Positions 1 through 38,680 of a DNA stretch of 38,680 nucleotides are shown here, piece after piece. Location of the stretch: contig LKMN01000005.1 in NCBI GenBank assembly GCA_001563875.1, positions 1 to 38,680 on the forward strand, read 5' to 3'. The notes below the pieces were generated by a model. That model saw nothing but the letters and a program-made list of their open reading frames with translations. It ran no database searches and was not told the DNA's origin. Position 1 is the stretch's first letter. Every line of letters begins with the position of its first letter. This stretch comes from Nanohaloarchaea archaeon B1-Br10_U2g1 (GTDB lineage: Archaea > Nanohalarchaeota > Nanosalinia > Nanosalinales > Nanosalinaceae). The position numbers and the translations under genes are program-made.

Positions 1-2
1 AA

Positions 3-1280
3 GTAGGCCGCAACATGACCGCTGTTGAAGTCCACGGCGAGACTGTTATATTCGATATGGGCTTCGAAATGGAAGAGGTTATCAACGCCGACGGCGAAGT
101 CGACCAGATGACCACAAATCAAACCCTAGAAACAGGAGCAATCCCGATAGACGAGTCCATAATGGACAAAAACGTCAAAGCAATCATAATCGGGCACGGA
201 CATATGGACCACGTTGGAGCAATCCCGAAACTAGCGGGAGCATACGACTGTCCGATTCTATGCACCCCTTACACAAAGAAGGTTATCCAGAGAGTTCTTG
301 ACGGAGACAGAAAGAACATCGACAACCCTGTAAGAGAGGTCGAGAAAGGACAGAACTATGTAATCTCCGATAAACTGGAGCTTGAGTTCATGCACGTCAA
401 CCACTCAATCCCGCAGGCAACTTTAAGTCTTCTGAAGACGCCTGAAGGAAACGTTGTCTACGGAAACGACATGAAAATCGATTACTCTCCAGTAATAGAG
501 GAAACAACTGATATAGAGCGTTTAAAGAAGGCAGGAAACGAAGGGGTCAAGCTTATGATTCCGGGAACGACAACGGTTGACAAACCTGGAAGGGTACGGT
601 CCGAAAAATCTGTTGAGATAGAACTACAGGACACGCTTAACTCCTGTTATGAAGCTGGAGGAGCAGTAGTTGTCACAACGTTCTCGAGCCAGATCTCCCG
701 TCTCAACACGATTCTTGACGCTAACAACGGTAGAAGAAAGGTGGCATTCCTAGGAAGAAGCCTCAAAGAGTACACCAAGTCAGCTGAAGAGCTAGGGCTA
801 ATAGATCTCTCAAATGTTGAAGTAGCCTCATACTTCGACGAATGTGAGAAACTGGTCTCAAAGATATCAGAAGAGAAAGACCAGTGGCTGATTGTAGCAA
901 CAGGAAACCAAGGAGAGCCAGGGGCACAGATGGACAAACTGGCCTCGGGGACATACCCGTTCAACTTTAGGAAAGGAGATCACGTGGTCTTCTCATCAAG
1001 AACAATTCCTACTCCTATAACACGGTCGAACCGTTACAGCCTAGAGAAAAAACTGAAAGAGAAAGGTGTCAGACTCTACAAGAACGTTCACACTTCAGGA
1101 CACGCAAAGAAAGAAGATCACAGAGACTTCATCAAGTATCTTGATCCAGACAACATAGTTCCTTCGCACGGGAACATCCAGAAGCTTGGAAGCTATGTTG
1201 AATTAGCAAGAGAAGAAGGATACAGTCTTGAAGAAGACGTCTTTATAGGAGAGAACGGTAGAGTAATAGAAATCCACTGA
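3..1280 (+). CDS. rnj: Ribonuclease J (beta-CASP metallo-beta-lactamase), 5'-truncated by the window edge
   Basis: HGHMDH metal motif, HSIPQ, TGNQGEP, HTSGHA and VPSHG motifs. The frame stays open upstream of the ATG at 15 (V-G-R-N-M-T-A, typical of the RNase J N-terminus), so the true start lies outside the window. Confidence 0.92.
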   Translation, partial: VGRNMTAVEVHGETVIFDMGFEMEEVINADGEVDQMTTNQTLETGAIPIDESIMDKNVKAIIIGHGHMDHVGAIPKLAGAYDCPILCTPYTKKVIQRVLDGDRKNIDNPVREVEKGQNYVISDKLELEFMHVNHSIPQATLSLLKTPEGNVVYGNDMKIDYSPVIEETTDIERLKKAGNEGVKLMIPGTTTVDKPGRVRSEKSVEIELQDTLNSCYEAGGAVVVTTFSSQISRLNTILDANNGRRKVAFLGRSLKEYTKSAEELGLIDLSNVEVASYFDECEKLVSKISEEKDQWLIVATGNQGEPGAQMDKLASGTYPFNFRKGDHVVFSSRTIPTPITRSNRYSLEKKLKEKGVRLYKNVHTSGHAKKEDHRDFIKYLDPDNIVPSHGNIQKLGSYVELAREEGYSLEEDVFIGENGRVIEIH

Positions 1281-1287
1281 TAAGGAA

Positions 1288-1330
1288 ATTTCTCTCTATT
1301 TCTCCCTTCAATTTTTCTTTACTCTTTTCA
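1288..1330 (+). terminator. T-rich tract, probable archaeal intrinsic terminator of rnj
   Basis: Pyrimidine and oligo-T runs immediately after the stop codon. Confidence 0.4.
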
Positions 1331-1383
1331 AGATATCTTTTACGGGTAATCTACAACGCAAAGAATTAATTAGTTTACAGAGT

Positions 1384-1521
1384 TGGGAAAGCCGGGAATC
1401 GAACCCGGGACCTCTGCGTATCTCACAAAACCTTTATTTAATCATCAAGGTCTCTAAGACCTCTCATAGCTCATAATTCTTTGTTATGAGCGCAGCGCTC
1501 TAACCCCTGAGCTACTTTCCC
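1384..1521 (-). tRNA. tRNA with CAT anticodon (probably elongator Met; Ile2 not excluded), 65-nt intron at 37/38 (1420-1484)
   Basis: Minus strand folds as GGGAAAG/CTTTCCC acceptor stem, GCTC/GAGC D-arm, CTGCG-CT-CAT-A|A-CGCAG anticodon arm and CCGGG-TTCGATT-CCCGG T-arm. Bulge-helix-bulge formed by CTCA/TGAG with TAA and ATA bulges. CCA is not encoded. Confidence 0.93.
1442..1476 (-). ncRNA. Candidate intron-encoded box C'/D' guide for 2'-O-methylation of tRNA C34
   Basis: Order on the minus strand: TTATGAGC (antisense to tRNA nt 31-38), T, ATGA (D-like), a 6-bp hairpin, then TGATGA (C box core). The N+5 position pairs with C34. Confidence 0.6.
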
Positions 1522-1600
1522 TTCATCTCTGTAAGTTTATCTCTTTACTAAATCTTTTTATTACACAGCTCTAAAAAAGCTGTTCCGCTGACCGGAAATC

Positions 1601-1900
1601 TTAATTGAATCCGAAAAGATTGTCGTACTCTATCTTGTCTAAAGTCAGGTCTGTTAAACTGGTCAAGGTGTAGATGTCAAAAGCTTCCCGCTCGATATCT
1701 GAGTCGAGATCTCTGTAATCCGGATCCGGACCGTACTTTTCGGTAAAGTAATCCTCCAAGATCTCATGTACTTCCTGGCTTTCAAAATCTCTGTTTTCAT
1801 AGGTCTCTAGGACTGTTTCTAATGCTTCTTCTGAGTTATTCCCCCAGTACTTTTCGCAACTGGATTCAAGTTCAAACATGTTTTCTAGGCTCATAGACAA
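1601..1900 (-). CDS. Hypothetical acidic protein (start may be the ATG at 1894)
   Basis: 99-aa ORF with the D/E-rich composition of the real genes here; no recognisable motif. Confidence 0.6.
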   Translation of the reverse strand: MSMSLENMFELESSCEKYWGNNSEEALETVLETYENRDFESQEVHEILEDYFTEKYGPDPDYRDLDSDIEREAFDIYTLTSLTDLTLDKIEYDNLFGFN

Positions 1901-2216
1901 CTCTAAGATTTAGAGTAATCCTTTGAATATTAAATAAACCAGCCACCAAAAATGTTCATTGCGGTTTTAAATCTCTATCCCCGCCAGATCCTTCTTGAAG
2001 GGGCGTGTCCTGATTTAGAAAGTGTGATCTGCGAGCCAAAAGCCATCTACGTATATCTATCCTGTTTTCATAGACCCAAGAAGATTTTTGTCAGACAAAA
2101 AGTCTCGAATACCTTATAGAAATGTTTAAAATATCTGCATCTTGCTGAGACATATTTTTAGGAAAGTCAGTAACCTCGGTTAAAAATCTATTTTAGGAGG
2201 AATAAGAGGGTCTCAA

Positions 2217-2290
2217 TGGGTTCGCCCGGATTCGAACCGGGGATCTCCACCATGTCAAGGTGGTGTCATAACCAGCTAGACCACGAACCC
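2217..2290 (-). tRNA. tRNA-Val(GAC)
   Basis: GGGTTCG/CGAACCC acceptor stem, CCACC-TT-GAC-AT-GGTGG anticodon arm, GGTTCGAATCC T-arm. Confidence 0.96.
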
Positions 2291-2407
2291 TGTAACAAAC
2301 TTGTTGCTTTACTTTTTTGTATAGTTCGAACGGTTGTTGTACAGTATTCTTCTGTGGTTAGGCTTAAATAAATCCGTAACTAGTTATAGTTTCGAGGAAA
2401 TCATAAA

Positions 2408-2557
2408 ATGGTTAGCTGTGAGAACTGTAGTCGAGACCTGAATGTTGATCCTGTGGAAAAGCCTGATGTCGACTGGGTGAAAGTCGTCTGTAGTAGCTGT
2501 GGTGAAGTTAAGGAAGTCTCAATGGTAAGACTTGCCGCAAACAGTTATAGAAAGTAA
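2408..2557 (+). CDS. 49-aa zinc-finger microprotein (CxxC...CxxCG), not in the ORF track
   Basis: Hand translation MVSCENCSRDLNVDPVEKPDVDWVKVVCSSCGEVKEVSMVRLAANSYRK*; two Cys knuckles. Confidence 0.7.
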   Translation: MVSCENCSRDLNVDPVEKPDVDWVKVVCSSCGEVKEVSMVRLAANSYRK

Positions 2558-2627
2558 ACATTTTCCAACCGTTCCTTTTTACGAAGTAAATAAAAAGTTC
2601 TTCTGCACCGAGTTTTAACTGATAACT

Positions 2628-3161
2628 ATGGTTAACAAGTGGCAGGACTATGAAACAGGTCCAGACTCTCCAGAAGTAATAAACGCGGTAATCGAAAACC
2701 CGAAAGGAACAAAAAACAAGTACGAGTACGACAAACAAAAAGAATCAGTTGTTCTCGACAGAGTGCTACACTCCTCGGTACATTATCCGGGAGACTACGG
2801 CTTCATCCCTAAGGCTTACTACGAGGATGGAGACCCGATGGACATACTCGTTCTAACCACACACCCGACTTTCCCGGGATGCGTTATAGAAGTACGACCG
2901 GTCGGCATTCTCTACATGGACGACGGCGGCGAACAGGACGACAACGTCATCGCGGTGCCCGTAGAAGACCCTCGATGGGACGACGTCCAAAACCTTGACG
3001 ATGTAGACGAACATCAGAAGGAAGAGGTAGCAGAGTTCTTCAAGACCTATAAGAACCTAGAACCGAAAAAAGAGGTTGAAATCGAAGGCTGGGGCGGAAA
3101 GGAAGAAGCCTTCGAAGCTATCGAAAAGAGCCAAGAACTATACAAAGAAGAGTTCGAATAA
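2628..3161 (+). CDS. ppa: Inorganic pyrophosphatase (family I)
   Basis: KNKYEYDK, LDRVL, YPGDYGFIP and DGDPMD motifs; FFKTYKNLE near the C-terminus. Confidence 0.97.
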   Translation: MVNKWQDYETGPDSPEVINAVIENPKGTKNKYEYDKQKESVVLDRVLHSSVHYPGDYGFIPKAYYEDGDPMDILVLTTHPTFPGCVIEVRPVGILYMDDGGEQDDNVIAVPVEDPRWDDVQNLDDVDEHQKEEVAEFFKTYKNLEPKKEVEIEGWGGKEEAFEAIEKSQELYKEEFE

Positions 3162-3187
3162 ACTCTCCTCATATCTTTTTCTTCTTT

Positions 3188-3997
3188 CTAACTTCCTGTA
3201 CTCGAGTAGTTAGAAACCCCTATCTTCCAGAACCGGTAAGCAAGGATGTAAAATACAGGACCGATAACAAGAGTTAGTATCTGCCAGAACCGCCATTCTT
3301 CCATACCTAGGAAAAATGTGACAGGGAAGAATGATGCAAAAGCAATAGGTATAATAGTTACAAGCATCAGCTGTATAGAGCCTGAGTAGATGCCTAAAGG
3401 ATACTTCCTGAAATCGCTTACTCTGAAGAAAAGCCAGAAAACGGCTTTACTTCTACCTGTCCAGAAAGCAGTGGTTGAAAGTACTAAGAAAACGGCTCCA
3501 AGCACCATGACGCCGTTCAAAACAGCTACCAGTCCGTAAACCAAATTTACAGGTGTGACGAGGTGGGTACCTATCTGGCTTACAGCATAGACAATAACAG
3601 CAAAGTTGGTTAAAAGCTTTGAGATATTGTTGTCGGACACATAAGAGGCGTAGACCTGGAAAAGAGGGTTTAAAGGCCTCACAAGTACTCTGTCAAACCT
3701 TCCTGAAACGATATAGTCATCCCCAAGCGAGTAAAGCTTGAAGAAGAATATGTGATGAAGATTCAGTATAAGTCCTCCTACACCTGCCAATAGAAGCATC
3801 TCATTGAAACTCCAGCCCTGTAAAGACTCAACCTGTGTAAAGATCAGTGTAAGGAACGCAATAGAGAAAACCAGGTTAACAAGTTGGCTAAGAGTTCCTA
3901 AAACAAAATCTGTCCTATAGATAAGTCTAGACTTCATGTAAACCTTGAAAAACGATATATAGATACTCAAATGCTTCTTTATAGATTTTAGATTCAT
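3188..3997 (-). CDS. ABC-2 type transporter permease (DUF990-like)
   Basis: About 6 TM segments, G.FD..L.RP motif, YP..IY and a Y.STGS C-terminus; adjacent to an ABC ATPase. Confidence 0.88.
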   Translation of the reverse strand: MNLKSIKKHLSIYISFFKVYMKSRLIYRTDFVLGTLSQLVNLVFSIAFLTLIFTQVESLQGWSFNEMLLLAGVGGLILNLHHIFFFKLYSLGDDYIVSGRFDRVLVRPLNPLFQVYASYVSDNNISKLLTNFAVIVYAVSQIGTHLVTPVNLVYGLVAVLNGVMVLGAVFLVLSTTAFWTGRSKAVFWLFFRVSDFRKYPLGIYSGSIQLMLVTIIPIAFASFFPVTFFLGMEEWRFWQILTLVIGPVFYILAYRFWKIGVSNYSSTGS

Positions 3998-4001
3998 CCT
4001 T

Positions 4002-4787
4002 TTAACCTCCTTGAACTGTTATCTTTGTTTTAGCTTTTTTCCAGGCATAGAAAGATACTATATAAAGTATAAAGATCCAGATAACCTGTTTGCCCATTAT
4101 AAGATAGATTTCTGTTCCTGTGGCTGACATTGTAAATATCTGTACCGGCGCATCGATCATGACCTGGAACGGAAGCAGATTGAAGACAGTGTGAAGCGTT
4201 CCTGGAAGTAGGTAAAGAGGGAAAAGGGCTCCCGAAAAAAGGTTCTGGGCGGTGCTACGCATCATCTTGATGCTCCAGTCGATCTTAGTCCAGAATATAA
4301 GCATAGAGGTAATATAAGCGAACAGGAAGACAACATTAAACGCTAAGAACAGACTTAAAAGGAAAAACATTCCATTAAACAGCGAAGGAGTATCTATACC
4401 TATAAAAATTATTCCTATAGCTGCCACAGGCAATGATTTTGTGAAAAACCCGAATAAAGCGCCCCCAGCGTCGTAAAAGTATACCTGTCTCATAAACTCT
4501 ATAGGTCGTTTCAGCTCGTTGACAATAGTGCCTTTCCTGATCCTTTCTCCTATATATCTCTCAGTATCAACGAAAGCTGTATTAGCGACTATCTGTCCTG
4601 CAACAATATAGGTGATTGCGTGCTGGAAACCTCCTTCAATATCTCCTGACTGATCTATTGCCAGCCACACAAAGTAGTAAAGAACCAAGAAGAGTATAGA
4701 GGTCCCAAGACTCATTAAAGCGTCTAAACGGTAAACCATTGACTCTCTGAACGAGGTTTTCAGAATACTTAGATACTTGTTATTCAT
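4002..4787 (-). CDS. ABC-2 type transporter permease
   Basis: TM segments, I..G.I...L.RP, FSG..FPL..LP, LPFQ and a terminal VQGG. Confidence 0.88.
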   Translation of the reverse strand: MNNKYLSILKTSFRESMVYRLDALMSLGTSILFLVLYYFVWLAIDQSGDIEGGFQHAITYIVAGQIVANTAFVDTERYIGERIRKGTIVNELKRPIEFMRQVYFYDAGGALFGFFTKSLPVAAIGIIFIGIDTPSLFNGMFFLLSLFLAFNVVFLFAYITSMLIFWTKIDWSIKMMRSTAQNLFSGALFPLYLLPGTLHTVFNLLPFQVMIDAPVQIFTMSATGTEIYLIMGKQVIWIFILYIVSFYAWKKAKTKITVQGG

Positions 4788-5769
4788 TATCCAGACCTTC
4801 TCTGTAGATCTTCTTTACCACTTCCTCTATATCCGGCTCTCTAACCTTAAAGTCGTGTATCTCATAGTTGTTCAGGATTTTTTTCATTATCCGGGATGCA
4901 GAGATCTTATTTCTGTCAAATAGTATCTCCGCTTCAAGATCGTCCTGATTAATTTGTTCAATGCCTTCAAAATCTACTTTAAGCTCTTTCCTGTTCTTCA
5001 GGTCGATCAAAAGCCTTCTGGAAGAGAAACTGTTCACGAGCTTTTCCAGTCTGCCGTCGTATATCTTACGGCCTTTATCCAGAACCACTATTCTTTCACA
5101 CAGATCTTCTATATCTCCTATGTCATGCGTAGTAAGCATAACGGTTGTATCATCTTTCTGATTCTTCTCTTTGATGAACTCTCTAATCTTCTCCTTTACA
5201 GAGACATCCAGACCGATTGTAGGCTCGTCCAGATAGACTATAGGCGGATTATGTAGGAATGATGCTGCGAGCTCACATCTCATCTTCTGTCCAAGACTAA
5301 GCTTTCTTACAGGCTGGTCAAGAAACTCGTCAAGATCTAATACTTCTTTAAATTCTTCCATCCTCTTCTCATAGTCGTCATCAGAAACCTCGTAAATCTG
5401 TTTTAGAAGTTTGAACGATTCTCTAACCGGTAGATCCCACCATAACTGAGTCTTCTGACCGAACACAACGCCTATGTTCATAGCGTTCTTCTTCCGTTGT
5501 TTGTGAGGGTTCAGATTTCTTACTTCTATTGTGCCGGAGCTAGGTTCAAGTATTCCTGTAAGCATCTTTACTGTGGTGGACTTTCCTGCGCCGTTAGAGC
5601 CTATGTAACCTATTATTTCACCTTGCCCGATTTTCAAGTCCAAGTCTTTTACAGCTTCTACCTCTTTGTAATCTCGTGATACGAAGCTCTTTAGGTATCC
5701 TTTTACTCCCTCTCCTCTTTCATATATCTTAAACGTTTTAGACAGGCTTTCTGCACTAATCAGACTCAT
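4780..5769 (-). CDS. ABC transporter ATP-binding subunit (COG4586-like)
   Basis: Walker A GSNGAGKST, FGQKTQLWWDLP, signature LSLGQKMR, LDEPTIGLD and H-loop TTHD. Confidence 0.95.
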   Translation of the reverse strand: MSLISAESLSKTFKIYERGEGVKGYLKSFVSRDYKEVEAVKDLDLKIGQGEIIGYIGSNGAGKSTTVKMLTGILEPSSGTIEVRNLNPHKQRKKNAMNIGVVFGQKTQLWWDLPVRESFKLLKQIYEVSDDDYEKRMEEFKEVLDLDEFLDQPVRKLSLGQKMRCELAASFLHNPPIVYLDEPTIGLDVSVKEKIREFIKEKNQKDDTTVMLTTHDIGDIEDLCERIVVLDKGRKIYDGRLEKLVNSFSSRRLLIDLKNRKELKVDFEGIEQINQDDLEAEILFDRNKISASRIMKKILNNYEIHDFKVREPDIEEVVKKIYREGLDNE

Positions 5770-5815
5770 TGAACCATTTTGCGGTAGATAGTTTTAAGTC
5801 GTCTTTCAACATTCT

Positions 5816-6184
5816 TCAAGGAACTGTGTAGGTTGCGCAGGAATCTAAAGAAGGATACAAATCTGAAGCTATCTCGTCCTCTTCAAATAAGTATATTCCT
5901 GAAGGTCCAAAAGCTGTGTAAACAGTTTTCCCATCTAAATACTGGCGATTCAGAGCATCTAGACTTGTCCAGTCTTCTATAGTCGAATCTAAATACTTGG
6001 CCTCAATCATGTCTGTCGAGTTTGCATATAGATCTATAAACTCTGAAGGAGCGTTGGCAAAATCTGTTTCTATATATTCAATTTCACAGGTCTCTTCCTT
6101 TAACATGTCTAGCACATCTAGAAAAGATTTTGTCGTATCTGAACTTTCATCGTTGTAAAGGTAGAAATGTGCGGTCCAACTCAT
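5816..6184 (-). CDS. Hypothetical acidic protein directly downstream of XPB
   Basis: 122-aa ORF starting 1 nt after the XPB stop; acidic composition. Confidence 0.6.
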   Translation of the reverse strand: MSWTAHFYLYNDESSDTTKSFLDVLDMLKEETCEIEYIETDFANAPSEFIDLYANSTDMIEAKYLDSTIEDWTSLDALNRQYLDGKTVYTAFGPSGIYLFEEDEIASDLYPSLDSCATYTVP

Positions 6185-6185
6185 T

Positions 6186-7838
6186 TTATTCCTCTATCTT
6201 CACAGGTACACCTTTTCCTTTCAAGTGTTCTACCTGTCTCTTAACAAAGTCTTCTTCGTTCGAGCCTTTTGTGGCAACAATGTAAACTTTGGCATCTCCG
6301 AAAGGACGCATAACTCTCCCTGCTCTTTGCGTTGCCTGTCTTCTAGATCCTCCTTGGCCTGAAGCTATGATACCGACTTCTGCATCCGGAAGATCTAGCC
6401 CTTCATCGCCTATCCGCGAAACAATTATTGTGGTAATTTCTCCTTCACGGAAATCATCGAAATAGTCTTCTCGTGCATCAAAATCTGTCTGGCCGGATAC
6501 AAAAGGTACTTCGAACTGTTCCGAGAGTTCTTCTCCTTGTTCTATCCAGTCACAGAAGATTACTGTCTTATCCTCTTGATGTTCGTCAAGAAGGCTGTCT
6601 ATAACCTGTTTTTTAGCAGGATTCTTCGAGGCTATAATAGCTTTCTTGAAGCCTGAGGCCTCGTGGTAACGGTTTCTGTGAAAGTCGCTTTCCCAGTCAA
6701 CGAGCTGTATCTTAACATCCGGCTTCAGAACATACTCTTGGTTGAAGAACCGGGCCCAGTCAGCACCTATCTCTTTACCTATTAGCGCAAAAATCTCTCT
6801 TTCCTTACGGTCTTCTCTTACAGGGCTTGCTGAAAGACCTATCCGTCTTGTGGACTGTAGAGAAGCTGTTTTTCTGAACAGTTTTGATGGTATGTGATGC
6901 ACCTCGTCGAAAATTATCAGACCCCAGTCTTTTCTGAATAACGAAGTTTTTCCTCCGGCCATGTGGTAGGTGGCGATTGTAACATCGTTCATCTCTTTTT
7001 CATCGCCGTGGTACTCTCCTATCTGGTCCTCTGTTAAAGTAGTTTTGTCTAGTATCTCCCTTTTCCACTGGCCGACAAGAGATCTCTGCGGTACAAGAAC
7101 TAGAGTCGGTGAATCAATTTTGGCCATCAGACCGATAGATGTAACTGTTTTGCCGGATCCTGCAGGGTTTGCAAGTACTGCGGCTCTTTCCTCATGTGCT
7201 CGTGCTACATACTCTTCCTGATAATCTCTTAAATCGATTTCAAGATCGCAGCCGATTTTCTTATCTACTTCACGGAATTTTGAGTTGTCTTCAACAGGAT
7301 AACCTTTCTTCAGTAGTTTTTCCTTTATCTCAGCTCTTGATTTAGCTCCCATAGCTATACGGGATGTTTTGTCGGAAAGGTCAACAACAAGATTATCTCT
7401 TACCTCATCGATGCTTCTAGCCCACTCCATTCGCTCTGTATCGGTAGATTCCAGGGTATGGTATGTTCCTTTGTGCTCTATAGAAAACACTTCTTGTTTT
7501 TGGTAGGTTCTTTCAAGCCAGCTTAGAAAGTTAGGATAGTTCCCTACTATACGGGTATACTTCTCTCTCATCTCTTCTAAGGAGAGGTCAGAGTTCCAGA
7601 TATCCATCTCTTTTACTTTGAACTTGTAATGGTTACCGCTTGATGTATCGAGATGAGCTATCTCCGACATCTCGTTCAGTACTTGGTCGGAAGGATTTGA
7701 CAGTATTATCTCACGTTGAGGTTCGAAAAACACAACCTCTGAACCTTCATTAACCTGTTTAAGCTCTTCTATAATCTCAACAAGCTCGTCCTTAGAGAGC
7801 TGTTTTAACTCCTTGACCTCGTCTTTTAACTCTGACAT
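6186..7838 (-). CDS. xpb: XPB/Rad25-like SF2 DNA repair helicase
   Basis: LRDYQ, Walker A GSGKT, DEVHH, GLSASPVRED (RED motif), DEGLDLPDA and QRAGRVMR. Confidence 0.9.
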   Translation of the reverse strand: MSELKDEVKELKQLSKDELVEIIEELKQVNEGSEVVFFEPQREIILSNPSDQVLNEMSEIAHLDTSSGNHYKFKVKEMDIWNSDLSLEEMREKYTRIVGNYPNFLSWLERTYQKQEVFSIEHKGTYHTLESTDTERMEWARSIDEVRDNLVVDLSDKTSRIAMGAKSRAEIKEKLLKKGYPVEDNSKFREVDKKIGCDLEIDLRDYQEEYVARAHEERAAVLANPAGSGKTVTSIGLMAKIDSPTLVLVPQRSLVGQWKREILDKTTLTEDQIGEYHGDEKEMNDVTIATYHMAGGKTSLFRKDWGLIIFDEVHHIPSKLFRKTASLQSTRRIGLSASPVREDRKEREIFALIGKEIGADWARFFNQEYVLKPDVKIQLVDWESDFHRNRYHEASGFKKAIIASKNPAKKQVIDSLLDEHQEDKTVIFCDWIEQGEELSEQFEVPFVSGQTDFDAREDYFDDFREGEITTIIVSRIGDEGLDLPDAEVGIIASGQGGSRRQATQRAGRVMRPFGDAKVYIVATKGSNEEDFVKRQVEHLKGKGVPVKIEE

Positions 7839-7891
7839 GGCCTATAAGGTGGATAGAAACTCTTTTATCAGTAGTCATCCACCTCAAAAAA

Positions 7892-8488
7892 GTGAAATCA
7901 GAGCTTACACGAACCCTTTCAAAGGTTGAGGGGTTTGAGAACCCAAAAATCTCCTTGGAACAGTATCTAACTCCTCCTGAGATGGCAGCAGATATACTAC
8001 ATACGGCATATATGAACCAGGATCTAGAGGGAAGAAAAGTAGCAGACTTCGGAACGGGCACGGGAATACTGGCCATAGGTGCGGCGCTTCTCGGAGCAGA
8101 AGTGAAAGCGTTCGATAAAGACAGTGATGCGCTTGAGAATGCAGAGAGAAACGCTGAAAAACTCGGTGTCAGACAGGAAATAGAGTTTGCTGAGGGAGAT
8201 GTTGAGAAGGTAAATGAAAGCTTTGACACTGTTGTGATGAACCCGCCTTTCTCCGTACACTCGGACTCGGGCATAGCATTCCTCCGTAAAGCCGTCAGCT
8301 GTTCTAACGCGGTCTACACTGTTTCACATCCGGGCTCCAGAGAAGTTATAAAAGATTTTGTAGAGAACTCGAACCATGTAATAACGGCTTTGGAAGAGTA
8401 CAGGATTTCTCTTCCCTCGACTTACGGCTTCCATACAGAGGAAGGCCGTGAGACGGAAGTCGATGTTATAATAACACAGAAAGGATGA
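7892..8488 (+). CDS. METTL5-family (COG2263) adenine-N6 methyltransferase
   Basis: F.NPK..LEQY.TP, SAM-binding D.G.GTG.L, catalytic MNPPF and C-terminal Y.FH. Confidence 0.9.
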   Translation: MKSELTRTLSKVEGFENPKISLEQYLTPPEMAADILHTAYMNQDLEGRKVADFGTGTGILAIGAALLGAEVKAFDKDSDALENAERNAEKLGVRQEIEFAEGDVEKVNESFDTVVMNPPFSVHSDSGIAFLRKAVSCSNAVYTVSHPGSREVIKDFVENSNHVITALEEYRISLPSTYGFHTEEGRETEVDVIITQKG

Positions 8489-8494
8489 TTAAAA

Positions 8495-8737
8495 ATGGAG
8501 CTTGAAACGGTTGAGAAAGACGGAAGAATCATTATCGACATGGGTCAAAACCATACTTTAGGCAATCTTATTAGAAAAGCTATATGGGAAAACGGTGGGG
8601 AAGCGGCCTACGACAAAGGACACCCGTTAGGAGAGGACTCCAATCTTATAGTCGAGTCTGACAATCCTGAAGAAGTTCTTGAGGAAGCGGTTGAAACCGC
8701 GAGAGACTGGCTAGAACAAGTCGAAGACCAGTTTTAA
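8495..8737 (+). CDS. rpoL: RNA polymerase subunit L (Rpo11)
   Basis: HTLGNLIR, AAY...HPL motif, 80 aa, and context near TFS. Confidence 0.88.
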   Translation: MELETVEKDGRIIIDMGQNHTLGNLIRKAIWENGGEAAYDKGHPLGEDSNLIVESDNPEEVLEEAVETARDWLEQVEDQF

Positions 8738-8986
8738 ACTTTCTCTCTTTAATTCCTGTCTCAGTAGCAATAGGAAAGGGTCTCCAATCAGTAGTATAAG
8801 TTTAGCCGAGGCTAATTTTATCTATACGGTTCAAAGTTTGAAGATATATAGGAAGATTTGGACAGATGTCTGGTCTGTAAAAGTGACCGGGTTGAGTTAA
8901 TATTAAAGAGCTCGATTCTGCACGAGTTAACATTGGGGTCCGAAAGGTCACTTGGTAAAAAGGGTAAACATCTAGAGGTATAAAAA

Positions 8987-9502
8987 ATGGATTATGAAGG
9001 TATCTGGAACAAGATAGAGAATGATAGAGGGTTTCAGGAGTTCTACTTTTTTGCTATAGCTTTGATACTGGCGTTTGGAACTCTTGAAACAACAGGGACA
9101 GTTCTAGATACAGAAAAACCTGTTGTAACCGTTGTGTCATGTTCGATGTATCCGGAGCTTGATGTAGGAGATATACTGGTTGTTAGAGGAACAGACTTTG
9201 AAGATGTAGAGGAGGGAGATATCATAGTTTTTGATGTGGACGACCAGTACAGCGATATACCGATAATACACCGGGTTATAGAGACCGGAGACGGATACGT
9301 AGGTGCGAAGGGAGACAATACTGAAGCACAGCAAGAGTTTGAAGAAAGGATAGAGCCAGATCAGGTACATGGTAAGACGGTCCTCAGGGTGCCGAGAGTA
9401 GGACTGCTGAAGATTCTTGCGATCGACTTCACGGGCTACGGAGATCCTGGCAACCAGCCGTTCACTTTTGACACCACTCAGAGATGTACCATGCAGGTAT
9501 AG
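8987..9502 (+). CDS. sec11: Signal peptidase I, archaeal/ER-type (S26B)
   Basis: N-terminal TM, V.S.SM.P, GDI, IIHRV and KGDN motifs. Confidence 0.9.
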   Translation: MDYEGIWNKIENDRGFQEFYFFAIALILAFGTLETTGTVLDTEKPVVTVVSCSMYPELDVGDILVVRGTDFEDVEEGDIIVFDVDDQYSDIPIIHRVIETGDGYVGAKGDNTEAQQEFEERIEPDQVHGKTVLRVPRVGLLKILAIDFTGYGDPGNQPFTFDTTQRCTMQV

Positions 9503-9543
9503 GCCCATGTTATTTAAAGCTACACCTGTAAACCACCTCAAGT

Positions 9544-9891
9544 ATGGAGTTCTGTGACGAATGCGGAGGAATGCTTGTATCTGAGAAACAGAACGGCGAC
9601 TCAGTGATGAAATGTCGTAACTGCGACCATGTACAGGACGTAGATGGCGGAGAGATGAAAATCACTGAAGAGAAGGAAGAAGATCCTATGGACCGTCTAA
9701 ACGTTTCCTCAGAAGACGAGCAAGAAACAACGAGACCAACAACGATGAAAGAGTGTCCGAAATGTTCGGAAGACTCTGAAGATGAGAAAGAACATGAGTG
9801 GTGGATGGAACAGACAAGGTCGTCCGATGAACCAGCAACGCGTTTTTACGAATGTGTAAACTGTGGGAACGTCCATAAAGAATACGATTAA
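9544..9891 (+). CDS. tfs: Transcription factor S
   Basis: MEFCxxCG...CxxC zinc ribbon and C-terminal CPKC...QTRSSDEP.T.FY.C..C with the acidic DE dipeptide. Confidence 0.95.
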   Translation: MEFCDECGGMLVSEKQNGDSVMKCRNCDHVQDVDGGEMKITEEKEEDPMDRLNVSSEDEQETTRPTTMKECPKCSEDSEDEKEHEWWMEQTRSSDEPATRFYECVNCGNVHKEYD

Positions 9892-9893
9892 GT

Positions 9894-10457
9894 TTAATCT
9901 ACTTCGATCTCATCTCTCTTACCAAGCTCATCGGCCAAGGCAATGACGGAAGCTCGAAGCTTCTTGATATCTTCAGTTAGTTCTTTTTCTTTACTCTCGA
10001 ACTCTCTTTTGTTAAGTTTCTTCTCAAAGTCGAAGTCCCGATTGTTTATCTCTACGAGAAACTCTGACTCTAGGTCATCAACCTTTTTCTCAAAACTGTC
10101 CATCCTCTGTCTGAAATCTCCCATCATCTTCCGACTTTTCTTAATCTCCTTCAATATGTCCACTAGAACTTCTTCGACTTCTATATCTTCTATTTTCTCG
10201 CTGTTTTCCTCGGTCTTTTCTTCGACTCTGTCGACCCTTTCCTTGATATCGGGAAGGGTGCCGGCAACATTCTCAATCTCTTTAAGCTCTTTCTTTTGGA
10301 ATTCAAGCTCCTCAAATATTATCTGTTGGTAGTTGTCTGTGAAGTCTTGTAAGGCAGAGTCTACGGCTTTTAGATGAGAGTTGATATCTTCAACTGATGA
10401 TTCAAGCCTTGATATGCGTTCGACAGCTTCCTCTCCCTTCTTTCCAAGAAGATCCAT
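9894..10457 (-). CDS. Hypothetical coiled-coil protein
   Basis: 187 aa, E/K-rich, with heptad periodicity throughout. Confidence 0.75.
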   Translation of the reverse strand: MDLLGKKGEEAVERISRLESSVEDINSHLKAVDSALQDFTDNYQQIIFEELEFQKKELKEIENVAGTLPDIKERVDRVEEKTEENSEKIEDIEVEEVLVDILKEIKKSRKMMGDFRQRMDSFEKKVDDLESEFLVEINNRDFDFEKKLNKREFESKEKELTEDIKKLRASVIALADELGKRDEIEVD

Positions 10458-10472
10458 GTAATTGTTTAGGTG

Positions 10473-10673
10473 CTAGTCTGTATTTGAAACCTTTCTCTTA
10501 CCTCTTCTGAAGATACCTATCCCGGTTATAAGCGGAAGTATCCCTCCGAGGGTAAGACCGACTGCTACTTCTATGTCCCAGAATGCCGAGCCTATTACAA
10601 ATCCTGTGAATATCCAGACCAGACCCAGTAGCATTAAGGTTCTACCTATCGATATCTCTTCTTCGGGATCCAT
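10473..10673 (-). CDS. Small two-TM membrane protein
   Basis: Two hydrophobic stretches followed by a basic tail (RRGKRK). Confidence 0.7.
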   Translation of the reverse strand: MDPEEEISIGRTLMLLGLVWIFTGFVIGSAFWDIEVAVGLTLGGILPLITGIGIFRRGKRKVSNTD

Positions 10674-10732
10674 GTACTAGTTTTTCTTTACAACCCGGTA
10701 CAGTTAAAACATTTGAAGGGAACCGGTTTCAC

Positions 10733-11062
10733 ATGGCTGAACAACAGAGAAGAGCGGCTGCAACACCGAAAGATATCGAAGAAATCGATCCTCAGACAGA
10801 TATAAGAGCAAGAATAGTTGGGACAGCTATATCGCTCGGAGAGGAATCATTAACGTTAGATGATGGTACGGGATCGACCGAAGTATTCATGAGAGAAGAA
10901 GAACTTGAAGATTTAGAGGAAAACAGTCGTATAAGGGTTCTCGGAAGGATTCTACCTACTCCAGACAGTTTCGAGGTTCAGGCGGAGGTAGTACATACGC
11001 TTGGAGACGAGGAAGCTGAACTCTACGACAGAGTTAAAAAAATTGTTAATACTAGTGAATAA
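10733..11062 (+). CDS. Single OB-fold protein, RPA small-subunit-like
   Basis: RIVG.....LDDGTG...V...RVLGR OB-fold pattern; directly upstream of PCNA. Confidence 0.72.
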   Translation: MAEQQRRAAATPKDIEEIDPQTDIRARIVGTAISLGEESLTLDDGTGSTEVFMREEELEDLEENSRIRVLGRILPTPDSFEVQAEVVHTLGDEEAELYDRVKKIVNTSE

Positions 11063-11080
11063 CACAAGGTGTATTGAGGA

Positions 11081-11833
11081 GTGTTCAAAGCAGAATTAGA
11101 AGAAGTAGGACTTATACAGGACTCTATGAAAACAGTTTCAGACTTAATCAGTGAAGGACTTTTCCAGCTAACAGATGACGGGGTAAAACTGATAGCCGCA
11201 GATCCAGCAATGGTAGCACTAGTCGATTTCAAGATAGAGAAAGACGTATTTGAAAACTATGAACTAGATGAGGAAGACAAGGTAGGACTAAACCTTGAGA
11301 ATTTCTATTCAATCCTTAGAAGAGCTAACAGCGACGATACTATAACCTTTGAAGTAAAGGAGGACGAGTCCAAGTTCTACATAAAAATGGAGAACTCCTC
11401 AACCAGAAACTTCTCACTACCAATCCTCAATCTGTCAGAGGACGACATCCCAAGTACAGACCAGCTAGACTTCACAGTGACAGCTGAACTCGAGACATCA
11501 GTTCTAGAAAGCGCTATCAAAGACGCGCTTGTTGTAGGAGACTCAGTAACAATTTCTGCAGACTCAGAAACACTGAATATTGAAGCAGAAGGGGACCAGA
11601 GCAACGTAGACTTCAGTATAAGTGGAGACTCCCCGGGAGTAATGGAGCTCGAAGGAGGAGAAGCACGTTCAATGTTCTCACTAGACTACCTCAACAATAT
11701 GACGGGAGCTAAGAAGCTGAGTGACAACGTAGAACTCAAACTTGGTGAAGACTTCCCTATGAGGCTCAACTTCACAGTGCCGGAACAGGCAAGACTAAGT
11801 TTCGTGCTGGCGCCTAGAATAGAAGAGGATTAA
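11081..11833 (+). CDS. pcn: PCNA sliding clamp
   Basis: A.DPAMVALVD, FSLDYL, G.DFP and terminal LAPRIEED; GTG start with GAGGA just upstream. Confidence 0.97.
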   Translation: MFKAELEEVGLIQDSMKTVSDLISEGLFQLTDDGVKLIAADPAMVALVDFKIEKDVFENYELDEEDKVGLNLENFYSILRRANSDDTITFEVKEDESKFYIKMENSSTRNFSLPILNLSEDDIPSTDQLDFTVTAELETSVLESAIKDALVVGDSVTISADSETLNIEAEGDQSNVDFSISGDSPGVMELEGGEARSMFSLDYLNNMTGAKKLSDNVELKLGEDFPMRLNFTVPEQARLSFVLAPRIEED

Positions 11834-12019
11834 AATTCCTCGTATATTCTATTTAGTTCTTATCTACTTTCTCAACCTAGTAAATTTCTAGTAGACTTGG
11901 TTTCAAACTTGAGAAGCTGTGGATACTGATACCGGTTCACGTTTTTTGTCAAAAATATATTCTATACTTGTCTCCGGACAACAGTTAGAAACCTAAACTT
12001 GGGAATCTAAGAAATATCC

Positions 12020-12391
12020 ATGTCGGAAGAAAGATGGAAGCAGAAGCTTTCGGAGGAAGAGTACCAAGTCCTCAGAGAGAAAGGTACTGAACCGCCCGGA
12101 ACAGGGAATTATATCAATAAGGATGAAGAAGGGGTCTACAGATGTAAGGGATGTGGCCAAAAACTTTTTTCAAGTGATTCAAAGTTCTCGAGCAGTAAAT
12201 GGCCTTCGTTCTATGATGCTGTAGACGGATCTGTTGAATATAGAGAAGATAAGTCGCATGGAATGGTTAGAACAGAAGTAGTTTGTTCCCGATGTGAAAG
12301 CCATTTAGGACACGTATTTGATGACGGACCAAAGCCTACCGGAAAACGGTTCTGTATAAACTCCATTGCTCTTAACTTTGAGGAAGAATGA
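12020..12391 (+). CDS. msrB: Peptide methionine-(R)-sulfoxide reductase
   Basis: GTEPP, two CxxC, WPSFY, HLGHVF.DGP.PTG.RFCINS. Confidence 0.97.
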   Translation: MSEERWKQKLSEEEYQVLREKGTEPPGTGNYINKDEEGVYRCKGCGQKLFSSDSKFSSSKWPSFYDAVDGSVEYREDKSHGMVRTEVVCSRCESHLGHVFDDGPKPTGKRFCINSIALNFEEE

Positions 12392-12425
12392 TCAGTCTTT
12401 TAGCTTTTCAGTATAACCAAACATT

Positions 12426-13781
12426 ATGGGGAAAGAAGGGGAAAAACCTCAGGACTGGAAAATAAGACAGTACTACGAACAGCAGCCGGTTATAGACCGT
12501 GTAGTCAGAGTATCCGAGTACCGTGAGATAGCTGCCACATACGATTCAGGGTACGGCAAGAGACCTGACGCAATAAACTTTCCGGGAGACTTCGAACAGT
12601 TTGTTGAGAACGGTGCCGTAGCTTTCCACGCATCGGTCGAGAAATGGCGTAACCCGCTTCTTATAGACCAAGTCAACAACTTAGATACGTTAAGAGAGGG
12701 CTGGGATCTTATAATAGACATTGACTGCGACCACAGCTTCGAGCTCTCAAAAGAAACCGCTAAACTGGTTATAGAAGAGCTTGAACAGCACGGTATCGAA
12801 AATATAGGTGTAAAGTTTTCAGGTAACAGAGGTTTCCATATATCCGTTATGAGTACTGCTTTACCGGAAAATGTTGAAGGCAAACATATCTCGGAGCTCT
12901 ATCCAAGGCTTCCCAGAGGCATCGTGAACTATCTAAGACGGAACCTTGAGCAGGAGCTTACTACAAAGGTGGAGGAGTACGGTTATGGTGAGGAGATGCA
13001 GGTTGAGTCCGGAGAAGACCCTTTCCAAGTAACAGATATAGAGAACGACTGGGGAAGAAGACATCTATTCAGAATGCCTTACTCTCTTCATGACGGAAGC
13101 TGGAGAGTTTCCCTGCCTATAGAGAAACATGAAGTAATGGATTTCGAGAAAGAAGACGCTGAAATAGAGAACGTAGACTTCGAAACCGACTTCTTCAAAG
13201 AACCAGAGGAAGGCGAGGCCACTAACTTGGTGGTACAGGCACTGGATTACTTAGAGCAACAAGAGGAAGATAGGGAAGAGAAAAGAAAAGAAAGAGCAAA
13301 CAAAGACTACGAAAGACCGGAAGACGCGATTCCAGAGAAATACTTCCCACCTACGATAAAAAATATTCTAGAAGGTCTTGAAGACGGTAGGAAACGTGCA
13401 CTGTTCATACTTATCAACTTTTACAGGGCGGTAGGATACTCATGGAACGAGATAGAGACAAAGATATGGAGCTGGAATGAGAGAAACAAAGAAGCGCTTT
13501 CCGACTCCTATGTCAAAGGACAGCTGGACTGGCACAGAAGACGGGATGAAGACGTACCTCCTCCAAACTACAACTCAAACGGATACTACAAAGACATGCA
13601 GGTGTACGAGGGAGATCCATTGGAAGAGAAGGTTCCAAACCCTGTAAGTTACGCTTTTAGGAAGGCAAAGAAAAGAGAAGACAATAATGAAGACAAAGAC
13701 ATCTATGAGTGTCCTTACTGTGGTAAAGAGTACAAAACTGAAGGCTACTACAAAAAACATGTGCAGCAGTGTTTTGGTTGA
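12426..13781 (+). CDS. Fused single-chain DNA primase (PriS catalytic domain plus PriL-CTD-like domain) with C-terminal zinc finger
   Basis: WDLIIDID (DxD), KFSGNRGFH and R.PYSLH PriS motifs, then FPP..., DGRKRALF.L.NF and NP..Y of the PriL C-terminal type; lies between PCNA and GINS. Confidence 0.9.
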   Translation: MGKEGEKPQDWKIRQYYEQQPVIDRVVRVSEYREIAATYDSGYGKRPDAINFPGDFEQFVENGAVAFHASVEKWRNPLLIDQVNNLDTLREGWDLIIDIDCDHSFELSKETAKLVIEELEQHGIENIGVKFSGNRGFHISVMSTALPENVEGKHISELYPRLPRGIVNYLRRNLEQELTTKVEEYGYGEEMQVESGEDPFQVTDIENDWGRRHLFRMPYSLHDGSWRVSLPIEKHEVMDFEKEDAEIENVDFETDFFKEPEEGEATNLVVQALDYLEQQEEDREEKRKERANKDYERPEDAIPEKYFPPTIKNILEGLEDGRKRALFILINFYRAVGYSWNEIETKIWSWNERNKEALSDSYVKGQLDWHRRRDEDVPPPNYNSNGYYKDMQVYEGDPLEEKVPNPVSYAFRKAKKREDNNEDKDIYECPYCGKEYKTEGYYKKHVQQCFG

Positions 13782-13830
13782 GGCTGCACAGCGGAGATAA
13801 AAAGGTTTGACTGCGACTGATTTGATAGAT

Positions 13831-14421
13831 ATGACGGAGGAAGCACTGACCTTCAGCGAACTCAGAAAGATACAGAAGAAAGAAAAAAGACAGGAAAGAC
13901 TATCGGAACTTGACAATGGATTTCTACTGAATGTAAGACGTTACCTTGAAATGAAAGAAGGATCAGCAACTCCAAGAGAGTATAAAAATGCCAAAAGAGT
14001 TTTTGATAAGATACTGGAGCTGAGAAGAGAGAAGATAGTGAAAAACGCGCGTATAGCTGTTAAATCTGATCTGAATTCTTCCAAGCTTAATCTTCTGCCG
14101 CGTGAGAGAGAGCTGTTCCTAGATATCAAAGAAGTCTTCCAAAAGTACTCTGATGAGATAGATGATATAGTAGAAGGTGAGAAAGAAGTTGAACCTATTG
14201 AAGAGCCAGAGACCGCAACTGAAGAAGAAGAGGAAGAAATCGAAGACGATCAAGACACAGAAGATGGTTATGAGCAGGTAAAAATAGTATCTAGCGTTCC
14301 TGAGTTCATGGGGACCGACCTAGAGTCGTATGGACCGTTTGAAGAAGGCGAAAAGGCGGAGATACCTCAAGACAACGCTGAAATACTTGTAAACCGAGGT
14401 AATGCAGAGGTGGTTGAGTAA
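13831..14421 (+). CDS. GINS subunit (Gins51/Gins15 type)
   Basis: EL....K.E....LS.L...F, RREKI, NLLP.E..LF, an acidic linker and a B-domain P.F.G.D...YGPF..G....IP..NA..LV.RG.A. ATG at 13831 preferred over TTG at 13807. Confidence 0.88.
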   Translation: MTEEALTFSELRKIQKKEKRQERLSELDNGFLLNVRRYLEMKEGSATPREYKNAKRVFDKILELRREKIVKNARIAVKSDLNSSKLNLLPRERELFLDIKEVFQKYSDEIDDIVEGEKEVEPIEEPETATEEEEEEIEDDQDTEDGYEQVKIVSSVPEFMGTDLESYGPFEEGEKAEIPQDNAEILVNRGNAEVVE

Positions 14422-15059
14422 TGGTAAAAGTGTTCGCAGTAAGCGGATCACTGATAACAGGAAACCTGAAAGATCTTAAAGAGCTTGCAGAGGCTCTCAG
14501 CTCACATGAAGAACAGGTCCTTGTTGTAACAGGAGCAGGCAACCTAAAATCGTATATTAAAGCGGCAGGAAAGTTTGGGAATCAAGGAGAACAGGATCTA
14601 GTAGGTATAACAGCTACAAGACTTAACGCAAAAACCTTGATGACAGCTATGAAAAATGTCTATCCTTCAATCCCTGAAACAGCATATGATATACGAGAAG
14701 CCGCATCAACAGGCAAGAATATCGTTATGGGCGGACTGACTCCAGGACACTCAACAGATGCCGTGGCAGCTATCGCCGCGGAACTGGTAGAAGCACACCT
14801 TTACATCGCAACAAGCGTCGACCACGTCTACGACCGAGACCCAGAGAATGAAGACGCTGAGAAGTATGAGGAGATAGATACCGACGAACTAAGAAAGGTT
14901 ATATCAGGAAACAACGAAGCAGGAGGCCACGAACTCATAGATGGGACTGCTGTAGATATAATTGACCGATCTACGGTTAAAACCCGGCTATTCAAAGGAA
15001 ACACGGAAAACATCAGAAACCCTGAAAGCTGTGAAGGAACAGATATCCTTCCCGAGTAA
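14421..15059 (+). CDS. pyrH: Uridylate kinase (archaeal type)
   Basis: D..GI.ATRLNA, MGG..PGHSTDAVAA and VYD.DP....A motifs. Confidence 0.88.
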   Translation: MVKVFAVSGSLITGNLKDLKELAEALSSHEEQVLVVTGAGNLKSYIKAAGKFGNQGEQDLVGITATRLNAKTLMTAMKNVYPSIPETAYDIREAASTGKNIVMGGLTPGHSTDAVAAIAAELVEAHLYIATSVDHVYDRDPENEDAEKYEEIDTDELRKVISGNNEAGGHELIDGTAVDIIDRSTVKTRLFKGNTENIRNPESCEGTDILPE

Positions 15060-15094
15060 TAGTACTTTTAAAGTTTAACTTCAGTGATTTTGGT

Positions 15095-15397
15095 ATGGTC
15101 AAGATTCCAAAAGAACAGAGACGGTACTGTCCACACTGCGACGAACATACCGAGCAAACAGTTAAAGAACCTACAAACAGGAAGGACAGTCCTATGAGAA
15201 AGAAGTTCAGGAAGAGACAGAGAAAGATTGATCACGGCTACGGATCTTTCCCATACGAGAATCCGGCTATCAGAAGCAGAGGAGGTAAGAACCCGACTTC
15301 TGAGAAGAAAGACCTACAGTTCACATGTAAAGAGTGTGGAAAGAGCTACAAGCCGAAAAACCCTATCCGAACATCTAAACTAGAGATCGAAAGGTGA
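15095..15397 (+). CDS. rpl44e: 50S ribosomal protein L44e
   Basis: KIPK...YCP.C..HT, KK.DL...C.ECGK, conserved context. Confidence 0.95.
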   Translation: MVKIPKEQRRYCPHCDEHTEQTVKEPTNRKDSPMRKKFRKRQRKIDHGYGSFPYENPAIRSRGGKNPTSEKKDLQFTCKECGKSYKPKNPIRTSKLEIER

Positions 15398-15405
15398 ACA
15401 AACTA

Positions 15406-15579
15406 ATGGCAAGAGAGTTTCTAAAGGTAGAATGCGGAGAATGTGGGAACGAACAGAAGATATTCTCACATCCTTCAACAGACGTGAAATGTCTCGTATG
15501 TAACGAGGTAATCGCGAAGTCTACAGGCGGAAAAGCCGAACTACACGGCAACATTATCCAAGAACTAGAAGTTGAGTAA
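15406..15579 (+). CDS. rps27e: 30S ribosomal protein S27e
   Basis: FLKV.C..C.NEQ.IFS.....V.C..C......TGGKA; ATG at 15406 preceded by GGTGA. Confidence 0.95.
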   Translation: MAREFLKVECGECGNEQKIFSHPSTDVKCLVCNEVIAKSTGGKAELHGNIIQELEVE

Positions 15580-15657
15580 ATAGCTTTTTCTCAACCAACC
15601 GGTAGCAGGGAACAAAATTTCTTATACTTTTTAAGATTAGCACTCCAACGATAGGCT

Positions 15658-16416
15658 ATGCGCTGGTACAAAGACCGTCCTGAAACCGGAGACATGGTTG
15701 TAGTAACGATAACTGATATAGACAAGAACTCTGCATACGCTGAACTCGATGAGTACGAAGACGTAAGCGGACTAATCCATATATCCGAGGTCTCCCGTTC
15801 ATGGCTACAAGACGTTAGAAAAGAACTTGATGAAGGAGAAAAGACCGTAGCACAAGTTATAGACTCTGAAGAAGAAGGAACAATAGATCTATCGCTGAAA
15901 CGTGTGAACGACAACCAGAAACGGGACGCAATGGCGCGGTGGAAAAAAGAACAGAAGGCCGAAGAGTTCGTCGAACAGCTGTCTGAAAGAACAGGTAAAG
16001 ACATGGAAGATCTATACGAAGAAGTAGTATTCCCATTACAGAAAGAACTAGGATCCTCCTTCCACGGATTTGAAATTGCTGTAGGCGAAGAAGAGAAACT
16101 AAAAGAAATACTTGAAGCAGACGTAGTAGAAGACATACAGGAGATAGCTAAAGACAACATCAACATGAAACAGGAGAAACTCGAAGGAGAGATAACACTC
16201 GAGTTCAGCCAAGGCGACGGCATAGAGAAGATAAAAGAGACGTTTTCAGAGGTTGGAGAAGGTGTAGAGGTAAACTATCTGTCAGCACCGAACTACTCGG
16301 TAACCGCCTGGGGAAGAAACTCCAAGCTAGCTAAGAAACGTATGGACAAGGCTATCAAAACTTTCCGTGAGAAAGCTGAGGAACTTGAAGGGAAGTTCGA
16401 GTTCTCAAGGGCCTGA
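15658..16416 (+). CDS. Translation initiation factor 2 alpha subunit (aIF2-alpha)
   Basis: S1 domain with LDEY..GLIHISEV and IDLSLKRV; Y.SAP.Y near the C-terminus. Confidence 0.95.
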   Translation: MRWYKDRPETGDMVVVTITDIDKNSAYAELDEYEDVSGLIHISEVSRSWLQDVRKELDEGEKTVAQVIDSEEEGTIDLSLKRVNDNQKRDAMARWKKEQKAEEFVEQLSERTGKDMEDLYEEVVFPLQKELGSSFHGFEIAVGEEEKLKEILEADVVEDIQEIAKDNINMKQEKLEGEITLEFSQGDGIEKIKETFSEVGEGVEVNYLSAPNYSVTAWGRNSKLAKKRMDKAIKTFREKAEELEGKFEFSRA

Positions 16417-16422
16417 AATACA

Positions 16423-16566
16423 ATGATTAAAAAGTGTCCGAACTGCAATTCTTACACGTTGAAAGACACTCACTGTGAGGGACAGACAGTACAGGCTAGA
16501 CCGCCTAAGTTCTCATACCCTGACAAATACGGGAAATACCGTAGAAAAACTAAGAAAGGTGAATAA
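16423..16566 (+). CDS. nop10: H/ACA RNP protein Nop10 (not in the ORF track)
   Basis: MIKKCPNCNSYTLKDTHCEGQTVQARPPKFSYPDKYGKYRRKTKKGE*; YTL, PPKFS..DKYGKYRR motifs and canonical position after aIF2-alpha. Confidence 0.93.
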   Translation: MIKKCPNCNSYTLKDTHCEGQTVQARPPKFSYPDKYGKYRRKTKKGE

Positions 16567-16570
16567 GTTA

Positions 16571-17332
16571 ATGACTACGAGACTGGAAATGGAAAAAGAA
16601 ATAGATGTTGAAAAACCTGTATTTATAGAAGGACTAGCAGGAATAGGGCATATAGGGAAAACCACTGTAAGCTATCTAGTACATCATCTAGATGTAGAAA
16701 AGGTAGGAGAGCTTTACTCGCATCATTTCCCGCCTTACACAATAATAAATGATGAAAAAACTGTTGACCTGTTGAAAAATAATATTTATCAGTACAGAAA
16801 CGAGGATGGACAGGATCTTGTGCTTATCGAAGGTAACGCTCAAGCATCCAATCCTCCTGGACACTACGAAGTTGCAGAAAAAATAATGAGCTTGGTAGAG
16901 AAAGCAGAAGCCTCAGAAGTAATAACAGTTGGAGGATACGGAACAGGAGACGTGGTGGAGGACCCTGATGTCTTCGGAGCAGTATCTAAAGAAGAGCTGA
17001 AAAAAGAGTACTCCGAACACGGAATAAAATTCGGCCACGATATAGGTCAGATAGTAGGTGCCTCAGGACTGATACTGGCAATGGCTGCCGAAAAAGACTA
17101 CAAAGGACTATGCATGCTGGGAGAGACACCGGGATTCCTTATGAGTGATCCAAAAGCAACAGAGGCAGCATTAGAATGTATAGAAAAAGTACTTGATATA
17201 GAGCTTGACTTCTCAGATCTAGATGAAAAAATCCAGGAATCACAAGAAGTACTTAAAAAACTTCAGAATCTACAGCAACAACAGGGCCAAGAACAGGACC
17301 CAAGCAATTCCGACCTTGGCTACATAGGATAA
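16571..17332 (+). CDS. PAC2-family proteasome assembly chaperone-like protein (COG2047)
   Basis: EGL.GIGHIG, YS.HFPP, IVGASGL, GETPG...DP and LGYIG end. The ORF-track 5' extension overlaps nop10, so ATG 16571 is used. Confidence 0.9.
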
Positions 17333-17342
17333 AAGTGGTATA

Positions 17343-17507
17343 ATGACAGAGTACACAAGATACGAAAGAGCACGGATTCTAGGAGCAAGAAGCCTACAGA
17401 TAGCGATGGGAGCACCAGTATTCGTTGAATCAGATGAAGAAGAACCAATCGAACTAGCAAAGAAAGAGATGAACGAAGGAAAGCTTCCTATCACCGTAAA
17501 ACGGTAA
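17343..17507 (+). CDS. rpoK: RNA polymerase subunit K (Rpo6), not in the ORF track
   Basis: [25 protein letters not shown]...LPITVKR*. Confidence 0.96.
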
Positions 17508-17560
17508 ACATTTCTTCTTTTTCCTTACTGGTATAAACCAGTACAGCTTAATTATTCTGT

Positions 17561-18682
17561 ATGAAGATAGAGGATATAACTCTACGAGAAATTATAGACT
17601 CCCGTACAAAACCAACAGTAGAAGCCGAAATTAACGGTTCTATAGGCAAAGCGCCTTCAGGAGCATCAACAGGTAGACATGAGGCAGAGGCCTTCGTACC
17701 GGAGCACCTAGATTCTAAAGAGAAACTTCTAGAAGATCTTGAAGGACGTAACTTATCACAAGAGGAGTTTGACGAAGAGCTCAGAGATATCGATAGTACA
17801 GAAAAGTTCTCTGAACTTGGATCGGTTTCAATAGCCGCAAGTTTTGCATTTAAGAACGCAGAGGGGTTCAGTCATACAGACAAGTTCCCTCTACCTTTAA
17901 GCAATGTTATAGGAGGCGGCGAACACGGAGGTAACACGGCTATACAAGAGTTCCTGGTCTTACCTGTTAACGCTAAAACATTTCCTGAAGCTGTGAAAAC
18001 AAACACGAAGATCTATCAGGAGCTAAAAGAAAGATACAGCACTAAAATTAAGGGTATGAACGATGAAGGCGCGTTAATAACTTCTATGGATGATGAAAAA
18101 ACTCTTAAGGCATTGAAGAAAGTTGCGGACAAATATGAGGCTAGGATAGGTCTTGATGTTGCAGCATCTGAAATGTATGAAGATGGAAAGTACAATTTGT
18201 CTTCAATAGGCCAAAAATTCGATGCAAAACAACATATGAAGTTTCTACAGAAGCTTATCGATGAGTTCGATCTGGTATACGTTGAAGATCCTTTCCATGA
18301 GGACGACTTCGTTAACCATGCTAAACTGACCTCGAAAAATCCGGAGGTCATGATATGTGGAGACGACATCTTCGTCACACAAGAAGAACGTTTACAGGAA
18401 GGAATAGATAGTAGAGCATGTAACTCACTTATCGTTAAACCTAACCAGGTAGGAACGGTATCCGATGCTAGAAAGACGGTTGAGCTAGCAGAAGAAAACA
18501 GTTACACCTCCGTTATATCTCATAGGAGTGGAGAGACCTGCGATCACACTATCTCCGATCTTGCGCTTGAATGGGGGTGTCCTATGATTAAAGCAGGGAT
18601 ATCTGATATACGGATAGCGAAACTCAACAGACTTATCACTCTGTGGGATAAGTCAGAAAGCCCTGTTATCAATCGGTTCTAG
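17561..18682 (+). CDS. eno: Enolase (compact, 373 aa)
   Basis: PSGASTG, QEF, DEG, LDVAASE, EDPF.E.D, KPNQVG and SHRSGET. Confidence 0.95.
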   Translation: MKIEDITLREIIDSRTKPTVEAEINGSIGKAPSGASTGRHEAEAFVPEHLDSKEKLLEDLEGRNLSQEEFDEELRDIDSTEKFSELGSVSIAASFAFKNAEGFSHTDKFPLPLSNVIGGGEHGGNTAIQEFLVLPVNAKTFPEAVKTNTKIYQELKERYSTKIKGMNDEGALITSMDDEKTLKALKKVADKYEARIGLDVAASEMYEDGKYNLSSIGQKFDAKQHMKFLQKLIDEFDLVYVEDPFHEDDFVNHAKLTSKNPEVMICGDDIFVTQEERLQEGIDSRACNSLIVKPNQVGTVSDARKTVELAEENSYTSVISHRSGETCDHTISDLALEWGCPMIKAGISDIRIAKLNRLITLWDKSESPVINRF

Positions 18683-18732
18683 GAGGGAAGGCTCAAATCC
18701 TTATTTAACTTTTTTTCTTTAACAACCGTTGT

Positions 18733-19347
18733 ATGAGTGAAGAAGAACTTTTAGTCGACCGTGATGAGTATCTTGCCCACGGCGTACATATCGGTACAAA
18801 GGGCAAGAACAAGGATATGGAACCCTACATTTTCCACGTAAAGAAGAACCAGCTAGCAGTACTAAACCTCAACCAGACAGATGAAAGGATCAGGGAAGCA
18901 GCAGAGTTTCTGGCAGGGTATGATTCAGAAGATATTCTGGTAGTTGGGAGAAAGGATGCGGCTAAAAGACCATTGAAAGCTTTTGCAGATGCTTTAGGTA
19001 CAAAAATTATTCAAGGCAGGTTCATGCCTGGAACACTTACAAACCCTGCTTCAGACAGTTTCATGGAGCCAGAGGTAATATTAGTAACAGATCCTGAAGA
19101 AGACGCACAAGCAATTAATGAAGCAAAAGATGCAAAGATTCCGGTGATTTCTCTAGCAGACTCAGCCGACAGTCTTGACGATATAAGTGATGTAATACCA
19201 GCTAACAACAAGGCAGAGAACTCTATAGGACTAGTCTATTATCTCCTAGCAGAACAGATTGTAGAAGCCAGAGGAGAAGACAGAGATATAGATATAGACG
19301 AGTTCAGGACCGAGCCTGTAATAGAGGAAGACGAAGAAGAGGAATGA
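18733..19347 (+). CDS. rps2: 30S ribosomal protein S2
   Basis: YL..GVHIGT, GRF.PGTLTNP, TDP..D.QA..EA and IP.NNK. Confidence 0.96.
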   Translation: MSEEELLVDRDEYLAHGVHIGTKGKNKDMEPYIFHVKKNQLAVLNLNQTDERIREAAEFLAGYDSEDILVVGRKDAAKRPLKAFADALGTKIIQGRFMPGTLTNPASDSFMEPEVILVTDPEEDAQAINEAKDAKIPVISLADSADSLDDISDVIPANNKAENSIGLVYYLLAEQIVEARGEDRDIDIDEFRTEPVIEEDEEEE

Positions 19348-19883
19348 CAGACTTCCTCATTATCGTCGGCTCTACAAGAAAGGGAAGAAGAAGTATACAC
19401 GCGGCCGAGGAAGTAGACACAGTTCTACAGGAACAGGGCCATCAAACCACTCTGTTCGATCTCAAAGAGAAGGAGATACCGTTTCTAGGTAACAGGAGCT
19501 ATACTGATGAGGAGCCGGTACCGGAAGATATACAGGAACTTAGCCAGTTAGTTCAAGACTCGGACGGCATAATGATAATCTCTCCAGAGTACAACCACAG
19601 TATCCCCGGTGTTCTGAAGAACGCTTTAGACTACCTTTATCCTGAGTACAGCGACAAACCTTTCTCATACGTAACCACTTCCGCAGGCGGATTTGGAGGG
19701 GTAAGAGCTTTAGGACATCTACAAGACATAACCTTGGCCTTGGGCGGATTCCCTGGCCCTTCAGTACAGATATCCGATATAGGATCGGTATTTGAGGACG
19801 GAGAGCTTGTAGATAAGGAAACCAGAGAAAGAGTGGAACAGTTTGCAGACAAAGCCGACCAACATGTTCGAAAATTAAACTGA
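19344..19883 (+). CDS. NADPH-dependent FMN reductase family flavoprotein
   Basis: GSTR.GR.S, SPEYNHSIPGVLKNALD, KP and S.G..GG motifs. Confidence 0.92.
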   Translation: MTDFLIIVGSTRKGRRSIHAAEEVDTVLQEQGHQTTLFDLKEKEIPFLGNRSYTDEEPVPEDIQELSQLVQDSDGIMIISPEYNHSIPGVLKNALDYLYPEYSDKPFSYVTTSAGGFGGVRALGHLQDITLALGGFPGPSVQISDIGSVFEDGELVDKETRERVEQFADKADQHVRKLN

Positions 19884-19959
19884 GTATTTTGTTCTATTTT
19901 CTCGGGACTACCAACCGGAATATTTAAACTCTCGAAGACCGAAGGTTTGAAACAGGGCT

Positions 19960-20757
19960 ATGTTCGGGTTTCGAGACAAAGACAAGGAACAGTTGGAAGA
20001 GAATATGGAGGAAATTAAACAGCTTATTAACAAAGGTAAAGGTTCTGAATCGGAGGAAGGAGACTTTCCTAGCCAAGAAGAGCTAAGAGAAGACTTAGAA
20101 TCCTTTGAAAACGATTCAGAGAGCTTTGACCAGCCTGAAAATCAAAACCAAGACGGTTTTGATAAAACGTTTGAAGATGATTTCGCTGAAGATACTGACT
20201 CTGAAGAGCCTGAAGAAACACGTACCCAGACGACCAGCTTCGATGAACAGCCGCATGATCAGAATCAGCCTCAGCCGACAGAAGACGAGAACTTCGATAA
20301 CCAAACTGCAAAGAACGAACAACAGCCTCAAACCCAGCAAAGACATGAGGGACAAGGCTTTAACGACCAGCCTTCACAGAGCCAACAGAGAAGAAGATCT
20401 GATACAGACCCAAGACAGAGAAGTGCCAGTTCTGGAGAGAGAGGTAGATCAGGAAAGACGGAACAACTAAACAATCAAGTACCTGAGCCTCCAAAGACAC
20501 GTAAGATAGACGTCCCCGAGATCGATAAGGGCCCGCTTTTCATCAGAAGGAAAAAGTTCGAGAACGCTCAAGAACTAATACATGAGATGCGTTACATCTC
20601 CCAAGAGATTGAACAAGTTATGAACAGACTTGAGAAAGGAATAAAAGAAGATCATGATACTGAAAGAGAAGCTAAAGAGCTACTGAGCACTCTTGACGAT
20701 GATAGAGACACTGTTAGAAAAATTATAAGTCCTGGAAACGACAACAAACAGCAATAA
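19960..20757 (+). CDS. Hypothetical protein with a long acidic/Gln-rich disordered linker and C-terminal coiled coil
   Basis: 265 aa, low-complexity centre, then PLFIR followed by an amphipathic helical region; TATTTAAA upstream at 19921. Confidence 0.75.
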   Translation: MFGFRDKDKEQLEENMEEIKQLINKGKGSESEEGDFPSQEELREDLESFENDSESFDQPENQNQDGFDKTFEDDFAEDTDSEEPEETRTQTTSFDEQPHDQNQPQPTEDENFDNQTAKNEQQPQTQQRHEGQGFNDQPSQSQQRRRSDTDPRQRSASSGERGRSGKTEQLNNQVPEPPKTRKIDVPEIDKGPLFIRRKKFENAQELIHEMRYISQEIEQVMNRLEKGIKEDHDTEREAKELLSTLDDDRDTVRKIISPGNDNKQQ

Positions 20758-20914
20758 CTCTATAAAACTGTTTTAACCGGTACCCAGTATCCAATAAAGG
20801 CCTTTGAGTTTTCTTCCTTAACGGTCTTAACCAAGTCAGATGGTATAAAAAAGTTCTATCCCTTTTTTTAGTTACGCCTTGATGATCCAAGGTTTGTGAA
20901 AGGTGAAACAATTA

Positions 20915-21286
20915 ATGGCATACCAAAAATTTGAACCAGGAGAATCACTATCAGAAAAAACCTACAATGCAGTGGAAAAAGCTGACGAAACCGGAAAAGT
21001 AGTAATTGGTACTAACGAAGTCACCAAAGCTATTGAGAGAAATGAAGCAGAACTTGTTGTAATCGCTTCAGACGTATCCCCGGAAGAAATCGTTATGCAT
21101 CTGCCAGCACTTTCAGAAGAAAGAGATATTGCATACACGTTTGTACCTGAAAGAGAAGAGCTAGGACTTGCAGCAGGAATCGGAGTACAGTCCGCAACAG
21201 TAGCAATAACATCTTCAGGACAGGCAGAAGACGACGTACAAGATATCGCTTCAAAATCCCGCGAACTACTTGAAAAAGAGGAATAA
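20915..21286 (+). CDS. rpl7ae: Ribosomal and sRNP protein L7Ae
   Basis: GTNEVTKAIER, A.DV.PEEIVMHLP.L.EE and ELG.AAG; ATG at 20915 after GGTGA. Confidence 0.97.
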   Translation: MAYQKFEPGESLSEKTYNAVEKADETGKVVIGTNEVTKAIERNEAELVVIASDVSPEEIVMHLPALSEERDIAYTFVPEREELGLAAGIGVQSATVAITSSGQAEDDVQDIASKSRELLEKEE

Positions 21287-21297
21287 AGTGAGTAAAA

Positions 21298-21474
21298 ATG
21301 GTAGCGGCAAAAGTAGTTGAAGTAATAGGAGACCAAGGACACAGAGGAGTCCGAAAAATCCGCTGCCGGATCCTCGAAGGTAATGAAGAGGGTAAGATTC
21401 TAGTAAGGAACGTTCGAGGACCTATCAGGGAAGACGACGTAGTTCACATAAAAGAGACACAGATGGAGGGATAA
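21298..21474 (+). CDS. rps28e: 30S ribosomal protein S28e (not in the ORF track)
   Basis: A.VVEVIG..G......CRILEG...GKIL.RNVRGPIR..D. Confidence 0.95.
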   Translation: MVAAKVVEVIGDQGHRGVRKIRCRILEGNEEGKILVRNVRGPIREDDVVHIKETQMEG

Positions 21475-21477
21475 ACA

Positions 21478-21630
21478 ATGGAATGTAACTACTGCGGAAA
21501 AGAGGTAGAAAAGTCAAAAGGCAAGATGCTGGTACAGTCAAGCGGAAAAAGACTGTTCTTCTGCTCAGGAAAGTGTCAGAAAAACTGGGAGAAAAACAGG
21601 AGCCACAGCTACCCTGACAAAGAGGAGTAA
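21478..21630 (+). CDS. rpl24e: 50S ribosomal protein L24e (short; not in the ORF track)
   Basis: C.YCG......G.M.V...G....FCS.KC.KN TRASH-type motif; canonical position after S28e. Confidence 0.93.
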   Translation: MECNYCGKEVEKSKGKMLVQSSGKRLFFCSGKCQKNWEKNRSHSYPDKEE

Positions 21631-21702
21631 AATCCTCGCGTAACCTATTTTCTATCTTATTTTAAATCAAAAAACCGCTGAAAACAAGGAGAACAATCTA
21701 AA

Positions 21703-23460
21703 ATGCCTCGACAACCAATTCTATCAGTACTTGGACACGTAGATTCCGGAAAGACAACACTGCTTGACAGTATAAGAGAGTCACGTATAACTGAAGGAGA
21801 GTCTGGAGGCATAACACAGATGATAGGAGCTACAGAGGTTCCTATAGGAACTGTCCAAGATGTATGCGGTGATCTTCTGAACACTTTGGAGACAGACCTA
21901 ACTATTCCTGGCCTATTATTCATAGATACTCCGGGACATGCAGCTTTTTCCTCACTTAGAAAAAGAGGAGGCTCAATAAGCGATATAGCAGTTTTAGTCG
22001 TTGATGTAAATCAGGGAGTCCAGCCACAGACAGAAGAAGCGATAAACATACTAAAAGAGTCAGGTACGCCGTTTGTAATTGCTTTAAACAAAGTTGACAC
22101 CTTGAACGGTTGGATAACAGAGGACAAATGCTTCTCAAAAAATATACGGAACCAGAGCGACCGAGTAAAAGACATGCTCGACCAGAAAATATACGAGCTG
22201 ATGGCAGAGTTCAGCGAGCACAGCGTAACTGTCGACAGATTTGACAGGGTTGACAACTTCCAGAAAAAAGTCGCTGTTGTACCAATGTCCGCAGAGACAG
22301 ATGAAGGAATACCTGAACTACTGATGGTGGTAGCAGGTCTTTCACAACGCTATCTTGGCGACCAACTTGAAGTAGATGAGGGAATGGGTAAAGGAACCAT
22401 ATTAGAGGTCTCACAGGAACAGGGATTAGGCACCACCATAAACGTCATCCACTATGACGGAGTTATTGAAAAAGAAGAGACGCTTGTATACGGTACAGCA
22501 GACGGAGCTAAAACAACTGAGATAAGAGCGCTGCTTCAGCCACAGCCATTGAAAGAGATAAGACTTGATAGACAATATCAGAGAACAGAAAGGGTTGAAC
22601 CTGCTTCAGGTATTAAGATAACAGGAAGAGATCTAGAAGGAGTCATATCAGGAGCACCAATAAGAACAGCTAAAGATGACGAGGTTGAAAAAGCTATAGA
22701 AGAGGTCGAAGAAGAGCTCGAAACCACAGACTTTGAACCTGAAAACCAGGGAGTGGTTGTAAAAGCAGACTCACTAGGGTCTCTTGAGGCAGTTATGCGA
22801 GAGATAAAGGATGAAGATATACATGTACAGAAAGCAGAGGTAGGTTCCATAACAAAAGGAGATATAATAGAAGTACAGAATGAGGAACCAAGTCATAGAG
22901 CTGTTTTAGCGTTTAACGTTGACTTCACTGAACAAGGAAAAGAAAAAGCACTTCAAGAAGGGGTAGAGGTCTTCAGGAGCGATATAATCTACGAGATAGT
23001 TGAAAACTATCAGGACTGGCGTGAGAACTTGGAGAACAGACAGAAGGAAGAGGCATTAAACAATATATCTAGACCTGCTAGGATAGTTTCAATGCCAGAA
23101 CACGTTTTTAGGACTTCCAACCCGGCAGTACTAGGTTTTAAGGTTGTTGAAGGTGTTCTGACTCCAGGAAGCAGTTTGATGGATACAGATGGTAACGTTG
23201 TAGGAACCGTGAAAAGTATACAGGAACAGAATGATACGGTAGAGAAAGCAGAGAAAGGAGATCAGGTAGCTGTCTCAATCTCGAACGCTACAGTAGGTAG
23301 AGATTTTGAAGAAGGCGATGAACTTCTAGTAAACCTGACAGGTAGAGAGTACCAACAGCTAAAACATCTGGAAGAACTTCTAACAGCTGGAGAGAAGAAG
23401 GTTAGGGAAGAGATAGTTGATATAAAAGATAGAGAGAATCCTCACTGGAAAATTGTTTAA
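21703..23460 (+). CDS. infB: Translation initiation factor aIF5B (IF2)
   Basis: RQPI..VLGHVDSGKT, GGITQ, DTPGH, NKVD and KADSLGSLEA; no intein. Confidence 0.98.
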   Translation: MPRQPILSVLGHVDSGKTTLLDSIRESRITEGESGGITQMIGATEVPIGTVQDVCGDLLNTLETDLTIPGLLFIDTPGHAAFSSLRKRGGSISDIAVLVVDVNQGVQPQTEEAINILKESGTPFVIALNKVDTLNGWITEDKCFSKNIRNQSDRVKDMLDQKIYELMAEFSEHSVTVDRFDRVDNFQKKVAVVPMSAETDEGIPELLMVVAGLSQRYLGDQLEVDEGMGKGTILEVSQEQGLGTTINVIHYDGVIEKEETLVYGTADGAKTTEIRALLQPQPLKEIRLDRQYQRTERVEPASGIKITGRDLEGVISGAPIRTAKDDEVEKAIEEVEEELETTDFEPENQGVVVKADSLGSLEAVMREIKDEDIHVQKAEVGSITKGDIIEVQNEEPSHRAVLAFNVDFTEQGKEKALQEGVEVFRSDIIYEIVENYQDWRENLENRQKEEALNNISRPARIVSMPEHVFRTSNPAVLGFKVVEGVLTPGSSLMDTDGNVVGTVKSIQEQNDTVEKAEKGDQVAVSISNATVGRDFEEGDELLVNLTGREYQQLKHLEELLTAGEKKVREEIVDIKDRENPHWKIV

Positions 23461-23982
23461 CTAACCGGTTGTGAGGTTATCGGTGTTTTCTAGAAAGTCT
23501 TTGATGTCATCAAGATACGTGTCAAGTTCGTCTCTAACATCTTCTTTGGGCTGGGTTATAACTCCAATACCTCTGTCTGAAGAAACTTCTATACCAAGCT
23601 CTTGGGAGATAGTTCCGTAAAACCTTAAGAGAAGAGAGTAATCTTTTTTACGGTAAACAGCGCCGTTGTTCATATTCAGGAACTCTTCTCCGGTCTCAAC
23701 AGCTCTTCGAGACTGGTTCTTCAGACTCAACTCTGTTTTCTGTTCTAGTTCATAGTCTGATATCATTTCTTCTGAAATGTTGTGTGAAAGCAGAAACGTC
23801 GATGCTATATACTCGTAGGAGCTGTGTTCGTAATGGCCTACTGAGTTCTTAGCAGAGGCGGATAGAGGGTGTTCAAGCCCTACTTCTCTGAAGTATTTAT
23901 CTAAAGTATCTTTGTCCACCAAGCTTTCGGATATACCCTCTACTGTTTCATACCGACTTACTATCTCATCTAGATGACCCAT
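23461..23982 (-). CDS. Hypothetical acidic protein (173 aa from ATG 23982)
   Basis: Acidic ORF filling the gap between infB and nreA; the ORF-track 5' extension overlaps nreA. Confidence 0.6.
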   Translation of the reverse strand: MGHLDEIVSRYETVEGISESLVDKDTLDKYFREVGLEHPLSASAKNSVGHYEHSSYEYIASTFLLSHNISEEMISDYELEQKTELSLKNQSRRAVETGEEFLNMNNGAVYRKKDYSLLLRFYGTISQELGIEVSSDRGIGVITQPKEDVRDELDTYLDDIKDFLENTDNLTTG

Positions 23983-24039
23983 TGTATTATAACCGACAAC
24001 CCCTTTGTTACATATCTTTTGATTACTAAAGAGAAGTAT

Positions 24040-25215
24040 ATGGCTTACGGAAAACTCGCGAAAGGGATGTCCTCGGAGGAAGCTGCAAGAAGACTTCAAA
24101 AGGTCATGCCTAATCTAAAGAGAGAGAAAGAGTTCCGTGGAAACGCGCCAAGCGTTTTTATAGGAAGCCATTCTTACCCGAAAGTTAGTACGGGAATACT
24201 TTCTCCACAGCATCCTGGAGACTCTAGCCTGCTGGATAGTCCGGATAAATGGTACTCCGAAGGTTTCGGAGTTGAAAAGGTTGCGTCTCTAAGAACCTCG
24301 CTTATCAACTCCCGTCAGAGACTGAAGGTGGAGGAGACAGACAGCTTTCTGAGTAACACAAGAGAGATAGCGATGTCGAGAAAACCTGTAGATATAGAAG
24401 TAGCTCTGGAGAAAAAACCGTCTCAAGCTGTCTCCGGAGGTAGAGTAAAACCTGTTTCGGCAGCAGGAGACATAGAAAACTTTATACTGGGAGAAAATCC
24501 TTCGGTAGAAAGAAAAATTGAGAAGGCATTCTACGATACTGACCTGAAAGCAGAGACCGGTGTAAAAGAGCTTTACAGTAAAGGCGTTGACAACTACAAG
24601 ATACAGCAAAGTCTTTCGACAGGAATGCTTGGAGAAGAGGAGAACAGAAAGCTGGTGCCCACACGTTGGAGCATAACCGCTTCTGACGACATGATATCCA
24701 AAAACCTAAGGGAACAGGTTAAGGATTACCAGCAGCTTGGACAGATAGAGTACTACAAGAACAGTTATGTGGGTAACGACTTCCATATATTCCTGATTCC
24801 GGGAAGGTGGGAGTACGAGCTTTTCGAGTTGAAAAGATCCGGATCGGTATGGAACGCTGCAGAAAACACGTATATTGCCCATAACTATGAGCCTTACAAC
24901 GGCAGAACTGGTTATGCGGAGGAGACAGCTGGAGCATTTTATGCTACTAGATTAGGTATTGCAGAGCATCTGGTCAGGAGACGTAGACAAGCTAAAGCAC
25001 TTGTTATAAGAGAGGTTAAACCGGATTATTGGGCTCCTCTTGGCGTATGGGTTATAAGAGAAACTGTTAGAAACGGTTTTAAGGATAAGGAAGAGCTAGA
25101 AAGCTTTGAAAAGGTTAAATGGAGTATATCTAGAGACTTCAGGTTTCTGTATTCGCGTATCAAGAGTAAGAGTAAGATACTTGGGGGAAGACAGTTCAGT
25201 CTCAGAGACTTCTAG
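24040..25215 (+). CDS. nreA: DNA repair protein NreA (DUF650/DUF651)
   Basis: PSVFIG...YPKV..G, D.P..W, S.G.LG....RKLVPTRWSITA.D, PLGVW.IRE.VR and C-terminal PIP box QFSLRDF. Confidence 0.92.
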   Translation: MAYGKLAKGMSSEEAARRLQKVMPNLKREKEFRGNAPSVFIGSHSYPKVSTGILSPQHPGDSSLLDSPDKWYSEGFGVEKVASLRTSLINSRQRLKVEETDSFLSNTREIAMSRKPVDIEVALEKKPSQAVSGGRVKPVSAAGDIENFILGENPSVERKIEKAFYDTDLKAETGVKELYSKGVDNYKIQQSLSTGMLGEEENRKLVPTRWSITASDDMISKNLREQVKDYQQLGQIEYYKNSYVGNDFHIFLIPGRWEYELFELKRSGSVWNAAENTYIAHNYEPYNGRTGYAEETAGAFYATRLGIAEHLVRRRRQAKALVIREVKPDYWAPLGVWVIRETVRNGFKDKEELESFEKVKWSISRDFRFLYSRIKSKSKILGGRQFSLRDF

Positions 25216-25310
25216 CCTCTGTATTACATTTTAGAAAAATCTTCATAAATATAATACATAAAACCCTGTTCTTTATAAACAAGCCGCGTAAATTGTAGTA
25301 CAGAAATGGA

Positions 25311-25451
25311 ATGGCAACGGTTTCTGTAAGACTATCCGACAGACTGAACGAAGATCTCGACAGACTAGTCGAAGATGGGGTCTTCAAAGACAAAACCGAT
25401 GCCTTCCACGAAGCAGTAAGAAAACTGCTCCAAGATTACGAAGAACTTTAA
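25311..25451 (+). CDS. 46-aa ribbon-helix-helix (CopG/CdrS-like) regulator, not in the ORF track
   Basis: MATVSVRLSDRLNEDLDRLVEDGVFKDKTDAFHEAVRKLLQDYEEL*; alternating beta-ribbon and G.F......AVR.LL pattern; TTTATAAA upstream at 25272. Confidence 0.85.
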   Translation: MATVSVRLSDRLNEDLDRLVEDGVFKDKTDAFHEAVRKLLQDYEEL

Positions 25452-25539
25452 CTTTATACTCCCCTCCCTTTTCCCCTCCTTTTTGCTTTCACTCACTATC
25501 GGTGTCCTTTTATTGTTTCTCTGCTCGATTCAATACTAC

Positions 25540-27366
25540 ATGAACCTATTTCCTTTTCCTGAAGTAAGGGAGAAACAGGACCGGCTCATAGAAAAAGTTG
25601 AGGAGGCTGTAGAAGACAAAGGAAGTCTTGTAGCACACGCCCCAACCGGTTTAGGGAAGACAGCAGGATCGATAACACCGGCTTTAGAGTACGCTAAACA
25701 GAACGATAAGACTGTATTCTTCGTAACTCCAAGACACAGTCAACACCAGATAGCAGTAGAGACAGTCAGAAAAATAAACGAGAGACATAACGCGGGAATA
25801 AACTCCGTCGACATAATAGGTAAAAGCCATCTATGTGAAGGAGAAACAGGTATAAGAGGTTCAGAAGGTCCAGACTGCCCCAGACATGATAATACCTTTA
25901 CAGACTCACGTGAACTAACAGATAAAGCGAAACAAAGAATAGCACAGTTCAGTAATGAGGACCTGACCGCAGAACAGGTTAAAAAACGGTGTAAAGACGT
26001 ATGTCCCTACCAGATATTAATGTATATGGTCTCTTCCGCAGATTTAGTGGTTGCGGACTATTTCCATATATTCCATCCTGGAGTAAGAGATATCGTACTT
26101 GAGAAATCGGGTCTAGAGCTTGAGGATATAATCTTGATAGTTGATGAGGCTCATAACCTGCCTTCAAGAACACGTTCACTGTTCTCAAGCTCAATAACCG
26201 TCCCTACTCTTAGGAAAGCGAAAACTGAGGCTGAAACATTCGGATACTATCAAGAAGAACGGTATATAGAACAGCTACAGAGAAAGGTAAACAAGATAGC
26301 ACGAGATAAACTAGGGCAGACCAGTCACGAAGAAAAACTGGAGAAAAAAGAACTGAAAGAAGCTGTGAACTCTTTCCATGACTATGAAGACTTCGTTGTC
26401 GATCTAGAAAACATTGCTGAAGAAGTCGAAGAAGAACAAGAGAGAAGCTACTGTGCTAACCTAGCAGAGTTTCTTGACTTCTGGAACGGCGGAGATGAAG
26501 GTTTTGTAAGATGTATAAAGAGAACGAGAACAAGCGGTGGAAACAGAGAGATAAGGATAAACTACTCTTGTCTGGATCCACAGTTCTCAACAAAGGAGCC
26601 TCTTAACCAGAGCCATGCATCCGTCCTGATGTCTGGAACTCTGACGCCACAAAGCATGTATGTGGATTTAACAGGTCTTGACAGAGAAAAGACTGAAGAA
26701 ATAGCTTTCGGCTCTCCTTTCCCTGAAGAAAACGAGCTGAACCTTGTTATACCGACACTGACGACTAAGTACGAAAAAAGAGATAAATCGATGAGGCAAA
26801 AGTATGCATGGTATCTCGCTAAGTCTCTAGAAGAGGTTGAAGGCAATTGCGGAGTCTTCTTTCCTTCTTACGCTTTCATGCACCAGATAAAAGAGCTTCT
26901 TGAACAGAAAACAGATAGGAAGATCTTTACGGAAGACCGTGCGATGAACAAAGAGGAGAAACAAGAGGTACTGAACGACTTTGCCAGCCGTAAGGATCAG
27001 AAAGACTCGGTTCTTCTTGGAGTTGCTGCAGGATCATTTGGTGAAGGTGTAGACTATCCTGGAGAAGTTATGAAGGCTGTCTTCGTTGTAGGATTACCTC
27101 TACAGAAGCCAGATCTTGAGACAAAGGAGCTTATAGACTACTACGACAGTCTCTTCGGCAAAGGATGGGACTACGGATACTCTTATCCTGCGATGAACCG
27201 GGCTATACAGGCTGCAGGCCGTTGTATAAGAAGTAAAACTGATAGAGGGGTGGTCGTGTATATGGATGAGCGTTACGACTGGAGCAACTACAGAAAGGTA
27301 CTTCCTCCGGATAAAAGGCTGAGATCGACTCGTGCTCCTTGGAAAGAGATTAAGGAGTTTTTCTAA
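25540..27366 (+). CDS. xpd: XPD/Rad3-family Fe-S DNA helicase
   Basis: APTGLGKT, four Cys ending in CPY, DEAHNL, MSGTL, FFPSY, EGVDYPG and QAAGRCIR...D.G. Confidence 0.93.
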   Translation: MNLFPFPEVREKQDRLIEKVEEAVEDKGSLVAHAPTGLGKTAGSITPALEYAKQNDKTVFFVTPRHSQHQIAVETVRKINERHNAGINSVDIIGKSHLCEGETGIRGSEGPDCPRHDNTFTDSRELTDKAKQRIAQFSNEDLTAEQVKKRCKDVCPYQILMYMVSSADLVVADYFHIFHPGVRDIVLEKSGLELEDIILIVDEAHNLPSRTRSLFSSSITVPTLRKAKTEAETFGYYQEERYIEQLQRKVNKIARDKLGQTSHEEKLEKKELKEAVNSFHDYEDFVVDLENIAEEVEEEQERSYCANLAEFLDFWNGGDEGFVRCIKRTRTSGGNREIRINYSCLDPQFSTKEPLNQSHASVLMSGTLTPQSMYVDLTGLDREKTEEIAFGSPFPEENELNLVIPTLTTKYEKRDKSMRQKYAWYLAKSLEEVEGNCGVFFPSYAFMHQIKELLEQKTDRKIFTEDRAMNKEEKQEVLNDFASRKDQKDSVLLGVAAGSFGEGVDYPGEVMKAVFVVGLPLQKPDLETKELIDYYDSLFGKGWDYGYSYPAMNRAIQAAGRCIRSKTDRGVVVYMDERYDWSNYRKVLPPDKRLRSTRAPWKEIKEFF

Positions 27367-27572
27367 GGTCTGTATGCTAGGAAGTATTTGTTCTCTTCAG
27401 GATACTCTCCAAGATCTTTAGCCTCTGTCTTATCTCCTATATCTGTAAGATCGTTCCATGAGAGTTTGTCGCCTTCGAGTTCGTAGATACGGGAGTTTTC
27501 TATCCTGTAAGTTTCTGCGACCTGTATATCTCTTTTTTCAAGTATTTCTGAGACTTCATCAAGTTTTTCCAT
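27363..27572 (-). CDS. Small hypothetical acidic protein
   Basis: 69-aa D/E-rich ORF filling the gap between xpd and ribL. Confidence 0.55.
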   Translation of the reverse strand: MEKLDEVSEILEKRDIQVAETYRIENSRIYELEGDKLSWNDLTDIGDKTEAKDLGEYPEENKYFLAYRP

Positions 27573-27657
27573 GGGATTATGGGATGCCGTACCAATCTAT
27601 AAATATGGGCTGTATCTCTCTGAAAAGAATAAAACTTTGAACCGGGCAGACTTGGTT

Positions 27658-28053
27658 ATGAAGACAGTGATGGCGCAGGGAACTTTCGATATACTTCATC
27701 CGGGACATCTACATTATCTGAAACAGTCGGCTCGGCACGGTGACAGACTGGTCGTAGTTATATCAAGGGACTCGCGTATGAGAAACAAGAAAGATCTATA
27801 CTTCTCTGAGGATAAGAGAAGGGAGATGGTTGGAGCTCTAGAAGTGGTTGATCGAGCGGTTCTCGGATCTGAAGGTGATATATACTCTACTGTAGAGAGG
27901 GCTGATCCTGATGTAATCACCCTTGGCTATGATCAGGGACATGATGAGGGAGAAGTTAAGTCGATGGCCGAGAAGGCTACAGGACACGAGGTCGAAGTTC
28001 TTAGAGTAGATGAAAGAGAAGGTTTCTCTTCGACCAGTATAAGGGATTTCTGA
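27658..28053 (+). CDS. ribL: Archaeal FAD synthase-like nucleotidyltransferase
   Basis: VMAQGTFDILHPGH (HxGH), PDVITLGYDQ and SSTSI; ATG at 27658 preferred. Confidence 0.82.
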   Translation: MKTVMAQGTFDILHPGHLHYLKQSARHGDRLVVVISRDSRMRNKKDLYFSEDKRREMVGALEVVDRAVLGSEGDIYSTVERADPDVITLGYDQGHDEGEVKSMAEKATGHEVEVLRVDEREGFSSTSIRDF

Positions 28054-28102
28054 AAAAGGTTCTGAAAGCTGTTTAAAGTTTTAGGCATACCTAAAATAAT
28101 GT

Positions 28103-29503
28103 ATGTCCGAAGAAAATATTGAGAAGAACCAAGAACGTTTCGAACACAAAGTAGAGACTGAGAAGGCTTTTGACGCAGGTAAAGGCCTTACAGAGGAGAC
28201 GATAAAAGCTATATCGGAAGATAAAGAAGAGCCTGAATGGATGAAAGAAAGACGCTTGAAGGCTTTCAGACACTTCAAGAAAAGACCTATGCCTGGATGG
28301 GGTCCAGATCTTTCTGAACTAGACTTTGAAGAGATCAGTCACTATGTAAGACCTGATGCAGAACAGAGCGATGACTGGGAAGAAGTCCCTGAAGAGATTA
28401 AGGAGACCTTCGACAAACTGGGAATTCCGGAAGCCGAGAAAGAAGCTTTGAGCGGTGTAGGTGCACAGTTCGAATCACAGGTAGTCTACCAGAATATGAA
28501 AGAGGAGTGGGAAGAGAAAGGAGTAATCTTCTGCGACATGGATAAAGCGGTTCAAGAACATCCGGAGCTGGTTAAAGAATACTTTATGACCAAATGTGTT
28601 CCTCCACAGGACAACAAGTTCGCGGCCCTACACGGAGCTGTATGGTCAGGAGGATCGTTTGTATACGTGCCTGAAGGTGTAGAGGTCGAGATACCTGTAC
28701 AGGCATACTTCAGGATGAACCAGAAAGGTATGGGACAGTTCGAACACACACTTATTATAGCGGAGGAAGATAGCCAGGTCCATTATATCGAAGGATGTTC
28801 CGCGCCACAGTACACAAGATCTAATTTACACGCAGGCTGCGTTGAAGTATTTGTAAAGGATGACGCACACGTACAGTACTCAACAGTCCAGAACTGGAGT
28901 AAGAACACTTACAACCTGAACACGAAAAGAGCTAAAGTAGACTCAGAAGGTGTAATGGAATGGATCTCAGGAAGCATGGGTTCAAAAGTTACAATGCTTT
29001 ATCCTTCCTCTCACTTGAACGGAGAAGGCGCAAGAGCCAACCATATAACAATCGGGTTTGCCGGAGAAGGACAGAACATCGATACTGGGGCTAAAGTAGT
29101 TCACAATGCTCCAAACACTAAATCAACGATTGAGTCAAAATCTATATCTCAAGGAGACGGAAGAACTAACTACCGGGGACTAGTGAGGGTGCCGAAAGGA
29201 AGTCATGGAAGCAGTGTGTCTATCGAGTGTGATGCACTGATGTTCAGCAAGGAGGCTACAAGCGATACAGAACCATACATAGAGATTAAAGAGGACGACG
29301 TTGAAATGGCGCACGAGGCAACCGTTGGCCGTATAGGCGACGAGGAAATCCACTACTTGATGAGTCGTGGGATCGAAGAGGAAGAAGCAAAAGAGATGAT
29401 TGTAAGAGGATTCATCGAACCGATCGCGAAAGAACTGCCTCTAGAGTATGCAGTAGAGTTAAACCGGTTAATAGAGCTAGAGATGGAAGGAAGCCTAGGG
29501 TGA
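28103..29503 (+). CDS. sufB: Fe-S cluster assembly protein SufB
   Basis: NKFAALH.AVWSGGSF, GQFEHTLI, YIEGCSAP, YSTVQNW, CDAL and HEATVG. Confidence 0.97.
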   Translation: MSEENIEKNQERFEHKVETEKAFDAGKGLTEETIKAISEDKEEPEWMKERRLKAFRHFKKRPMPGWGPDLSELDFEEISHYVRPDAEQSDDWEEVPEEIKETFDKLGIPEAEKEALSGVGAQFESQVVYQNMKEEWEEKGVIFCDMDKAVQEHPELVKEYFMTKCVPPQDNKFAALHGAVWSGGSFVYVPEGVEVEIPVQAYFRMNQKGMGQFEHTLIIAEEDSQVHYIEGCSAPQYTRSNLHAGCVEVFVKDDAHVQYSTVQNWSKNTYNLNTKRAKVDSEGVMEWISGSMGSKVTMLYPSSHLNGEGARANHITIGFAGEGQNIDTGAKVVHNAPNTKSTIESKSISQGDGRTNYRGLVRVPKGSHGSSVSIECDALMFSKEATSDTEPYIEIKEDDVEMAHEATVGRIGDEEIHYLMSRGIEEEEAKEMIVRGFIEPIAKELPLEYAVELNRLIELEMEGSLG

Positions 29504-30630
29504 AACAAAAAATGCAGATACACAAACTATACGAAGAGAAAGAAGAGTTCCAAGAACTCAGAGAAAGATCAGCAGAACTGTACAGCAAACTTGAGATGCC
29601 TGAAAGCATAAGAACACCAGGAAGGACATGGACAAGATATCCTGACATAGAAGACAAACTAGGCGATATAGAAGACTTCGAACCAGAGATAGATATAGAA
29701 GGAGAAGCAGAAGTATACACAGGATCTGAAGCAGCGGAAGAAGCAGGTAAAAAACTACTCGACTCCATTAAACCAGGAGAAAACAAGCTGAACGCTCTTC
29801 ACGCAATAAAGATTAACTCTGTAGTACTCATCAGAGTTAAGGGAGAAGCTGATATATCCGTAAAATACGAGACAGATTCAAACCTTTTCTCACATCTAGT
29901 GATAGAAACAGAAGATAGCACAGACCTTAAAATCACTGAAGATTTCAGAGGGGAAGCAGACGTTCAAACAAGTTTCACTGAGATCTACACAGGAAACAAC
30001 TCTCACGTAGACTACGGCGCAGTAGAGTCATTGGATGCTGAACTAAGCTACAGTCATAGAAAAGCTGTTGTGGGGAAAGACTCGACAATGAAATGGCTTA
30101 ACGGCCAGTTCGAATCAGAGCTGAACCGTACAAAGATTGAGACTGTCTTGAAAGGAGACAACTCCGAGACAGAGAATATAGGTGTCTGGTATCCTGTAAA
30201 CAACCAGCATTTCGATATATCGCTCCACGTATTCCATATAGGCCACAACACGAAATGTGATATGGACTCTCGAGCAGTAGTAGACGATAGATCCCGTTCA
30301 CTCTATGAAGGGTTACAGAAGGTTGAGGAATCTGCCGAAGACACCAAAAGCTTCCAAGATCAGGAGTCACTGCTTCTATCCGACAATGCAGAAGCAGACG
30401 CCTCGCCAAAACTGATGATCGAGAACCCTGATGTAGAGGCAAGCCACGCAGCAGCTGCAGGAAAGATAGCTGAAGAGAAACAGCACTACCTAGAGACAAG
30501 AGGACTTGACTCTGAAAAAAGCAGGAGACTGGTCGTAAAAGGCTACTTCGAACCGGTTATGCAGAAAATCGGTCTACCAGATCTAAAACAGAGTATAAGA
30601 CAGGAAGTAGATAAGAAGCTGAACCGGTAG
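29500..30630 (+). CDS. sufD: Fe-S cluster assembly protein SufD
   Basis: SufBD beta-helix C-terminus LLLSD.A.AD..P.L.I....V.ASHAA, YL..RG, LVV.GYF. Confidence 0.9.
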   Translation: MKQKMQIHKLYEEKEEFQELRERSAELYSKLEMPESIRTPGRTWTRYPDIEDKLGDIEDFEPEIDIEGEAEVYTGSEAAEEAGKKLLDSIKPGENKLNALHAIKINSVVLIRVKGEADISVKYETDSNLFSHLVIETEDSTDLKITEDFRGEADVQTSFTEIYTGNNSHVDYGAVESLDAELSYSHRKAVVGKDSTMKWLNGQFESELNRTKIETVLKGDNSETENIGVWYPVNNQHFDISLHVFHIGHNTKCDMDSRAVVDDRSRSLYEGLQKVEESAEDTKSFQDQESLLLSDNAEADASPKLMIENPDVEASHAAAAGKIAEEKQHYLETRGLDSEKSRRLVVKGYFEPVMQKIGLPDLKQSIRQEVDKKLNR

Positions 30631-30642
30631 ATACAGAGAATA

Positions 30643-31827
30643 ATGAGTCTGAAACCCTCCGAACTGAAGAAAGATTTTCCGGTATTCAAAGAACATCCTG
30701 ATCTTGTATACTTGGACAACGCTGCAACCGCTCAGAAGCCTTTACAGGTTATAAATGCTGTAGAAAAGTTCTATAGAGAACAGAACTCAAACATTGGCAG
30801 AGGACTATACGACCTAGCTGAGGAAGCAACTCTGAAATACAGAGAAGCTAGAAAAACGGTTTCAGAGTTTGTCAACGCTAACACAGATGAAATAGTCTTT
30901 GTTAGAAACAGTACAGAAGCACTGAACCTTGTTGCAGATTCTCTGGAGTTCGAAGGAGATATCGTCCTGTCGGAGATGGCTCATCACAGCGAGCAGCTAC
31001 CTTTTAGGAGGAGGGCTGAGAGAGATCACAGAGAGATCAGTTATCTTCCTACAGAGAACGGTAAGATATCAGTTGAAAAGGCAGAACAGATTATAGGTCC
31101 TGAGACAGGTCTGGTATCGTTAAGTCATGTGTCGAATGTATTCGGTAAAGAGAACCCTGTCAGAGATATAGTTGAACTGGCACGACAGAATGATGCATAT
31201 ATAGTACTGGATGGAGCACAGTCTGTCCCAAGCCAAGAAGTTGACGTTAAACAGCTTGATGTCGACTTCATGGTGTTTTCAGGCCACAAAATGCTTGGAC
31301 CGACAGGTATAGGAGCTCTATACGGGAGGAAACAGTTGCTGGAAGATATGAATCCTTACCAGGTAGGCGGCGGAATGATAAGATCTGTTAGGAAAGAGGA
31401 GGTCCGCTGGGAAGAGCCTCCGAAAAAGTTTGAGGCCGGAACACCTAATATAGCAGGAGCAGTTGGACTAGCAGAGGCTGTAAACTATCTAACAGATCTA
31501 GGAATGGAAGAAGTTGAGACGCACGAGGATGAACTAGCCCAAAAAATAGAGAACGGTTTAAACAGTTTGGAAGGGGTTGAAACAGTTACTGAGAATTCTA
31601 AATCGTTAGTGTCTTTTACAGCAAGCTTTGCACATCCGCATGATATTGCAGAGGTCTTAAACCAGGAAAATATTGCGGTCAGAGCGGGCAGCCACTGCGC
31701 ACAGCCTCAGATGGAGGAGCTTGATATATCTGGCACGGTAAGAGTATCTCCGTATATCTATAATACCGAGGAAGATGTAGAAAAGCTTATCGAATCCGTA
31801 AAAAAGGTTAAAGAGGTGTTCAGCTGA
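30643..31827 (+). CDS. sufS: Cysteine desulfurase SufS
   Basis: YLDNAAT.QKP, DGAQ, SGHKMLGPTGIG (PLP Lys), FEAGTP and R.G.HCAQP. Confidence 0.96.
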   Translation: MSLKPSELKKDFPVFKEHPDLVYLDNAATAQKPLQVINAVEKFYREQNSNIGRGLYDLAEEATLKYREARKTVSEFVNANTDEIVFVRNSTEALNLVADSLEFEGDIVLSEMAHHSEQLPFRRRAERDHREISYLPTENGKISVEKAEQIIGPETGLVSLSHVSNVFGKENPVRDIVELARQNDAYIVLDGAQSVPSQEVDVKQLDVDFMVFSGHKMLGPTGIGALYGRKQLLEDMNPYQVGGGMIRSVRKEEVRWEEPPKKFEAGTPNIAGAVGLAEAVNYLTDLGMEEVETHEDELAQKIENGLNSLEGVETVTENSKSLVSFTASFAHPHDIAEVLNQENIAVRAGSHCAQPQMEELDISGTVRVSPYIYNTEEDVEKLIESVKKVKEVFS

Positions 31828-32189
31828 TGTACAGGGATGAGATACTTGATCTGTATAAGAATCCTTTGAACGAAGGAAAACTTGAAGAAGGAATCAGTAG
31901 AGAAGGTGAAAACCCTTCATGTGGCGACCATACACATATCTACATACAGACAGAGAACAACAAGATAAAAGAGATTAGGCACAAGTCGGACGGATGCGCG
32001 ATCTCCACGGCAGCAATATCTATAGTTTCGGAAGAGCTGAAAGGAGAAAATATAGAAGATGTAATAGAGCTTGACAACGACTGGATAACCGGTAAACTAG
32101 GGATAGATATTTCACCTATGAGGTTGAAATGTGCTTTACTAGGACTGGATACGGTTCAGAAAGCTCTGAAGGATCATGAAGAACCTTAA
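31827..32189 (+). CDS. sufU: SufU/IscU-like sulfur-transfer or scaffold protein
   Basis: Y...ILD.Y.NP.N.G, NPSCGD, GCAIS and R.KCALL. Confidence 0.92.
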   Translation: MYRDEILDLYKNPLNEGKLEEGISREGENPSCGDHTHIYIQTENNKIKEIRHKSDGCAISTAAISIVSEELKGENIEDVIELDNDWITGKLGIDISPMRLKCALLGLDTVQKALKDHEEP

Positions 32190-32703
32190 CTACTGTTACC
32201 GGTGTGGAAGAGAACTTGTAAAGAGAACGGATGAAGGCCGTGAAAGATATTACTGTGAGAACTGTTCAGACTTTGTATACCGTAACTCTGTACCTGTAGC
32301 AGGAGTATTTGTTGTGAAAGATGATCAGGTGGTTCTGATTAAGAGAGGTGGAGAGCCCCACAAAGGAAAATGGAGCTATCCTGCAGGATACCTAGAGTAT
32401 GATGAGAAACCTGAAGACGGTGCAGTAAGAGAGCTGGAGGAGGAGACAGGTCTTAAAGCCGATGAAAACTGTCTCAAACTTGTGGCCACGATACAGTTAG
32501 AGCACCCGGACAAGTACGTCGTAGGAAATGCGTACGCTGTTCACCACCAAAATGTTGAAGGGAAGCTTGAACCTGGCGACGATGCTGTTGACGCGGATTT
32601 CTGGGAACTCGACAAGATGCGTTCAAGAGTAGAAGAGATGGAGTCTCCCAAGATTATAGATGCGGCAGAAGATGCTGTAAAGCTAGTTCATCGTTCAGGT
32701 TAA
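32176..32703 (+). CDS. Nudix hydrolase with N-terminal zinc ribbon
   Basis: YC..CG...C..C and Nudix box G.....E.....A.RELEEETG. Confidence 0.92.
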   Translation: MKNLNYCYRCGRELVKRTDEGRERYYCENCSDFVYRNSVPVAGVFVVKDDQVVLIKRGGEPHKGKWSYPAGYLEYDEKPEDGAVRELEEETGLKADENCLKLVATIQLEHPDKYVVGNAYAVHHQNVEGKLEPGDDAVDADFWELDKMRSRVEEMESPKIIDAAEDAVKLVHRSG

Positions 32704-32732
32704 GAAAGTTTAGGTACAACTAAACTAATATA

Positions 32733-33482
32733 ATGAGTCTGAAAGTTGAAGATCTAGAAGCATCTGTAGAAGACGAAAAAATCGTTAAAGGCGTATCCTT
32801 GGAAGTAAATCCTGGGGAAGTACACGCAATAATGGGTCCCAACGGTTCAGGGAAGTCAACACTGTGTAAAGCCCTTATGGGAAACCCTGAGTACAGTTTA
32901 GACGCAGGAAAGATAATCCTTGACGGAGAAGATGTAACTGACGAAGAAACAGATGAAAGAGCTCGAAAAGGACTTTTCTTGGGCTTCCAGTATCCAAGCG
33001 AGATCTCGGGTGTAAAGGTCTCAGAGTTCTTAAAGGAGGCTCTGAACGCTAAAAGAGAAGAACAGGGAGAAGAACCTATAGGGATGACAGAGTTCCGTGA
33101 ACTCGTAAGAGAGAAACTTGATCTACTTGATATGGAAGAAGAGTATGTAAGACGTTATCTCAACAAAGGGTTCTCCGGAGGAGAGAAGAAGAGAAATGAG
33201 ATACTTCAGATGGCGGTGCTTGACCCAAAATATGCTGTACTGGATGAAATCGACTCGGGTCTTGACATCGACGCACTGAAAGTAGTGGCTAAAGGAATCA
33301 AGACTCTGGCAGATGAGGAAAGAGGAGTACTGATGATAACACACTACCAGAGAATACTAGACCATATACAGCCGGATCATGTCCATATAATGGTCGACGG
33401 AAACATTGTGAAGTCTGGAGGATCAGAGCTGGCAAAGAAACTTGAGGCTGAAGGATACGACTGGATTAAGGAAGAGATCTAA
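32733..33482 (+). CDS. sufC: Fe-S assembly ATPase SufC
   Basis: GEVHAIMGPNGSGKST, FQYP.EI.GV, GFSGGEKKRNE, LDE.DSGLDIDAL and ITHYQRIL. Confidence 0.97.
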   Translation: MSLKVEDLEASVEDEKIVKGVSLEVNPGEVHAIMGPNGSGKSTLCKALMGNPEYSLDAGKIILDGEDVTDEETDERARKGLFLGFQYPSEISGVKVSEFLKEALNAKREEQGEEPIGMTEFRELVREKLDLLDMEEEYVRRYLNKGFSGGEKKRNEILQMAVLDPKYAVLDEIDSGLDIDALKVVAKGIKTLADEERGVLMITHYQRILDHIQPDHVHIMVDGNIVKSGGSELAKKLEAEGYDWIKEEI

Positions 33483-34012
33483 ATCAGTACGTGGCGAGGA
33501 CCGTCCTTTGGAGAGTCTTTTTTCTCCAGTTCACGGACTATCACCTGGAGCTCTGACGAGCCGGAGCTCTCTAGTTCTTTCTCAAGTTTTTCCTCCTTCT
33601 CCCGAACCTCTTCTCTACTGCTATCGACTGAAACGGTGTAAAGACCTTCAAGCCTATCATATACAGTTGAGTTGTGTCTCAGACGGTTCTCAAAACTTCT
33701 GATTTGTATTAGTTCTTTAGGTATGTTGAATACAGGTTTCTTCTCTCTACATGATACAGACTGGCCTATTATAAGTTCTCCGCTTTTGTAGGATCCGGTT
33801 ATAGCCCAGTCCTCTGTACGGTTCCAGCTGGCGGTATCTGAGTCTTCTTTGATTAGTCTTGTAGGGTTTCTAATGTTAAAAAAATCTTTGAACTCTTCAT
33901 ACTCGTTTATGTGGTTGTAAAGTGATGTTGATAAGGTGTCGTGTATGTTGTTGGCGTACTCCTCCTCTTTGATTTCAAGCTCAAACCTTCTGGTTGTTGA
34001 GAAGTAATCCAC
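33479..34012 (-). CDS. Hypothetical protein
   Basis: 177-aa E-rich ORF with a GTG start; no motif recognised. Confidence 0.55.
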   Translation of the reverse strand: MDYFSTTRRFELEIKEEEYANNIHDTLSTSLYNHINEYEEFKDFFNIRNPTRLIKEDSDTASWNRTEDWAITGSYKSGELIIGQSVSCREKKPVFNIPKELIQIRSFENRLRHNSTVYDRLEGLYTVSVDSSREEVREKEEKLEKELESSGSSELQVIVRELEKKDSPKDGPRHVLI

Positions 34013-34059
34013 TGTATGAAAATCAGTCTGGTTATCTACTAATACTTTTCTGTCTTGGC

Positions 34060-34209
34060 TTAACTCTTTGAAAGATATTTTTCTATTATCTGTTCCAGCT
34101 TACTTTTTCTCTCTTTCTGCTCTATCTCTTCTGAGCCGCATGGACATTTCTCCGGTTTTATGCTTGATTCAAGCTCTCTTCCGCATCTTTCACACCGGTG
34201 AAACTCCAT
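34060..34209 (-). CDS. 49-aa zinc-ribbon microprotein
   Basis: From ATG 34209: MEFHRCERCG...KCPCGSEEIE, a CxxCG/CPCGS rubredoxin-like knuckle pair. Confidence 0.7.
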   Translation of the reverse strand: MEFHRCERCGRELESSIKPEKCPCGSEEIEQKERKSKLEQIIEKYLSKS

Positions 34210-34325
34210 AGACCGTTTTAAGGGTTGCAGAGTTAAAATATCTTTTCTACCGGAACTAACGGAAAACTCTTCACTCATTTATAAAGGCAGTATTGGTAAC
34301 TAGAAGTTAAGAGGAAAGAGGGGAG

Positions 34326-34529
34326 ATGATAACACTAAAATGTCGAAACTGTGGGACGGAGAAAACAAAAAATATTCTACCAGGTAAGCACGCGGTGTTC
34401 GGGGCTATAAACGCGTCAAACCGTGAAGCTGACTGCTGTACAAAACCAGACTACGCTGATTCCGCAGGCTTCAAACAAGAATCTGTAGACAAAGGTCTCC
34501 GGGAGCTGGTAACAGCTCTCAGAGCCTAG
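34326..34529 (+). CDS. 67-aa Cys-rich microprotein (CxxCG...CC..PDY)
   Basis: CRNCG and DCCTKPDY; purine-rich SD-like sequence upstream. Confidence 0.65.
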   Translation: MITLKCRNCGTEKTKNILPGKHAVFGAINASNREADCCTKPDYADSAGFKQESVDKGLRELVTALRA

Positions 34530-34530
34530 A

Positions 34531-35175
34531 CTATTTTTTCTTCATCTTCAGAAACAGGTGTTCCTTCTCATAAGGCTCTAACTCTGTTTCCTCAACTATC
34601 CTGAACTCTTCGCGCAGCTTGTCCTTTACTTCTTCAAATATATCGTTAAGGTCTCTGGAAGAGGATATCGACCGAGCTTTCACCGCTAAAAGTGCTGTAC
34701 CGTCGTCTTTTAGGAACTTTTCACAGTTCTTGATAAATATCTCCGCCTGATCTCTCTGTGATATATCCTGGAAGACTATATCTACCTCGGGGACTTTAGA
34801 GTAGTTCTCGGGTTTACGTGCGTTATCGAGGAAAGGCACGATATTCTCTCGCTGTTCAGCAAGCTTCAACAGACTTCTGAAGACGGTGTCTGAGTACTCA
34901 ACACCGTATACAAAGCCGTCTGACAGTATATCTGAGAAATGTGATACTGTTGTTCCTGAAGCAGCACCAAGATAGAGTACGTTGTCAGTTCTATTTATCT
35001 TTAGATCGATGCCGTTAAGCACTGCAGCTCCTGCTTTCGAACGTTCTGGAACCCACTGACGGTAATCTTTTCCTTCTACGTTTATGAACGGCTCCCCGTA
35101 AACTTTTTGATCTGATCCTGCCTCCGTATACAGTTTGCCTTTTCTTGTGTATATCCCGGGCTGTATCTCTTCCAT
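34531..35175 (-). CDS. flpA: Fibrillarin (box C/D 2'-O-methyltransferase)
   Basis: VYGE, YR.W.P.RSK, VLYLGAASGTTVSH.SD, QD..Q..QA.IF, KARSI and LEPY..EH. Confidence 0.97.
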   Translation of the reverse strand: MEEIQPGIYTRKGKLYTEAGSDQKVYGEPFINVEGKDYRQWVPERSKAGAAVLNGIDLKINRTDNVLYLGAASGTTVSHFSDILSDGFVYGVEYSDTVFRSLLKLAEQRENIVPFLDNARKPENYSKVPEVDIVFQDISQRDQAEIFIKNCEKFLKDDGTALLAVKARSISSSRDLNDIFEEVKDKLREEFRIVEETELEPYEKEHLFLKMKKK

Positions 35176-35257
35176 ACAGACTCATTGTTCGGTAAACATG
35201 ATAAACCTCTATAATATCTCTTTAAAACTGAACTAGTCGCAACCATATCACATAGAT

Positions 35258-35596
35258 ATGATAGATCGGGGACAGTATAAGAGAGGAAGGAGAGAAGACC
35301 AGAAAGAGGCTGAAAAAAAGGTTTTGGAGACGCTTGAAAAGTATCATAACCCCTTAGCACTGCCGCCAAGGATCGATGAAGTAATAGATGATATAGACGA
35401 TAAAGAAGTAAAGATTTATCTGGAAACTTACAGAGGTAGATCGGTAACGGTTTCAGAACTTATAAACGAGTTGGATGACTACAGTCCTAAGGAAGAGATA
35501 TACAAAGTTAAAGACGTCTATAACCCTGTTGAAAAGATTTCGGATCTGCTTGAACAACAGGAAGACAGCTTGAGAAGTTATCTTGAAAGATACTAG
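35258..35596 (+). CDS. Hypothetical acidic protein between nop5 and fibrillarin, opposite strand
   Basis: 112-aa ORF with TTTAAA at 35221, about 35 nt upstream. Confidence 0.6.
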   Translation: MIDRGQYKRGRREDQKEAEKKVLETLEKYHNPLALPPRIDEVIDDIDDKEVKIYLETYRGRSVTVSELINELDDYSPKEEIYKVKDVYNPVEKISDLLEQQEDSLRSYLERY

Positions 35597-36357
35597 TTCT
35601 TCAAATCTTCAAACCGTTCAAGACACTCCTGTCGAAGCTCCTCACCTTTTTCCTTATCTCCGTACTGGTCAAGTCTAGCGGCCATAACGGCTTTGTTCGC
35701 CAGGAAACGCGCCATCTTACCTCTCTTACTTTCAGGAAGGCTGTTTATGAAACGGTGTTGGAATATCACGCCGTGTTTAGGAGGTGTGCCCTCGCCGTGA
35801 AGGTAACGGAACAGTGCTTTCTCCGCACCCAGCATCTGGACCGTTGAGGCAGGCTTCTTTGCCAGGTCTTCAAGACTTCCCGCAAGCGCAACAATTCTCG
35901 CTGCAAGAAGAGGGCCTAAAACGGTTGAAAGGTTGGACATTTCCTCCTCTGCAACCTGTTCGATATACTTCTCAAGGTTTTCGCGGTGACTTCTCTTTTT
36001 TTCTATAACGTTTAAAGACTCCTCAAGAACCTCGATATCCTTATCTGTCAAGGTCATCCCTGTTGAAGATTCTGCAAGCTCCTCGAAGCCGGCAACTCTA
36101 TCCCTTTCTACAGTCTTTGAAAGTATTTTTACCAAGTGTTCGTCTTCCGATATCTCTTCCTCAAGCTCGGGGAAGTAAAGCGAGTACCAGTCTCTGAATC
36201 TCTCCATCTCTTTAGAAACATTGTTACCAAGCTCGTCGTACAGATTGACAGCTTTAACCATTAAACGGTCTCTCTCTGCCGACTCTTTAAGTTTCTCCCG
36301 AGCCTGTTTCAACGCTTCGTCTCGTAGATCGTTCACTGGTTTACCACCGGTCGACAT
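35593..36357 (-). CDS. nop5: Nop5 (Nop56/58), short form
   Basis: WY..YFPEL, LAK.PASTVQ.LGAEKALFR, PPKHGVIFQH, RGKMAR.LA and AAR.D. Confidence 0.95.
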   Translation of the reverse strand: MSTGGKPVNDLRDEALKQAREKLKESAERDRLMVKAVNLYDELGNNVSKEMERFRDWYSLYFPELEEEISEDEHLVKILSKTVERDRVAGFEELAESSTGMTLTDKDIEVLEESLNVIEKKRSHRENLEKYIEQVAEEEMSNLSTVLGPLLAARIVALAGSLEDLAKKPASTVQMLGAEKALFRYLHGEGTPPKHGVIFQHRFINSLPESKRGKMARFLANKAVMAARLDQYGDKEKGEELRQECLERFEDLKN

Positions 36358-36778
36358 TTATTCCGAGCATATGCATCTTCAGTTTCACATGTTTTTCGTC
36401 TCTTCCAAGCTCTTCAGCGACTTTCCCAGGATCCATAGACGGGTTTTGAACCATAAACCGTTCCTCCCATCTGGAGAATCCTTTCCAGTCGGTTACGTCC
36501 TCTATCTCTTCTTGGAACTCTGACTCGTTTTTCAGGAACTTCTCGAGATCGCTGTTACTCATCTCCTTCCTGTTACGGGACAGGTACTCCACCTCTCTTG
36601 GATCCCAGGAGAACGGTATTTTGGAGGTCGAGTCGTTCTCAGCTTTCTCGTCCATAGAGTTTCTTTTCTTCCTCATCTCAGGCTTTTCTATCTTCTCTTC
36701 TTCTACGTTAGAAAGCTCTTCGTTAAGAAGCTCTTTTGCCTTGTCGACGAGATAGTCCTCGTACTGTTCCCGGTCCAT
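36341..36778 (-). CDS. Hypothetical protein with two Myb/SANT-like HTH repeats
   Basis: WDPREVEYL..N...MS and FSRWEERFM..N.......VAEELGR....V..K...LG; ATG at 36778. Confidence 0.65.
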   Translation of the reverse strand: MDREQYEDYLVDKAKELLNEELSNVEEEKIEKPEMRKKRNSMDEKAENDSTSKIPFSWDPREVEYLSRNRKEMSNSDLEKFLKNESEFQEEIEDVTDWKGFSRWEERFMVQNPSMDPGKVAEELGRDEKHVKLKMHMLGINVDRW

Positions 36779-36877
36779 AAACATTTGTTTATGGCCTGAA
36801 CCTTTAAACTGTTTCAAGGAAACACTGTGACTCTGTAAATAAATCTTTATGATTTGCCTTTTCGAACACATTTAAAT

Positions 36878-37372
36878 ATGTCAGAACGCTCTGAAAACGG
36901 TTTTGAATATGTGGAAGACTCTGAAACCGGTGAAAAAGTATTTGATATACCTTTAGACTCTGAAAACAGTGAATACCTTTCTTTGAGACTGCTTGACAGA
37001 GAGGAGAGGCCAGGTATACCCGGGGTCTACAGGGCGGAGATATCCTCTGATATCGACTCAGAGAGGTTTGAAAGACTCGTAGACCAGTATACCGGAAGAC
37101 TGTCGACAGGGGTAAGAACGATAGATATAGATACTGGAGAAGAGGTCAGGACCGCGGAGACAGACGAAGCCTACTACGTAGAGTTTCCATCAGGGGTCTA
37201 CCACAATATAACCTTGAAGGAGGATGAACAAAGCCTCAGCCTAGAGGTGAGAGACACAACAGTAAGGCCTTTGAAGAAATGGATGGAATCAACAGGAAAA
37301 GACAGTGAACAGGTCGAAGACGCTTTAAACGAAGCACGAACACTGATAGGAGAACATTTGGAAAAACAGTGA
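36878..37372 (+). CDS. Hypothetical acidic protein
   Basis: 164 aa from ATG 36878, D/E-rich; no motif recognised. Confidence 0.62.
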   Translation: MSERSENGFEYVEDSETGEKVFDIPLDSENSEYLSLRLLDREERPGIPGVYRAEISSDIDSERFERLVDQYTGRLSTGVRTIDIDTGEEVRTAETDEAYYVEFPSGVYHNITLKEDEQSLSLEVRDTTVRPLKKWMESTGKDSEQVEDALNEARTLIGEHLEKQ

Positions 37373-37501
37373 CGAGTTAAAACTGTTCTATACTCTGAAA
37401 AACAGCGTCCTCTTTTTTAATCTGTCACATACTTTCACCATCAATCCAGTTTATTTAAGAAAATAACCATACAACCTAGTCTTACAGCTTAATAGTTTTG
37501 C

Positions 37502-37573
37502 GCGGCGTTGGTCCAGTGGCTAAGACTCCGGCCTTCCAAGCCGGCGACCCGGGTTCAAGTCCCGGACGCCGCA
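37502..37573 (+). tRNA. tRNA-Gly(TCC)
   Basis: GCGGCGT/ACGCCGC acceptor stem, CCGGC-CT-TCC-AA-GCCGG anticodon arm, CCGGG-TTCAAGT-CCCGG T-arm. Confidence 0.96.
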
Positions 37574-37703
37574 ATCTACTAACCTGTAGTAAACTCAAGA
37601 GCCAGGTTATCTCTTGACCTTTGAATTCTTTGTACTGGAGATTTCTGTTCTCTTTAGCACTTGTCTACAAATAAAAAGCTGGTAGAGCAATAACAGTACT
37701 GTT

Positions 37704-38216
37704 ATGATCAGAGAGTATGGTCCGATACTTCTTATTCCTGCGGCATGGATAATGAGCTTTCTAACAATGGTATATCCCGGGATAGATACGTACTGGATAG
37801 CACATATGCATTACTTCATAACAGGTTTTCTGGCGGTCTTCGCGTTGACGTCGTGGAAGAAGATGGATAAACCTGTTCTGAAAACATGGAGATTAGTTAT
37901 CTTATTAGGTATATTTGCGACAGCGGCAGGAGCATTAAGCTTCCATATAGAAGACTTTTCATCTATATTTGGAGGTATATCGGTCTTCTACTGGTTACTG
38001 GCTCCGGGACTAGCATCTTACTACACTAGTGAAAGCTTGGGGGAGTACAGTAAAGCGTTCAGGTTTACAGGTTACGGAGGCATAACAGCGTTCCTGCTTT
38101 TTCTTCAAGGAGTTGTTGTAGATAGCCAGATCTTCTTAGCAGCAGGGATTATTACAGCTATAGTTTCTCAGACTTCAAGCATTGTATTGGCCGCCAGAAT
38201 GGATGGAAACATCTAG
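37704..38216 (+). CDS. Integral membrane protein (about 6 TM), function unknown
   Basis: Successive hydrophobic segments over 170 aa. Confidence 0.78.
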   Translation: MIREYGPILLIPAAWIMSFLTMVYPGIDTYWIAHMHYFITGFLAVFALTSWKKMDKPVLKTWRLVILLGIFATAAGALSFHIEDFSSIFGGISVFYWLLAPGLASYYTSESLGEYSKAFRFTGYGGITAFLLFLQGVVVDSQIFLAAGIITAIVSQTSSIVLAARMDGNI

Positions 38217-38678
38217 TTAAAGATCTTCATAGGTTGTGAAATCATTCTCTCTAAAGAAGCTTCTGTAGTCTTCCGAACTGTAGATTTTCTCGCCTTTAGA
38301 TGTCAGGAACGTTCCTCTTGAGCCCTCAGTATCTATAAGCTCCAGATCTTTCATCTCGTTCAGTAAAGGTCTTATATGATAGTCATGGAGATCCAGCTCA
38401 TTCTTAATCTCTCCCTGGTTGTAATCTTCCGCAACCATCTCGAAAACTGTTTCAGGCAGATCTTCAGCTGACTCAAAGCTGTAATCGTCGCTTCCAGGGC
38501 TGTAGGTCTCATCCACCCAGTCTATGTAGGCTTCTGAAACGAGATCTACTTCGTAGACAAATGCCTCTCCCTCTCTCACCAGCTTCAGAGGATCTTCAAG
38601 ATCCACGAAAAGAGCTTCTACTAACTCGTCTTCCCTCTCAGGATCTATAAAACCTCCGAACTCTTTTGCAAGGGTTCT
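38217..38678 (-). CDS. Hypothetical protein with a C-terminal winged-helix-like domain; 5' end outside the window
   Basis: The frame is open upstream of GTG 38606 to the window end (RTLAKEFGGFIDPERE...). EI..EL.......R..L..M....LI.....GT.LT.KG wHTH pattern. Confidence 0.65.
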   Translation of the reverse strand, partial: RTLAKEFGGFIDPEREDELVEALFVDLEDPLKLVREGEAFVYEVDLVSEAYIDWVDETYSPGSDDYSFESAEDLPETVFEMVAEDYNQGEIKNELDLHDYHIRPLLNEMKDLELIDTEGSRGTFLTSKGEKIYSSEDYRSFFRENDFTTYEDL

Positions 38679-38680
38679 GT

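Follow-up and report, generated by a model that had tools for sequence, protein, structure and literature searches.

Can the intron of an archaeal tRNA gene hold the guide for a modification of the very anticodon beside which it is inserted? The question is raised by an intron-bearing tRNA gene with the anticodon CAU in a 38,680-nt stretch of DNA (hereafter the window) from Nanohaloarchaea archaeon B1-Br10_U2g1 (contig LKMN01000005.1), in which a sequence-only reading had seen an intron-borne C'/D'-type guide aimed at the gene's own wobble base C34, placed at N+5. Conservation, covariation and a paralogous intron in the tRNA-Trp gene of the same genome bear this proposal out, and comparison of sequences leads us to regard the tRNA-Met intron as very probably a box C/D-type guide with a single K-turn, serving Cm34 of its own tRNA.

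The gene lies on the minus strand and is split by 65 nt between nt 37 and 38 (Table 1). Rfam model RF00005 (tRNA) matches 1384-1521(-) with 58.8 bits and a 67-nt insertion after the anticodon, and ARAGORN, with introns allowed, calls tRNA-Met(cat) at c[1384,1521] with i(38,65); in a default run of the same program the tRNA-Met gene at 1384-1521 was not called. For annotation this means that default tRNA finders miss this intron-bearing gene. The exon-intron borders form a canonical bulge-helix-bulge (BHB) motif, every pair of which proved to be a standard pair in a script check: the central 4-bp helix joins C32-A35 (CUCA, 1490-1487) to UGAG (1425-1422), the bulges on either side of it, 3 nt each, consist of U36-A37-A1484 and A1421-U1420-A1419, and helix h' is made of CAAA (1483-1480) and UUUG (1429-1426).

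The assembly (710 kb, 26 contigs, 96.75% complete) holds one other CAU tRNA (C14), which features A1-U72 and three G-C pairs in the anticodon stem; these we take to be the hallmarks of an initiator, and C14 is presumably the initiator tRNA. A tRNA-Ile(UAU), with an intron of its own, is encoded as well, and the TiaS_FLD model found no match in the assembly and a match in 4/4 archaeal control genomes, an absence which, at 96.75% completeness, does not amount to proof. Taken together, the lack of initiator features in the window gene, the tRNA-Ile(UAU) and the missing TiaS_FLD match identify the gene as elongator tRNA-Met. The earlier suggestion that Cm34 would mark the tRNA as Met, as opposed to an agmatidine-modified Ile2, becomes moot in such a genome.

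Within the intron, the guide TTATGAGC is, by script, the exact reverse complement of GCTCATAA, which extends from G31 to the first base of the intron, an A equivalent to A38 of the mature tRNA. The BHB motif is built from another segment of the intron, so that the guide 8-mer is surplus to the needs of splicing. Counting upstream from A1467, the start of the D-type box, the fifth base is G1472, which pairs with C34 (1488), the predicted methylated base, and so sets it at the N+5 position; a single nucleotide, U1468, separates guide and box. The guide-target duplex is short (8 bp), and the box, AUGA, deviates from the consensus CUGA. Guide, box, hairpin and UGAUGA were all recovered, on the sequence and by script, where the sequence-only reading had put them; the register of the C-box core had to be revised. 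The hairpin of 6 bp (arms AGGTCT/AGACCT, 1462-1457/1453-1448) is extended by G1463.U1447 to 7 bp, and TGATGA (1447-1442), correctly located, is to be read in a different register: as the helix abuts both boxes, GAU (1446-1444) represents the 3-nt bulge of the K-turn, followed by G1443.A1464, A1442.G1465, U1441.U1466 and U1440-A1467. This register is supported by relatives with AAUGAUU or UAUGAUC, in which the first GA is missing. A register in which the first GA of TGATGA is sheared was rejected, given the helix abutting the box and the relatives that lack this GA.

Table 1. Coordinates of the tRNA-Met gene, its intron modules and the box C/D protein genes in the window
Feature	Position	Strand	Details and basis
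Elongator tRNA-Met(CAU) with intron	1384..1521	-	gene of 138 nt, mature tRNA of 73 nt with CCA excluded; Rfam, ARAGORN -i
5' exon, nt 1-37; anticodon C34 A35 U36 = 1488-1486	1485..1521	-	sequence and ARAGORN intron call
Intron, 65 nt, canonical 37/38 position	1420..1484	-	ARAGORN; BHB pairs script-checked
3' exon, nt 38-73	1384..1419	-	Rfam and ARAGORN
Target strand GCUCAUAA: G31-A37 and first intron base A	1484..1491	-	exact complement of 1469-1476; MFE pairing
Guide UUAUGAGC, complement of nt 31-38	1469..1476	-	script; conserved in 27/27 homologues
Box D-type element AUGA	1464..1467	-	N. equitans and other families of the phylum have CUGA
K-turn C-stem hairpin GAGGUCU-UAG-AGACCUU, 7 bp, one of them G.U	1447..1463	-	pairs valid by script; covariation
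Box C-type strand GAU-GA-UU	1440..1446	-	register given by relatives and by the stem directly adjoining the two boxes
UUUG, 3' strand of BHB helix h'	1426..1429	-	sequence; script check
UGAG, 3' strand of BHB central 4-bp helix	1422..1425	-	sequence; script check
L7Ae, open frame of 128 aa	20957..21232 (Pfam match)	+	PF01248, 94.7 bits
Fibrillarin, 214 aa	34531..35175	-	PF01269, 227 bits
Nop5, 254 aa, coiled-coil and Nop domain only	35593..36357	-	PF01798

The intron contains one clear C/D pair, as had been noticed before, and a single K-turn. Upstream of the guide no box C is present (1484-1477 reads ACAAAGAA), and no conserved second D-type box was found in the window's tRNA-Met intron. Two candidates for further elements were dismissed: the GUGA at 1426-1423, 12 nt past the C-type strand, which might have completed a second K-turn, belongs to the BHB and lies at a variable distance in relatives, and AAAGAA (1482-1477), which might have served as a C box in a circularised intron, is not conserved in relatives. 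A guide for position 39 is likewise missing: past the C-type strand, no part of the intron is complementary to ACGCAG of the 3' exon. In the assembly at large, a loose regular expression returned no other candidate for a C34 guide, and a scan of the genome for K-turn hairpins gave 6 matches, compared to 3 in the reversed control, with GAUGAUUA confined to the Met and Trp introns. A strict regular expression for canonical C-D'-C'-D sRNAs had 0 matches in the genome and 0 in the reversed genome, a result that is no proof of the absence of such sRNAs.

Elements as short as these, one of them with a box off consensus, could in principle resemble a guide by chance in an ordinary tRNA intron, yet shuffling the intron 200,000 times with its composition preserved produced the 8-mer in 0.12% and the ATGAGnnMTGA..RTGAT module in 0.019% of cases. 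A motif-blind BLAST survey within the same order, covering 41 genomes, led to 30 loci, consisting of 27 intron-bearing tRNA-Met genes, two fragments at contig ends and one miscall. The introns of the 27 homologues range from 42 to 292 nt and their helix inserts from 12 to about 170 nt, yet guide, spacing and boxes, whose conservation the sequence-only reading had proposed to check, are kept in 27/27: the guide (U)U[A/G]UGAGC is separated by one nt from [A/C]UGA, after which come a helix and N-R-U-G-A-U-Y. A strict pattern for the module matched 44/70 Nanohaloarchaeota genomes (21/28 of the high-quality ones), as against 0 matches in the reversed control. Four genomes outside the strict-pattern matches (G054, G055, G028, G031) have the module too, which brings the count to at least 48/70 genomes, with all five families represented. 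No match was obtained, even with a looser pattern, in G007 (98% complete) and G050 (96%); their elongator tRNA-Met was looked for with a noisy 9-base pattern, and no CAU tRNA turned up at the loci examined.

Covariation adds to this picture, although the relatives that enter these counts are non-independent samples. In 36 unique sequences from the phylum, with the C-type strand placed by a rule set in advance, the three outer pairs of the C-stem are formed in 36/36, 36/36 and 35/36 cases, by 2, 5 and 5 types of pair, respectively, compared to 15-26/36 in a control in which the partner was slid by one or two columns. The boxes vary in concert in 36/36: the 24 sequences with AUGA have U following GAUGAU, and the 12 with CUGA have C. 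L022, a genome of f3, shows AUGA/U amid CUGA/C relatives. A second set, 143 unique sequences from many lineages (two bacterial ones included), was collected with a pattern that left tRNA nt 31 and guide position +2 free. These two positions form A-U in 84, G-C in 55, G.U in 2 and U-A in 1 of the sequences, the remaining one being G/G, and their pairing extends the duplex into the anticodon stem, outside the BHB. In 112/143 the N-R-U-G-A element directly adjoins a closing stem of 3 bp or more, as compared to 16/143 after shuffling, and most of the other 31 (e.g. Hadarchaeota) carry a short connector resembling a K-loop. With the shuffles, the 44/70 genomes set against an empty control, and helix and nt 31/guide both covarying, the probability of a chance resemblance is practically negligible.

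A scan with the pattern, restricted to one genome per species, gave at least 120 stretches. Among the matches listed are many Micrarchaeota, Nanoarchaeota including Nanoarchaeum equitans Kin4-M, several Nanohaloarchaea, Aenigmatarchaeota, Woesearchaeota, Hadarchaeota (outside DPANN), Marsarchaeota and one Methanosarcinales MAG. Two deltaproteobacterial matches turned out to be repeats devoid of a tRNA. The suspicion that the intron guide might be a DPANN trait rather than unique to this organism is thus justified by N. equitans, Micrarchaeota, Aenigmatarchaeota and Woesearchaeota, and has to be widened to the non-DPANN Hadarchaeota.

The genome itself provides a paralogue. In its tRNA-Trp gene (C16) the intron, 83 nt long, takes the form UUUGGAGU-U-AUGA-G..hairpin..-GAUGAUUA, in which boxes and spacer are identical to those of the tRNA-Met intron, the helix differs in sequence, and C34 is again found at N+5. 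Across the phylum, a loose tRNA-Trp pattern hit 23 places, with 5 matches in the control; only 5 loci represent intron-bearing tRNA-Trp genes, and all 5 exhibit the module. Introns of tRNA-Trp are established methylation guides, as set out in Grosjean 2008 (PMC2584109) and PMC7994747.

How, then, could a guide act on the arm from which its own splice site is built? In the unconstrained minimum-free-energy fold of the precursor the guide is paired with nt 31-38 and four pairs of the anticodon stem are kept; a further pairing in this fold, AGACCUU/AAGGUUU, is absent in relatives and was treated as fortuitous. Guide pairing and BHB both lay claim to C32-A35, which makes the two folds mutually exclusive, and the two defined conformers are near-isoenergetic at -41.1 and -41.5 kcal/mol. 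A plausible sequence of events would start in the precursor with pairing of the guide to nt 31-38 of the anticodon arm; L7Ae would bind to the K-turn, Nop5 and fibrillarin would assemble, and C34, facing the fifth guide nucleotide from the box, would gain its 2'-O-methyl group (Cm34). Methylation would come first, to be followed by refolding of the RNA and removal of the intron by the splicing endonuclease, an order that has been argued for other archaeal precursors in PMC2584109.

Alternatively, the intron might serve as a trans guide once it has been excised, either as a linear RNA or as a circle closed by the splicing ligase, and act on other pre-tRNA-Met molecules or on mature tRNAs, perhaps including the initiator. 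Such a role would agree with the stable and abundant intron RNA reported for N. equitans (Randau 2012, PMC3491384) and with in vitro work on pre-tRNA-Trp, which favours action in trans according to the accounts given in PMC2584109 and PMC7994747. The mature tRNA would fit the guide equally well, since A38 replaces the first intron base like for like. In the mature tRNA, however, G31 is paired with C39, and the covariation at nt 31 and the short linker, which permits a cis hairpin, are compatible with either mode. The recurrence of the 8-nt target GCUCAUAA in the initiator tRNA (C14) cuts both ways: it would offer a trans guide a second substrate, but pairing in trans would by itself provide no discrimination between the two Met-tRNAs, and a trans guide would be unable to separate elongator from initiator. 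To our knowledge, there is no Cm34 in the initiator tRNA of Haloferax. All told, action in trans seems to us rather unlikely, and the guide for its own tRNA remains the preferred reading.

The sequence-only reading had further noted that fibrillarin, Nop5 and L7Ae are all encoded in the window. This is correct, with the reservation that the Nop5 protein is devoid of the N-terminal fibrillarin-binding domain. Its alignment with S. solfataricus Nop5 (3id5_A) spans residues 115-375 of the latter, and that with the aNOP56 model NF011121 positions 120-377 of 417; from the confinement of both alignments to this range it follows that the N-terminal domain, which recruits fibrillarin as described in PMC11213020 and holds it in the complexes solved so far, is missing. 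The blank result with the NOP5NT Pfam model is uninformative in this respect, as 0 archaeal controls exceeded its cut-off. Short Nop5 proteins are typical of the family: the frames of family f1 comprise about 248-284 aa, and those of f3 and f4, which have an N-terminal extension, 314-357 aa. The best 120 Nop5 homologues measure 246-265 aa, and the named ones among them belong to Nanohaloarchaea, including Ca. Nanohalobium constans. A conserved open reading frame upstream of nop5 (36341-36784), with a product of 147 aa, gave no sequence match in Pfam, NCBIfam or PDB; its predicted fold is all-helical (mean pLDDT 68.6), and a Foldseek search for the idea that it might be the split-off N-terminal domain of Nop5 returned nothing at E <= 0.001.

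The truncated Nop5 invites a reading in which no methyl group is transferred at all, and K-turn and anticodon complement serve to control folding or splicing of the precursor through binding of L7Ae and masking of the anticodon. The mutually exclusive, near-isoenergetic conformers would suit such a role, as would the finding of Hardin and Batey (2006, PMC1635284) that a box C/D RNP reduced to a fully single-site form kept its activity in vitro and lost its site specificity; in view of this imprecision, accuracy at N+5 is not to be assumed for the window module either. Masking, however, would need no fixed spacer, and the one-nt spacer that sets C34 at N+5 is invariant in 27/27 motif-blind homologues. 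The tRNA-Trp intron shares this geometry, and methylation is established for its counterparts in other archaea (PMC2584109). Furthermore, in relatives the genes for nop5 and fibrillarin are kept adjoining, 3-6 nt apart, and the intron module is maintained in families with short as well as in those with N-terminally extended Nop5. Adjacency of the two genes and the presence of the module in both types of family still favour a working methylation system, and a purely structural role for the intron appears improbable.

If the intron does guide Cm34, one may go a step further and tentatively envisage for this family of Nanohaloarchaeota a doubly reduced machine, possible but on the doubtful side, in which a cis guide with a single K-turn cooperates with a Nop5 that has shed its fibrillarin-docking domain. 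The switch between guide pairing and BHB would then act as a checkpoint, allowing splicing only after methylation of C34, and the architecture that canonical particles owe to their second K-turn would come from the tRNA body or the BHB region.

With regard to its broader meaning, the Nanohaloarchaeota, in all five families sampled, would join the lineages that carry a guide for the own wobble base in the intron of elongator tRNA-Met, and the single published case, N. equitans, would become one instance of a widespread design that extends over DPANN lineages and Hadarchaeota. Among the papers listed in our literature search, Randau 2012 was the only one on a tRNA-Met intron, and none dealt with this module in Nanohaloarchaea; on the strength of the sequence comparison, the phylum appears to be new for a known, thinly described kind of intron guide. 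A natural guide with one K-turn offers a way to probe the role of the second K-turn in site specificity and a possible gating of splicing by methylation. Cultivated nanohaloarchaea exist, among them Ca. Nanohalobium constans and Ca. Nanohaloarchaeum antarcticus, and with the former having the same short Nop5, the prediction is testable.

Among the systems described so far, N. equitans comes closest, and the sRNA in its tRNA-Met intron, mentioned in the sequence-only reading, is indeed on record. Randau (2012, Genome Biol 13:R63, PMC3491384) reported that the 66-nt intron of elongator tRNA-Met accumulates as a stable and abundant RNA. Its box D agrees with the consensus, its box C departs by one change, and it contains a hairpin of 6 GC pairs; the paper calls it 'potentially guiding RNA methylation' and states that tRNA-Trp introns alone had been known before in this capacity. 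In the main text of that paper the words 'anticodon', 'wobble' and 'C34' have 0 occurrences each, and no target is named there. The N. equitans gene (L109) reads CUAUGAGC-U-CUGA-CCCGAAAGGG-GAUGAUC, followed by the GC hairpin and GUGAG. Host tRNA and intron position are the same in both organisms, the lengths are 66 and 65 nt, and the order of parts is shared: guide, one nucleotide, D box, capped helix, GAUGAU-Y and BHB segment. The window intron thus exhibits the same layout (guide, 1 nt, [A/C]UGA, capped helix, N-R-U-G-A, BHB) as L109 and the 143 sequences. In detail, N. equitans has CUGA and C after GAUGAU, whereas the window has AUGA and U; the capped helix comprises 3 bp and a GAAA loop in the former and 7 bp in the latter, and the additional hairpin of 6 GC pairs in N. 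equitans contrasts with an A/U-rich linker in the window. The stability of the intron RNA was demonstrated for N. equitans.

The euryarchaeal pre-tRNA-Trp guides (Haloferax volcanii, Pyrococcus sR50), as outlined in PMC2584109 and PMC7994747, resemble the window module in that a guide within a BHB intron at 37/38 addresses the C34 of its own tRNA at N+5, and in both cases methylation would have to precede splicing. They combine C/D and C'/D' motifs with targets at 34 and 39, in contrast to one K-turn and one guide in the window tRNA-Met, where the guide for own C34 in a 37/38 BHB intron is present and the second guide, for position 39, is absent. Along these lines, box C/D-guided Cm34 of archaeal tRNA-Met has been assigned to the haloarchaeal sR-tMet (Joardar 2011, as cited in Vitali and Kiss 2019, PMC6601510), and Pyrococcus sR49 is listed in PMC2584109 as a stand-alone guide for the same modification. 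Like the window module, sR-tMet and sR49 act, by prediction, on Cm34 of an intron-containing elongator pre-tRNA-Met and rely on the fibrillarin-Nop5-L7Ae machinery; they are, however, separate, trans-acting genes, and the guide in the window is intronic. Grosjean 2008 (PMC2584109) had generalised that the guide for tRNA-Met Cm34 is 'always exonic' and that for Trp 'always intronic', and the older rule of an always separate sRNA would be at odds with an intronic guide for tRNA-Met Cm34.

Measured against a canonical dual-guide sRNA, the window intron has an internal C'/D' motif with tandem sheared G.A pairs, a predicted L7Ae site, and a guide 5' of the D/D' box with the target at the fifth position, in a duplex of 8 bp. 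It lacks the terminal C/D K-turn (RUGAUGA/CUGA) and, with its single K-turn, the C-D' and C'-D spacing of about 12 nt; AUGAUUA and GUGA do stand 12 nt apart in the window, but relatives do not keep this distance. In having one K-turn and one guide it resembles the synthetic hemi box C/D RNP. The latter, however, is an engineered assembly that operates in trans with loss of specificity, whereas the module in the window resides inside a pre-tRNA, which may itself supply the missing architecture.

The nop5 gene of the window encodes a short protein without the N-terminal fibrillarin-binding domain, and the coordinates of this gene, its neighbors and the additional tRNA genes are compiled in the table. 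Among the relatives (loci L228-L234), the same domain is missing from Nop5 across family f1 of the phylum; it is missing as well from the best 120 database homologues, which are likewise short (246-265 aa) and whose named organisms are Nanohaloarchaea, Ca. Nanohalobium constans included. The Nop5 frames of families f3 and f4 carry an N-terminal extension and reach 314-357 aa.

Coordinates of nop5, its neighboring frames and further tRNA genes (window positions unless a contig, C, of the genome's own assembly G000 is given)
Feature	Location	Strand	Remarks
nop5	35593-36357	-	254 aa; N-terminal fibrillarin-binding domain missing
Conserved ORF	36341-36784	-	directly upstream of nop5; no known family
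Acidic ORF	35258-35596	opposite to nop5 and fibrillarin gene	112 aa; between these two genes; no family
tRNA-Val(GAC)	2217-2290	-
tRNA-Trp	C16 123793-123948	-	83-nt intron; loci L181/L240
tRNA-Thr(UGU)	C19 3482-3982		426-nt intron; locus L239; ARAGORN
tRNA-Ile(UAU)	C26 2-130		56-nt intron; locus L241

The conserved frame upstream (≈ 135-165 aa) overlaps the start of nop5 by 17 nt in the window, and homologues occur at L228, L231, L232 and L234. No known family could be assigned to its product, for which an all-helical fold is predicted, with a confident, helix-turn-helix-like C-terminal part. That this frame might represent the split-off N-terminal domain of Nop5 was considered as well; it does not look like that domain. 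On the other side of nop5, 418 nt (35176-35592) lie between this gene and the fibrillarin gene, the region of the acidic frame; in the relatives G007, G005 and G018 a gap of 3-6 nt separates them.

The tRNA-Val(GAC) gene beside the tRNA-Met gene is a conserved arrangement in family f1 (relatives L002-L020), and an intron of 53-111 nt is present in the tRNA-Val of L011, L017, L020, L205 and L207. The intron of the tRNA-Thr(UGU) called by ARAGORN, at a locus for which Rfam reported no tRNA at the gathering threshold, contains a 133-aa ORF matching the PD-(D/E)XK endonuclease family PDDEXK_5 (E 6.6e-42). The presence of tRNA-Ile(UAU), together with the lack of any TiaS_FLD match in the G000 assembly, suggests that AUA is decoded by the UAU tRNA and not by an agmatidine-modified tRNA-Ile2.

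Among the relatives, the longer tRNA-Met introns of family f1 (L003, L005, L006, L012, L013, L015, L205, L207) carry UUCUGGA in the loop that caps their expanded K-turn helix, and close to the 3' end of the intron the complementary UCCAGAA, a pair that is not found in the short intron of the window and that could, by complementarity, form a long-range pairing or pseudoknot. In family f3 (L018, L021, L022, L024-L027), where these introns span 126-292 nt, the region 3' of the C-type strand holds a second D-like element that is conserved (GCGCUGAGAC, CUGCGAC or CUGGGAC), and then CCAACAAAC; both may constitute extra guide modules with other targets. The tRNA-Met at L204 (G028, family f5) has an apparent second, small intron of ≈ 15 nt that separates nt 30 from nt 31 in the anticodon stem, beside the guide-bearing 37/38 intron.

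A scan of G000 for K-turn hairpins gave 6 matches versus 3 in the reversed control, so that a further AUGA-hairpin-GAUGAUAC arrangement at C16 ≈ 4925 (minus strand) may be due to chance.

The tRNA-Trp intron of the same genome harbors the same K-turn guide to C34 as the tRNA-Met intron, and in addition a second AUGA with CGGAU, the complement of A38-G42 in the 3' exon, on its 5' side; a similar second element is kept in the tRNA-Trp introns of the relatives L182, L187, L197 and L203. According to the N+5 rule, this element would target G42, in contrast to the Haloferax tRNA-Trp intron, whose second target is position 39.
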